Translations under genes and position numbers: made by a program
The notes under the pieces: generated by a model
The model's input: the letters and a program-made list of their open reading frames with translations, nothing else
What the model was told of the DNA's origin: nothing
Databases searched by the model: none
Part shown: positions 1 through 64,000 of the stretch, in pieces
Layout: each line of letters starts with the position of its first letter
How positions within the stretch are numbered: the first letter of the stretch is position 1
From: Podarcis bocagei
Taxonomy: Eukaryota
Reading direction: 5' to 3' (one strand)
Assembly (NCBI GenBank): GCA_964188305.1
Contig: OZ076894.1
Length of the DNA stretch: 64,000 bases

Positions 1-53
1 CCGGGCCTTAGGCTGCCTACCCATGCATTAGTTCAAATTAGTGTTGCTGCAAT

Positions 54-88
<35 letters not shown>

Positions 89-3000
89 AGGGAGGAGCAT
101 AGCAGCCGCAGGATTCTTCCTGGGAGGCTACACATCTGTGCAGTCCTGTTAAGCCACACTTTGTCTTATCATTTTAGGTGAACCAGGCCACTGTATATCT
201 AGTGGCAAAGGGGTAAGGAAGACGAGAGAGAACACGTACATGTGTGTAGTGGGGGCTTGCAACCATGCCACCCAACATCCTGTGTTTGTCTTGTACAGTG
301 GGCGGGTTTTACCTAACCAGACCCGTCAGCGGAAGAAGCCCTGTGCAAGGACTTCCACATGTGCAATGGGTTGCTCCCCCTCTCCCTTCCCCATCAAAAT
401 GGGCTCTGGAAGGCTTGGGAGAACCTCCAGAACAGTGTGCAGGGGGAAGAGGGAGGGATAGTTCCATCTGGCAAAACTGAAATGCTTGTGCAGATGGAAT
501 GATTAAAAGAGTGCGACGCTGACTCTCACCCAGTGGCTGTATTAACAAGTCCTTTTCAAACCTCCTAGCAAGAATAACACAGAAGTCAGGGGCACATGAA
601 GGGTTGGCCACCACCTGAAACATTCATTGTACACGTAATGTGTATCACCATAAAACAGAAGCATTCCTCAAAGAGAAAGTACTGATTATTTGGCTGAGAA
701 AACAGGCTCACACCTAAAGCCCAGAGAAGGCAAAAGAAAGGAGGCAGACATTATTATTTAGACACTTGCTCAAGAGTAATCCTCGCCCCCAAGAACTGTA
801 GCCAAAACTGTAGCCTGAGTCCATGAGGCTTGAACATAGAAATAACTTGCTAGGGGAGTGGCCATTTGGACTGAAACTGCGTCACTTCTCTTTCTCCTTT
901 GCATGAGCACTTTTTTCTATTTTGCCTTTTTTAGATTATAAACCTGTGGGCCAGGCCTGTATTAAGTTTTAATTATGTTCCATACCCAGCTTTGCATGCT
1001 CTGCAATAATGCTATTTGATACTTGGATTCAATTCAGTGCTGTAATAATTATATTATTCACCCACCCACACGCATACACCCAGTGACTTACCTTGTGCTG
1101 ACTGTACAATGAAGCACATGGGTTGCCCAAAGGGTGTCAAAGCACAACTTTTATGTGCGTAAGAGGGCACATTTTCATATGTTTTCCCTCCAAACGTAAG
1201 TGCTTCACTCGAGAACAGACTGGAATTTGGTAAAAGCAAACCATGCAATATTTCCAACACGTATTTTAAATATTGGTCCCTTTTAGTCTCTGCATTGGGT
1301 ATGACTGCAAACTCACATTGTTATTTTCATTTCCTACTTACTCACCAACTACTAGGCATTGGGGGGACAAGCCATGCTATGACAGAAAGCAAACCTTTGA
1401 AAATGGTGTGTGTGTTTAAAAACCTACATGAAATGCACGCCTTTCAAAGAAAAGAACCAAAAACGCTTGGGTAGGCACTGAAGGCAGTGTTATCTTGTTT
1501 TCGGATAACATTTTTTGCCAAGAAAATATTTAAATTGTGTAACAAGCTGCACATCTATATCAACAAATAGTAGCATTTTTAAACTTTTTAGATTTCTATT
1601 CAATGTACAGCCCTTTAAAAGGAGGAGGAGGAGGGGGTGGTGGAAGGGGCAGATTGATGCTATTATTGAGCTGCCCATAAAGAACGTCCTGCTAACACCC
1701 TTTCAGCACATCCCCACATGTACCTAATCTGAACATAAAAGGGTGGGATTAAAACTGCCAAGATAAAAACTGCCTGCAGTTTCAAGCTTCAGTGGTGGTG
1801 GTTTAAATCCTTGGTTACTTGCATCCTTCAAAAATGTGAAATGCTAAGAATTCCCACTCACCTCCAAGTTACAAACAGGATCATACAGATCATCCACACC
1901 TGCAAGCTCACCATGCAGTGCAGGATCTTGAATGTCATCTTAAAAAAACAAATAAATCAAGTTTCTAGCCCTTGAAGATAAAGAAAAATGGAAGGGATAC
2001 AGGCAGTTGCTTCTGAAAGGAAACTAAAACTCTCAAGCAGAGATTCCATTGGGTAAGAGGATATTGTATTTCAGCAGAGATTTTGTACATGCAACTTATA
2101 TTTCCCATATGTGGTAGATTCTGTAGTGTACCAACGAAAGCGTCATACTGTAGCATACAGTCCAAAGCTGATTTGCAACCATGGGCAGGCTTGCTCCAGA
2201 TGTAAAATTGTGTCATGGGAAAGAAGATATGGGAAGAAAAGATAATAATGCATGCAACCCCATTGCCTGATCCCAATCTCTTAACCTTGGTTAAGAGTTT
2301 GTGAATGTTGTATCTGAACAAATCTATAGTAGTTAAACTGAAGCTTGCATTTCTGAAAGTAAACTGATATAAAACAGACACGTTCATACATCAAATTTCA
2401 AAAGAAAAATATTTTCCTTTTAACACCACTTATGGCAAACTATATTATACATAAATGCATAGCCTTGACTCTTTTGCTATTTGCTATTATTCTTATTACA
2501 ATTACTATAGCGCTGATGATTTAATAGCGCTTCCCATCCCCCAAGTAATTTCGTATTATTTTTCTGGCAGTCAAATATTCTTCACAAAAAGAACTAGAAG
2601 ATTAAGAGTAATTAGTGTAACTTTTCTTACTGACAGAAAAGCACTGAAAGGAGAGATCAAGACATATTTCAAGATTCAGCAACTGTTTTTCCAGGTTAGT
2701 AGCATTGAAAATATTTCGCAAGAATGGGAAGTTAGAAAGAAGGACCACAGAAGAATTATATATAGAATGAAGCCCACATAAAGAAGATTCTATTAATTTT
2801 GCTATTGACAAATCTCACAGCAGTTATCACATGGTGGACTTGAGGGTAGAAGAAAGCCATGTTAGATGCCAAACCGGGGAGAAAGAAAATTTATTAAAGG
2901 AGCTCAGGTCGGCATACATAAGAGTTGCCACAGTTTTATTTTCACTAGAAGTTTCTGGGGAAGGTTTGTTCACACAGGATGCTAAGTCGTGGTTTGTTTA

Positions 3001-3223
3001 GCTTCACTGCAATTATTTATATGTCCAAACCAAGCTCACAAAATACAGTTTTGAATATGACCAACAAACCATGGCTTGAAGTTGGCTTACAAATCTGAGC
3101 TTGTCTTAATCATGGTTCCTTTTTAGGTCTGAAATGGTACTCTAATTTGTTTCAGTGTCCCAGTTCAAATGCTCACTGGCTGTACCTGGATGAGTCACAA
3201 AATGTAAGAAAACAAAACCAATA

Positions 3224-3449
3224 CAGTGGTACCTCGGGTTACATATACTTCAGGTTACAGACTCCGCTAACCCAGAAATAGTACCTCAGGTTAAGAACTT
3301 TGCTTCAGGATGAGAACAGAAATCGTGCTCCGGCAGCGCGGTGGCAGCGGGAGGCCCCATTAGCTAAAGTGGTGCTTCAGGTTAAGAACAGTTTCAGGTT
3401 AAGAACACACCTCTGGAACGAATTAAGTTCTTAACCCGAGGCACCACTG
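3224..3449 (+). mobile_element. Tc1/mariner-pogo (Tigger-like) MITE family A
   Basis: TIR CAGTGGTACCTCGGGTTA, TA TSD; five copies in the window. Confidence 0.88.
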
Positions 3450-3604
3450 TATTACAAAAACAACTTGCAGTTACTTTGCTCACCTGCAATGTTGATCCTC
3501 TTTTGTTCAATAGATCGTGATTAAAATAAACCATGGCTTAGTGTTGTGTGCAAACGCGGCCAGTTACTTCTTCACACATAGCATCAAACAACAGTTTAAC
3601 ATTA

Positions 3605-4217
3605 TTTATTAAGAGATTTCTATACCACCCTTCAACAAAAAAGGTCAGAAGCAATTTACCCCAAAAAAGTAATATAAAACATATTAAATGAAAGCGTTAA
3701 AATAATTCTCAGAATTTATATAAATAGCATAATCAAAAACACCCCCAAAAATGACTTAACTGTCAACCACTAAAAGCTGGCAAAAATGGTGTGCTTTTTA
3801 CCCAATATCTGAAAGAATACAGAGTCGGGGCAAGATGCAAGTCAATGGGGGTGCCATTCCAGTGTCACAGATCCAACACCAAAAATGCTCTTCCGCAGGT
3901 CCCTGGACTATACACCTCCTTTAACACAGCAACCACCATGAAAGCCTCTCCCACTGATCAACCAACACAGGTAGGGTGGTACAGAAGAAAGCATTATCTC
4001 ATACATTTGGATCCAGGCCATTCAACATAAGCACCCTGAGCTGGGCCTAGAAGGTAACTGACAACTAGTGCAGATGTTTAGTAACAGGAGTTGTGGTCGA
4101 CTGGCCCACTGCCATTGACACCAACTGCATTCCACACTAGTTGCAACTTTTGGATTAATTTCAAGGGCAGACCCATTTAAAGTGCATTACAGTAGTCCAT
4201 CCTGGAGGTTACTAGAG
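3605..4217 (-). mobile_element. Old L2-clade LINE fragment
   Basis: Minus strand gives LVTSRMDYCNAL.MGLPLKLIQKLQLV and an L2-like 3' end; heavily decayed. Confidence 0.65.
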
Positions 4218-6707
4218 AACATGGTCGAGACCCCTTCATGGACAATCTTTGGATTCACGAGCTCCTTTCTTTTATTCCATTAACCTTCTCCTGCCATTAA
4301 GAATTCAGCACGTTAACAGATGAGGGTGGCAGTAGGGAAGAGCATGCTCGCTCACTCTACCCGCATTGCCATTTCAACCACCTACCAACTTGTAAATGGA
4401 TGAAATAGGGAGCCTTTTCATGTTTTCAAGTTTACTGTTCTTGTTCTGTATATTCTTCGTATCTAAAATAAATAAAGGGTATGTGAATGAACCCCGTGTT
4501 TGTGCTCTGCCTGCCCTCTTTCCTCCCCTCACATATTGTGACTTCGCCTCACTTTTGGTTTAGCGGCAAGCCAACATTCGCCATTACATGGATCCCAAAC
4601 AGTTTCTTGCTTGTGAACATGAAGAATTGTTCATATGACTGGTGCTTCCTTAATTTCATTTCCTATTAATTATGTACCCTGTTTCTCTCTCAAACTGAAG
4701 CCCATGGTGGCTAAACAGCAACACACTGAAAGAAATACAATATGGAAAATAATATGAAAGGTTATTTAAACTTTTTTAAAAATGAAAATCTAGGTCTAAC
4801 AGCAAGTCTGTTACCAGTGTTTTAAAAGAGTATAGCCCCTGTAGACATGGAACTGTTGTTGTGAATCGAATAAATCTTCCAGGAGGACGTGGGCTCCCCT
4901 ATTTGCATATATATTCCCTCCTTGGATCGCAGGCTAAGAGCTTGGTTACCAAATGTGACAAGGCAACAAATTCTCTTTGCATAATCATGGCTCACAAATG
5001 CCCACAGCTCTTTCGAGATAGTCCCATATGAAGAAGTGTCCATGTTTACATAGGATTGCAGCATTTCCAGATATCTTCACAGTTCCTAAAAATTCCACAG
5101 TGATCAGAAGGTGCACTGCAATCCCATATAGAGGTGTGCTTTTAATTCACATATTCTTGCATCCACATTGTTGAAAGCAAGAATCTGAGACTGATACACT
5201 GTCAACAAAAGGTTTGCACGTACAAAACAATCCTTAGTGACCTAATCCAGAAATATAACTGTAATGGATTTTCAGAATAAAGGTGGGCCTATGACATGTG
5301 ACACTCATTCTTTCCTTCCAAAAAAGACTTTTATTGATACTCTCTTAGGAAAAAAAGAGAACAAATCACTACTGTATAATATAAGAAAGGTTACATACTA
5401 AGCAATATTTATGAACACCGTTTGCCTTTTCTTTCAAATACAGGTTTTTACCAGAATAATTAAATAAATGAGCAGTATAACATACAGAGAAAATGTATGT
5501 TATACATTCCATACAATGTTTGGAAGCTAAAGCCAGTTTGACTTGTTTGGGCTGTGTTTTATGCTCTCCAGATCCAGGCCACATTGTCTGTCACCCACTA
5601 CCAATGTGCTGGGAGGGCTACACATAGAACCAACTTCATAAGTACAATTCAACTTCTTCTCTTTTCATTGAACCACTGCCAAACTTGCCTGGAAATAATA
5701 GGGCGCCTTTTTAGGTTTCAACCACATTAAGTCTGGTATCTTTCAATGACTCTAAATTAGGAACTGGAATGTCTTCTTGAAACTCCATAATCTATATGCA
5801 TTTCTGCTACAATAACTCATTACATATTTATATGTTACTTATAAATGCATATATATACACTATGTCATATATGCCCGCAAGCATTGTTGAGGCAAAAAGG
5901 GGGAAAGCCATTGACTTGGTTTTGCATAATTAAGACTCCAATAACTCAGCTAAAGCAAGTTACCAGGTTCTTTGCTGTTGAAGAATAAAAACAATGAAAC
6001 CAAAGCAATTCAGGAGGTTCTATTTAGTACTACATTGAAACTGAATGCAAAATACGGAAAGTGCATGACAAGATCACAAAAAAGTCTTTCTAATGAATGA
6101 ATAGCCCCCCCACACACACACACATTGAAACACTTTCTTAACTATACTATTGCAAATTCATTATTTGTACAGAGGGACAGGAGAGTAGGCAATCCTAGCA
6201 GAGTTCATAAAATGGATTGATACTGCATGCTACAGACACTTAAGACTATGTTGCTGTATCAAGAGAAGTGTACAAGTGTTACTGTTCTGCAAATATTTTG
6301 GTTTTCATATAAATCAACAACATAAATTTTAAAAGCTTAGAGAAAAGTTCAATACATCCATAACATTGTGCTTAGCCTATAGTACAACCTGTTCATACTT
6401 CAATTGACACCAGAGGCTTTCTCAGAATTTCCTCACCATATGGCAGGTAGGCACACTGGGGGAGGGGAGAAACTTTTCAATTGCAGCACCACATCCCAGA
6501 CTACCTGGCCCCCTAGTTGGTGACTAGTTGGTCCGCCATGTTCTGAGAACAGGCATTTTGATATAGCATTGGGCAAGGGCTTGGTAAGGTGATAAAATGT
6601 GCCTCTTGCCCACTTTTATTTTTGGGTGCTTTGTTTTGGCTGATACAGCTTGCATTGTATTTTGATTTGCTGTAATATTTTGCTGACTTCAATGGATTGT
6701 TTTAAAG

Positions 6708-6845
6708 CAGGAGGGGAGAAGCTGCAGCCCTTCAGATGTTCCTGGACCCCAACTTGCATCAGTCCCGGCTAGAATGACCAGTGATTAGGGGTGATGGAAG
6801 TTATACTGCAACATGATTTCAAGGGCCCCAGGCTCCTCATCCCTG
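6708..6845. mobile_element. Old relative of the 138-bp palindromic hAT MITE
   Basis: CAGG...CCTG ends, TSD TTTTAAAG on both sides, same length and internal similarity to 32229-32366. Confidence 0.7.
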
Positions 6846-9800
6846 TTTTAAAGAAAAGCAAGCAGGATATAACAACAACTCACTAACCATGTAAACAAAT
6901 AGGCCTTTGCCATACTATTCTGCCTGATCACCACTCCATACCTGCTCTGAGGAATAGGTTGGCCCAGCTGTGCCTCCTTACAAAATAAAAGGTGGGGGGA
7001 GGTGGGACACTTCTCAAACCAAAGTGGAGGCTATGCAAGACTATCATAAGAAAGCTCATGTTGAGTTCACAGCTTAATAATATCATAACATGATTGAACA
7101 GCAAGAAACAACACTGTAACATGACATCTAATGGGCAGAGAGTTTCACCTATGCAAGTCTTTGGAATTCTTTATCAGATGACAGTTCTGTTTGCACTGTT
7201 CAATTAAATCTACCCCATATATGTAAGCATTAAGAATACTGTATATCACTTCAACAAAGCCTGTAAGTTGTTGGTGAAAAAAGTGAGCATAAATAATATT
7301 TTAAGAACCCCATAAAAAGCAATGTGCATGTGTATCACTGGCAGTGGGGGATGTTATTTCACAGTCATTTCCCATAGTCAATCTTCTTGGAAACCAGAAT
7401 TTTGCTAGAAAAAGTAAGACAGAAACAACAGTTTAGAAAGCAATTCAAAGTGGCAACTTAAAAAGCATTCATCTAATGTACCAAACCAAATGTTTGGCTC
7501 ATGTTTTGACATAAAAACAGTGCCCTCTACTGCACAACTAATGTGCAGCAGTGCCCAGCAAGGGCAATAACATGAAATACCTTTTCAATCAGTGGTAACA
7601 GTCACTGTGCCTAGTTTATACTTTTCAGTGATTAGGCTAATTGAATGTACGAACTGTACAACATTGGCTAAGAAAGTAAGCTAACTAACATTTTCTCCTC
7701 CGAACTAGTACAGTTTATTCTTTCTGGTAGCAACTACATTTTTGTTGATCGCAAATATACAAAAAACAACAACACCAAAACACACCTAAGGAGTAGCATT
7801 GTAGTATTATTGACAGAGAGTTTGGAACTCTGAAATAAAAAGTATATTATACAGCAGAAAAAGCCTAGCTGAGCCATTCATCCACCAGTGAGTCTTTTCT
7901 TATGTTAAATACCAATGAGAGTAATGATAAAGATCTAGTCACAAGACACCCTTTATTACTCAAAAGGAAGTGCATGAATTAATCTGTCCACATTGTCCTA
8001 AACAATCCTCCTCTAAACATAGATGAGGCACCCTAAAGTTATTGCAGTCAAAGACTTGAGATGCAAATCCAAGTTAGCACCAAATAAAACATTAACCTGT
8101 CTTATTTTAAAATTTAACATTTTAAAATGGCAAAAATTTTGTTGTTGATTTAAATGCTCACAACTTGAAAAAGAGTGAAAGGCAGGCAGAAGGAACAAAG
8201 AATCTGAAGAGGATTTATTGATTGTCAGACAGATCCAGGGAGGTCTGCTAACATTGGAACACAAATATTTAATCTGATTCTGAAATCTTATCTGCTGCCT
8301 TTAAGAAGATTAACATATATTCTCTTGCTGCAGACTATGAATTCTGACTGCCTAACAAAGTGGAAGCGCTTTTTTTTTTTTTTTTTTTTGAAGCTATAGG
8401 ACCTGCAAGTATGTAAAATACAATTTTACTCAAAAGCAATTGTGCTAATACAGACAAAGAGGCAAGCATGTTGAGGAAAGATGTATCTTAATAGCTTAGA
8501 ACAGAGCAGTATTCATGTATTCTAACTTCATATGCATTTAGGCTGTACTTACTCTGAATCTAGTCTGGGATACAATGCGTATGCAGAATATTTAAATCGG
8601 GTTGAACTATAGATTAGGAATTATATATTTTGTGTGTGTGTATATATGAAAGAAAGAGATAAATTTACATTCTGAGACTTTAAATTAGCAAATAAAAAGA
8701 ACTCTTAGCTGAATGGTGAAGCAATCCTAAACTGAATTGACAGAAAATAAAGACAGAAGCACTCAATATGCTAAACAACCAAATGCTTGAATAAATGAAA
8801 CTTGTTGCCTCAAAGAGGCCTTTCCAAACCAGTGTGAGAACAGAGACAGGCACGCAGCCAGACTGCCATAGAGTATCAGCTACATCCCACTCCACATCCT
8901 CCATACTGAGGTTTGGGCCAGAAAATCCATTAATTTACAAAAACATTAGGCGTGCTCCTGGCTCTCCACAGCATCCTTCACATTGCCACAAGGGCTTTGT
9001 CTAGACTAGGATTTAAGGGTTGCATTAGCTTATCCTAGCATCTAACTCAATCATTGTAAGTATGTATACATTATTCTGTACATTAGACTCTTTTTAAACT
9101 CTGGCTGTTGCCACCCCCCTAAAAAAGCACATCAACATTTAAAGCCAAGTTAGTCACAGTAACAGCGAAAGAAAGCAGTGGCCCAATTCTAAGAGCCACT
9201 GCAAACATACAGGTCATAGGGAACTTGTGACAAAGGTACAAGCGGTTCCTTGCAGAATGGCCCAGATCCAACTGCAGTGCTGGAACACACCGCTGAAACT
9301 AGAGGCAGCTAAGCCACCTTCCTGAGGGCCACCAAGTGAGCAGCCCAAGAACTGTTGTGTTTGATTTGAAGACTTTAAATGGCAACTGGAATCAAACTGC
9401 ATACAAACGGCTGCCTGTGTTACTTGTAGCCAAAATTCCATGTCAAAACAGGGCTAGGTGTTAATTTATGAGAAAGCTGAACTAAAGAGGTCTTCAAGGT
9501 GCATTATGGGTTAATTAGCAACAGGGGCCTGACATCCATTAGTTGTTGCAATGTACTGGAAGTAACAAACACCCAGCACAATTTTTACAGATCTCACTGT
9601 ATTAAACTTATTTTTTAAAAAAACCTCACTCCACAAATTTGTTGAGAAACATCTTTGTCATCTTTTGGCAACTTTCTGGTTTTTTCACAGCCTGCTGCTA
9701 TCGAATTACAAGTAATAATCCTGGTCCTTTCTTCAAGTTTTAATACATTTGGAAACTGCTTTCTTTAGACCACATCTTGAATTCTCACACATTTGTTAAA

Positions 9801-10072
9801 TGTATGAAAAATCCTGAGCCATTTTGGGCTCTGTATCACTCACTAAAATTGCCCTCAACTTGCAAAAAGGCCTCTCGTCTTCTTTTTAACCCTAATTCTA
9901 ATGTCACCAGCAAAATCAGATTTTGTTTGATCTTTTATTTTATTTTTAATGAAATGTTTGAAGAGGTACTAAAAAGTTAAAGTTTAATAGAAGGGATTTG
10001 TTGAAGTTATCTCATAATTTATTTATTTATTTATTTATTTAAAAAACCACTTCCTGGAAATGTGAATATTTG

Positions 10073-12119
10073 GGGGGGGACTTCCGGGTTGGTGCCTCCG
10101 GCAATGGCGGATTTCCTCTGACCGGGAGGAATCTGCTCCGCTCTGTGGAAATTTGGGTCTGGCCGCCACGGCGAAGGCGAAGACCCGTAAAAATCACAGG
10201 CGGGAGAAGCCTATGAACGTGGGATTCGGCGGGCACCTTTTGTGCCTCCCCTACTTGCGGGGAAACCCAGTTTTGGGGATCTGGAGCGACGTGGGGTGAG
10301 TGGCGTGGTGCTTCGAATCGTCTGCTTCTTCCACGGAGCGAAGCCGCATAGCTGTTGCCGGAGAGCATTGACTTTTTCCTGTGGACAATTTGACTCCAAA
10401 GTAATTACCCGTGAGTAGAGCTGAGACGGGAGAATCGGATTTTAAACATTTAATTTGGCATCGAAACGGGGAGGTTCAAAACAGGAAGTCCGCCTTCCCT
10501 ATTTGTAAACAGACTGAGGCAAGGAGGCTGTAGGCTGAAGTCTTGGAAAGCCTTTTGTAAAAGACTAAATTTCCATTGGTAAAGAGCATAAAACCCCCCT
10601 TGGAGGCAGGAGAAGAGGGGGGGGAGTTGTGGACTGAGTATGCCTGCAGGAGAGAGTGAAGGGAGTTAAAATAACGCCGCTCTGACCCTGGAAATGGGCT
10701 GCCAGTAGGACTGACATTTTGGAATGTCCATTGACAGCACTTAGAATGTTCCTTGACAGCTAGCAAAGTAAGAGAAATACATTGTCTCTATTGTCTCCGG
10801 CTGCTTCTAAAAAGGAGTAAAAAGTAACTGAAATCTGAAACTAACTTTGGATTGTATGAGTTGCGTTTAAAGGGGACATTGTCGACTATTATAAATAGAA
10901 ACTGTTTCCCCCTAGTGGAAGTTTCTGAAATTGGTTACTTTATAAGAGCTGGGCTAGGGGGACTTCCAGCTGCAAGATAAAAACTGTGAGACTCTGAGAT
11001 TCACCTTGAATCTCTCAAGTGTTATGGTAAATGGAAAGGAAAAAACCAGATGAAATGTCGACAGAAGAGGCCTTAGTGGTCGCATTAGTGAAAATAAACG
11101 ATTCGCTGGAACAGCTTCACAGGAAAACAGACAACCTGGGACAAAAGGTGAACACCAACACAGAAACCATCCAGAGATTGATACAGGAATTTACCTTGAC
11201 ACGGCAAACTGCGGATGAAGTCAGGGAGAAAACCCTTGCTGCTGAATGTAAAACAATACAACTGGAGTGTGAGAGAGCCCCATCCATTCAAAGGCAACTC
11301 GATGAACATAAGTTGACATCTGTTATGATAGAACTTAAAGAAAAGCAGATGAATTTGAGGACCAGAGTGGATGGGAGGGATTGTATCAGGAGGTGGCAGA
11401 GGGATGTTTCTGGATTTGTTTGGCAGGGCAGGAAGCCTCGAGTAAAATTTAAGATATTGACGGATGCTAAAGAAGGAGGTGGACCTGCCCTGCCAGACCC
11501 CTAAACTTTGTTGTGAACCATCTGCTTTTTGCTGGCTGAGAGAATGGTTGTCTCTTGGAAGCACTGAAGTGTTGGATAATGGCAGATGAAGTTGATGGAC
11601 TAGATGGAATTGGCGGAAAAGACTGGCAAGATCCGAGACCAGGGAGAAGAGTCGGTGGAAGAAGACTGGGAAAAGTTTAAAGATTATTTATAGAAATATT
11701 GTAAAAATTAATGAACGTTAGAAGAATGTTGGAATGAAGTTATATGGCTTCAGTAGAAATGTTATAAGGAATTAAGTATAAATAGATTAATAGAGTATTA
11801 AAGGAAAATAAGGTTAAAATGTGTTAAGATAATTATAGGATAGAAAATAGGGGAAGATGGAAAGGAATTGCTGAAATAATTAATAGAAGTGGAATACAAG
11901 AAGGGAGGTGTGAGGAGGCCATGGAAATATGTGAAAGAAAGATAAGATATTGGAAGTTTCCCCCCCCCCCTTCTCTTTTGATGTGTTTTTTAATTGTTTT
12001 TGTTTTGTTTTGTTAATTTTTATGTAGTGTTTTTGTATTGTAATGTACTGTTTTTTCTTTGTTTTTTCTGCAAGTGTTTAAATTGTTGTAAAAGGAATAA
12101 ATATTATTATTAAAAAAAA
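10073..12119 (+). mobile_element. Internally deleted, non-autonomous L1-clade retrotransposon with both ends intact
   Basis: 16-bp TSD GAAATGTGAATATTTG (10057-10072, 12120-12135); G-run and CpG-rich 5'UTR; ORF1-like coiled coil; ORF2-like pieces FVWQGRKPRVKFKILTDAKEGGGPALPD and WQMKLMD*MELAEKTGKIRDQ..EEDWEKFKDYL; AATAAA and A tail. Confidence 0.85.
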
Positions 12120-12580
12120 GAAATGTGAATATTTGAAGAAAAACAATAGAACATATCTAATTGTGTACTTCTTACTGCAGTTGAGTCTTCTGTGACTGAA
12201 AGGGGGGGGGTAGAGGAGTTTTAAAAATTCTCCCTTTCCTCAGCAGTCACACTCTTCCAAAGGCTGCCCATTCCTCTGGAGATCGTGGCGAGCTCAGAGA
12301 ATTGCAGAGGGAAGGTAGTTAGGTTAACCAGCCTAAATATATTCTTCTGGTTCTTCTCTATACCAAGATGTTCTGGTAGCATGGAAGACACGGCATTCAA
12401 GCACTCCTTGTTAGCTACATACTGTCTCAAGTTACTGGAGAAAAGTTGGAGAGGGCTACTGCAGTCATGGTCCTGCTTGTTAGAACATTCCTATAGGCAT
12501 ATAGTTGGGCAGTGTAGGAAAAAGGTTACTGGATCTTAAAGGCCTACAGTCTGATCCAATATGGCTGTTCCAATGCACTG

Positions 12581-12951
12581 TAGGACTGGGCACTATCTGG
12601 TTTTCAACATCATGATACATCACCAGCTAAACATCGTGATATATTGATATATCACGATGTCTAAAATAAGGATGGAGATATGTAGAGGCTTTGGCTAGCT
12701 TCACATTTCCCCCCACATTGGGATTTTGACATAGCACACACACATCATGATTTGCAATATATTTCCAGGTCAAAAATGATGAAACCAATACAATGATATG
12801 GACTTGAAACTAGTTTTGGACGATATATCGCCTAGCCCTAACACACATCATGATTTGCGATATATTACCAGGTCAAAAACTATGAAACCAATATTCCGAT
12901 ATGGACTTCAAACCAGTTTTGGACTATATATTGCTATACCACCCAGCCCTA
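12581..12951. mobile_element. hAT-type MITE with duplicated right end, inserted in an L2 fragment
   Basis: TIR TAGGACTGGG / CCCAGCCCTA; 8-bp TSD ATGCACTG (12573-12580, 12952-12959); flanks read NALYMGLPLK of L2. Confidence 0.75.
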
Positions 12952-14209
12952 ATGCACTGTATATGGGGCTGCCTTTGAAGACTATGGTACTTGAAAATTT
13001 CAGTTGGTACAAAACGTGTCAGTCAGATTGTTCTTGAGCCCAGCTCTAACCTAACAGCAGCCCTGCATTCTCTCAACATGCATGAACTCTGCCCCAAATC
13101 TGATGCCATTTGGACCTTGCAACAAATCACTCCTCACAATACAACCCACTGCTTTTGCCTTTAGATATTGTCCTATCCTGACCAATTCCTAATCCTGTAT
13201 TCAACTCTGATCCATACTTGAGATAAAACATAAAGATATACATATAATTACATATTACTGTACCTCTGTCTCTTGTCAACCCACAGTATAGTTTTGGTCC
13301 ATGACTGTAAACGCCTTGGAAAATTCTAACAGAACTCATTAGTGAGGGGTGGGGAGTATATAAAACACTACTCTGCTCATATTTCAGCTTTCACTAGTAA
13401 CCACTTGACCTCAGAGAATCTAAGAAGACGAACGGCAAAAGGAAACCACTATACAAACCTGAAACTAAAACAGACAGAAGAGGGAAAGAGGATGTAATAT
13501 ATGCCAAAAAGAAAACATGGCCAAACAAAAGCTTTAAATCCAGCCAGTAAAGAATGTTTTTTTAAGTGGCTTTTACAATACTCCAGTTCGGCAATGTTTA
13601 CATAGGAAAGTTCTTGAAAAGGGGAAACTGTCAAATATCATTAGATTGGTAAAATTATACATCTCAAGTTTACTGCCGCAACCCTCATTTTTCCATACTT
13701 CTTGCCAATTTTTGGCTTTTAAGACTTCACCGCATCTTCCGAGAATCTATTCTGAATTAAAATATATACTTTGTACAGAAATATCTGAACTCTAAGCTAA
13801 ATAGGAAAAGGAAAAGACAAGAAAATGATGAGTTCTGTAGACAAGCATTGTAAGAAAAAGCTGAGCATCCTTTAATGAATGAGCCAGATGTCCCAGCACT
13901 CCGGTCCTAACTCAATTTAAGGGCAGCCTGAAAATTTGCTAAATAAATTTTACTTTAAAAGAAACAGTGTTTGAATGATTGAGTTTTAGATTTAAATATT
14001 TAGATTTTGATTAGATCCTTATGCTGCCCTTTAAGATTACAGCTGTACTAGATATTGAGTTCCATCTTAGCTCATGAATAGGGAAATGAAAACAGCCAAA
14101 CACAAGTCAGACCATTTTTCCATCTGCTCCAGTTGCAAAGCATATTTTGGCCAGTAAGTTACAGTACCTTCCATCCCATAATTATCTACTCTTGACTGGC
14201 AGTGGCCTT

Positions 14210-15500
14210 TCAGTGTCATCAGCACTCGTCATAGCTCTGGCAAGGAGCACATCACAGAGATTTTCAGCTTGAACAATTACATAGTCTAAGAGGTGCCAGT
14301 GGTGTGGCCAAGGGTGCCTCTATGAGGTTTTAAATTTATTTTTGTTGAAGGTGTGTGTTGGTAATAATGAGGTTATGCGCTGCACATATTGTCAAAAGTA
14401 AGATTCCATTCTGGTTGCTGTTGCCAATTCCTTCTTTCCCAATAGTCCCAGGCCATAGATCAAAATCTTGCCCAACTCTTGCATTAAAATCACCCAGGAG
14501 GATAATTTTATCTGATAGGATGGCATCCAGCTGAGACTAATTTTTTTCTTTAATGTCTTCATCGGCATCCAGTGTTTGTGCATGAGCGCTTAGAATAGCA
14601 GCCTGTTGGTTTTTGGTGAGTTTTATTTGAAGGGTTGAAATGCCAGTAGGGACTCCTGACGAGAGCTTCACAAGATCATTTTTGATAGCAAAACCTACTC
14701 CATGTATTTGATGTTCTTGTTCAGGTAGACCTTTCCAGAAGAATGTGTAGCCTCCTTTTTATTCGTTGCAACTCCCTTGCAATGATGGCGATCCTGAGCT
14801 CGGAACACTCAGTATATGTGTTATCCAACAAAGTCCGTATATTCCTTGTTCCAAAGTGCAATTGTCTTTTACAACTGCTGGGTGCCGCAGTAATCCAGTC
14901 AGCGAAAAAGGGAGGCAGACTATGTTTAGGGGAACTTCTCTACCCCCCCCTTTCATGGTGAGCAGAGTGTATAGGACTGCTCAGCTGCCGAGCTACACAA
15001 CTGCCTCATTCCTTGAGTCAGAACGAGTGAATCTGTATCCACCGCCCACAGGCTGGTTCACTACTAGGGGCTTCCAGATTCCATGGTCTTGCCCCTGTTA
15101 CCATTTGCCGATCGCCATGGGACTTTTTTGGGTTTGGGGTGGATTTTTGGAAGACGCCTGTACATGAATTTGTTTTGTGTGTGTAGATCAGTGCACGCTG
15201 ACCAATGCACAGTCTTCACAGTTAGACTCTATTCCGATGGCATGAGTATCACAACGACTGGTAGATTCCTATCTGCTGCAGCCTTCATCTGCCGTCACAG
15301 CCAATGTAATATACTGCTTGTTATTTTCTGCCTGTTCTGTCGTTGAGGACTTCTTGGATCATTCTTTGTCTAGCTCCTCCCCTTTGACCGTACCGCCTTG
15401 GGTGACCCTGCTGGGAGTACGAGACTCCAGGTGGCTTTGCTCACAAGGGTCATAGGAACGTGCAAGCCCACTCACCACGACAAGGCGATGATCCTGCAAG
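14210..15500 (-). mobile_element. Degenerate RTE-clade LINE, 5'UTR and AP-endonuclease region
   Basis: Minus-strand frames give [38 protein letters not shown] and WHLLDYVIV with stops and deletions; boundaries approximate. Confidence 0.8.
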
Positions 15501-16837
15501 CAAGTGTATGTATATGTATGACTTGCTTGCCTGCCCTTCACTGTAAAGTCCCGACTGCCAGGGCACGTTACAGTATTACACAGTTAGGATTGCTCTGAAC
15601 ATAATTTTAGAAAGAAATGTTAAAATTCTCTTTTAACGTTATAACCAGAAACCCACTCAAGAACACCACAAGAGCCACTTACTTAGTAACAGTATGCTAG
15701 ATAGATTTTCACAATAATTAGCAAAATAATCACCTACTGGTCAGCCTTATCTAAAAGAGTGGATAAGATGGGTAACCTTGGTTAATCACAGGTTTGCCTA
15801 AACCAGTATTTATTACAGAAGAAGAAATACAGGCTGGCTTTGAGATATATATTATTTAGCTTTTTAATACTGTATGTTATTTTATTTTGCAGAAATCAGG
15901 GTTTCCTTTACAAAATGTTTCATACAACCATTATTTCTTTGTTTATACTGACCTCTAGTGGTATAAAGTAGTATACAATAATTTTATATGTCCCAGAGGT
16001 GAAATGCAATATTGAAGAAATTGCCATAACCAAACCAATGAGTCCTTCAGCTGTTCACGTTGGCCAAGGAGGTCACACCCTATGAAGGACAAAGCATATT
16101 GACACAGATAATACTCAGAATCCCCCACTGGGTTTATGAATTAATACCTTACTGTTCATTAATAGACAGGTAAATTCTGTTTTCACACGTTAAGCTTATA
16201 ATTAAAATGTGCCATTATAAACATGTAATTAAAAATGTCCGGGAGTTATTAGATAATGTGGAAATGTTTGCAGAAATATTTGGCTGAAACTCCGGCTCCT
16301 ACATGTTAAATGCCCTTCCTATTTGATTTGATTTTTTAAAATTTATATACCTCTTAATATACTAAAAAATATCTCTAAACTGCGCACAGAAAACTGAAGC
16401 AACAACAGACAACTTAAACAAAATATTACAAAAATACACAATTACATATAAAAATGTTACATTAATACAAAGATACTAATATATATAAATCAATATAAAT
16501 TCATTCTTCTTCTGATGCACACTCCCTCTCAGCCTCCAGGTTCTCACCCAGGGTCCAAACAAACTCTCACCTCACCCACAAAAGTATCACAAGAAGAAGA
16601 GTTCCTGGAACTCTAGTCTAGTCTCTCACTCTAGACTTGCTTTTCATGGGCAGGCCCAAGGTGAGGGATACTTCCTCAGCCTCCCCACAGCTGTCTCCAC
16701 ACCCAGTTCCAGGTGCAGAAGGTTTGTTGAGCTTCCCGGGGGTCCAAAGGATGGGAAAAGGGTGCCCCTCCAATCACAACTCTTTCTTCAACCTCAATCC
16801 TCTCTCCTCGTCCTCCATCCAATACATATCCTATTAA

Positions 16838-17050
16838 GTAGTAGATAGGTAGCCGTGTTGGTCTGCCATAGTCAAAATAAAAAAATTTTCTTCCAGTAGC
16901 ACCTTAAAGACCAACTAAGTTAGTTCTTGGTATGAGCTTTCGTGTGCATGCACACTTCTTCAGATCTGAAGAAGTGTGCATGCACACGAAAGCTCATACC
17001 AAGAACTAACTTAGTTGGTCTTTAAGGTGCTACTGGAAGAAAATTTTTTT
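16838..17050. mobile_element. Penelope-like element remnant forming a fold-back palindrome with hammerhead-ribozyme cores
   Basis: 12-bp TSD ATATCCTATTAA (16826-16837, 17051-17062); perfect palindrome 16877-17052; motif CTGAAGA-A-GTGTGCATGCACAC-GAAA-GCTC. Confidence 0.78.
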
Positions 17051-19223
17051 ATATCCTATTAAAAATGTGAACGAGACAACTGGGTGTAATTCGGTATTGG
17101 TGGAATGACAGCAATGGAACAACAGGAGTAAAATCACTAGTAAATTTCCCATGTGGGGTTCAGCTTACAGATGAGCAGAGTGCCATTGACTAATTTAATG
17201 TATGTACAGAGGGTACCAAAATAAAAATGAAGTCCTTGCACTTTAACTGCTTTCAAGTACAGCACATTGAAACATAGTCCATCCTTCCATTCCAAAATTT
17301 ACCACAGCTTTGGTCACAGGGGGTCAGGGCACAGGAGTGTTTCACAAGAGGAAGACGAAGGGTCAAAAGATGGGCAACAGTAGGAAACAACTTTAGCAGT
17401 TCATTTCCCTTCTAAAAGAATGACAGTTATTTCCTCTTTCCATGAGGGAAAAGGTGGATTAAAACAAACACATTGTAAGAAATAAAAGGGAGTGAACATC
17501 CTCATACTAAATACATTCAGCTGAAGCAAAACCCATTTAAATTCAATAGCTTTTTACTGTGCAAAACATTTTATGGCATACACAAACCCTGTATCAGTCT
17601 TTTGCCCTAAAAACAGAATGAAAAAGGAGCCAGCTTCTAAAAAGTTTCTCTGCACAGTTTTTTGGAATATCCCCCCACACACACACACACACTAGGTGCA
17701 ACGGTATGACAGATCCACTAGATACAGCTTGCATGTGTTGTGCTTCCTGAGAGGAACTAGGAAGAGGTAGGGGCAATATTCACTTTCCTCTGGCTTGAGG
17801 AGAGGGAAGCTACTGAGAGCTGTGAAACCGTTACTTAAATAATACTTTTAGGTTGGGTTTAGAAAGTTTGTTTGATACTGTAAGCAATTCCAGAACCTTT
17901 AAATACAGGCAACCAGGCAAGTAGCTATTAACTAGTCTGGCATACTGCAAAGTAATAATTAGTGTTTATAAGTCATGCTTAAAAGCATAAAAAGCACCTT
18001 GTATACCTTAGCTCAGCAATCCTTAAGGCAGTCACGGAAAACAGACCAGTACTATCCCCTAGGGCAGATTCTCTCATATCAAGCTGAGAGAACAATACGC
18101 TTGCCACTACAGCCCACACTTAATTTAGGTACCATAAAGAATTGCTAATATCTCAGCACCTTGGGAGGATGTGTCACCAATGGCGAGACCACTGCTAGCC
18201 TCAGCATTTGAGCTACGGTGGACTCCCAGCAATTAAAATTGTGGGGACCAGAAGCCACATTTCCATGGAACACTGTCTTCTTACAATCTATGGGATATGT
18301 TTAAGTTGTCGTGGCCTGAAGAGGCCAACTCCACACCCTCTTGGTCCCTTACCAATTACAGTTGGCAAAATCTAGAAGGAAGATATTGATTGGATGGCTA
18401 ATGCTTCACTATGCGAGGGACTTATAGCTACCATCTTGAAAGACACAGTGGCGTGGCCTTTTCTTAACAGGCCCTCCCTGGACCCGGAGGGTACAGAAAA
18501 TGCCAGTCCCCAGTATTCACTTTCCTGATCATGTGGAGCCTCTGCACAGCTCATGCACTGGGGTTTCTTTACAGTCAACAAAGTGCCACACTGAGGAAGA
18601 GGACACAACATCAGGGGCAATGTTAAAAGTGTGGCCCTGCTCCAAAATAAATATGCCCTACATGTGAGTAACACAGGAACAGAGGTTTTGTCCCAATTAC
18701 AATGGCACCTGGCTGGGGGGGACTAGGGCTATCCCTGGGTGTGTGGGTAATGAATGGGTGATGACCCCAGCCCAACTACTTTTGGGAGGGGGGTGCTTGG
18801 TGCCCAGCTGTCTTCCACCCACCCAGTGAGGTTTTTCACCTCCTCAATGCCTAGAGCAGGGAGGCAGGTGCCAGAAGACCTTGCTGGCACTGCCATTGCT
18901 AAAGCAACAGGAAAATAAGGAGGAGCATGCCACTACCAGGAGCAGGAGTGGATGAAGGAAAGGTGTGGGGAACACGGTGTGATTTGTCCTGGCTCCACAT
19001 CCCCCTAGCTCTAGCCCAGGGAAAGGGATAAGTGTTTGTATTTTCAGATCACGGTACACTGCCCCCCTTCTTCACCGAACGGTTCAGGTCTTCTTGAAAC
19101 TGATCTTGGCTAAGTAATATAGGGTAGGATCTTCCACACAAAGGATGGTTCTTCATTAGACAGGCTCATACAGTTGTTATGGACCAGAAAAGGAAAGCAC
19201 ACATTTTTACAGCCTGCTATATA

Positions 19224-19470
19224 CAGTTGTACCTTGGAAGTTGAATGGAATCCATTCCAGAAGTCTGACTTCCAAAACGTTCAGAAACCAAAGAACGGCT
19301 TCCGATTGGCTGCAGGAAGCTCCTGCAGTCAACTGGAAGCTGCAGAAGCCCCACCGGACATTCGGGTTCCAAAACAACGTTTGCAAACCAGAAGAATCAC
19401 TTCCGGGTTTGCGGTGTTCGGGAGCCAAAACATCCGAGTTCCAAGGCGTTCGGGATCCAAGGTACGACTG
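19224..19470 (+). mobile_element. Tigger-like MITE family B
   Basis: TIR CAGTTGTACCTTGGA / TCCAAGGTACGACTG, TA TSD; core GATTGGCTGCAGGAAGCTCCTGCAG. Confidence 0.82.
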
Positions 19471-21550
19471 TATTGTGTTGCTAGCATATTGTGTTCTATT
19501 TAATGGATAACTTTCCCCTTACTCAAAAAACTTATATATTGAGGGGGCACCTACCCATAGCAATTTGTGTCAGAGGAGCTTTGCACGAAAATACGACTTT
19601 CATGTCAGAATCCTTTACATTTACATGAACTCACTTTGCATGTCCCAAAAAAGAAGATGGGCGATCTTCATGTACTTTGTATCACAAGCCTAAAGAACTT
19701 GAAAAACCAAATAGCAAACAAATATCAGTGTTTGCTGTTGGATGGATGGTTGGACAAGAATTGAATTATTTATTGCTTCCTGAAATTATTATCAAATCCA
19801 CACCCTTTCCTCTTAATTAGGACAAGTTACACCCTTTCATTTCCTTGGGAACATATTTTTTTTCTGCAGCCAAGACTAGTTTCCTTCCTGTGATTTACAC
19901 ACACACAAACCAGACAGGGGAAGTTTCTAGTTTTTACTTGCACTGAAAACCCCAAGTTTTCCATGAAATGTGTCTCACAGGCAAAGGCTTTTTAATTATT
20001 CCCTGCTCTCAATGAAAAAACTAACATTTAGCAAGACCATAGAACTGTTACCACATTCAAAGTGGCCCTAACTATATGAAATAACCTGTGAAAGATACTA
20101 TATTATGCCTTATGCATAGAGAGAATCTGACACACATCAAGCCAAGTAATATATTGTCTAACTCCGGCTGAGTAGATGAAAAGAGCCCCAGGCCTCTGTT
20201 CAAATAATTACAAAAGCTTTAGTCTCCTAGAATGTGGCCCTGATTTGCATATTTACATAAATATGACCTCATTCCAAATCAATCTTTGGACTTCTTCATT
20301 ATTACAGCCTTACTCAAAATTGGCAGAAAGCCAGTGTTGTGATCCTTGGGCACAGGCAATCTATTTTTCATTTTCTCTCAGTAAACACACATGACTTCTT
20401 GATAACTTAAGGATACTAAAACTTTTGCCTAATAATCAGGCCCCCTAACAGGTCCAGGAAGGCCCAGGTCACATCTAGCTTTTGAAACTCCCTAGCCATA
20501 ATAAAAATTGAAATGACAAGACCTAAAAACAACATAAGGCACCAAAAATAGATTGAGAAATAATCTGAATATACATTTTCTTATTTAATAAATGCTTTTG
20601 TAGCAAACATTTGGGTCGTATGTGCATAAAAAAGAAGTTGCAAAACTTATCAAGTGCTGAAAAAATAAATTTGAAGACCCCTTTTATCCTGAGACCCTGG
20701 GACAAAATGGCTCTCCTACCCCACCCCCACTGCCCCTACTAATAATCTTTTGAATGAATACTCTCATCCATGTTTTCCATTACTTTTAAGCTGCTAATCA
20801 GGACAAGGCTGGTCTTAGCAACTCTTGTCTAAATCCCACTTTGCATATCTATACTGCTTTGCACCTAAAGATCTCACTGTGACTTGCAAACAATGAATCA
20901 CAGGAAACCACTGATTTTTAACCAGAAAAATCTGCCTGTGAGGTTTGTAAGCAACAGTCTCTAGGAATGAAAGAATGAAACCATGGTGAATTAAATTAGA
21001 ATATAAGTGAAAGAGGCAAGACATATTGAGCACTACAACCTCAAACAACTCAATTAGCAAACACAGGAGCGGTATTTAAAATTTGTCATTCTGCCCATGT
21101 AACTTTAGGAGACAACCCACCCACCCCAAAAAAAAATCCAGTAAGATGACCAGATTTCTGTTACCAAACATTTCCAGATAAAAAGCAATACCTTTATTAG
21201 AACCAACTAAAATATCACATAGTTCTGAGAAGCTTTCTAATTCTCCATAAATCTTTTTCAAACTACCCTGGTCCATGAACCCAATTTTTCAGGGAAAAAC
21301 ATGCTCATTTCAAAATGGCACTGCTAGGCTAGGCTAATGAGATTATTTCTAAAAGGAAAAAAGGGGGATGATCACCTATGTACCCAAACGGCTTCTACCA
21401 GATTTGTCCCGTGATGTGTGAAGTAACTTTAGCCACAGCACAAATACCATGGTTTGAGCTTAGTTTTATCATGATTTTCATGCTTGTAATAATTGTTTTT
21501 ATTGCTGCTAATATTATGGCTTTTGTAACAATTCTAAAGCACTTCAGATA

Positions 21551-21765
21551 CAGTGGTACCTCGGGTTAAGGACTTAATTCATTCTGGAGGTCCTTTCTTA
21601 ACCTGAAACTGTTCTTAACCTGAAGCACCACTTTAGCTAATGGGGCCTCGTGCCGCCACCACACGATTTCTGTTCTCATCCTGAAGCAAAGTTCTTAACC
21701 CGAGGTACTATTTCTGGGTTAGCGAAGTCTGTAACCTGAAGTGTCTGTAACCCAAGGTACCACTG
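21551..21765 (-). mobile_element. Tigger-like MITE family A
   Basis: Same TIR and TA TSD, reverse orientation. Confidence 0.88.
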
Positions 21766-21890
21766 TACTATTCTACAGGCAAAGAATGCAACACCTTTTT
21801 AAAATTAAACAGACGGAGTTTTTTTGCACTTGGTAGTAGAAATAAGTGCAGTAAATGATGGCAAAATGGAAGTTGACCGTGGACTAAAAA

Positions 21891-22123
21891 GGGTTACATA
21901 CGCTTCAGGTTACATACACTTCAGGTTACAGACTCCGCTAACCCAGAAATAGTACCTCGGGTTAAGAACTTTGCTTCAGGATGAGAACAGAAATCGTGCT
22001 CCGGGGGCGCAGCAGCAGCAGCGGGAGGCCCCATTAGCTAAAGTGGTGCTTCAGGTTAAGTACAGTTTCAGGTTAAGAACGGGCCTCTGGAACGAATTAA
22101 GTACTTAACCCGAGGTACCACTG
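21891..22123 (+). mobile_element. Tigger-like MITE family A, left TIR truncated
   Basis: Starts at GGGTTACATA and ends CGAGGTACCACTG-TA. Confidence 0.85.
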
Positions 22124-23133
22124 TACAGTAATGCAAACACCTGCAACCAGCTCACCTGAAGGGAAGCAGTAGCAGCTGAAACTCCTCACTGTGCTGCTCT
22201 CCAAGTCTAACATTCATTGTAGCTGCATACCTCGGAGCTTTCTCACATACTGAACAAAGATCATTTTCGGAGATAACCTCTAGAATCTATGCAAAAAGTA
22301 CAGCACAAAAAGCCTGGAGATTTCTTTAAAACGTCTCTGTTATTTTCTAACTCATTTTCCTGTCAGCCATGACCAAATATTCAACCCTATTTAAGTGGCA
22401 TATTTATGACACTTCATTCTTCACAAAAATTATCATCTCATAATTGTCATGTACAATTGTGTGTCAAGGGGTGATTTACTTTTAGATATACTCACATGTA
22501 TGGCTTGGACCCAAACCAGCTGGGGTTTTTTTCCACCATTGCTAATAAAACATAGAGGTGTGGTTGCCAGTTTGTTTCTTGGCCCAGTTAAAAATGCTCA
22601 GCCCATTGCTTAAAAGGCCTAATTGATAGGCCCCAAATATGATTAAGAGACCACCTTTCCCCCTACAGAACCTCTCAGGATCAGCAGAAGGAGTTCTCTT
22701 GGTAGCTTCACTGAACTCAGAAGTTCAGGGTGGTGATGGCCCAAGAGACTACTCCTCTCTTCTCACTTCAATCTAATCCTGCCTCTGGTTTATTAACAGA
22801 CATTATTAAGGCAAAGGTTCCCAAATTTAGACCTAACAAGGAACTCTGGCATAATTCAAGATCTCTGCAATGAAGCCCACAAGATGGAAGGAGGCAAAGG
22901 AGAAACACATGGCTTAATTAAAAAAAATCTATGGCGAGGTGAGGGCTGTTGTTTTGTTTGTTACCATGTTGTGTATTTTTGTGTTTTTATTTTTGCCCTG
23001 TGATCCTTGGATGAAGGGCTGTATAGGAATTTAATAAATAATAAAATAATAATGGCCACAGCACTCAGACATAACTTCATAAACTATTATTTATAGAGCC
23101 AAATGATAGTCTGAATGTGGCCTTTGAATAAGC

Positions 23134-23619
23134 CAGTGTTTCCCAACCTTTTTTGGGCAAAGGCACACTTGTTTGATGAAAAAAATCTCGAGGCACACCA
23201 CCATTACAGCCCCGTGACGTCAGCGCGCAGCGTCACGCCGGGAGGGACGCACGAAAGTGTAAGTTTCAATTTTTTTCCCTCCCCCTTGCCGGGGAACCTC
23301 CAAGCTTTGGGGATGGGGGGGGAGGAGGCAGCAAAGCGAGGCAGGAAGGAGAGCGCGGCTTGGCTGGGTGAGCTTTGGCAGGGGCAGGGAATGAGAGCCG
23401 CGAGGCGGGCGCTGCGGACGGAGGCGCTGCCCGCCGAGCTCGCAGGCAGCCAGGCAGGCAGACGGCGAGAGCCCCGCGCTGGGCGGCCTCTCCTCGCCGC
23501 CGCCGCCCCGCCTCTCGCCGCCCGACTCGCCCGCCTCCCTCCAGGCAACATCTCGCGGCACACCAGGCAACATCTCGCGGCACACTAGTGTGCTGCGGAA
23601 CAGTGGTTGGGAAACACTG
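23134..23619 (-). mobile_element. Non-autonomous hAT element, same family as 28972-30429, different GC-rich interior
   Basis: Same 15-bp TIR; perfect 8-bp TSD GAATAAGC (23126-23133, 23620-23627); shares about 70 bp at one end and about 110 bp at the other with the larger element; opposite orientation. Confidence 0.93.
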
Positions 23620-23995
23620 GAATAAGCAACCAACACTGTCCACGATAGTGATCTGGATTTTAAGATGGTCCTCTTCCAGTTTCCATAGCAACGTTCAGAA
23701 GCAGAACTTTCCACACCCAAAAGGTGTGTTCTTTTTAAAGGTGACACAAAATTTGATAGTTTCATCAGTAACACAGAGTTCCACACACAGCATCTCTGTA
23801 ATCATTATATGAGCCCTGTTAGATAGGCCAATATTATTAGCCAAGATATAGTGGTTTGCATAAAGCCATCCTTCTAGAGAGTTTGCAACAGCTGTGGAAC
23901 TTGAACCAAACATATTTTTTACATCTTGAAGTTTTTGTATGCATAACTTTCTGATAAATAAAACTGGTGCTTTTACACACTGTGGATGTAACTCA

Positions 23996-24250
23996 CAGGG
24001 GTCAGCAACCTTTTTCAACCATGGGCCAGTTCACTGTCCCTCAGACCATGTGGTGGGCTGGACTATTTTGGGGGGGGAGGGGGAGAATGAACAAATTCCT
24101 ATGCCCCACAAATAACCCAGAGATGCATTTTAAATAAAAGGACACATTCTACTCATGTAAAAACATGCTGATTCCCAGAACATTCACAGGCCGGATTGAG
24201 AAGGTGATTGGGCCACATCCGGCCCCCGGGCCTTAGGTTGCCTACCCCTG
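23996..24250 (+). mobile_element. hAT-type MITE
   Basis: Ends CAGGGGTCAGCAACCT / AGGTTGCCTACCCCTG; the right end of another copy occupies bases 1-25; TSD unclear. Confidence 0.7.
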
Positions 24251-27200
24251 TGCTCAGGTAAAAAGGAATGCATTTCTAAAATTACATATTTCATCAAGTA
24301 GCTTCTTGATTAGTAAGTTGCAGCTTTACCAAGAGCTTTGTAATGAGATAACTCCTCATAGGTGAGTTTGTTTTTCTTTATACAACAGTTGCACAACTCA
24401 ATAGGTTCACTCACTTCTTTTTGAAACAACAGCATAACTGGGAGTAGCTGTGCCTGTAAAAAAGAGACAGAAAGCGATACAAAACAATGCTCTGGCTGGC
24501 ATACCAGTGCACTGACCCCATGAAACCGGACTATACAGAAATTAAGCTGCAGCACAACTGAACTAGCACATCAACATTCTCCAGATCTTTTAGAAAGATT
24601 AGAGTGCAAATATTTACACCAACCCCGCTCCTATCCTCCCCACAGAAGTTAAACAGTCGAGAGCAGTTTTAATAGCTGACTAGCTCCAGGGTAATCTGCT
24701 TACCTGTGTCATATCAATATACAATGCCTCACACAAAGTTTTCCTCGGCTTCTCCTAACAGATCTACCACACAACGTATATACTCAAGTTTCTCTTACTT
24801 GTAAGCAACCGGACATAAAACATAATTATTGTTAGGATATAGACTTGCCCTTCCCTAGGGTTTAACATAGGAAACCATTTACTTCAATTAGAATTTTATT
24901 TGATCCCATAAGTTCACACATGTATAAAATTATCTCATCTCTCAGCAGTTTCCCACCCCCAGCCATCATGGTTGAATGTAGTTTGCTACATCAATTCAGT
25001 ATATTTTCTGTAAGTCCGATATTGTAACAAGGGCATTATTTCATTTATTTAGAAGTTTATCCACTCAAAAAAGAAGACATATTTGTTTTTCAAACTTCTA
25101 TTCCCCCCCCCAAAAAAACCCTTTACTTATTATTCTCTTTCATGTCTATTTATTATGTATTGTTATGGATAATTAATAAACCGCTGCTATGACAAAAAAT
25201 CAAAACAAGTTTTCTTGCTTCTGCCAATGGTGATCAATGACATAGGACTTGGATATGGTAACTCGGTACAATTAGGGGCACATTCAGTCAGCCAGGCAGT
25301 CAGCCAGGACGGCCTCGAAGAAAATGGGTCCACCCTTATCAAACAAATTTTAAAGTCTGTCAGTGAAGCTCCCAACACAAAAGAGCAATTCACCTTCATT
25401 AATATGTATATGGGTCAACAAAAACATAATTATCAAGCCTGCAATTTAGGGCTGCTGGTTAAAGTGCAAGCGATTTCCACACACAACAACCACCACGCAA
25501 AACAATCTTCTAGAGCCCACAGAAACTATGCACAACAACAGGAAATCTGTTCAGTGTGACAGTTAAGAAAAAGACGTTGATGCATGTTGTTATGAACTTC
25601 CTAGCAATAAAGACAGCACAGGTGAGTAGTGTTGAGACTGCTCAGCCAGGGGAAATCAATGAAGTTTGCAAGACACATCTTAAGATTGCTGAGGGTGCTC
25701 CACCATCAAAGTTTTTCTCCCTTTATTCTTCGGAAAAGGACCAGCCAGCAAATGAGTCATCACACACGGGGCGTGTGGTCTAGGGAGGAGCCCTGGAAAG
25801 CAGGATGCAGCCTGTAGGGATGTTATTACCTATTCTTACCTTTAGCAATTTTGTATCTAGGAGAGAGTAAGAAATAGAGTATGTAGGTGCAGTAAAGAAA
25901 TGTCAGGCATTTATCACCAGCTAACGCCGTAGGTAAGCAGCATTCATTCAAGCAATGACTGTTACTGAATTTTGCTAGTGCTCTTCAGGTGTTAACGATT
26001 TATAGGCTGCCAAATCATAGTCGCTAAGAGTGAGAGAGCCATCTTCAAAACTTCACCTCAGCCATGTACGCATTAGAAGTCACTATTCACTTAGCATGCA
26101 GACTGGGAATAATAATAATTCTGACCTAGTTTGCAGGGTTGTTGCAGAAACATTACTTAGTCATGAATAATGGTGCCTTTTAATATTATTATGCATTCAT
26201 AAAACACATTTAATGAATGTTTCATTAATTCGTATTATTAGTAGCAATAGTAAACAATTATTCAAGACTACTAAACCGGAATAAAATGGAACCTTCTTAG
26301 AATGCAAACAAACAAACGTGGGAGAGAAGAGGAAAGTCGATTTTACCTTTGCCCAAGAGAAAGCAATATGTGAAAACATATTTAATGGTTTGGCTAGGTA
26401 ATGTTGCTTTAAGCTACTTTGTTCCTCCTCTTTTCTCCCCCACCTCCAACACCCATTAGTGACTGTGAAGATCCTGACAAATATTTCAGAACAGAGGTAT
26501 GTCACAATGATTTCACAGCAAGGCACAAAAATGTCCCTTCTGAAAGTAGCTCACAGCTAACAATGCATTAACTTGTCCAGACATTGTTGGCTAATAAGAA
26601 AAAGATAGCTTCAAGTGACGGGATCAAAGGGAATATGCCTTGCTTAATGAAATTAGATTTGCCCCTACCAGAGTATTAGAGAGACAGCTGTTGATCCTGG
26701 GTTTAGAGAGTCTTAGACTCACTGTCTGGACTTGCAGATATTGTCAAGTATCTACATGGATACTTCCCACAGCATCTGTGGCCAAAGAAACATTAGGATT
26801 TGTGAACATTTTCACCTTTAGCTCTTTGTTCACCTGGCATTGAGGCAGGTTTTGTCAAAAGCTGGGGGGGGGAATCCTCAGCCTATCTCTGTGGTTTTTT
26901 TACTGCTCAGAAATAGAATACAAAGAAACTGACAGAAATGTAAGTGCATCTACTCCCACAAATGACAAGAAGGACCTACAGATAGTAGCGGTCTCAGAAA
27001 ATCCTACAGCATTTGACAAACTATGCCTTTATTAAATATTATGCTGAGCTCCACACTAAAAACATTTGCTTTATATTCACAAAATTATGGGTTTGTGGTT
27101 GCTCTTGAAAATCGCTTTCGTGTGGCTGGGGCTCCTCCATACAGCAGCTGCGAAGTTTAAGTCTGCTTTTCCATGTGGATCAGCCAAATTGCACTGTGAG

Positions 27201-27549
27201 TAAGTGAGCGAGCCTCACACATCTGACAGGCTGGCAGTGCTGGCATGGGTACTTGCTGTGCATTCCAGCTCAACCATGTGCAGAAGTGACTGTCAGCAGC
27301 AGCCATGTTGTAGAGGTAAACTTCTGAACTGGACCTTAAAGTGCAGTTGTGCTTATCACTGGCCAGTTGCTGTATCACTGGCCTAATGCTACAAGGCTCA
27401 CACTTGAGCAGAGGTAGTTCAAAGTAACCTTGGAAGTACATTTACAAGGGATAGCAACCACAGCTTCCTCTGTTCTATAGACATGTAATATCCTCTTTCT
27501 CTTGATGGCAGCTGCCATTGGACAGTACAACCTCTGACTGCTTTAAGGC

Positions 27550-27552
<3 letters not shown>

Positions 27553-27600
<48 letters not shown>
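27553..27600. repeat. (AG)n microsatellite
   Basis: Direct read. Confidence 0.95.
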
Positions 27601-27602
<2 letters not shown>

Positions 27603-27792
27603 CCAATGGCTAACACAGGATTTCTGCCTTAGTTTGCAAAAAGAGATACAAAATACATGGAGTACATCAGCATCAGCAATGTTTCCTCAACTGGGAAAAA
27701 ACACTCTGGCATAATGAATTTCCTGTGAAACAGTTGATATGAACCACAATGTTGCATTTTGATCATCCCACAATTTAAATGGAAACATTTTG

Positions 27793-28030
27793 TAAATAAA
27801 TAAGTAAATTGTACCCCACCCACCTGACTAGGTTATCCCAGCCACTCTGCGCGGCTTCCAACATACAAAAAAAAAACCTAAAACATTACACATTAAAAGG
27901 CTTCCCTATATAGGGCTGCCTTCAGGTGTCTTCTAAGGTTATATAATTACTCAGCTCCTTGACATCTGATGGGAGGGCATTCCACAGGGTGGGTGACACT
28001 GCTGAAAAGGCCCTTTGCCTGGTTTCTTCT
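27793..28030 (-). mobile_element. L2-clade LINE 3' fragment
   Basis: ETRQRAFSAVSPTLWNALPSDVKE and a 3'UTR similar to the 31.5-32 kb copy. Confidence 0.8.
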
Positions 28031-28971
28031 TTTATCATATTTGCATTTTTTAACTCCTTTAAAGGCTGTTCTTGGAATGCCATTTGACCATTGAAGGACA
28101 AGGCATAAACTTCAAAAGTAAACAAACGACTACCAAGTTTTATTTTCTGTTTGCAGGCATTGGGTGCAAGGCTACTTTGAATAGTGCCAAGTGAACTGTG
28201 CAGTAACAGCAAAGAGGAGAGCTGCAGCAAGGTGTTCATTGCAATATTTACTGCATCGTGACAGTTTCAATATAGACAGTTCTGAAAAGCTAGCACCGCT
28301 CAAAGAAGAAAGATGCAAGAAACAATTGAAATGTCAGGAAGGAAGTCCACATATTGGAAGAAGCAATGGACGTCTCCAAGCCATCTTCTACTGTTCCAAT
28401 GCCTGGATTTGACAACATCACCCAAGAATATTGCAGACACCATTATGTGCATTTTACAGTGAACTATTCATAGGTAGCTTACTGTATTTGCAAGTATTTA
28501 AAGCAAAGCAAGAAGAAAGGAATGCACAAGCAGGCACCATTGTTTCCCTCTTATTGTTGTGTTTTGCGGGAGATGGAGAGAAAGTGAAATTAACACAAGT
28601 GACACCCAAAGAGCTACAAAACTCCCGTTAGTTGTTAGGGCCACAAATGATACCAATATGCTAATAATAATAATACAAAGAGTAAGGATTAATAAGTACC
28701 TCCGTAAGAATGCTAAGTGTTGTAACTAATACACAGTTATAATGGAACGAAGGAACAATGCTACAAGTATCGAATTAGTTAGAATTAGAGAGCAATGACA
28801 AAGTGCAAGCTAGTGATGTGTTCAAGATTAGGGACACAATCCACAACTGAGCTATGCAGCAGGGGGTGGGGTTTGCATTGACAACCTCTACACTGCTCAG
28901 CTCTCACCAACTCCTGGCATATGCAGGGCTGAGATACCTGAAATTTGGGCAACCCAGGTGGTTGTCTAGGT

Positions 28972-30429
28972 CAGTGTTTCCCAACCGGTGTTCCGCGGCA
29001 CACTAGTGTGCCGTGGAACTTTGCCTTGTGTTCCGTGGAGGCGGGCGAGTCGGGCGGTGAGAGGCGGGGCGGCGGCGGCGAGCACACGCGGGGCGGCAAG
29101 CGAGCTCCCACATCCCATCGCCGCTCGCTACTGGGCCTGCGCATCCGCTCGCTACTGGGCCTGCCCCAGGAGGTGGGGTTGCGGGCATAACGCCCTTCCC
29201 CACGTGAGCGGGGAATCCCATCCGCCCCCACGTGAGCGGGGAATCCCATCTCAGCCCCCGCGAGAGCAGGGGAATCCCATCCGGCCACGCCTCCTGGCCA
29301 GCCAATCGGCTGGCTGGAGGGGACGTGGCTTGCCCTTTTTAGGGCCGGAGCGGAGGGGGCTCGCCCTCTCTTCTCCGGCTAGCCCCATCGCCGCTCGCTA
29401 CTGGGCCTGCGCATGCTCGGCGAGCACACGCGGGGCGGCGAGCGAGCGAGCTCCCACATCCGACGGCACCAAGCAGGGGCCGTTGGCCGTGCCGGTGCCC
29501 ACCGTGCCCGCCTCCGCCCAGGAGGGCGGCAAGCAGCCACCGCCGCCACCACCCCCGCCGCTGCCCAGCAACCGCGCCGCCGCCCCCGGCTCCCCGCGGC
29601 GGGTGATCGTGCAGGCTTCGACGGGCGAGCTGCTCCGCTGCCTGGGGGACTTCGTGTGCCGCCGCTGCTACCACATCCCATCGCCGCTCGCTACTGGGCC
29701 TGCGCGTGCGCGATCGCGCCTTCGGGATTCCCTTCAGCAGGCATCAAGCAGCCTGCCTCCCTGCTTTTTCCAATTAAGGGAACCTCCACTCTCCTGCCCC
29801 TCCGTGTTTCTCACCCCAAAGCCTTGTGGGCAGCAGGAAGTGGGGCCGTCCTGCCTCTACCCCACGCCGGGTGGCTGCTGACACGTCCCTTGGGCAGGAG
29901 AGGCATCCGGCTGGATGAAGGCAGCGACGCCGGGGGAACGAAACAGCACGGCAGGTCTGAGTTGGCGCCTGGAAGGACACAGACTGCTTCATGTCGCTGC
30001 ATTCCACAGCTCCGAGGCTGGCAGGTGAGTGCGTGCACTCCTCTCTCTCATTTTATTTAATGTGCATTTTAGAAGCATGTGGAAATATCCTGCGTCATCA
30101 ACCACTTTGGGGAAAGTGTGCGTGTGTGTGTTTGGGGCTAGATTTCATGCATGCCTTTTTTTTAAGTTCTCTTCCTGCTTCATCCACATTCACCCCCCAA
30201 AAGGCCATTTTCTGCGTGCTGAATAAATTCTGCAACTTACTATTTCATAATAAAGTAATTATAAAATACTTCCTTTGTGTTTATTTGATTCCTATTAAAG
30301 AGAGTTACTTTATATATAGTCAATATAGGCACAGAGTTAATTTTTTAAACATTTTCTAATGGTGGTGTGCCGCGAGATTTTTTTCATGAAACAAGTGTGC
30401 CTTTGCCCAAAAAAGGTTGGGAAACACTG
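28972..30429 (+). mobile_element. Non-autonomous hAT element with captured cargo (Pack-hAT)
   Basis: TIR CAGTGTTTCCCAACC / GGTTGGGAAACACTG; perfect 8-bp TSD GTCTAGGT (28964-28971, 30430-30437); no transposase; GC-rich mosaic interior. Confidence 0.93.
29462..29671 (+). pseudogene. CDK5R2: Captured internal fragment of CDK5 activator p39
   Basis: [80 protein letters not shown] and [28 protein letters not shown] match p39 as recalled rather than p35. No native start or stop; lies inside the hAT element. Confidence 0.9.
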
Positions 30430-31521
30430 GTCTAGGTTGCCTCGAAGGCCCCTAGTGTTATCTCTAATTAGGGCAGAGTTATTAGACATAATTACCAAAA
30501 GCAAACAGATAACATACCTTTTATTCAGCATACTTCTCAAGAAGCTATCTACTACTATATTAGTGCATATATATATTTAAAAAAAAGAATGCAGAAAGCA
30601 GAGACTGAATGATGCTCATATTCTAGAGGAGGCAAGCGCTGTCTAACATGTCCTCAGTCTACAGTTATGTGTCAATGAGAAGATGAGTTGTTACAAGAAA
30701 TCACAGGCTTTTAAAAGCAAAAAAACAAAACAGAATTAACTGAAAGGTTAATTACAGAAGAAAGGTAAAACCCTGTAATTAAGCTCATACAAAAAAAAAC
30801 CTTTAAGATGAAGTAGGAAGTAAGGTTTTCCCCCCAAGGCTTTTGCCAACACATGTCTTACACCATTAACTAGAATTTGACAAAAGGCAAAACAAGCTTA
30901 ACAGCAACCAAATGACCATTTATCCTAAAAGGGCAGAATTAAAAGTAATGCATCATTTGCTATAATTATTTGAAGTTAAACAGCTCCAGAAAATAACAAA
31001 GATGCACTGTGATGGGGTATGCACACTGGGACATACCTTGCTGCTTTAAACAACTGAACCATTGGCCATTCAAGACCAGCACTGTATTGGAGATACGTAA
31101 CCAACACATGTGCTCTAACCAGGATCTACAGTCCCTCCTCCACCACAGGTGGTGAAGGAACAGCACTATAAATGCAGAGAAAACATGGGTGGCTAACCTG
31201 CAGCACAAATATCACACATGGATCATGGAGGTTTGAGACATACTTTCATAGAAGCACATGGACCCATAGGCCTGGATAGAGCATGACAGCAATGACTATG
31301 GCATAGCGGCTCTTTCCTGCCTCCTCCTGAACAATGTGCTTTTGCCTGCTCTCGAATGCAGCAGATTAGTGGCAAACCTACTCCAAGGTACTAGTAGTTT
31401 ATTGTGGCATTATCATATACTCTGGACTTGACTTGTGGCACACTTCACCCAAAAAACTGACCACCACTGAAATGAGCAAGTTTAACATGTGCATTTATCT
31501 GCCAATATGGCTAACTATCGC

Positions 31522-32013
31522 CCAGTCTCAAATCTTCCAAAATGCAGCAGTTAGACTGGTGACTGGGAGCGGCCACGAGACCATATAGCACCGGTCTTGA
31601 AAGACCTACACTGGCTCCCAGTACGTTTCCAAGCACAATTCAAAGTGTTGGTGCTGACCTTTAAAGCCCTAAATGGCCTCGGTCCAGTATACCTGAAGAA
31701 GCGTCTCCACCTCCATCGTTCTGCCCAGACACTGAGGTCCAGCGCCGAGGGCCTTCTGGCGGTTCCCTCGCTGCGAGAAGCCAAGTTACAGGGAACCAGG
31801 CAGAGGGCCTTCTCGGTAGTGGCACCCACCCTGTGGAACGCCCTCCCACCAGATGCCAAAGAGAAAAATAACTACCAAACTTTTAGAAGACATCTAAAGG
31901 CAACCCTGTTTAGGGAAGCTTTTAATGTTTAATAGATTATTGTATTTTAGTGTTTGTTGGAAGCCACCCAGAGTGGCTGGGGAAACCCAGCCAGATGGGC
32001 GGGGTATAAATAA
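31522..32013 (+). mobile_element. L2-clade LINE 3' end
   Basis: LQNAAVRLVTG...LKDLHWLPVRFQAQFKVLVLTFKALNGLGP...RAFSVVAPTLWNALP...FRRHLKATLF, then a short 3'UTR and microsatellite tail. Confidence 0.88.
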
Positions 32014-32014
32014 A

Positions 32015-32071
32015 TTGTTGTTGTTGTTGCTGTTGTTGTTGTGGTGGTGGTGGTGGTGGTGGTGGTGGTGG
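32015..32071. repeat. Compound (TTG)n(GTG)n microsatellite, tail of the L2 copy
   Basis: Direct read. Confidence 0.9.
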
Positions 32072-32228
32072 TTAGGGGTAAGCTGTAGACAGCTGTCAGA
32101 AAAGAGAGCTCAAACCAGGAGTTAGGGCGGGGGTTAGAGCTGAGAGCAGGCTTCCTTCCGACTTGTCATTCCCCATGGTAAGTGAGTTTCTGCACCACGA
32201 TGAACAGTCCTCCTTCCAAGCTTTAAAG

Positions 32229-32366
32229 CAGGCATCCCCAAACTCGGCCCTCCAGATGTTTTGGGACTACAACACCCATCATCCCTAGCTAACAGGACCA
32301 GTGGTCAGGGATGATGGGAAATTTAATGTCCCAAAACATCTGGAGGGCCAGGTTTGGGGATGCCTG
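32229..32366. mobile_element. Palindromic 138-bp hAT MITE
   Basis: TIR CAGGCATCCCCAAAC; TSD CTTTAAAG on both sides; the whole element folds back. Confidence 0.88.
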
Positions 32367-33505
32367 CTTTAAAGCCTGCAGAGGTGGGTGGGAATCGTCC
32401 TGGAGGTTTTGTGGTGATCCTCACCCCAACCCAACTCCCAAGACTGAGAAGACAAGTACAAGCGCTATGGCTGCTGGGTTTCTGGAGGTTGACTGAAATG
32501 CCTCAGCTGCCCAGGACCAAACAAGCTCTGGAACAGGAAATACTACAAAGAGCAACACCCCCCTCAAAAAAAATCCACAATGAAAAATTAGTTAGCAGAA
32601 GCCGTTTCTGAGAAGTAACACAGAATCAACACTTTTCCTTGAAGTTAAGTAAATGGATAAACAGCACATTTTTAGAATGTCTGCTAGCTAACTTCGAAAA
32701 GAACAGCCTTACCACAGAAAATAGTATATAGTACTTTGTAGGTGCTGTAAACTCACACATCAAGCACAGCAAGTGTGGGGCTATATACAGGAAGAAAGTA
32801 AACTTTTCATAACAAATTTTCTTTCTTGTTAATCATTTGCCAAGTACAAGGTTACACACAATGCAAGATTTGTGCATTTAATATTTGTTTTGTGAGAAGG
32901 AGCAAATGAATTGGTTTGCTGATTAACTGTGCTATGCAATTTTTTTTAAGTTACTGAATGAGAAAATTTGGTTTTATTATGCTGGGTTGACTGCTGCTCT
33001 TATGGCTGTTTTATGGTTGTGGAGCCCTACTGCTATTTTCAATGGGGAGTTTTACTATAGTTTGTTTGTTTATTTATTTGGCTAATATATTTTGTATTTT
33101 TATTTGCTGGAAGCTACCTTGGGACTGCTTGGTCCTAAGAAAATACCTCAAATAAATAAAACATGTCAAATACCCATATCTCCTTGTTTACCTATTTATT
33201 GAAGGTATACAGTACTTATTGCTTAAAGGCCTGATGATGATAAGCCTGGTTCCAATCCACATAATAAACTAATATTTAATGCTTTGAGATAAAAGTTCAT
33301 GCAGGTTACCCTAACCACAGCAGAACATCAATACCTTTTTCATGTTTGTTTATTTTAAAATGTAGAGACTTTCTTTATTCCCCCAAAAGCATCCAGGATT
33401 CAGTATGTTAACTTAAAGTTATGAAACACACTAATTCAAAGAACAGAACAGTGGAAAACACCAAGTTCTGCAGAAATGACAAAATTGTGTAACAACAAGT
33501 AGATA

Positions 33506-33747
33506 CAGTGGTACCTCGGGTTAAGTACTTAATTCATTCCAGAGGTCTGTTCTTAACCGGAAACTGTTCTTAACCTGAAGCACCACTTTAGCTAATGGGG
33601 CCTCCTGCTGCTGCTGCACCGCCAGAGCATGATTTCTGTTCTTATCCTGAAGCAAAGTTCTTAACCTGAAGCACTATTTCTGAGTTAGCGAAGTCTGTAA
33701 CCTGAAGCGTATGTAACATGAAGCGTATGTAATCCGAGGTACCACTG
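33506..33747 (-). mobile_element. Tigger-like MITE family A
   Basis: Same TIR and TA TSD. Confidence 0.88.
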
Positions 33748-36700
33748 TACAACAGTGGCGCATATTCGGTTCTCAAATATACTTCTCTCTTCTTCTCCTC
33801 ACTTAAAGTTATTTCAGTGGAGACAATGAAACCAAGGTTTTGGAAAACATAAGCAATGTTCAGTAACAACAAGACCTAAGGCTGTCCAAATTGCTTTATT
33901 CAGTGTTCAAGATAAATTTACTGTAAGCAGCTACTGCATTGCTTTAGAGATCTCATCATCTGATACTGATACTTCTGGCTGGTTAGTATGACATTAAGGA
34001 TGAGTCACCTAATATGAACTCTTTGTAAAAAGAGGCACCAATTAAACGGTGTGGTTGTTTTTCTGCTGAAAAAGGGTAAATTGCATCCAAAAACTTGTGA
34101 TGCATAAAATATCCACTCCAAACTACAAAGTTACTACACAGTTATTATCTGTGTTACCCAATAGCAGGATAATACATGCAAACCTATAAGACAAAGAAAC
34201 AGTTTCGTTTCTTTTGGTAGCCTAATGATACTCTTAAAAAGCAATTAAAAACTAAGCTTTAATGTAGGAAACCGATGTGTGACTGAAGATATTCACAATA
34301 AAACTTTGGGGGCCCTCCAGAGGTCCCTTTTATTTTGCATTCATGATTGTTTGTGTTCACAATGGTGTCAGGGCAGTTATACACAATCCCATTTTTAATA
34401 CTGTTTGTGCCTGCAAAAGTTTTGGGGCAGACAGCTTATTTTTACACTTCTTAAATAATATCACAAACAGGCAATATGGAGATCACAAGTTTTTTCCTGC
34501 CCAGCCATTGACTGTCCCAGTTTAACTCGGGAGTTGGGGAGAAGAGAGCTAAAGTTAGTAAAAAGACGTAAAACATTCTTGCAATTGGGCAGACGCCCTT
34601 GGGTGCTTCATTCCAGCCACACCAGAGTCATTATAAAAACACTTTTTTCTTTATAGACCATTATTAAGGTGCAATCCTATGCATGCTTAACTGGGAATGT
34701 CTAACTAAATGGGACTTACTTCTGAGTAAATATTTCTGGGATTAGGCTGCATGTCATCAGGCCTGGAGCCTGGCTTTGTGGCAGGATGCACCAGCTGTCT
34801 GGTCCTGGAAGGTAGACGATGAGTGCTATGTGCCAGGTGAACTTATGTCTGTGACAACATTGTGGTGGATAGAAGAACGTGCAGTTTTTCTTTTTCTTGG
34901 GACTATTGTTTTGTTTTGCCCTGCCCACTTTGTCCCCTGCCCAGCACTGGAATCCAGCCTCCAGAAAATTGGGCTGAAACACATTCTATTTTTTTTTTCC
35001 GAATGGTGTAAACCACCACAATATTTTTAAAGCACTCACCAAATTGGTATAGACACAGGAGGAAATAGTGTTGCTTGCCACCGGTATCTTGACAAAACGA
35101 TCTAGCCAGTGTCTATGATGAGACATGTACACTTCACACTGTACTTATTATCTCAATAATAAGCTGGGGAGAAAATCACCACTTCCGCTGCAGCCAAATA
35201 TTTCTGTGCTAATGCTGGGAAGCATCCCATCTCAATAGAAGCTATACCTCAATAAATTATGTCTGAAAATGCTTTAACAAATGAGCATCAACTCTATGGA
35301 TGATATGAAGATAACTTCCAGAACTGTTCTAAAAGACACAGAATTGTTACATATGAATAAACCTTACTCCTCTAGGGGAGGTATTACTACAGATGAGTAA
35401 CTATTACTGTGAAACCAAAACAACTTTTCAGTGAAAGGAAGTTTTCATGGTAAAAAAGGGATATTTTGAATATGACAATACCTACTGTACTTTGTTACCC
35501 ATCAACAAATTAACAGCATTTCATGTGCTATATCTGCTGTACGTTTCTACAGTTATCTACTAATGACCAGAAAATTACAACAAAGCACCACTCCTGGGAG
35601 CAAAAATTAGCAGGGGCTTAATTTCATTTCAAGAAAAAGAAAAAGAGAGAGGGAGAGGGAGGTGTGGGGAAAGGAAGAATGTGCACACTCAGCTTCAACT
35701 CAAGAGAACAGCATATAGCCCCTCTACTGTTATGCATGGCAGCATCTAAACAAAGGAACAATATTCCTGTTGAATTCCCCTTGCTAGACTGTTGCTGATA
35801 TATTTTGTTTAATTATTGTACATACTGGTGAAGTCACCTTCCAATTAAGGAAGCTGGCTTCTGAACTATACCAATCACTTATAAAATCTGTGGACCTGTT
35901 CCAGCCAAATGTCAAGCCCTTCCTGGCTGTATAATGCTGACATTTTTCAAACAAATCTCTTTGCTTAGCATTACAGTAATTCAGCAAGTGAAGATTGTAA
36001 CAAGAGCTGCAACTGTTGGATAGGGCAAATTTGAAGCCCACCAACTAAAGCAGTATTAGCATCGTACAATAAAGCAAACAGCAACAACTGGCTGCAGACG
36101 GACACAGAGAAAATCCATAGCTGACAAAGTTTGTCAATAAAGAAGAATAAAAGTTGGGGAAAGAAGTGCCTTTTTGTTGCTTGCTGTAGAATTAACTTGA
36201 AATTCTCCTGCCTAAGAGCTCCAGATAAGTATATCACACGTGATGGTTGAGAGGCGAAGTTATCAAGCACAGATTAGAGTAGTGATCATCTATAACTCTT
36301 TACGAGTTTCCTCTGATGGAGAACATTTTTAAAAATGCCATTCTCATTAAGTCTCATCCTTTGAATGCTGACTTCTGTGCAAAATTCCATGCAAAGCTTT
36401 ATCTCCAGCCAGCATTGAAGTATAGACACACCCTCCAATTTTCTAACACTTGAGCAACTTTGGTACTAAATAAACTCTTAAGAGACTATTTTGAGTATAG
36501 CATAAGAAGCAACTAGAAAAAGTACATCACAGAATCCCATTACCACTCATATTAAGAGGGGTTACACAGGGCTGAGAAGAGCAATAATGTCACATTCCGT
36601 GAGTTTCAAAAGCCCTGTCAGCCTTATTTGCCCTGCACTAAACTTTCGGTCACTGATGGGCTGTCAGCAGCAACTAATTGACCAGGTTCAGTTCATGGAC

Positions 36701-37106
36701 ACCTTAATGTTCTCCAACTAGATTTACAATAAGAGCCCCAGTGTAGTAGGTCACAATGAAACAAATATACTATGTTTCTGCTATATATCCAAGTAAGCAA
36801 AGCTCTCTCTCTCTCTCTCTCTTTTACACATGGTTTACAAATATGAAAAGATACACTAATTCTAAGATTAAAAGCAAAGATAGTTCACAGCTGCAGAAAG
36901 ATTTCGCCTTCGGGCACTGCACAATTACTCATATCTTTCACTCACAGAAACATGATTGACTCAACAATTACTGTGTAAACCATTCCTTACAGTGTTTAGA
37001 GTTCCAACACTTTAGCCTTCATATCCTTATTTGCAGTACATACAAATTCAAGGTATCAAGTACAGCCTATTATAAATGTGGCATTTTGCATCTAATAATG
37101 GCAATA

Positions 37107-37410
37107 CCTCAGTGGCAGAGCACGTGATAAATACACAGAAGGCCCCAAGTTCAATCCTGGGCTACTCCAGTTAAAAGGATCACACAGCAGGTGAAGGGAA
37201 GAACTGCTCTGAGCAGTGGCGTAGCGTGGGTTGTCAGCACCCGGGGCAAGGCAAGTAATTTGCGCCCCCTAACCCGTGGATTTGCGCCCCCTAACCCGTG
37301 GATTTGCGCCCCCTAACCCTAACCCCCAGATGTTGCGCCCGGTGCGGCTGGCCCCCCCTGCACCCCCCACGCTACGCCACTGGCTCTGAGACCTCCAAGA
37401 GCCACTGCCA
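37107..37410 (+). mobile_element. tRNA-derived squamate SINE interrupted by a hAT MITE
   Basis: CTCAGTGGCAGAGCA...AGTTCAATCC (A/B-box-like); body resumes after the insertion (AGAGCCACTGCCA). Confidence 0.55.
37214..37382. mobile_element. hAT-type MITE with internal CCCTAA-containing tandem repeats
   Basis: 17-bp TIR CAGTGGCGTAGCGTGGG; perfect 8-bp TSD GCTCTGAG (37206-37213, 37383-37390). Confidence 0.88.
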
Positions 37411-39696
37411 ACAAGAGAAAATTCCGGGGTAGATGACATAGTATAAGACAGAGGGGTGTGTGTAGAAAGCCATGGTGTGAACAAGCTCCATTTTGTACAA
37501 ATGCTTGGGAATCCACAGGCACAGATGCCAGGATAGCAGGGGCAACCAGAAAACTGATATTTGTAAAGAGCCAGGAAAGCATATGCAGGTGTAGCAATGT
37601 TTGTTCTTTTTAAAAACAATAGCACAGGAAGGTGGGGCATTTGATATAAATACAACACTGCATCTAATCTTGAAATGCAGTATCAATGAAATGGGTGGAA
37701 GGCTACAACCAAGACCCACACTTCTCATTGTTCCTCCTCTATAAAGCCCCCAGCTAGGTACACACTTTACTTACTGTGGAGCAGAAAATGAGGAAGGTGA
37801 GCTCTGCTTGTTTCTAGTAAGGCAGTTAAATACAAATGTGACAAGCAAATAAATAGCATCCACTATCTCTTTTAAATATCAAGATAGAATCTTGTGGTAA
37901 ACTTTTAAAAGGTGTAACATTTGACATTCATCTCACTGTGAAGCTTGCAGAAAAGTAAGTATAAAAACTTTTCAAAAGAAAAGAGTGAAATGCAGGACAA
38001 TCTGGGTTCACCCCAATATAGTTTGCTGCCCAAGGCACAAAAACAATATGATGCATTCAAGGTGGTGAAAGAAACCCAAAGACAACAAACTAAACAACTG
38101 ACAACTGACTGCCCTTTAGGGTAACCCTTCCAATAAATCCAAATTAAAATTAGAAGAGCTGGGGGAATATCTAAAATATTACTTGAACTGTTGACCCCCA
38201 CATCTCAAAAGGAAAGACTGTGACCAGCCCACCATAACTAATTTAACGTAATGCTCTCGGTGATTATGGAAATACAAAATACAACATGCTGTTAACAATA
38301 CAGGCATAAGGAACTTGGATCAATGTTGTAAGCAGTTAAAAACAGAATCCAGAAAGTTATTCCCATGTCAATTACTGTATAATTTAGTGCCACAAACCAG
38401 AATTTTAGCCTTTTGCTCCACTCACAGTTCAATCCTATTCAAGTCTACATTGAAATAAGTTTCAGTGAATTCAATGGGACTCTGCACCTTTAAATCATGT
38501 TGATTAGAATCTGCAGCTTATTTCAGTTCATCCACAGAAACAAAAGCAGGAATGTTTATGTGAACAAGACACCACAACACAAATTAAATAGTATTGCTTC
38601 TTTCTGCCAGTGCTGTGAAGAGGTACCATTTTCTGGCATGATCTACAAAAACATGATTCACAGAGCTCACACAAATGCACCTGCCATTGTAAACATGAAT
38701 TACTGCAGGGAGTGACCATTACTGTCCCATAAATAAAATTCCCAAATGTCTAAGATACACGACACAGACTCTGAGGCAAGTCCACACTAAAACAACAACA
38801 AATAAGTCTTGAGAAACATCTCAGGTACAGGAGACTTTTGGACAGACACTACAAAATCCTGGAGGAAATCCAACAAAAGCAAAAACTTTTCCAAGGTCGG
38901 CCTACTATAAGAAGCCATTACATTTCATCTTCAAATTCCTAGTATTTCCTCATATACATATCTACCTATGTCTGATGTACCAAAGGATAAACGAATACTG
39001 TATAAGGCAGTGTAAAAATCAAACCTGGAAACTTCAGCGGATCAGCTACTGAGCCACAGCTGAGTGGTAAAGCATCTGATTTTCATGCACAAGGCCCCAG
39101 ATTCAGATTCAGACACAAGTTGATGAGCTTTCCTTGGCAAAGTTGTTGAGCTTTTTTTTTAGTTGTTGAACTTTTGGCCAATGAAGTTTTGGAGCTATTT
39201 TTAAGGGAATTTGCTTCAAAACAGTTAGTTGGGCACGGTTCCTAAGCTAAGTTAAACAACCGATGGGAGAGTTTGCGATTATGTTAGGCATGTGCACTTA
39301 GCTTATTTTGAGCACCATATGTGATGGGGAGGTTAAAAAATTGGAGAAAGGAGAGACAGTGACCAATTGAGCTGGGGTAGGAGGGTGGAGATATTTTTCT
39401 CACTTTTCCTACAACACTCACTAGTTAATCTACATGAACTGCCTATCAAAAAGACAGAAAAAACAAGAGACAGTACTGACAGGTAAAATGCTAAGGAAAT
39501 GGAACTTTTCTTAGCAGTTTACCTGTCAAACCTGTATTCAATTCCTGACACACCAGAGGGGGTGAAAAGGAGGCAATATCCCCCCCCCCAGATAATAGGC
39601 CGCTTCTGGATGGGCGCAATGAAAACCCCCACCACTTTTCAGGAATCAATCACCGCTTTTCTTCTTCAAATCACACAATGGTTGCGTCGTGTATCA

Positions 39697-39949
39697 CCGT
39701 ATTTTTCGCTCTATAAGACGCACCAGACCACAAGACTGTTTTTGGAGGAGGAAAACAAGAAAAAAAATATTCTGAATCTCAGAAGCCAGAACAGCAAGAG
39801 GAATCGCTGCGCAGTGAAAGCAGCAATCCCTCTTGCTGTTCTGGCTTCTGGTATAGCTGCGCAGCCTGCATTCGCTCCATAAGATGCACACACATTTCCC
39901 CTTACTTTTTAGGAGGGAAAAAGTGAGTCTTATAGAGCAAAAAATACAG
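39697..39949 (+). mobile_element. pogo/Tigger-like MITE family C (short form)
   Basis: TIR CCGTATTTTTCGCTCTATAA; TA at the right end; internal hairpin. Confidence 0.8.
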
Positions 39950-40199
39950 TATACTATACTTACACACACCCTCCCCTTGTCTATCAGGAGGAAAACGCAT
40001 TTGACAAGAATTCAGTTGGGCAGAAATCATTAGGAGGTCGCTGAAGGGGTAAAGGACTGAGTGGGAAGCAGGAAAGTGCGCGCTTTCCCAGGAAGATGCC
40101 CAGGTGGCCTTCCTCCCCTTGGGGCAGAGGGAACAAAAAACGTAACCTGGGCTCCCTCAGAACCTTTCCAAGTTGCCAGGCGGAGCTTGGGGGGGGGGG

Positions 40200-41420
40200 G
40201 TGTTGACATCCGTCGGCCCTGTGCAGGCGCACCCCGCGCCTCCCCGCTCCCGTCCACTGGGGGACGCCGCTGCTTCCCTCGTCCTGCCTCGGCTTGCCCC
40301 GCGCGCTCGGCCCCGCGCCCCGGGCGCGCGCTTACCCAGGCACTTGATTCGGAAGCCCGCGGGGGGCTTGAGGGACCTGCGCATCCAGCCCTCGCGCAGC
40401 GCCTCCAGGTGCTCCTCCTTGCCCTGGATCAGCAGCACCTGCTCGTCGATCCAGCCCAGGAAGAAAGTCTCGGCCACCGCCGCCGTCACCTTCTTGTTCC
40501 AGAAATGCTGCATGTTCTCCTGCTTGAAGTCGGCGAAGATCTCGTAGCCGATGTGGTGGCGACCCAGAGAGTCGCTGCCCGGCGGCGGAGGTGCTCCTTC
40601 CCCTTGCTGCTGCTGCTGCAGCCGCCGCCGCCGCCGCTTGCCCTCGCCTTCCCCGTCGTCGTCGTCCTCCGCCTCTCCGCCGCCGTCCTCCTGCAGCTCC
40701 TCTCGGTGCCTGGCCGGCCGCGAGGCAGCCTCTTCCCCGCCGCAGGGGCTCAGGACGATGGCCAAGGAGTGCGGGGCGATTTGCAAGAACTTCTCCATCC
40801 GGCGAGGCATCGCGGCGTCGGAGCGCCGAAGAAGCAGTAGTCGAAGCAGCCGCTGCCTGGCCAGGAGCGCCGGGCACGGCACTGCGCGCGGCGCTGGCAG
40901 CCTGGCGCGGTTCCCAGCTTCGCCAGGACGGACCGCCCCCGCCGGCCCAGCGGCAGGTTCCGCGTCTCCCCGCCTTCTCCCCGCTCGCTGCACGTGGACG
41001 CCTGGCCCGCCTCCCGGGCGACCCTCAGCGGCGCCGCCCTCTCCCTGCGCCGCGGGCTCCCTCGCAGACCGGCTCCTTTGCCGCGTTTGCTTCAGGTTAT
41101 AAAGCCGCTCTTTTCAAAGCAAAAGAAAAGTTTTAAGGGCGGCACACAGCATCATACAACACTCGAGGAAATTATTAAACTACTTTCGCCCGCCTCCAGT
41201 TCAGGGTTGCCACCCACAGGGCCCCGCTGTGTATTTTAGCTACTGGAAGGTTGGGAAAGGGAACTTAATTCACCGCCTGGAACTTGAGGACTGTTCAGTC
41301 CTGTCAGGCAGCTCTTGAAAAGCGCGCGCGCGGGCGCTGTGAGGAATTGGCAGCCCTGATCCACTGCTAGAGAGCGAGAGAGTGGAAGCGTTCTCTCCCT
41401 CCTCCCGGTCGCACCCCAGT
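40200..41420. promoter_or_regulatory. STOX2: CpG island / STOX2 distal promoter and 5'UTR
   Basis: Very GC- and CpG-rich block in AT-rich surroundings, spanning the first exon and its upstream region; GC boxes and a (CG)n run near 41322. Confidence 0.8.
40336..40810 (-). CDS. STOX2: Storkhead-box protein 2, first coding exon of the long (distal-promoter) isoform
   Basis: Translates MPRRMEKFLQIAPHSLAIVL...HHIGYEIFADFKQENMQHFWNKKVTAAVAETFFLGWIDEQVLLIQGKEEHLEALREGWMRRSLKPPAGFRIKCL-G, matching the storkhead N-terminal block as recalled for STOX2. ATG at 40810 (second ATG 40798); phase-1 donor G|GTAAG at 40336/40335. Lies next to TRAPPC11 as in other vertebrates. Confidence 0.93.
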
Positions 41421-44400
41421 TCAACAAGTCACCTGGGCCATTGTAAATTCCTTTAAAACTTCAAAGGATGAAATCAGACCTACAGAACCTACTCGCAATT
41501 TACATGTCACTTGAAATAAGCAAGATACCGTACAAGATGATGGTTGTCTACCTTTTCTGTTTTTAATTCTTACATAACATTCTCTTACAAAGAGTATAAG
41601 ATAAACGATGACAACTGTATAATTGGTGCACTAAGATATGTAATATGCATACAGACACACACATATATCACACACATTTTTTTAAAAAAACATTCTTTTC
41701 TTACTACCTGAATAGCAAACTTGGCGACAGCTCCTCGACTATTATTACTGGTCATCTTGTGACGAGAGATAGTATTTTAAAAATTCTGAATTGACAGCTA
41801 TTTAAATACTGAGGGATTATTTTAATTATTATATATCTCACCATGGGCATAATTTAACCAATGCAGTATTATCTTCAAGCATCATTGATTACATTGGAGA
41901 GCCAGTATATATTGAATTTAATTGTTGCTATCTAAATAAGATGAAGTGTTTTAATTTTGCTGATTCATGAAATTTAAATTTTTATCACTTTAGAAACATG
42001 TTACCTATCTCAAACTTTAGGTTCTGAAAGGTACAAACTTTAAGGGTTGGGTGGGTTTTTAAAACACATAGCAGCTTAAAATGTTTAAAATACAAAAAGC
42101 CCAGTAAATCTAAACACCCAAATAGTTTTACCAAAATCCACCAAACCAAAGCAGAGAAAAGGGGTTAAAAAGGAACAGTATCCCAATACCGTGCCCAGTG
42201 CACAACACTTCATCCTAGATTTATTTTTTAAAATGCAAAATAATGGCATGGTGAAAGCATTTTGTTTCTGTTATAAGGTTGTGTTTTACTTTCTATTATC
42301 TGTTACAGATCTGATGTGCATAAGTGTCCATTCTTCCCAGTGGACTTCAGGGAAAACTACTATCTGTAAAACAAAATACTAAATACTGACTGACTCATTT
42401 GTGGTTAAATAGGAATGTAGGAGACAAAACTCGAAAGGAAAGTAATAACTGTACTACCAAAAGTAAAGTTACAGTTAACATTAATGCCCTTGATAGCACC
42501 AGGCTATGGTTGATAGAGGCCCTAGGCACCATGATAACTGTTTTAACAAAAACTTTAAAAAGTATATTGTAAATTATACTCTAGTGTCCTTTCTTCAGTG
42601 CTTCCCTAGAATGGACTTGTTAGGGAGTCCATGTTCTCTTGTAATCTCTTCCAGCTGCAAGTATTAACTGCAGCTATAATTTCAGGGTATCACAGAATTC
42701 TCTGGATTGTGGCCATGTTCCACATTAATAACACCGCCATGAAAGCTGCAATCATATATCACTTCTTCCTTCTCTGCTTTGTGCCATTCCCTGTATTCGA
42801 CTGGATCTAGCAACAGATAAACAAAATAACCTTGATGACTACTCTTACTTGTTGAAACTAGTCTAAATTAATTTAAGCATGTATGTGGGAAGGAAAATGT
42901 TGAGAACAAGGCAAATGAAGAGATAATTGTAGGTAATTTGTCTAAAGGTTTTCTGGCTGGGGATAGTATTTCACGCGCACGTGGGCAGCGAGGCATACTC
43001 TTAGAACAGAACCTGATCAAGGCAGTACGTATAAATCTTTTTTAGTTGACAATATATTGTGCCATACACTGAAAATAACTGCCCATGAATTAGCACTTCT
43101 GGGTTGTTTTGTTTTTCCTGCAGCTTCTAAACAGATAGTAGGCCAAGCCCAAACAATACCCAACTGTCTTTAATTTATCCTTTTAACTGCTACCACCATG
43201 CAAAGTAAGTGGGAGACATAAAGGAAAAATAAAGTTTCCTGCTAAATGAAACATATCCCTGACGTCATGCCACCACAATATTAATTTTTATGTATTTCTT
43301 TAGGTTTACAAACCACTTAATTGCAAGTCTCAAAATGGTGTATCAATAAGACACAACTAAAATTAACAAAATGATTTCACACAGACACACAAAATTATAT
43401 TATTACTGAGGATTAGATTCCTCATTTGTACTGTTACAAGGATAATTAGCTGACATCACAACTCAGCACTGACTGAAGCTATTCCAGTGTGATTTTCCTA
43501 TAGATTGGGTGGCTCCCAAGAATTAGGATTATAACGGCAGCCAAAATATCTCCTTTCCCCACACACATATATAATTACTCTTTTTTTTACACTCAAACAA
43601 AAAGACAACTGCAGCAGTAGTCTATTTCCTTCTCATTGTTTTCTTCATTTTAAAAATGCAAATGTAAACACTTACTGAGGTAGGTGTAAGCTTAAATAAA
43701 GTGTTTTGCGCCTCTGTAGTCCATAAGGGTTGCCAGCACTTTCAGAATTTGGGTACTGGTATGAAAATAAACATCAGGATCCAAATCTTTTGCCAGCTGA
43801 ATGAAAGAGTAAAATGGATAATAAGCAACTGCTAGCCATCTATTTATAGAGTTTGCTTGCCAGATCCGTAACCTGACCGGAATCACCTGGTGCTGTAGTA
43901 AACCCCTATTGCAGCAGTGGGGAATGTCTGTTCAGTGGCTTGCAAGTGCTAATAACCAGCTGATCATCGGGGCTTGCAAAGCACAGTGCATGGTGCTTTG
44001 CAAGCCCCAGTGCAAAGCTGATTGCCGGGGCTCCCATGCTCAGAGGTATGAAAAATGGGTCACCTGGCGTAATTATGACAGGTGAATAATAGGTGGATGG
44101 CCTGGCTAACCTGTCAAACATGGCCTGTGAGTGAGATGCAGCCCTCCACCCAGATGCAGTTCCCCACCTCATCCTTATTGGGTCACATCTAAATAAACTT
44201 AAGAGTTCAGCACTGCAGCTACTCCCCTTTAAAAAATAAATAAATCAAAGAATGTTTTTTGATTTTGAGGGCCTAGTCATTTTTCCAAGACACGGAAGTG
44301 TATGAAGCTTCCGGGGTTACTTGGTTTCGATTCATTCTGAAGTGGGAAATAACCGCCAGCTTTTACTTTGCTGTAAATATCAGCTGACACTGATAATTTT

Positions 44401-44583
44401 GGGCTTGCACAAGTGGGGACATACCTTTGCTGGTGGCAAAGAAGGGATAGGGGCTCTTTTGGCCCATTGATTGAAGTGTAACTGGTCCTAGTGCTTTCTC
44501 TCTCCCCTGTAACTCAGCAATTATGTCCAATTGCTGAGCAAGCCATAGAGACACAACACTGAGAAAAACCTTATACTCTAGAT

Positions 44584-44759
44584 CAGTGGTTCCCAATTGT
44601 TGGTCCATGGAACTCGGGGTATCTGCATAACCCACCCATGGCACCATTCACATGGTAACAAAAACTACTATAGACTTATAAAAAATTTCAAAAGTAGGGG
44701 GTCCACTTGGCTTTTGAAAAACAGGGTGCCTGCAGTGCTTAGCTAATTAGGAACCACTG
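44584..44759. mobile_element. Old hAT (Charlie-like) MITE
   Basis: TIR CAGTGGTTCCCAA / TTAGGAACCACTG; TSD CTCTAGAT vs CTGTAGAT. Confidence 0.7.
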
Positions 44760-47463
44760 CTGTAGATTTTGATCCTTTTAATGGTTTGCTACTTATGTTA
44801 TATTGAATCATTAGAAACAAATGAAAATAGAAAGAGCAAAACAGTTTTTAATATTGCAATGACAAAATGTACCAGTGATTTGTGGTGGGGCATATGTACA
44901 TCTAACAGAAATAAAAAGGATTTATATACTTTTTTTTTTTTGCACAGAGTAAACATTTAAGATGTAATGTGCAAAGTTACAAATTAAAAAAATGTTGCGC
45001 TTAACACATAGTTTACAAAGGGATGGAATGTAGAAACAAGTAAAACCGAAATACACTACCAGCGGGTGGTGGTGGTTGTTTTCTTTTTGGCGGGTCTTCA
45101 CTTGTGTTTATATAATAACCTTTTAGTAAGAGAAGACAGACGGCTCCGTTGTACAATAGCCTACGGGTCTGGACACACCCTACAACACTCTGCCATCACA
45201 ATGACAAAATCAATAAAGAAAAGTGCTATAACCTTGACTTAAAATGGAAAGGAAACCACTAACCTATATTAAAAAGATATGCCATCAGCACAATGTATTT
45301 TTTCATTCTCTTCTTCAATAGCTATTATTTTAGGTGTATGTATGGATTTTAAACTATTTGCCACAAGATTGTTCATGCTTAAGGTTTCTGAAGGCCATAA
45401 TTCCTTAGTGACTACCAGCATGAAAAGTCTTTAATCCCCCCACTAGATGTTTGGAAATTCTTCTAGTAAAGATTCCAGATCTCCCCCCCCCCCCAGTTGC
45501 TGTTGCTTTTTTTTTAATGTATCAGGAATGTTGTTAAGGGGCAAGCATTTCATGTCAGATCTTTCTCTTCCTTTTGCAAAATAACTATAAAAAAACTCTT
45601 TCCCCCCCTTGCTTACAGGGTGACCTAGCACACCCTGCTGTGCAGTGCCAATGAGACCATAGCCATCCAACATTTTAATTTGCCCAGACACATTTATGTC
45701 ATGGGCCTGTGATCCTGGCCTTTTAAATACTGAAGAACACCCCAGTTCTTTATTTCCCAAACCTGCTTTGTGTTTTTGCATGAATTGTTCATTAAGAAAC
45801 AAGAAACACAAGTAACAAAAGAGATTGTAAACTTCTTGGAGGAGAGACCAATAAAAAAATTCCAACACAGGGAAGGGAAATGGACGGAAGGATAAAGCAG
45901 GGCAAGAATGTGTGTTCAGTTTGGTTCCACATAAACTTAGCTTCAATAAGGGTTGAAGATTAAGGGGTTGTGCCAAAGGTTTAACTAAAAAGGTGGCTTT
46001 AGAAGGAGGACAGAATTAATGCAATGCAATGTGCTCTGAAATGGTGTTCCAGAGATGTATTTCCTTTGTTGTTTATGCAATCAAACATACTGAAAGCCTT
46101 CAAACAATAGAAGAGACTGGGGGTTCTTGAACAAGTAGATAACCATTTTTTTCTTGTCAAGTTCCATGACTCTTTGACAGGGTCATGTGCAGGCTTCATG
46201 TTGGTGGCAAAAAGGGGATCTTATACTGTTAATGCAAATGAAAAATCAGGAGGACTTAATGCATCTTCTACCCTTATGGTCTATTTTTACTCACATTGGT
46301 TGTAAAGTCCACCAGAGTGCACTTTATACAGCGTCTGTGGGCAGATTTTTTCCTTCCTTTAGACCTTATGAAAGGCAAGCCAACTTTTTAAGGGCTCAAG
46401 AGATGGCATTTATAATGCTGCTAATACTATGTGAAGAAAATCAATGTTGGATTGGTGGACTAGAAAGGCTGCCCCTCTTAGGAATGGCTTAAAGATGCTC
46501 ACCCAGTGATAGACCACAAATAATCAGCTTGTATTTTAACCAAACATCAGAATTTTGAAGAAAATAAATGTGCTTGTGAAAGTCTTAAATTTAAAATTTC
46601 AAAGCAGCAAAAAAAAAAAAGCAAATAAAATTCAGCCTCAACTCAGCATTGTTATGTCTGGGATGTTGCAGCTCAACTTATGCAATGGTTAGTAAGCATA
46701 AGATTTCAAGAGCAGCTTTAAGATCAAGCTAGACTGATCTTGCAGCAATAACTGGTCAGTTTACTTCTAAAGCTTGTATATCCCATCTCAGTTGCACAAC
46801 ATACTTCTTCAGGATCAACACTGCTTTGTTACAATTATTATTTTATTTCTACAATTTGTTATTTTCTGGTTTAAAGCAACTTGATTTATTCATTTTTTCA
46901 TCAAAATGAGGTTCACTGCATTCATGAGGCTAGAGGAAGTTAGTCACATATTTTCTCTTCTCCCTTGTCCCTCAGTATAGTTGTGTCATTATTTATTTAT
47001 TTATTTTTTAAAAAGACATTTGGTTCATTTCCAGATAGCTGCTTATCCGGTCAGCTGGCCACAATAGTAGCACTGAGGCAGATCTTGCCATGGTCTTAGA
47101 TTCCTTTAGGAGGAAGATGAAGACATATCCACCTCCACTAGGTGTTTGAAGGTGAGGAAGTATACTTTTTGACATTGGGTTGGTCATCAATACTACCATA
47201 TGGGTGACCCTTTTATTAGTACAAAGCCAGCTACAATAATGCCAAATGCTACTTTAGAAACCTCCTTCAGGTTACAGGTGTAAACCTGCTTCGGATGACA
47301 TTTATGCCATTTAAAAATATTACCGTATTTTTCGCTCTATAACACGCACCTGACCATAACACGCACATCGTTTTTAGAGGAGGAAAACAAGGGGAAAAAT
47401 ATTCTGAATGAAACAGTGGACGTATCATTTTTGTGCTTCATGCTGTGGCCACAGACATGTGAT

Positions 47464-47850
47464 CTGATGGTGAATTTGGGGTGACCCAATGCAAAAATCC
47501 TGAGAATCCCTGTGGATCCATGCTTTGTAACCACGTTTTTGCACCATTGCAGCCCCAGGCAACAGTGGGTGCGTGATTTTTTTTGGGGGGGACAGGCTGT
47601 AGTCATGGACATGCTATGTGCTCTGATGGTGAATTTTGGCTGACCCAATGCAAAGATCCTGAGGATCCATGTGGATCCATGCTTTGTAACCACGTTTTTG
47701 CACCATTGCAGCCCCAGGCAACAGTGGGTGCGTGATTTTTTGGGGGGGGCAGGCTGTAGCCATGGGCATGCTGTGTGCTCTGATGGTGAATTTGGGGTGA
47801 CCCAATGCAAAGATCCTGAGGATCCATGTGGATCCATGCTTTGTAACCAC
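47464..47850. repeat. About 158-bp tandem repeat, about 2.4 copies
   Basis: Unit starts CTGATGGTGAATTT at 47464, 47623 and 47780. Confidence 0.9.
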
Positions 47851-48138
47851 ATTTTAAGTGGGGAGGGAAGGAAAAACACAGAAGGCTAAGAATGCAGGAG
47901 AGGGCTATAACGTGAGGAAAGGAAGGCAAAAGTTTCCCCCCACCCACCCACCCAAGCCAGCCAGCGTGTGCTCTCTCTCTCTCTCTCTCTCCCTCTTTAA
48001 ATGGAAGAAAGCATATTTGAATGCTGTGTGTCTCCAAAAACAAAAAGCAGGAAGTCAAATCAGAATTTTAAGCCGAACCTGTAGTCTCTCTTCCCTTTAC
48101 AAACATTGTTCCTCCGGAGCAGGGGCAGGATAGAAGGA

Positions 48139-48505
48139 CGGACGCTCTGCTTTCCCTCTCTACTTGCCTGGAGGGGAGGGGCTTTCCCTGCTCTTTGTTC
48201 GGACGCTCTGCTTTCCCTCTCTACTTGCCTGGAGGGGAGGGGCTTTCCCTGCTCTTTGTTCGGACGCTCTGCTTTCCCTCTCTACTTGCCTGGAGGGGAG
48301 GGGCTTTCCCTGCTCTTTGTTCGGACGCTCTGCTTTCCCTCTCTACTTGCCTGGAGGGGAGGGGCTTTCCCTGCTCTTTGTTCGGACGCTCTGCTTTCCC
48401 TCTCTACTTGCCTGGAGGGGAGGGGCTTTCCCTGCTCTTTGTTCGGACGCTCTGCTTTTCCCCTCTTCTTGCCTGGAGGGGAGGGGCTTCCCCTGCTCTT
48501 TGTTC
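48139..48505. repeat. 61-bp minisatellite, 6 copies
   Basis: Unit CGGACGCTCTGCTTTCCCTCTCTACTTGCCTGGAGGGGAGGGGCTTTCCCTGCTCTTTGTT at 48139, 48200, 48261, 48322, 48383 and 48444. Confidence 0.95.
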
Positions 48506-49107
48506 CGTTTGAGCAAACACAGCAAGGAAACAGAGAGGGCGGGCAGTAAGACCCTGAGGCAGAATGCAGGAAAGCTGCCACTTGCTCTCTTCAGGCTTCC
48601 CTTCTCCCTGAAGCGCGGTTTGATTTTTGCCTCATTTTTCGGCTCCAGGGACCACACATTCGCTCCATAACACGCACAGACATTTCCCCTTCCTTTTTAG
48701 GAGAAAAAATCTGCGTGTTATAGAGCGAAAAATACGGTATCTCCTAAACCTGTATCATACTATAAAGACACTATTCATCTCATAAATTGCTGTAAAAATT
48801 CAGGATAGCACTCCTTGGTGCTTAGATCGCACTTCAAGCATTCCGAAGTGCATTGCCTATGTTATGCCAGCAATTGTCAACAGACCTGGAAATTAAGCCA
48901 GTTGTTATCCTCATACTGCAGATGAAGGGACTGAAGCTGAGAAAAGGCAACTTGCTTAAGGCCTAGCAAGTTCATGGCTGAGGAGATATTTGAACAAGGA
49001 AATTTCCCAGCTCACATTGTTAGCTCACATTGTACCCTGGGCTCTGATCTTCCTTTAGATCCAAAAGGAGACACACTATGAGATCCAAAAGCCAAAGCTT
49101 AAATTAA

Positions 49108-49146
49108 TTTATTGAACAATGAAAAAAATCACGAAACACTTTTATT
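49108..49146 (-). terminator. TRAPPC11: Candidate TRAPPC11 polyadenylation signals (two AATAAA)
   Basis: TTTATT on + at 49108-49113 and 49141-49146, about 1.2 kb past the stop codon. Confidence 0.5.
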
Positions 49147-50348
49147 TACATGATTTACTGTGACCGGCTCACATGAACATTGATAGGATGAATTTCTGTT
49201 AACTAATTGACATTCTGCATGGAGAGTTAACCCTGATAGAGATTGACTGGATAAAAGTCTGAAGACTGGATGATATTGCTGCAGTGTAATGGCCTTTTTC
49301 CACAAAATGGCTTCCAGTTAGCAACTAGAGTTTACAGTAGAAAGCATTTTTAAGCCAGTCCATGGTAGCAGACCTGGCTGTGAACTGCTAAAATTAAGCA
49401 TATGGCTTCACACATGAGCCAAATGTTTCAGCTTCTCCCAAAAGGCCTACCATAGCAATAGGATAGTTTTGCAAGGGTGGCCAAGCATTTAAGATGCATT
49501 TGGCTACTTGATAACAAAATCCAGCCATATCATTTTGTAGTATTGTGGTATTTAGGGTTTCTCTTCTCCTATAGTAAATGACTGTCAAAGGATGCTGAAG
49601 AGCTGCTTGAAAAAGCCAAGGGTTGTTCAGTGGCAAAGTTGCCATTAGGAACTAGCAGCTTCTCAATACTGCTATCATTGCCTCTTCATGAGAAAGGCCC
49701 CCAAAACAGCTTCCCAGTGGTTTGCACAGCACTACTAATAGCCAGCAACTCTCAATTATCACCAGATGCAAGCACAAAATGACACTTATTCATGGAATGC
49801 TTCAAATTATCAATCATGCATCAAGTAGCTAGTGCCTAAGAAGACAATAAGCATATGAAGTGAATCCTGTTCTGTACTCGAAACATAGAAGGGCACAAAA
49901 AGCAGGTTCTAAAAGCAAGTGAGACTTAAATGCTATAGAAATTGAGGGCCAGTGGTGGAATCAGTTATTATAGCAAACACCACAGGCGTTGCACCTCAAA
50001 GACTGGCTACTGAAGGCAGAATAAATTTTCTTCTTCTTTTTAGCCAAGTTAACGTCATTCATATTGCCAAAATATTCCATATACATAATAAATAGCACTT
50101 CCGTTTCAGTGAAGTCCAAGAAAAAACCCGCACACTTAGAAAAACCCGCACACGCAAAATTAGAACACTGACTTTCCCCCATATATTATTTGTTCGAATC
50201 AAGTCCATAAAGAGACTCAATTAAGACTTTAAGCAGTTGTTTTGGCTTTTAAGTTTTTCATTTGTAGACTGAGCAAAATTAGTTTGGAAAAAGCAGAGTT
50301 CTATAAAGTATGTGCAAAACTCTCCCCCTTAAGTGCATGAATCCACAG

Positions 50349-50393
50349 TTACGCAGCAGCGATAGAAGCATCATCTGGTTGACGGCCCTGTGG
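50349..50393 (-). CDS. TRAPPC11: TRAPPC11 last coding exon (PQGRQPDDASIAAA*)
   Basis: 45 bp after an AAG acceptor; TAA at 50351-50349; matches the ...SIAAA terminus. Confidence 0.93.
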   Translation of the reverse strand, partial: PQGRQPDDASIAAA

Positions 50394-52604
50394 CTTTAGA
50401 AGGAAGAGAGAACAGATTTAATATTTAAGTTGAATCTACAAGTATACAGCAGTACAGTACAAATCTACATACCAATATTGGTTTCTTGCCTTTTAGAATT
50501 CACTCAGCCCCAAACTGTAAATCCACTGTACTGCAATTCATGGCACAGACTAATATTACTTAGAAGCAGATGCAGCTAGAGTAGCATCCTCCTCCTAGCA
50601 GCTACGTTGGGATTCATTGGGGTGGGGTTGGAACAAGCCAGTGGCGAGGTTCAGGAGCTCTGGACCTGCAGTGGTGGCATTCTTCACCACCAAACCAGAG
50701 CTTCACTGACCTCACCGCCTCCTTGCCCCCCATCCTCATCCTCACCCCCAGCCCTCTTCATGTGCAACTGCTGCTTAGAAACTCTGCATATTTACTGTAG
50801 AGAAAGTTGCCTAGGGTTCTACTCTTAAAAATATTTAATTGGAGGCACGTCCCATTGAGATTAGTGAGCACTGAAGGATTGTTAAAACAAACACTGTTAG
50901 GCGTTGGCTACAAGGAAGCAATGAAGTTCAGGCTATAATGATGAAGAGCATTACATTCATTCACTGGTGGAAATAATGTAAGAGTGATTTTTCATATTTT
51001 CTTGGATCACTTCTAATCCAAACAAAAAGGAGTTTGGACATGTGTTAGTTACAGCAGAGTCACAGGCAGAAGGCGGCAATAATTAGATGGCAACTGCACT
51101 TTGAGCATCCTTCTCTTTTTTCGGATTTCCATCAGCAAGCTGCTCCACTATTAAAAAAATGTTTATCTAATGTCTCTCATTCTGTGGGACTAACAATACT
51201 GCATTTTGTTACTCTTAAAGAAGATAAATACATGCCACTTAATTAGAAACTTTACAGCATGAGCAAGATGACTCCTATCATTCTTCCAGATTTGTAAAAT
51301 TCCACCTAGTTTTCAAAAACATTAGTAGCAATAGCTTAGAATGAATTTTGAACTGATGTCACTGGCTCCAACAGTCTCTATAGATACAATGCACAAAAGT
51401 ATAACTTGCAAAATGACAATTCTTTAGCATTTAAGACCACAATTTTATTACATCTAAGCAACTACAATACTTATAATGGCAAGTATCTTTAACATTATTT
51501 CAGTGCTGAGGGATTATTAAGTCTAACACAATCCGGGACTCAGTTTATTCAACTTTTTTTCCTTTAGAGCAGAAAGGGAATGAAATGTATCCCTTAGGGA
51601 AGCCCCCCACCCTCTTTTAGGAAGAGAAACTAATATTGCCATGTATGAGAGTATGGGCAAGAAGGAAGTACAGCTAAAGATGCTACACATGCTTAGAGCT
51701 TCTTTCCCAAAGGCAGCAGGCTTATGTCTCTAGCTGGCAAAAAGGTGTAGCAACGTAGGTGGTTCATCTCAATAGTATATTGATTGTCAGAATGTATGGG
51801 AAACACCCATCCTTTTTGGCTGTAATGCAAATCAAGTAGAATGAAGAGCTATGACAGGGGAGGGGATTAGGTTGTGTTTTTTTAAATGTAGTTCACAAAA
51901 GGCACATCACATTTTTTCAACTATTTCACTAACACTGCCTGGACATGTCTCTTCCTAGCCACTAGCGTAACAGTAACATAATGAGTATGAATATTTCAAT
52001 TAACGTAGACCAATTCTTGCTATGAAAAAAAGGGCTTGGGAGAAAAGACTCATTAATCAACTTCATAGTGCCTAATAATTCCACTATCATATGAATACTT
52101 TTAACAAATGCCAAAGAAGCCATTGGTGCTTTGTGTTCATATTAGACTCTTTTCAATTCCAGTTATTTCCAGGTTTGATTTAGCATCATGGTAATTCATA
52201 ACCCAAAGAGATATTTACTCTATCTTGAAACTATTTCAACTAAGCATCTTACAAATTATATTTGTATATTTGAAATATAATATGAAATAGCAGCTATTGT
52301 TTGCCTAATTTTAATTTGGATCACAGACTACAGGCAGAAGCTTTAGCACATTTTACAGACTGAATAGATACTCTGGTTCTCTCATAAAATGATGTAAGCT
52401 AGTCTTAACAGGAAGTATTTCCTCAGAATCCCAATTAAATTATTGCAAAATGCAGTCAACAAGAGCCTTCTAATTGACTATACTCCAAATTATAGATTTG
52501 CTTCTTACATTTTGCAATTTCTGGGTAGATGCTATGCCAGCTTGAAAAGTCTAGCCTAATACTCAACTGTCTTTAAGCAAGACACATGTACTGAAATAGC
52601 TCTA

Positions 52605-52802
<198 letters not shown>

Positions 52803-53080
52803 CTAAAAATACAGTTCAAAGTCCGTAATCAGTCCTTTTTTGGGATTTCGATCTCAATCTAGGCTATTTAAACGTTTGTCTGAAGCAGTGAATCATTAGT
52901 ATGTTCTTTTTATTCCCACTCAATTTCTCAACCTCCTCGCTCTTTCAACTTTAACCTTGTAATTTCAACCCTCCTGACCGGCACTTGCAAAGGCTCAAGT
53001 ATATCTTGTGACTGTTACAAGTTGTCTGTTTCTTAAATGGCAGCTGCTGAAGTCACAACCGTATCAGAGTTCCCCATGGA

Positions 53081-53412
53081 AAAGGTAAAGGACCCCTGGA
53101 TGGTTAAGTCTAGTCAAAGGTGACTATGGGGTGTGGTGTCCATCTCGCTTTAGGCCAAGGGAGCCAGTGTTTATCCACAGTCAGCTTTCCAGGTCATGTG
53201 GCCAGCATGACTAAACCGCTTCTGGTGCAATGGAACACCGTGACGATTTCCATAGCACACAAAACACTGTACCTTCCTGCCGCAAAAGTACCTATTATCT
53301 ACTTGCACTGGGATGCTTTCAAACTGCTAGGTTGACAGAAACTGGGACAGAGGAACAGGAGCTCACCCTGTCACACAGATTCGAACCGCTGACCTTCCGA
53401 TTAGCAAGCCCA
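53081..53412 (-). mobile_element. Sauria SINE (diverged)
   Basis: Reverse complement resembles the 61-kb copy: AAAGGTAAAG tail, GGTCATGTGGCCAGCATGAC, TTCGAACC. Confidence 0.82.
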
Positions 53413-53818
53413 TGTAATGAATGGGAGCATACAGTTTAAGGTAATAAACCATACAATTTCCTACCACCATCATTCTTTTCTTTCCCTACCCTCTCTCTAC
53501 TCTAGTTTCTCTCTCAATTATAGATAAATGCAAAGTTCCCCCCATATATATCTGTATATACAAACTTAATATTTCAGATTTATGTAAAAAGTCATTCTTC
53601 CCTCAAACAAGGATATCTTGTGGTTTTTATTCCCCAGTTTCTCCACCTCTAAGTTTTGCAAATGGACACAATATTCAGAACACTATTGGACATGTTTAGG
53701 ACAATCAAGTTATCCTATGTGTGAGTCAGATAATAGTTTGAAGGTATGCAAGAGGTTTTTTCCAATATCCCACAACTGTAACAAAATACTTCTTTTAAGT
53801 TTGGAGTCTAAGCCATAC

Positions 53819-53952
53819 CTGCTTAAGGCCAGAAAACATGAAGGCTTCACTGGGTTCCACTAACACTTCCACATCTTGAACAATATTGGTCTTATTTTGC
53901 AGGTGATATTTTACAGGTAAGGATTCTCTGACTCGACCAAACGAGGGCAAAT
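53819..53952 (-). CDS. TRAPPC11: TRAPPC11 internal exon ([45 protein letters not shown])
   Basis: 134 bp, AAG/GTATG boundaries. Confidence 0.94.
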
Positions 53953-54926
53953 CTTTGGAAAGAAAGTGTAACAGAAGTTACATGTATTTCAGCAAAAATA
54001 GCATTTATTGTTGCTTTCTCAACTTTGCAAGCATATATTAACACTATTTAGGGTTATATACCTCAGAAACCAAGAAGATTAAAAATGTACTAAACACAGG
54101 AGTAACCATGAAAACATTGTAGCTTCACGTAGGACTGACGAAAATACCAGTCTCTTTTTAGACACTGTTAAGTTGCTGAAGTGCTGCAAGGCAAATTCCA
54201 TCTGTCAGCAGTAAGTGAAAAGGGAAGGTTGTGCATTACAGTCTGGATTTTTAAAAAATGGAACTAGAGTAACCTATTTCAGTCTTTTGCTTTTATGAAA
54301 ATTCACATCTGTAACAAACGAATGGAGCATCACTTCTTTCCCCAGAAACATACAAAATGATGGAACATACAAAACATGCAAAATGATGCGCCATATCACC
54401 AGCAGCTTCATGGCCTAGCAAAGATTTGAACCCAGGATGTTCAGCCTGTCACACTCATTGGACAGGTTTGGGAGTCGGTCTGCTTTTGTATGTTTCTGGG
54501 TAAAGAAGTGATGTTCAAGAAATGGTGTGTCTTCTCATGGAAGTTTTCTTAAGATGGAAACAGGTGACAAGCAGAATTTGCATCTATCAATTGTGTGAAC
54601 TGTGATCTTTTTTTGCCTCTTATATTTTAGAAACTGGAGCGAGTTGTGGCAGCACAAAGGGTTGGATCTAAACTTAGTCATACTTACAGCAGACCTACTG
54701 AAATCAATAGGACTTATGACTAACTTAAATTGCATTGATTTTAGTGGATCTAATCCAAGTATGACAAAGTGGACCCAACCCAATCCTTAACATTTCATGG
54801 AGAAATGACTTTGTCCACAAACTACGTTAGTAAGCAACACTTTTGCAACACACCAGAATCTAATTTTGCACTGCGGTTTGAGAGCATCTGAGGTCGAGTA
54901 TGACTTTATGCATAAATTTACATTAC

Positions 54927-55018
54927 CTGCGTTAACATGGAGTGGGATACTTTCTGCAATAACGTGGGGGAGTGTGATCACAGTATTAACAACAGGTATG
55001 CTCTTCTCAGCTGTGCGC
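54927..55018 (-). CDS. TRAPPC11: TRAPPC11 internal exon ([30 protein letters not shown])
   Basis: 92 bp, AAG/GTAAT boundaries. Confidence 0.92.
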
Positions 55019-55510
55019 CTTTAAAAGAAAACAGAGATAAATATTTTAACACTACAAAAAAATCAGCAGTAAACGACTTCTTAATTTTCAGTTTAAAAGA
55101 TAAGAGGAAAGAGTTACAAGAAAATCAAATTATTAGAGGCATGGGATAAAAAGGGATCTAGGATCTAGGTGACAAAAACAGATTTGCACAATTCAGTGCT
55201 TTGCATAATAAGTCAAGATAAGTATTGTGAAGAATTATAAAGGTTATAAAACATGAACACCAAAATACAATAAGGGCAGATGGTTATGGGAACAGAAAAG
55301 CATAGGGACCTTGTTTTTCAGCTTTTCATTTTGCCAACAGCACTTTCTACTCAATGCAGATTATTTTTGTTTGCTTTAGGTTTTTTTAGGTTGTTGCAAT
55401 ACCTAGATATGAACTTAGAATATACAATGGCCATAAATTTTAGGGATGAGTGAAATACATAAAATAAATTTTGCAGAAAGATCTATGTTCCTGAATTTGA
55501 TAAAATACTA

Positions 55511-55730
55511 CAGTGGTACCTTGGTTCTCAAACTTAAATCTGTTCTGACTCCCGAAACCATTCAAAAACCAAGGTGCGGCTTCCGATTGGCTGCAGGAGC
55601 TTCCTGCACTCAAGTGGTAGCCGCATCGGACATCCGGCTTCCCAAAAACGTTTGCAAACCGCAACACTTACTTCCGGGTTTGCGGAGTTCGGGAGCTGAT
55701 TTGTTCGACAACTAAGCCGTTTGAGAACCA
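55511..55730 (+). mobile_element. Tigger-like MITE family B, right TIR truncated
   Basis: TA-CAGTGGTACCTTGG start; same core as 19224. Confidence 0.75.
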
Positions 55731-56596
55731 GTATTTGGATTCTGCCTAAAACTACAGCCTAGCTAGAATCCACAACCCCACATCTGCTACATGAAGCCTC
55801 TAAAGTGTTGGGTCTGAAGGTTTGCACCGTGGGCTCTTCACCACACTAGCAGAAGCATTCATGGCCACCTGGCGTTATGGGCACAGATTCAGCACATAAG
55901 CATATGAGGCTTATAGGCAGGCTTTGGTCTGCATGCTGTTAGTTACTCACACACAGGACTACACAGGCTGGGCAATGAGAAGAGCCCCATTCATGGCAGG
56001 CAGGCCAAAGCCTTTGCAGAGGCCTCAAGGCACCAGGTGGGTTGGGTCCTCAGAAGCCCAGCAAAACCTGATGAAGAGTTTCCCAAGCCCCCATCCCAGG
56101 TAAATTACAAAGTAGAGTCCACAATGTAAACTTAAGACTCCAGACAAAATTCTGCCTTGGGCAACATTCACTCCAAGCTCTTCTTTTCAGCAATATATTA
56201 TGAAAGTTGTTCCTACTGCATTCTGCTACAGAACTGGTTCCCTGAATGCTTTGTTTGTTTCACTAAGGAGCTGATAATGAAAAAACAAGCTCCTCGGCTG
56301 GGAGTGTGCCTTGAATAGTCAGAGAAATGCTGATCTGCCTTATCTGAACTCTCTAGATTCATGTGTTCAAAATTTGTGTGAATGGGTTTCTTCAGCAGCC
56401 CTCTGCCTGGGGTATCTGTGTGAATGTTTTTCCACAGTCTATTTCACCCCTGCTATTTTAAAGGACTACTGTTGGATCTGGCTAAAAGATACAATATTAG
56501 ATAGCCAAGGCTTCTCTCGGTTATGCCGAAATTGTATGCCAGAAGGCTTGAACTGTGATAATGCTTATTGATATTCATCAATAAGGAAGAAATATA

Positions 56597-56838
56597 CAGT
56601 GGTACCTCAGGTTACATACGCTTCAGGTTACATACACTTCAGGTTACAGACTACGCTAACCCAGAAATAATACCTCAGGTTAAGAACTTTGCTTCAGGAT
56701 GAGAACAGAAATTATGCTCCAACGGCACGGCAGCAGTGGGAGGCCCCATTAGCTAAAGTGATGCTTCAGGTTAAGAACAGTTTCAGGTTAAGAACAGACC
56801 TCCGGAATGAATTAAGTACTTAACCCAAGGTATCACTG
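56597..56838 (+). mobile_element. Tigger-like MITE family A
   Basis: Same TIR and TA TSD; 49 bp from a TRAPPC11 exon boundary. Confidence 0.88.
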
Positions 56839-56887
56839 TACAAGACTAACCTATGGGATATTTGAAGAGGTAGATGGGAATATTTAC

Positions 56888-56999
56888 CTTTTCCAGGAAA
56901 TTACATAACTTCCAGTAGCCACTCCACTTTGACCAGTAGGAAGTGATGGACAACGAAGGCAAAAACATTCACTAGCACTTTCACCTGTCTGTAAAACAA
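56888..56999 (-). CDS. TRAPPC11: TRAPPC11 internal exon ([36 protein letters not shown])
   Basis: 112 bp, TAG/GTAAA boundaries. Confidence 0.92.
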
Positions 57000-57605
57000 C
57001 TATCAGAAAAGTCAGGTTCAGTCTAAAGTTTCTCAGATACAGAAATCATTATGAATGTTTTATATGACCATACTCTATATTTACATACAAGTAAGTGTAG
57101 CAAACATTAATATATGAAGACTATAAAGAACACAAGCATATGCACAGAACACTTTCACTTTTTCCTGTGAAAAACACTTTCCAGCAAAAAGCAGAGGAAC
57201 CAAATCACATAAAGACAGAAGGAGCAGTCATTTAATGACAAAAGGTAGGCTTATATTTAATCAAATATCTGCAGAGTCAAACAGGACTTGGTGGGCCTTA
57301 ACCATCTCTGCAATGTTACTTTATTGTAAAAGTGCAGACATTTCACTGTGCAGCAACTATGACAAAATGTTGATTGTGGTGGAGGAAATGCAGAAAGAGT
57401 ACATTTGCAAGGGAGTCAAATTAATCTCCAGGTTTTGCTTTTTGAGAAAAGCTTACTAACTCTATGCAATATAAGTCAAAATAATCCTATTTAAATAAAA
57501 TAAAAACACATACTGTATGCCTGGCGTAATGCAGTAACAATCAATGGGTTTCTTCCCAAACAACATCCCAGAAGGGTGCTTAAGAATACACAGGAAGGTT
57601 CTCAC

Positions 57606-57762
57606 CATTCTCCACATAAGATTCTAGATGATCCACAGGCATCATGGAAGGAGAAAGCTGCAGCTGGCTGGTTACAATAGTGAGAGCCCAAGGAGAAGCA
57701 CTGAGGATGTCTGTCATCAACAAAAATGGGATGTCCAAAAATACTTTATCTAAATGCTCAAA
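57606..57762 (-). CDS. TRAPPC11: TRAPPC11 internal exon ([52 protein letters not shown])
   Basis: 157 bp, CAG/GTGAG boundaries; 88-bp intron to the previous exon. Confidence 0.93.
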
Positions 57763-57850
57763 CTGGCAGGAAGAGAAACAAAAGGTGGGTCATTTTATTG
57801 TTCATACTGTCTGTCCAGGCAATGTTTTCAACCAGGTTTTAGTAACGTAC

Positions 57851-57916
57851 CTTAGCTGAGACAAACTTAACAGCTACCTCAAATGGAAATACCGTCTCCA
57901 CAGTAACTGTTTCATC
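57851..57916 (-). CDS. TRAPPC11: TRAPPC11 internal exon (DETVTVETVFPFEVAVKFVSAK)
   Basis: 66 bp, CAG/GTACG boundaries. Confidence 0.92.
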
Positions 57917-59116
57917 CTGCATAAAAGAGAAACCCTAAATCATCCTCCAGTTTCAATTTTCATAGCCCAACATCCAAAAAGTAGCAAAAGCTTTATCATT
58001 CTTCTGCAACTCATGCAAACAGTAACTCCTCCATCTATAGGTACTCTAAAAAACCTCCTCCTATATCAGAGAAGGAAAAATTTCCAAATATAGTTTGATC
58101 TTATCCATACTCAGTGTGTGTGTGTGTGTGTGTAAAATGGTACTGACCAGTACACAGCACCACCACCTCTTTTTTCGTTAACCCTGGAAGCCATCATGTG
58201 CTAGCACCAATGACACATTTATCAAGATAACGAGTACCAGCATCTTACTTTTTACCAAAAAAAAGAGGCATGGTCAATACTAGTAACTACTGTCTCAAAT
58301 TAGTTGCATTCTTAAAACACACATTATTAAAACCAATTATAGTCTTTCATCCCACTGGTCCTATTATTTCAGCACCAGACTCATTTGGCACCTCCCAATT
58401 ATGCTCAGGTCTGCACAAGTCATCACTCACTAAGCTGAACTCATGCACAGCAGCTGATTAGCGGCTCAATACACTTCCTGGTTTCGCTGCCTGCCAGAAT
58501 GCAAAAGTTGAGGGACACATGCGGCTACATTCAGCTTAGTTGGTTACAAGGTGTGCAGACTAGCGCTAGATGGAGATAAACATTCTCTTGAGTTGAAGGA
58601 GACTGTTGCATGTTGAGGACCTGGGTGTTCACCATCCTAGCTATTTCCTGACACCTCTTAAGTTTGCCTTCTTTCAGTTATAGAATGGTACACCCATTCT
58701 TCCTCTGGCCATCTTGTCAGAGGAATGACTACTTTTATCACTGATAGCCAAGCTTATCACAGTGGATAATGAAGAAACGTCTCTCTTAATATGCATTTCT
58801 GCTTGACCACATTATAAAAAAGCCAATTTATCTTTATTTATATATTATAAACATATTCCATTTCATGATACTGTTTATACATTTATAATGTCCTACTTCA
58901 TTTCAATTTATTGATGCTGTAATAAAAACAACAGAAACAAAAAAATAAGAATTAAAAAGATTACATTTGTCAAACCATCCATGCATAATGGATTCCAATA
59001 GAACTTATGCATGTAGTCTGCATGCTTAGGAAACCCTAGACTTTAAGCTAGTCATGCGCACAAGGATACACTTGGAGAATCTAAGAAAAAACCAACTGCC
59101 AACCAGTCCAACATAC

Positions 59117-59236
59117 CCTGTGACATTTGCAGATAATCTCTTTTCCCTCAATGGTCGCACTCACTAGGTAGGAAACATATACAAGAAACATCCTAGCACC
59201 AACTGTTCCACAGTGAATATATAAGGTCTTCTCCAG
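59117..59236 (-). CDS. TRAPPC11: TRAPPC11 internal exon ([40 protein letters not shown])
   Basis: 120 bp, AAG/GTATG boundaries. Confidence 0.93.
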
Positions 59237-59720
59237 CTTTACAACAATCAGGGGGAGAAAGAGGGAGGGAGGGAGAAAAAGTGATTAGACAAAACAAATA
59301 CCGAAGACCTCTAAGTACAATATGCAGAAGTCTTATTTTAAAGCATCATCACATTCAAAAACATTTCTAGGACTATCTCAACTATGTGTGCATATGAAAC
59401 CAAGAGAAACATTTTGTGTTCCTAGGTTGCTTCGTGTTTTACTTTGGAAAAACAAGTGGTTGTGGTTTGTACTGTGTGCAAATATAATGCTTGAGCAAAT
59501 TCTGAATTCTGAAAGAGTTTCCCTCCTTACTGTCCCATATGTATAGTGGCACAGATCCAAAGAAATATCATAATCCTGAACTTCTATTGGAGTGAAAAGG
59601 GAATTGAACTGTAATCAATCTTCTTTGGATTGGGGCCTATATCTCAGAGGTACTCATGTGCAACATAATTCCATCACTGCTTTTTAACACTTATAATACT
59701 TGTTACACTGACATATTTAC

Positions 59721-59842
59721 CTTTTCACCTGGTTGCAAGTCTCCTACAGGGATATCAGTAAGTAAAGCAGGATAGGAATCATCACACATTTCTGTTCCAT
59801 TTAGAGTCACATGAGTTTTTTGAGTCAGGTTTGCATCTTGGC
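59721..59842 (-). CDS. TRAPPC11: TRAPPC11 internal exon ([41 protein letters not shown])
   Basis: 122 bp, TAG/GTAAA boundaries. Confidence 0.93.
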
Positions 59843-60377
59843 CTAAAATAAGGGGGTAGTAGATTGTCATATTTCTTAGGTTTACAATAGCAACAACTAG
59901 GAAAGATTTTAAGTTACTTGTATTACGAAATTGCAGTCAATATGAACTTTACGCAGCACTGATCTTATGCGAAGTTAAGTTCTTCAGAACCACATTGGCC
60001 CAGTTCACATAAAAGATTGTCGTGGAGCTGATTTGTGAACCTTGAGCTTGAACATCCTGTCGCAAACCCAGCAAGACTACAAGGAGGATGGAAACTTCTG
60101 CTTCCATTTTAGATTAATCCTATTTTAGCATTACATCTGAATCCTAAACTGTGGTTAAGATTAACAATTGTTTGCTGAAAGCTTCTTAAGTTACACTTTG
60201 AAGTCAGCTTGCTGAAAAAGACCTGTGTTTGGCTGTCTTCCAGCACCAATCCAAATTGTCTATAGCTATTTATTTGTCATAACAGTACAGGAGAAGGGAG
60301 TGATTTAATCCTTTCCATAATAAGTCCATCACTCTCTATAGGAAATGGGAGCAAGTACCACGGCACGTAACAAATAC

Positions 60378-60526
60378 CTGGTTTTAAGCCTGCTGTGAGC
60401 TTTACATCTTTGGCAACAGTCTTCTCGTGTGACTGAATTGTCACAACCAAACAGTACATTTCGTTTGTCAGGGCAGGAGGTTCGTGACTTAGCTGTACAG
60501 AAATATTTGGCACTCTGGAAATGACC
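60378..60526 (-). CDS. TRAPPC11: TRAPPC11 internal exon ([49 protein letters not shown])
   Basis: 149 bp, AAG/GTAT boundaries, phases 2 and 1 fit the neighbours. Confidence 0.94.
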
Positions 60527-60860
60527 CTTTAATAAAAACAAGAGAAAGATCAACTGCCTGCTACCTCTCAACATTCTTATGTCCTGTTCTTATCCGCTCC
60601 TCTAGCTGCCACAGCACAAGCCTCTGCTTGCACCACAGCAGCAGCATTCTATGCAAGGCAAACAGTTGAGTTTTGTTCCACATGCCTTTCAAATCCCCTC
60701 ATATCCTCTCTTCTCGCCACATACTTCTGCAATGTCACAAATGTGCACTAATGCTAAATGCACTACTATTAGCTGCCCAGCACAACACATACTCAGGCAC
60801 TTCTCTATACTATTTTCATTACCACCGTTTCCATTTTACAAATGGGAAGAAGAGAGGGAA

Positions 60861-60990
60861 NNNNNNNNNNNNNNNNNNNNNNNNNNNNNNNNNNNNNNNN
60901 NNNNNNNNNNNNNNNNNNNNNNNNNNNNNNNNNNNNNNNNNNNNNNNNNNNNNNNNNNNNNNNNNNNNNNNNNNNNNNNNNNNNNNNNNN
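60861..60990. other. Assembly gap (130 N)
   Basis: Run of N. Confidence 1.
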
Positions 60991-61328
60991 TGGGTTAAAC
61001 CACAGAACCTAGGACTTGCTGATCAGAAGGTCGGCGGTTCGAATCCCCGCAACGGGGTGAGCTCCCATTGCTCGGTCCCTGCTCCTGCCCACCTAGCAGT
61101 TCGAAAGCACGTCAAAGTGCAAGTAGATAGAATAGGTACCACTTCAGTGGGAAGGTAAACAGCGTTTCTGTGTGCTGCTCTGGTTCACAAGAAGTGGCTT
61201 AGTCATGCTGGCCACATGACCCGGAAGCTGTACGCCAGATCCCTTGGACAGTAAAGTGAGATGAGCGCCGCAACCCCAGAGTCGGCCACGACTGGACCTA
61301 ATGGTCAGGGGTCCCTTTACCTTTACCT

Positions 61329-61330
<2 letters not shown>
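60991..61330 (+). mobile_element. Sauria SINE
   Basis: tRNA-like head with B box GGTTCGAATCC, internal CATGCTGGCCACATGACC, and (ACCTTT)n tail; 5' end hidden by the N gap. Confidence 0.88.

Positions 61331-61331
<1 letters not shown>

Positions 61332-61377
<46 letters not shown>
61332..61377. repeat. (AC)n microsatellite at the Sauria SINE tail
   Basis: Direct read. Confidence 0.95.
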
Positions 61378-61379
<2 letters not shown>

Positions 61380-61453
61380 CCTCCCTCTAAGACACCAGAC
61401 CATTCTATGTATCCATTAAACATTTGCCATTGCACATGCCGATTCCCACTTAC

Positions 61454-61641
61454 ATGGTGCTCGTCTGAACTGCAAGGCTATCCCAATGAACCTCATTATC
61501 TGGAAGTTTAGGTCGCCTTTTGAAGGAACGAGCTGCAAGCAATGCTTCTTGAGAAGAAGCAGCATCTCCCCCTCCTCCATGCCAGTTCAAAATCAAACAC
61601 CGGCCGTTCTCACCACCCAGAATCAAATCCACTGATGTGAT
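61454..61641 (-). CDS. TRAPPC11: TRAPPC11 internal exon ([62 protein letters not shown])
   Basis: 188 bp, CAG/GTAAGT boundaries; conserved [13 protein letters not shown] motif. Confidence 0.95.
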
Positions 61642-62278
61642 CTGGAAGAGAGACAAATACCACTGGGACTTTTCCACTCCAGTCCATGTAACATATGCCA
61701 TGACACATACAATATTCACCCAGAACCATACTAATATAAAATTCACATTACCAGTGCCACCTCCTTCTCTATGAAATTATGCTGGGGCAAATCAATATTC
61801 TGAACTGTCTGTGCATAAATCAGTCTGCCCCTTTGGACATAAAAATCTCCAGCATCAGAATTTTACAATTATGTGTGGATCTATTTTCAATATATACCAC
61901 CTTTACTGGAAACTTTGTTCAGAAGTCAATTCAAAAGGACTTGTCCCACTACAATCTATACGTGCACAGGATTGTGATCTTAGGATTCCTGGGTTTTCTA
62001 GAAAATACTTCAAGTCTGCCATGTCCCCTTTCTACCAATGCTGCAATTTTGGCCTTCTGAATAATGCAATGCCCTGCAGAGTCCCATCTGGTGCAGTGCT
62101 GCAGCACAGCTCAAAATGTTCTACTAGTGCAAAGGCCTTGGGCATCTAATTCTATCTCCTGTTTGTTAAAACAGTACTCCCTTGGATTAGTCTGTTAGTG
62201 TTAACAAACTCCTGAACTATAATCAACCTGTCACCGAGCTTTTTAATGTATTGTTTTGAATATTAGTTAACGGCTTAC

Positions 62279-62431
62279 CTCAATCTTCTTTCCCACATCT
62301 TCAGTCTTTGCCACAAATTTGAAAGTGAACTTCTTTGTCTTACCAGGGATAAGACACAATGTCCCCTGGCTGGGTGGTTCCATGTCACTTTTTTGATAGG
62401 CTTCTTCCACCACACAATATTGGTTGTATTC
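62279..62431 (-). CDS. TRAPPC11: TRAPPC11 internal exon ([12 protein letters not shown]...[13 protein letters not shown])
   Basis: 153 bp, AG/GTAAG boundaries, in phase with neighbours; read by hand, not in the ORF track in this frame. Confidence 0.92.
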
Positions 62432-62621
62432 CTATAGCCAAAGAAATAAGTGGGCAGGTTTTCAAAAATAGCATCACTACAAGAGTAGAATATTATACCA
62501 AATCTCATTTGCTGGGATTACTGTTTTGCCCCCCCAACCCTTTTAGAGCTAAATAAAAGTTACACATACTATGCACTTCATGTCAAAGCAGCAACAGAAA
62601 ATACTCACAGATAAATATATA

Positions 62622-62871
62622 CAGTCGTACCTTGGAAGTTGAACGGAGTCCATTCTGGAAGTATGTTCGACTTTCAAAATGTTTGAAAACCAAAGCACAG
62701 CTTCTGATTGGCTGCAGGAAGTTCCTGCAGCTAACTGGAAACCGTGGAAGCTGCGTCGGATGTTCGGCTTCTAAAAATAGTTCACAAACCAGAACACTCA
62801 CTTCCAGGTTTGCAGTGTTCGGGAGCCAAAACGTTTGAGAACTAAGCTGCTCAAAAACCAAGGTACGACTG
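62622..62871 (+). mobile_element. Tigger-like MITE family B
   Basis: TIR CAGTCGTACCTTGG / CCAAGGTACGACTG, TA TSD. Confidence 0.82.
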
Positions 62872-63330
62872 TATGTTGAAAAAGAACTATCAATAGCATT
62901 TTGAAGCTGAATTCAAAGTGGAGGTTCATACCACCATATTTCCCAAAGCACTGGATGAGAAAAGTTCAAGGAAAGATTTGTAATTTATACAGCAATCCTG
63001 GGTACTAGAGGGTACATCCCAGTGAACTTCCAAGTACAGAGAAACAGGATTGCACTGCAAGTGGTTTAACTGGTTACTTGGGATAGCCAACACGGTGCCT
63101 TCCTGATATTGTTGGAACCACCATTAAATCAGTTCTGTACTTACAGGGATCACTACCTATACAGAAATAAAGATGCAGATTCTAAAAAAGAAAAAAATTA
63201 AGTGGTAAAGGAAGTACTGACATATTGTAGTATTAAAATGGTTAGCAGAAGGCAAATCTTATCCACTGCCTATCAAGAAGGTATTAACCTTCCTCAAAAG
63301 CAAAGCAAGTTTTGTTGTTTGTTTAATTAC

Positions 63331-63461
63331 CTGATTATTGAAGCTAACACACAGCTTAGAAAACCGGATAGGATGTGGACAATCAGCTTTCAAGCATATG
63401 TCAAACTGAACTGGTGTATCAACGTGAAAACTTGGAGCAAGAAACTTGGCTTTGCACTGCA
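63331..63461 (-). CDS. TRAPPC11: TRAPPC11 internal exon ([44 protein letters not shown])
   Basis: 131 bp; polypyrimidine tract and AG acceptor at 63463-63462; GTAAT donor; peptide matches TRAPPC11. Confidence 0.93.
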
Positions 63462-64000
63462 CTAGAGTTTGGAGCAAAAAAAAAAAAAAAAAAGACAAGA
63501 AACACAGCATTAAGTATGACTGTCATATTTCACAGAAGACCAATGGTAGTTCAGTTAAGTGGGGTCTTCTTTTCTTTCTTGCCCTAGCTGTAGGCAGAGC
63601 TTCTTCTGATTTTCTACTGCCTTCACTTATCTTCAATCAAGTACAAACAAGATGTATCATAATATATCCATTATATATTAGGGTGTGCACAGAAAAAATA
63701 GAATATGCCTTAGCTCAGCCCAACATCATGTTTCACCATGAATTCAAAGTGGAGGTTCACATCGCCATATTTCCCAAAGCATTGGATAGATTCTTCCTTG
63801 ACTACAATAGAAAAATGCCTTTAACTCAAGTTTCTTTTTGGCAGTATTGGATTAAATTTACAGGCATAGTAATCATTCTGATGAGATGAAGCCTGCAAAA
63901 TTTATGACAAGCTGCAAGTTTTTTGTGTGTGCTATGCTATGCGTCTGTGTGATTTTTATTTGATACAGTTCCCTGTGGCAACTGGAATGAACGTGACATA

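What the first reader, a model, noticed from the sequence alone, without database searches (positions are those of the whole stretch)
29454..29678. Capture junctions show the mechanism: 8-bp duplication plus microhomology inside an internal repeat
Seen: the element has an uninterrupted motif CGAGCTC-CCACATCC-CATCGCCGCTCGCTACTGGGCCTGCGC at 29101. A second copy is split as CGAGCTC-CCACATCC [209-bp CDK5R2 piece] CCACATCC-CATCGCCGCTCG, with CCACATCC at 29454-29461 and 29671-29678. There is no poly(A). Inference: p39 reads ..P-D-G.. and ..C-Y-R.. at these points, so CC at each junction could be shared with the donor. That fits template switching or microhomology-mediated gap repair rather than retroposition. 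An 8-bp duplication is also the hAT stagger length, so repair of a transposase-made break is an alternative.
Basis: partly seen in the sequence, partly recalled or inferred. Interest (0 to 1): 0.72.

Follow-up and report, generated by a model that had tools for sequence, protein, structure and literature searches.

The report
Transposon caught copying a host gene
A cut-and-paste jumping gene carries a 209-base piece of a host CDK5-activator gene, copies without the piece survive elsewhere in the same genome, and the joins suggest it was likely copied in when DNA synthesis switched templates at a predicted hairpin, not through the jumping gene's own cut; this is a well-preserved new case of a known kind of gene capture.

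Summary
Observation confirmed; the mechanism claim is partly supported. The window holds a 1458-bp non-autonomous Buster-type hAT (28972-30429, TSD GTCTAGGT). Its insert matches one TIR-less CDK5-activator gene on another contig over 213 bp (4 mismatches), with exactly 2 bp (CC) shared at each junction. Empty-site full-length copies exist (L049, L050). All 13 filled copies share the left junction, so there was one capture, later spread by transposition; two filled copies keep an intact 626-aa transposase ORF. The 8-bp repeat does not look like a hAT target cut: 44 of 44 family TSDs are nnnTAnnn, CCACATCC is not, and microhomology makes the duplication 4-8 bp. The junctions alone do not prove a mechanism: 2+2 bp arises by chance in 4-8% of simulations, and the donor has no intron, so RNA-templated internal priming stays open. 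Context favours a DNA template switch: the site lies in a predicted hairpin loop hit by other rearrangements, and other host pieces captured by this family look genomic. This is a multicopy Pack-TIR (Tan 2021). The scan found Pack-TIR-type hAT captures before in other genomes.

The parts
28964..28971 (+). Left target-site duplication GTCTAGGT (centre TA)
   Evidence: identical copy at 30430-30437; the empty locus is seen in three public runs
28972..30429 (+). Non-autonomous Buster-type hAT element, 1458 bp, class A filled copy
   Evidence: full-length relatives encode a 626-aa transposase
28972..28986 (+). 5' terminal inverted repeat CAGTGTTTCCCAACC
29101..29143 (+). First, uninterrupted copy of the subterminal motif (CCACATCC at 29108-29115); part of a repeat that is a 146-bp tandem unit in L081
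29157..29387 (+). Separate acquired piece matching the terminus of a split-repeat (Ngaro-like, label inferred) retroelement; absent in L060/L081; CCCA microhomology at its right end, no duplication
29454..29461 (+). Left CCACATCC; last two bases (CC) shared with the donor; lies in a predicted 14-nt hairpin loop in empty-site copies
29460..29672 (+). Captured piece of the CDK5-activator gene on C1 (CDS nt 275-487, aa 92-163); 213 bp with both microhomologies, 209 bp donor-only (29462-29670)
29671..29678 (+). Right CCACATCC; first two bases (CC) shared with the donor; donor end GCTACC matches element GCTCCC at 5 of 6
29682..29694 (+). CGCCGCTCGCTAC, right arm of the predicted hairpin; 12 of 13 like the donor's own end (29660-29671), out of register with the junction
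29735..30237 (+). Second host-derived piece, matching a TIR-less locus on C15 (817 bp in full-length copies); CA microhomology at its left end; cut at 30237 by an internal deletion with ACT microhomology
30415..30429 (+). 3' terminal inverted repeat
30430..30437 (+). Right target-site duplication GTCTAGGT

Best explanation
A 209-213 bp piece of a host CDK5-activator gene sits inside the 5' subterminal repeat of a Buster-type hAT transposon with CC shared at both joins, and it was likely copied in once by a DNA template switch during replication or repair, then spread by transposition. Inferred steps: (1) synthesis through a full-length element stalls at a GC-rich inverted repeat whose predicted 14-nt loop holds CCACATCC; (2) the nascent strand ending ..CCCACATCC anneals by CC, plus loose upstream similarity, to the open CpG-rich donor exon and copies 211 more bases; (3) the new end ..GCTACC returns to the element at GCTCCC, six bases behind the exit, so ACATCC is copied again and an apparent 8-bp repeat results; (4) the family's transposase moves the chimaera. 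Shown: donor, microhomologies, empty sites, one shared left junction, distinct TSDs. Later descendants: class A (internal deletion; the window), class B (5-bp loss at the right junction; full-length), class C (second switch after 179 bp onto a short MITE end, CTGC microhomology).
For: Exact 2-bp microhomology at both ends. Junction-flush loose similarity at both ends together is reached by 0.3-1.8% of donor breakpoint pairs, depending on window length (post hoc). Empty-site full-length copies L049 and L050. 13 of 13 filled copies share the left junction, at 11 independent insertion sites (L009-L011 share TSD and flank). CCACATCC lies wholly in the predicted loop in both empty copies; 7% of 8-mers in the 5' 700 bp are unpaired inside a stem of 6 bp or more, 1.5% with equal or lower energy. 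Of 8 rearrangements measured in the family, 4 have a breakpoint at this motif, and two of those are pure intra-element duplications that need no RNA; at least one junction of each of the 8 has 1-4 bp microhomology. Two other captured pieces match TIR-less genomic loci and carry a GT splice-donor-like site with long downstream sequence, so they look DNA-templated. The 8-bp form is likely ancestral: class B has private derived changes while class A matches empty copies at those sites; contigs from runs labelled as four organisms bridge the right junction without the 5-bp gap, and one contig laid on a class B copy adds CATCC. Agrees with FoSTeST (PMC8277862) and MMBIR (PMC2621351).
Against: 2+2 bp microhomology occurs in 4-8% of simulated captures; each junction alone is unremarkable (25% of positions; flush similarity top 1-7% left, 4-14% right). 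The hairpin is not unusually stable against shuffles (z -1.55, 17 of 200 as good; opposite strand z -0.24; the window's first motif copy z +1.06). The 8 rearrangements were picked by eye, not exhaustively. No filled or transposase-bearing copy is on the donor's contig and no family piece lies in 20 kb around the donor, so proximity is not shown. The donor is intronless, so a DNA template is not proven for this insert. The 12-of-13 off-register match (top 4-11%) is not explained by the simple model.
Confidence: 0.55

Rival explanations
1. Two-ended repair: both strands were nicked in the loops of an extruded cruciform, giving a staggered break with 3' overhangs; both 3' ends primed on donor DNA by CC/GG microhomology and the gap was filled (synthesis-dependent or polymerase-theta-type templated insertion; names from established knowledge).
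For: Explains directly why the repeat is duplicated and why the microhomology is at the very 3' end of both strands; the site is in a predicted loop on both strands.
Against: Gives the same final sequence as the best model, so nothing here favours it. The neighbouring tandem duplications at the same motif are simpler as one-strand slips. Hairpin stability is modest.
Confidence: 0.18
2. RNA-templated capture: a LINE reverse transcriptase primed internally on the donor's mRNA at a staggered break, leaving a tail-less insert with a short target-site duplication.
For: The insert lies wholly in the CDS of an intronless gene. Internal priming yields TSD-flanked inserts without poly(A), also without an L1 endonuclease site (PMC5402677 passages). 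A long intact LINE ORF interrupts family copy L046, so such enzymes were recently present.
Against: No TTTT/AA-type site at the edge (bottom strand GGATGTGG/GAGCTC; consensus recalled). Other captures in this family look genomic. The same motif rearranges without any donor. Germ-line expression of the donor was not tested.
Confidence: 0.17
3. The hAT transposase cut its own subterminal region as an integration target (8-bp stagger) and the break was filled from the donor.
For: The maximal duplication is 8 bp, the hAT TSD length; the transposase binds near this region (established knowledge) and intact ORFs exist.
Against: 44 of 44 tallied TSDs have TA at positions 4-5; CCACATCC scores -5.4 bits against a minimum of +1.3 and median +5.4, and 12 TA-centred 8-mers in the same 700 bp were not used. 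The duplication is 4-8 bp once microhomology is allowed. No other capture checked has a duplication. One later TSD pair (L084) has CA in one copy and TA in the other, likely a later mutation.
Confidence: 0.06

Closest known systems
Multicopy Pack-TIRs of animals, e.g. Pack-hAT-N8_XT (CAPSL 5' UTR) and Ssk-FB4; FoSTeST model (Tan et al. 2021, PMC8277862; read: abstract, outline, sections 7, 9, 14, 12 passages, term search of 12 supplementary files)
   Same: Host piece of more than 100 bp inside a TIR element; unique TIR-less parent far away; several copies with distinct TSDs; median 2-bp microhomology; repetitive, rearrangement-prone terminal region.
   Different: Here the pre-capture state survives in near-identical full-length copies, two filled copies keep an intact transposase ORF, and the insert is additive with a 4-8 bp duplication. 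In the sections read, the vertebrate multicopy cases numbered four and no autonomous carrier was described; the one lizard genome screened had 0 Pack-TIRs.
Buster family of hAT transposons (PMC3517528, 12 passages)
   Same: 8-bp nnnTAnnn TSD, short TIRs, ZBED5/FAM200-like transposase.
   Different: A composite 5' region of about 1.5 kb built from captured pieces lies upstream of an internal second 5'-end-like sequence.
MMBIR / FoSTeS (Hastings et al. 2009, PMC2621351, 12 passages)
   Same: 2-5 bp microhomology junctions, multiple switches, hairpins proposed as stall and single-strand sites.
   Different: Described for human copy-number variants; here the product is inside a transposon and was amplified.
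Internal priming of L1/Alu insertions (described in PMC5402677, 10 passages; the primary paper was not read)
   Same: Tail-less insert flanked by a short duplication at a staggered break.
   Different: Described for retroelement RNAs in hominids, not for a host CDS fragment inside a DNA transposon; not tested here.

Membership tests
Pack-TIR (Tan 2021) | Internal non-TE sequence of 100-5000 bp between both TIRs of one element | tested here: met
   209-213 bp inside a 1458-bp element with both TIRs
Pack-TIR (Tan 2021) | Unique parental copy at 90% identity or more, similar length | tested here: met
   L004, 209 of 213 identical; next TIR-less hit 79% over 82 bp; three paralogs in the genome
Pack-TIR (Tan 2021) | Parent not flanked by the TE (no segmental duplication) | tested here: met
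   No family sequence in 20 kb around the donor other than the insert match
Pack-TIR (Tan 2021) | Not an intron-less copy of a multi-exon gene (retrocopy control) | tested here: inconclusive
   The donor CDS is one 312-codon exon, so it passes the filter but the test has no power
Multicopy Pack-TIR | Several copies with distinct TSDs | tested here: met
   13 filled copies at 11 independent sites
FoSTeST origin | Spatial proximity of donor and element at the time of capture | not testable with these tools
   No Hi-C; no filled or transposase-bearing copy on contig C1
FoSTeST origin | Repetitive, rearrangement-prone terminal region | tested here: met
   146-bp and 20-bp tandem duplications, fold-back inversions and swaps in the 5' region
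hAT, Buster family | 8-bp TSD with consensus nnnTAnnn | tested here: met
   44 of 44; consensus from PMC3517528
hAT, Buster family | Buster-type transposase | tested here: inconclusive
   Atlas top hits ZBED5/FAM200-like at 0.97-0.99; Pfam hits below cut-off; no PDB hit; no tree was built
hAT target-site duplication (for CCACATCC) | Matches the family's target preference | tested here: not met
   Centre CA/TG, score -5.4 against a TSD minimum of +1.3
Classical TPRT retrocopy | Poly(A) tail and L1 endonuclease site | tested here: not met
   No tail; no T-rich nick site
CDK5R2 (p39) orthologue | CDK5-activator gene next to a tandem Wnt pair (WNT6-WNT10A synteny, recalled) | tested here: met

The most novel reading that the evidence does not exclude
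This recently active vertebrate hAT family has a built-in capture hot spot: a hairpin loop in its 5' subterminal repeat where synthesis switches templates again and again, so that even transposase-coding copies serially pick up host DNA, and captured splice donors serve the transposase mRNA. The surviving before-and-after series would make the FoSTeST model directly testable in a vertebrate.
Probability: 0.3. Interest if true: 0.68.

Novelty: new member of a known kind. Interest (0 to 1): 0.42.

Why it matters
How TIR transposons capture host DNA is still argued from indirect cases, and few multicopy vertebrate examples are described (four in Tan 2021). Here donor, empty site, founder-type junction, full-length carriers with intact ORFs and three descendant classes are all in one genome at 93-98% identity, and the window insertion is absent in another individual. 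That allows a base-level reconstruction and a reporter test. The insert itself is likely inert: no ATG lies upstream in its frame in the three full-length filled copies, and the predicted splice runs into a stop.

Tried and rejected
hAT target cut as the source of the 8 bp: rejected on TSD preference. Class B (no full duplication) as the founder: rejected; going from the 8-bp form to B is one slip between two CATC repeats, B carries private changes and other runs show the 8-bp form. CCACATCC belonging to the donor: not in L004. The paralog on C12 as donor: 79% only. A fused p39-transposase protein: no in-frame ATG and a stop right after the acceptor. G-quadruplex at the site: one motif in the 5' region, about 450 bp from the site, none in the donor stretch. 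Hairpin significance by shuffling: not significant. Donor of the high-copy internal piece in L031-L040: not found; 40 of 237 candidates were scored and the source was not among them as far as could be told. Expression of the chimaeric piece: no RNA holder listed; raw RNA reads over the insert were 0-2 deep and the contigs spanning it come from runs only guessed to be RNA, so no conclusion. A 14-nt junction pattern gave 20 matches, 6 at known copies; the other 14 were not opened and are near chance for this genome size. An 18-nt left-junction pattern gave 25 matches, 13 at known copies; the other 12 were not opened (control 58). PDB search of the transposase was empty. Paper searches and the supplement search found no report of a CDK5R2 capture; only listings were seen for papers not named above, and most subscription papers are not searched.

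Full report
Observation. The insert 29462-29670 reads in a CDK5-activator frame and has no poly(A). It lies in a 1458-bp element, 28972-30429, with 15-bp TIRs and the TSD GTCTAGGT.

Donor. A genome search with the insert gave 15 matches, all 15 candidates scored: 13 element copies, one TIR-less locus at 98% (L004, contig C1) and a paralog at 79%. L004 is a single-exon 312-codon CDK5-activator gene; the match covers CDS nt 275-487, 213 bp with 4 mismatches. The genome has three such paralogs. The donor lies downstream of two tandem Wnt genes, which fits CDK5R2 synteny as I recall it; no call gives the name. No family sequence lies in the 20 kb around it.

Junctions. Exact microhomology is CC at each end. 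Since the donor can supply both CC, the element-only duplication is ACAT (4 bp), and the length is 4 to 8 bp. Two bases or more occur at 25% of donor positions for each junction, and at both ends in 8.0%, 6.7% or 4.1% of 200,000 simulated captures under three null models. Loose similarity flush with the junctions ranks in the top 1-7% (left) and 4-14% (right) by window length, and jointly in the top 0.3-1.8%; these tests were chosen after seeing the data. The donor's end also matches the element 11-23 bases downstream of the site at 12 of 13 (top 4-11%), which I cannot fully explain.

Empty sites and family history. A search with the right flank scored all 31 candidates; 10 match it whole: 6 filled and 4 without the insert. 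L049 and L050 are full-length, same context, single CCACATCC, with broken ORFs. L081 is full-length with an intact 626-aa ORF and three tandem motif copies. Filled copies fall into class A (3; internal deletion; 8-bp repeat), class B (3; full-length type; 5 bp shorter at the right junction; L047 and L048 with intact ORFs, L046 interrupted by a LINE) and class C (7; insert cut at 179 bp and joined to a short MITE end). All 13 share the left junction. L009-L011 share TSD and flank, so there are 11 independent sites. Classes A and B share two derived changes against empty copies in the downstream alignment; B has private changes there (columns 23, 55, 99, 247, 257) while A matches the empty copies. 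Contigs from four runs in four studies, labelled as four organisms, bridge the right junction with no 5-base gap, and a contig from a fifth study adds CATCC when laid on class B. Contigs drop rare variants, so this shows presence of the 8-bp form, not absence of B. Three of the four runs show the window locus without the element, one of them with the commonest organism label, so the window insertion is young.

Is the 8 bp a hAT stagger? The family is Buster-like: transposase look-alikes are ZBED5/FAM200-type (Pfam below cut-off), and 44 of 44 tallied TSDs are nnnTAnnn (L036 dropped for lack of a TIR match, L010 and L011 dropped as duplicates; for four loci only the left copy was seen, and L033's two flanks differ). 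That consensus defines Buster TSDs (PMC3517528). CCACATCC scores -5.4 bits; the weakest real TSD scores +1.3. The transposase-cut reading is therefore unlikely.

Why this site? In both empty copies the site folds, as single-stranded DNA, into a stem of 10-13 bp with CCACATCC wholly in a 14-nt loop. Only 7% of 8-mers in the 5' 700 bp are placed so, 1.5% at equal or lower energy, but the fold is not unusual against shuffles (z -1.55). Of eight rearrangements that I measured, four break at this motif: the capture, a 20-bp duplication, the 146-bp unit junction and the class B deletion. Each of the eight has 1-4 bp microhomology at one junction or more, and no other capture has a duplication. Two more host pieces have TIR-less parents: 817 bp from C15, partly kept in the window at 29735-30237, and 1121 bp from C4 in older copies. 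Both carry a GT splice-donor-like site followed by long downstream sequence, so they look copied from DNA.

Mechanism. Most likely (0.55) one nascent strand left the element after CCACATCC, copied the donor from CC, and returned six bases upstream at GCTCCC. Two-ended repair of a staggered break in a cruciform gives the same product (0.18). Internal priming on the donor's mRNA cannot be excluded, as the gene is intronless (0.17; PMC5402677). A transposase target cut is unlikely (0.06). Donor, microhomology, empty sites and spread are shown; stalling, strand switching and the hairpin's role are inferred.

Function. In the three full-length filled copies the p39 frame stays open to the splice donor, but there is no upstream in-frame ATG and the acceptor is followed by a stop. 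RNA reads show sense transcription of a family transposase exon, with many differences from L048 and with loose ends that match the exon of older copies lacking the insert. The cargo is likely inert.

Comparison. The element meets the testable Pack-TIR criteria of Tan et al. 2021 and resembles their multicopy class, for which they propose FoSTeST. Their median microhomology is 2 bp. What is unusual is the completeness of the series and carriage in ORF-intact copies. Earlier notes of this scan list several Pack-TIR-type hAT captures in other genomes; none matched this sequence. Verdict: real, well preserved, new member of a known kind; interest 0.42.

Noticed in passing
L085 (element about 400-1514) and L092 1501-2618: Older full-length copies carry 1121 bp matching a TIR-less C4 locus. 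The piece ends at a TA-centred 8-mer (CTCTAATC) directly before an internal second 5'-end-like sequence, as if the flank of an ancestral shorter element was taken along under a new 5' end.
   Followed up: partly
L048 about 2973-3700: RNA reads show a family transposase exon transcribed in sense; 16 reads in X22 have loose ends matching the exon of L083-L085-type copies, whose GT donor sits at the start of the C4-derived piece. A captured splice donor may serve the transposase mRNA.
   Followed up: partly
window 29157-29387; L041-L045: About 210 bp matching nearly a whole terminal repeat of a split-repeat (Ngaro-like) retroelement sits in the hAT 5' region, inserted at a copy of ATCCCATCG.
   Followed up: partly
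window 29735-30237; L089: Second host-derived piece from a C15 locus; the gene, if any, was not identified.
   Followed up: partly
L062-L080: A subfamily of about 1.0-1.3 kb with a fold-back inversion of the same motif region, some with it duplicated.
   Followed up: no
L031-L040: A 1.3-kb subfamily carries about 670 bp of GC-rich sequence of unknown source; 237 candidate copies in the genome.
   Followed up: partly
window 23134-23619: A short 486-bp member of the same family on the minus strand, TSD GCTTATTC; its interior supplies the 3' part of class C.
   Followed up: yes
window 16877-17052: Perfect 176-bp palindrome (two 88-nt arms, no spacer).
   Followed up: no
window 47457-48505: Tandem arrays of 159-bp and 61-bp units with 93-98% matches.
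   Followed up: no
L046: A LINE with a 1244-codon open reading frame interrupts the transposase of this filled copy.
   Followed up: no
L015 1070-2020: A third CDK5-activator paralog (316 aa) besides those on C1 and C13.
   Followed up: no

Follow-up and report, generated by a model that had tools for sequence, protein, structure and literature searches.

The question raised by this locus is how a coding fragment of CDK5R2 (p39) came to lie inside a DNA transposon in an intron of STOX2. We analyzed a 64-kb stretch of Podarcis bocagei DNA (hereafter the window, whose coordinates are used for the locus; it contains one N run, at 60861–60990), and the element in question, hereafter the focal copy, spans 28972–30429 (1,458 bp). 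Features of the focal copy lie on the plus strand unless stated otherwise. We consider it likely, with a probability of roughly 85%, that the focal copy is a deletion derivative of a lacertid Buster-type hAT element that carries a 213-bp copy of CDK5R2 coding sequence in its 5' leader.

The ends of the focal copy correspond to what the original prediction had claimed, namely perfect terminal inverted repeats (TIRs) of 15 bp and an 8-bp target site duplication (TSD), both of which are present in the sequence at 28964–30437. The 5' TIR CAGTGTTTCCCAACC occupies 28972–28986 and is perfectly complementary to the 3' TIR at 30415–30429 (minus strand), its exact reverse complement. The TSD GTCTAGGT is identical on the left (28964–28971) and on the right (30430–30437), with TA at positions 4–5. 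Within the 64-kb window, the exact 15-mer CAGTGTTTCCCAACC occurs only four times, as two inward-facing pairs; with up to three mismatches allowed, eight matches were found versus 2.0 expected, a number reached in 0 of 100 shuffles. The TIRs of hAT elements are short, at 10–25 bp (PMC3942097), and those of both family members in the window, 15 bp long and perfect, fall inside this range. Moreover, the 8-bp TSDs are perfect in all six bounded elements that we examined (GTCTAGGT, GAATAAGC, GTGTAAGC, ATGTAGAG, GTCTATTC, and ATCTAGTC), and all six have TA at positions 4–5, for which the chance is ~8e-8 given the TA frequency of 0.066 in the window. The pattern nnnTAnnn is the Buster-type target consensus, which separates Buster from Ac (PMC3499496).

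Inside these ends, the 5' subterminal region (28972–29084) is typical of the family. Approximately 110 bp of it are common to the second member in the window, and its first 64–68 bp also occur in a 2-kb member in the P. muralis sequence L001 and in the Zootoca element L011. The 3' subterminal region (30235–30429) equals the autonomous element's 3' end beyond the transposase stop codon, at 97.4% to P. muralis L001 14145–14339 and 94.9% to Zootoca L011. The focal copy had been said to lack a transposase; indeed, the ORF list of 28972–30429 contains no transposase-like ORF, and tblastn with the family transposase as the query gave no match in the whole 64-kb window. No Rfam family was found in 28500–30900. 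The second member is likewise non-autonomous (486 bp, 23134–23619, minus strand), with perfect ends, an orientation opposite to that of the focal element, and the TSD GAATAAGC at 23126–23133 and 23620–23627. Its G+C-rich interior is unlike the focal one and does not contain the CDK5R2 piece. When the ORFs inside this member, inside the 2-kb L001 member, and in the focal leader outside the cargo were scanned against Pfam, none matched, and the idea of further coding cargo was rejected.

STOX2 exon 1, the sole STOX2 exon in the window, is located on the minus strand at 40322–40810, which puts host transcription on that strand and 28972–30429 approximately 10 kb into intron 1. Exon 2 was absent from the window both in a motif search and in tblastn with gar and rattlesnake STOX2. 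The cargo, on the plus strand, is therefore intronic and antisense to STOX2, as first described. Pairing of STOX2 pre-mRNA with CDK5R2 mRNA is a putative idea for which the geometry is correct.

BLAST sets the limits of the cargo at 29460–29672 (213 bp), corresponding to bases 275–499 of the P. muralis CDK5R2 coding sequence, which comprises 951 bp in a single exon and translates without interruption (L002 3001–3951). Within these limits, translation of 29462–29671 yields the 70 uninterrupted codons that were first read there. That the peptide best matches CDK5R2 is upheld by Pfam, by the named matches, and by a base-level comparison with the parent. It passes the Pfam family CDK5_activator (PF03261) with 35.8 bits against a cut-off of 25, at profile positions 178–205 of 336 only, and its best named matches are CDK5R2 of Podarcis, Tiliqua, Salvator, and snakes. 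CDK5R1 (p35) was rejected as the source because the top named matches are all CDK5R2 and the proline-rich part fits squamate CDK5R2 only. Over 211 bases, the cargo differs from CDK5R2 by 4 substitutions in P. muralis, 5 in P. raffonei, and 8 in P. lilfordi and, outside Podarcis, by 9 in Zootoca, 10 in Lacerta, and 24 in Tiliqua; by this count, the P. muralis gene is the closest among the six species compared. The 93% BLAST identity was discarded as a gauge of age, as its deficit consists mostly of gap columns and the substitutions are just those 4 of 211. Similarly, a 12-nt "deletion" relative to P. muralis CDK5R2 was set aside as a marker of a single capture, as the GCC-repeat region varies in length in lacertid CDK5R2 and is short in Zootoca. 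The CDK5R2 gene itself is sited elsewhere, in agreement with the original prediction. In P. muralis, the parent lies on OZ076954.1 and the cargo copies on OZ076960.1, and no transposon ends of the family were found within 3 kb of the parent. Because the captured region is conserved in vertebrate CDK5R2, the direction of transfer was from the gene to the element.

The cargo starts at codon 92 of the 316-codon parent and ends in ...RRCY, which corresponds to residue 18–20 of the p25 core chains 1h4l and 3o0g. The N-terminal region is missing, as is almost the whole CDK5-binding globular domain. On both strands, ORFs of at least 100 aa also cross the cargo in other frames, and the DNA is 78% G+C. 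Since DNA of this composition is open in several frames, the 70 open codons provide no evidence of constraint or function. We found no indication of protein function for the fragment, which is most likely passenger filler DNA without such a function.

Copies of the cargo elsewhere with other TSDs had been set as a test beforehand, and two were found in P. muralis (assembly GCA_964188315.1; the focal copy is from the 64-kb window). One lies at L001 10135–14339 with the TSD GTGTAAGC and the other at L003 12439–16643 with the TSD ATGTAGAG. These copies are 59 kb apart in unrelated flanks and are identical at 4,205 of 4,205 positions. Their end motif is the focal CAGTGTTTCCCAACC with one mismatch at the left end, and the CDK5R2 insert and both of its junctions are the same in L001, L003, and the focal copy. 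The cargo is thus present at no fewer than three insertion sites, each with a different TSD, and the two P. muralis ones are autonomous. A segmental duplication behind the L001 and L003 copies was rejected because the homology ends at the element ends and the TSDs differ. From the 100% identity of two 4,205-bp copies with different TSDs and unrelated flanks, we infer that the family is mobile, and the identical copies, together with their intact 626-aa transposase, point to a DNA transposon that is active, or was so very recently, in the wall lizard P. muralis. Moreover, P0122, a third P. muralis protein model that bears the cargo with slight differences, implies that another copy exists; a search for a third P. 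muralis locus through P0122 led to a protein without a record.

Both the L001 and L003 copies hold an intact transposase ORF (626/627 aa); the element is thus autonomous, with the cargo in its 5' leader. The relatives of the 626-aa transposase are named ZBED5-like or SCAN domain-containing 3-like (SCAND3-like). The precomputed domains are DUF4371, FAM200-ZBED5_RNase-like, and FAM200-GTF2IRD2-like, with PF14291, PF27073, and PF27046 precomputed for a 98%-identical relative. In a Pfam scan of the 626-aa ORF itself, zf-BED, DUF4371, and Dimer_Tnp_hAT appeared in the correct order, all below threshold; among solved structures, no sequence match was found for the transposase. Judged by named relatives, precomputed domains, ends, and TSDs, the ORF appears to encode a Buster-type hAT transposase. 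Membership in the hAT superfamily, as originally proposed, is confirmed by the 8-bp TSDs, the 15-bp TIRs, and the transposase relatives. A related element in Zootoca (L011, TSD ATCTAGTC) is without cargo. In L001, 29 nt left over from another 5' end lie at 11858, in the stretch that separates the cargo from the transposase; the 4.2-kb element could thus be a composite and not a simple long-leader element.

The focal and L001 copies are colinear, with 97.1% substitution identity and a single 2,780-bp gap at an ACT overlap. In the focal copy, this junction lies at 30235–30237, with ACT as the microhomology, and the segment removed contains the transposase gene of the P. muralis copies. By this comparison, the focal copy is probably an internal-deletion derivative of the autonomous element, in the manner of Ac/Ds. 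We encountered the 1,458-bp deleted form as a single copy. It has inverted ends and a TSD with no transposase inside, as defines a Pack-TIR, and the label "Pack-hAT" fits this copy, not the origin of the capture. Of the original claim that a hAT family had captured a piece of a host gene, the cargo and its spread stand, whereas capture by a transposase-less form itself appears less likely, as autonomous copies carry the same cargo. Since the focal copy differs by a simple deletion, the favored view is that the cargo was captured in the autonomous form or inherited from it.

The cargo is flanked by a 7-bp duplication, CACATCC, at 29455–29461 and 29672–29678. The parent gene, too, has the first C of the right copy (1-nt microhomology), and the junction microhomologies with the parent CDK5R2 are CC and C. 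Upstream, an uninterrupted leader repeat unit (29076–29148) reads from ...CTCCCACATCC directly into CATCGCC..., and the cargo sits in a unit further downstream; 29076–29148 serves as an internal "empty site" for the cargo insertion. We infer template switching as the capture mechanism, which fits both the short microhomology and the 7-bp duplication. The leader also contains three copies of a 28-bp tandem repeat that includes CACGTG, followed by a CCAAT motif (29198–29283), within a block of CpG-island density. The CpG observed/expected ratio is 0.83 in 29040–30010 versus 0.19–0.22 in the flanking intron, so that the CpGs are intact, as first noted. Furthermore, 29343–30024 is the equivalent of a 693-nt internal exon in P. 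muralis NCBI models, with a predicted acceptor AG at 29341–29342 and a GT donor at 30025; the models P0001 and P0121 map to L001 10458–11150 and L003 12762–13454. Each copy of the element brings approximately 1 kb of CpG-island-density DNA with predicted splice sites.

Based on these observations, we propose the following history. A 4.2-kb element with 15-bp ends, nnnTAnnn 8-bp TSDs, and a 626-aa ZBED5-like transposase was active in the Podarcis lineage, given that two identical copies occupy different sites. Bases 275–499 of CDK5R2, on another chromosome, were copied into a repeat unit of its G+C-rich leader, presumably by template switching that short homology guided while a double-strand break was being repaired or DNA replicated. 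The chimeric element went on transposing, reaching three or more insertion sites with distinct TSDs. A 2,780-bp deletion at a 3-nt microhomology took out the transposase gene, leaving the 1,458-bp form in STOX2 intron 1; this deletion may have preceded the insertion, the short form then being mobilized in trans, or interrupted gap repair may have produced it in place. The recent event of the original prediction comprises two, namely the insertions, which are younger, and the capture, which is older, at 1.5–2% substitutions from the parent together with repeat indels, within the Podarcis lineage.

The order of events could be reversed, such that a focal-like non-autonomous element captured CDK5R2 and an autonomous copy joined it later, forming a composite that uses the outermost ends. 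In favor of this order is the 29-nt 5'-end remnant between the cargo module and the transposase in L001, whose TTTTT variant is the end motif that the Zootoca element has. In addition, the transposase gene in its Zootoca and Logan versions follows leaders that are unrelated and carry no cargo. However, the extra 2,780 bp of L001 have neither inverted ends nor a TSD at their edges, which also led us to reject a nested insertion as the source of this 2.78 kb. The edges are ordinary, with a 3-nt overlap, as for a deletion from the focal copy and not an insertion, and the composite has one 3' end, which is homologous over its full length to the Zootoca 3' end. We therefore regard the reversed order as unlikely. 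The cargo might also have been templated by CDK5R2 mRNA or cDNA instead of chromosomal DNA, with the same break-repair step fed by RNA-templated repair or by filler from reverse transcription. In favor of this, the captured sequence is entirely coding, and since CDK5R2 is single-exon in P. muralis, the intron-free state of the cargo does not discriminate between the two templates. In contrast, there is no poly(A) tract, no transcript 3' end, and no L1-type target duplication, and both cargo boundaries lie inside the coding sequence, which makes an RNA template rather improbable.

The NCBI models LOC144328279 and LOC114591266 could represent a new chimeric protein-coding gene under selection, as two predicted proteins, of 248 and 261 aa, run through the cargo in frame in the P. 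muralis copies, each coupling a host-derived first exon to an element-internal one. However, a 5-bp indel makes the frame after the cargo differ between the focal and P. muralis copies, and the C-terminal 118 residues are therefore not conserved; a search with the portion of the predicted protein that is not CDK5R2, including this C-terminal part, found no relatives outside its own cluster. In addition, the openness of G+C-rich DNA in several frames and the restriction of the Pfam match to a short segment lacking the N-terminus and almost all of the CDK5-binding fold speak against such a gene, which we consider very unlikely. Transposition-independent filler could have put CDK5R2 into a resident single-copy element at this site. 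This is the most frequent origin in animals, where Tan et al. 2021 (PMC8277862) found Pack-TIRs to be mostly single-copy products of gap filling, and the junction microhomology fits equally; the reading is already contradicted by the same cargo and both junctions at other loci with different TSDs, so that hardly any weight remains for it. An assembly chimera joining CDK5R2 reads to a repeat has no specific support beyond the generic risk of G+C-rich repeats, and it is contradicted by the same junctions at two loci of the independent assembly GCA_964188315.1. UniProt A0A670J3W2 also has the chimeric junctions and, as it matches none of the copies, points to a further locus. We regard the chance of such an artifact as negligible.

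Beyond the deletion-derivative reading, we entertain as a long shot that the G+C-rich leader, including the CDK5R2 piece, may serve an active lizard transposon as its functioning promoter and first exon instead of being inert cargo. As a mobile CpG island escaping methylation, it might drive the transposase or chimeric host-element transcripts and seed sense and antisense CDK5R2-homologous RNA wherever a new copy lands. If this is true, the RNA in STOX2 intron 1 would be antisense, and small or duplex RNAs could influence CDK5R2 or recipient host genes.

Active DNA transposons are uncommon among amniotes, and a mobile element that spreads host coding sequence is rare among vertebrates. Here, the 213-bp fragment occurs with identical junctions in an intact autonomous element, in a deletion derivative, and in at least one further variant, and the presence of the same cargo in these forms links capture, ongoing transposition, and the birth of a "Pack" element in one lineage. 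The family also offers a natural system for how insertions of approximately 1 kb with CpG-island density and predicted splice sites change host transcription.

Capture of gene fragments by cut-and-paste transposons is well documented in plants. Like the Pack-MULEs of rice and other plants, the lizard element is bounded by TIRs, amplifies a host gene fragment, and shares the preference for G+C-rich sequence. In contrast, it is a hAT element with an 8-bp TSD, whereas Pack-MULEs are Mutator elements with 9–11 bp; one fragment is recognized in it, whereas Pack-MULEs are often chimeras of several genes; and a handful of copies are known, compared with thousands. The focal copy relates to the 4.2-kb copies as Ds does to Ac in maize, with the same ends and the transposase lost by one short-overlap deletion, and by analogy its mobilization in trans may be presumed. 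By names and TSDs, however, the lizard element appears to belong to the Buster branch of hAT (nnnTAnnn), not the Ac branch. The Buster family (TcBuster, AeBuster; domesticated relatives ZBED5/Buster1 and SCAND3) likewise has 8-bp TSDs with a central TA (PMC3499496, PMC3606216, PMC12637253), and it matches the ZBED5-like or SCAND3-like names of the lizard transposase relatives. Near-identical relatives of this transposase are patchy across animal classes, as reported for horizontally transferred Buster elements. The lizard element differs from these in carrying a host coding fragment, for which literature searches aimed at this point gave no report among Buster elements.

In animals, gene-fragment capture by cut-and-paste transposons is mostly single-copy and independent of transposition, and when 100 animal genomes were surveyed, no more than four multicopy Pack-TIR cases came to light, none in a squamate, with frogs and an alligator alone described in the main text (PMC8277862). 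The present case is a further animal Pack-TIR, notable as multicopy and apparently still active. It most resembles Pack-hAT-N8_XT of Xenopus tropicalis (PMC8277862) in several respects: a hAT element with a few hundred bp taken from a host gene on a different chromosome, copies at several loci with distinct 8-bp TSDs, microhomology at the junctions, and a G+C-rich captured sequence with predicted chimeric transcripts. The lizard cargo is coding sequence, whereas that of Xenopus is 5' UTR. Compared with the animal multicopy Pack-TIRs, the element in which the lizard cargo resides is autonomous and encodes an intact transposase, the non-autonomous copy derives from it by deletion, and the host is a squamate.

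The element at 28972-30429 is bounded by a 15-bp terminal inverted repeat, CAGTGTTTCCCAACC, at 28972-28986, with its exact reverse complement at 30415-30429. Both ends adjoin, on their outer side, a copy of the target-site duplication (TSD) GTCTAGGT (28964-28971 and 30430-30437). The element measures 1,458 bp between these perfect ends, and an ORF search of the element found no transposase-like ORF, all as described in the original prediction. Moreover, a tblastn search of the whole window gave no match to the family transposase. The 15-mer end motif has four exact copies in the window, which form two pairs facing inward; when up to three mismatches were allowed, 8 matches were found versus 2.0 expected, a count reached in 0 of 100 shuffles. 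The interior (29040-30010) is 70% G+C with a CpG observed/expected ratio of 0.83, versus 0.19-0.22 in the surrounding intron. A second family member of 486 bp, also with perfect ends, lies in the same STOX2 intron at 23134-23619, in the orientation opposite to the focal copy and flanked by GAATAAGC (23126-23133 and 23620-23627). Its G+C-rich interior (CpG observed/expected 0.85) is unlike that of the focal copy and holds a GTAAGT-like donor, and the 3' 157 bp of this member share 98% identity with a 2-kb member in Podarcis muralis.

Translation of 29462-29671 yields the 70 uninterrupted codons reported earlier, with identical residues. The peptide scores 35.8 bits against Pfam CDK5_activator (cut-off, 25) at profile positions 178-205 of 336, and a further alignment places it at the beginning of p25, the CDK5R1 fragment with a crystal structure. 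In a large protein collection, the best named matches are all CDK5R2 (P. muralis at 93%, then Tiliqua, Salvator, snakes, and geckos), and CDK5R1-named proteins occur only among the weaker matches. The assignment of the peptide to CDK5R2 (p39) is thus upheld by both the profile and the named matches. At the DNA level, 29460-29672 aligns with the P. muralis CDK5R2 coding sequence (locus L002), which consists of a single exon, at bases 275-499. The fragment runs from codon 92 to ...RRCY and is devoid of the N-terminus and nearly the whole CDK5-binding fold. The cargo is a gene fragment, not a gene.

The top protein match, ahead of CDK5R2 itself, is a P. muralis 'uncharacterized protein' (P0001), in which the cargo is flanked on both sides by the same non-CDK5R2 peptide as encoded by the window element; its cluster includes two more P. 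muralis models, P0121 and P0122. Two cargo-bearing elements were found on the same P. muralis chromosome record, one in an intron of a POU-domain gene (locus L001, 10135-14339; TSD GTGTAAGC) and the other 59 kb away (locus L003, 12439-16643; TSD ATGTAGAG). They are identical at 4,205/4,205 positions, and their flanks are unrelated. Accordingly, further cargo copies with the same end motif and different TSDs, which the original prediction had anticipated, do exist; the left end of both differs from the window end motif at 1/15 bases. Relative to the window copy, each has 2,780 bp of additional sequence, in which lies an intact ORF of 626/627 aa.

Relatives of this ORF are named 'zinc finger BED domain-containing protein 5-like' or 'SCAN domain-containing protein 3-like' and carry precomputed DUF4371, FAM200-ZBED5_RNase-like, and FAM200-GTF2IRD2-like domains, with a hAT dimerisation domain in some. 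A Pfam scan of the ORF itself returned zf-BED, DUF4371, and Dimer_Tnp_hAT in the correct order, every one below threshold. ZBED5 is Buster1, in the Buster branch of hAT (PMC3606216), and TcBuster duplications are 8 bp long with the consensus nnnTAnnn (PMC3499496). Here, TA occupies positions 4-5 in 6/6 target duplications (chance probability ~8e-8). Based on the intact ORF with ZBED5-like relatives and the TA-centred 8-bp duplications, we regard the family as a Buster-type hAT and the cargo as carried by an autonomous element. The lizard transposase (L001 12230-14107) shows 79-87% identity to proteins of Xenopus laevis, pipefishes, Danio, Bombina, and poison frogs, as well as of a tunicate (Styela clava) and a spider (Stegodyphus dumicola). 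Such high identity across a patchy range of animals suggests horizontal transfer, which is on record for Buster elements according to Guan et al. 2022, as cited in PMC12637253.

In a global alignment, the window copy is colinear with the L001 element (1,357 matches and 40 mismatches, 97.1%), with a few small indels, located in internal repeats. There is a single large gap: L001 11365-14144 is absent from the window copy, and the sides of the gap overlap by ACT at 30235-30237. An insertion of these 2,780 bp into L001 was considered and rejected, since the segment has neither inverted ends nor a target duplication at its borders; the difference is therefore a deletion in the window copy, which relates to the 4.2-kb form as Ds to Ac. 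Insertion into STOX2 may have followed the deletion, in which case the short form would have been mobilised in trans; alternatively, the deletion may have occurred in place via interrupted gap repair.

The cargo splits a repeat unit of the leader, the G+C-rich 5' part of the element ahead of the transposase gene, and the same unit is uninterrupted at 29076-29148. The order at the junctions is ...CTCCCACATCC, cargo, CACATCCCATCGCC..., and a 7-base duplication, CACATCC, flanks the cargo (29455-29461 and 29672-29678). At the left junction, the parent gene and the element share a CC microhomology, preceded upstream by ~20 nt of imperfect similarity, and at the right junction they share a single C. 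This anatomy would fit capture by microhomology-guided template switching during break repair or replication, a route proposed for animal Pack-TIRs (PMC8277862). An RNA template for the captured piece is also conceivable, because CDK5R2 has no introns and the cargo is hence compatible with such an origin.

The window cargo differs from CDK5R2 of P. muralis at 4/211 positions, and the differences number 5 for P. raffonei, 8 for P. lilfordi, 9 for Zootoca, 10 for Lacerta agilis, and 24 for the skink Tiliqua; the P. muralis element copies differ from P. muralis CDK5R2 at 3/205. Length differences are confined to a GCC repeat, itself variable among the CDK5R2 genes of these species. In a related Zootoca vivipara element (L011 4189-7715; TSD ATCTAGTC), the transposase is frameshifted, the leader (1.45 kb) is unrelated, and the cargo is absent. 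Given these differences by species and the cargo-free Zootoca element, we place the capture within the Podarcis lineage, and it predates the insertions examined. The recent date originally proposed therefore holds for the insertions, above all the two identical P. muralis copies, and not for the capture, which is older.

Versions of the autonomous element in P. muralis (L001 ~12213), a Logan contig (L004 ~494), and Zootoca (L011 5641) are 96-99% alike from ~12-17 nt upstream of the transposase ATG through the 3' end. Upstream of this shared point, the three leaders are unrelated, as if this part of the element were a hypervariable module open to exchange. The L004 leader has only a 45-nt GCGCATGCGC-containing motif in common with window 29697-29736. 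Remnants of family 5' ends occur within the 4.2-kb element (L001 11858-11886 and 11715-11760), in the interval that separates the cargo module from the transposase. They are of the TTTTT variant, as in the Zootoca ends, and may have been left as scars by earlier repair or may mark the element as a composite. The 2-kb member at L001 (14983-16973; TSD GTCTATTC) shares the end motif and has a repetitive G+C-rich interior with no Pfam match. Additionally, a 136-bp palindromic miniature element (L001 18045-18180) has the terminal 17 bp alone in common with the family and no matching 8-bp duplication at its sides.

The first coding exon of STOX2 lies on the minus strand at 40322-40810. Its ORF is 77-79% identical to STOX2-type N-termini (rattlesnake STOX2, P0252; a corn-snake 'uncharacterized' protein, P0253; gar STOX2, P0277), with ~50% for STOX1, and tblastn with the rattlesnake and gar STOX2 proteins found no further STOX2 exons in the window. 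STOX2 is thus a minus-strand gene, and the element is placed in its intron 1, at a distance of ~10 kb from exon 1. Relative to STOX2, both the cargo and the sense strand of the element are antisense, and this exon bears out the intronic, antisense placement first proposed. STOX2 pre-mRNA would hold the complement of the cargo, whose longest exact runs with P. muralis CDK5R2 are 96 and 65 nt. Exon 1 sits in a CpG island (40000-41100; 69% G+C, CpG observed/expected 0.89). Its coding end, ...KCLG, is followed by GCAAGC where GT would be expected, which points to a GC-AG intron or to an exon end at a slightly different position. Just outside the island, nested inverted repeats (39696-39950, 28-nt arms separated by 199 nt; 39780-39850, 31-nt arms with 94% complementarity and a 9-nt spacer) may represent a further miniature inverted-repeat element. 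Elsewhere in the window, 10001-12000 shows strong positive GC skew (0.20-0.34), with long ORFs on both strands at 11031-11564 whose sole Pfam match is weak and below threshold, and 60861-60990 is a run of N (130 bases).

Nothing in these sequences supports a protein role for the CDK5R2 fragment. The high G+C content of the cargo stretch (78%) explains why several frames are open; a 5-bp indel gives different frames 3' of the cargo in the window and P. muralis copies, and a protein search found no relatives of the downstream peptide beyond its own cluster. In NCBI predicted models, a locus-specific host exon is followed by an exon internal to the element (L001 10458-11150; window counterpart, 29343-30024), from which splicing is predicted to an acceptor located 178 nt before the transposase ATG. 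As predictions, these models show usable splice sites in the leader, with a donor that could pair with the acceptor just ahead of the transposase gene. Because of this pairing, the leader, including the cargo, may supply the transposase transcript with its promoter and first exon, a reading to which we assign a low probability.

Among known systems, the lizard case belongs with the animal Pack-TIRs, of which 370 were reported in 100 genomes (PMC8277862). Only four of these are multicopy, three in Xenopus tropicalis and one in alligator, and multicopy Pack-TIRs favour G+C-rich cargo (PMC8277862). In our literature search, no paper connected CDK5R2 to a transposon. Compared with the known animal Pack-TIRs, the lizard case is set apart in that its cargo is coding sequence, in that an intact autonomous element of Buster type carries it, and in that there are signs that transposition was very recent.
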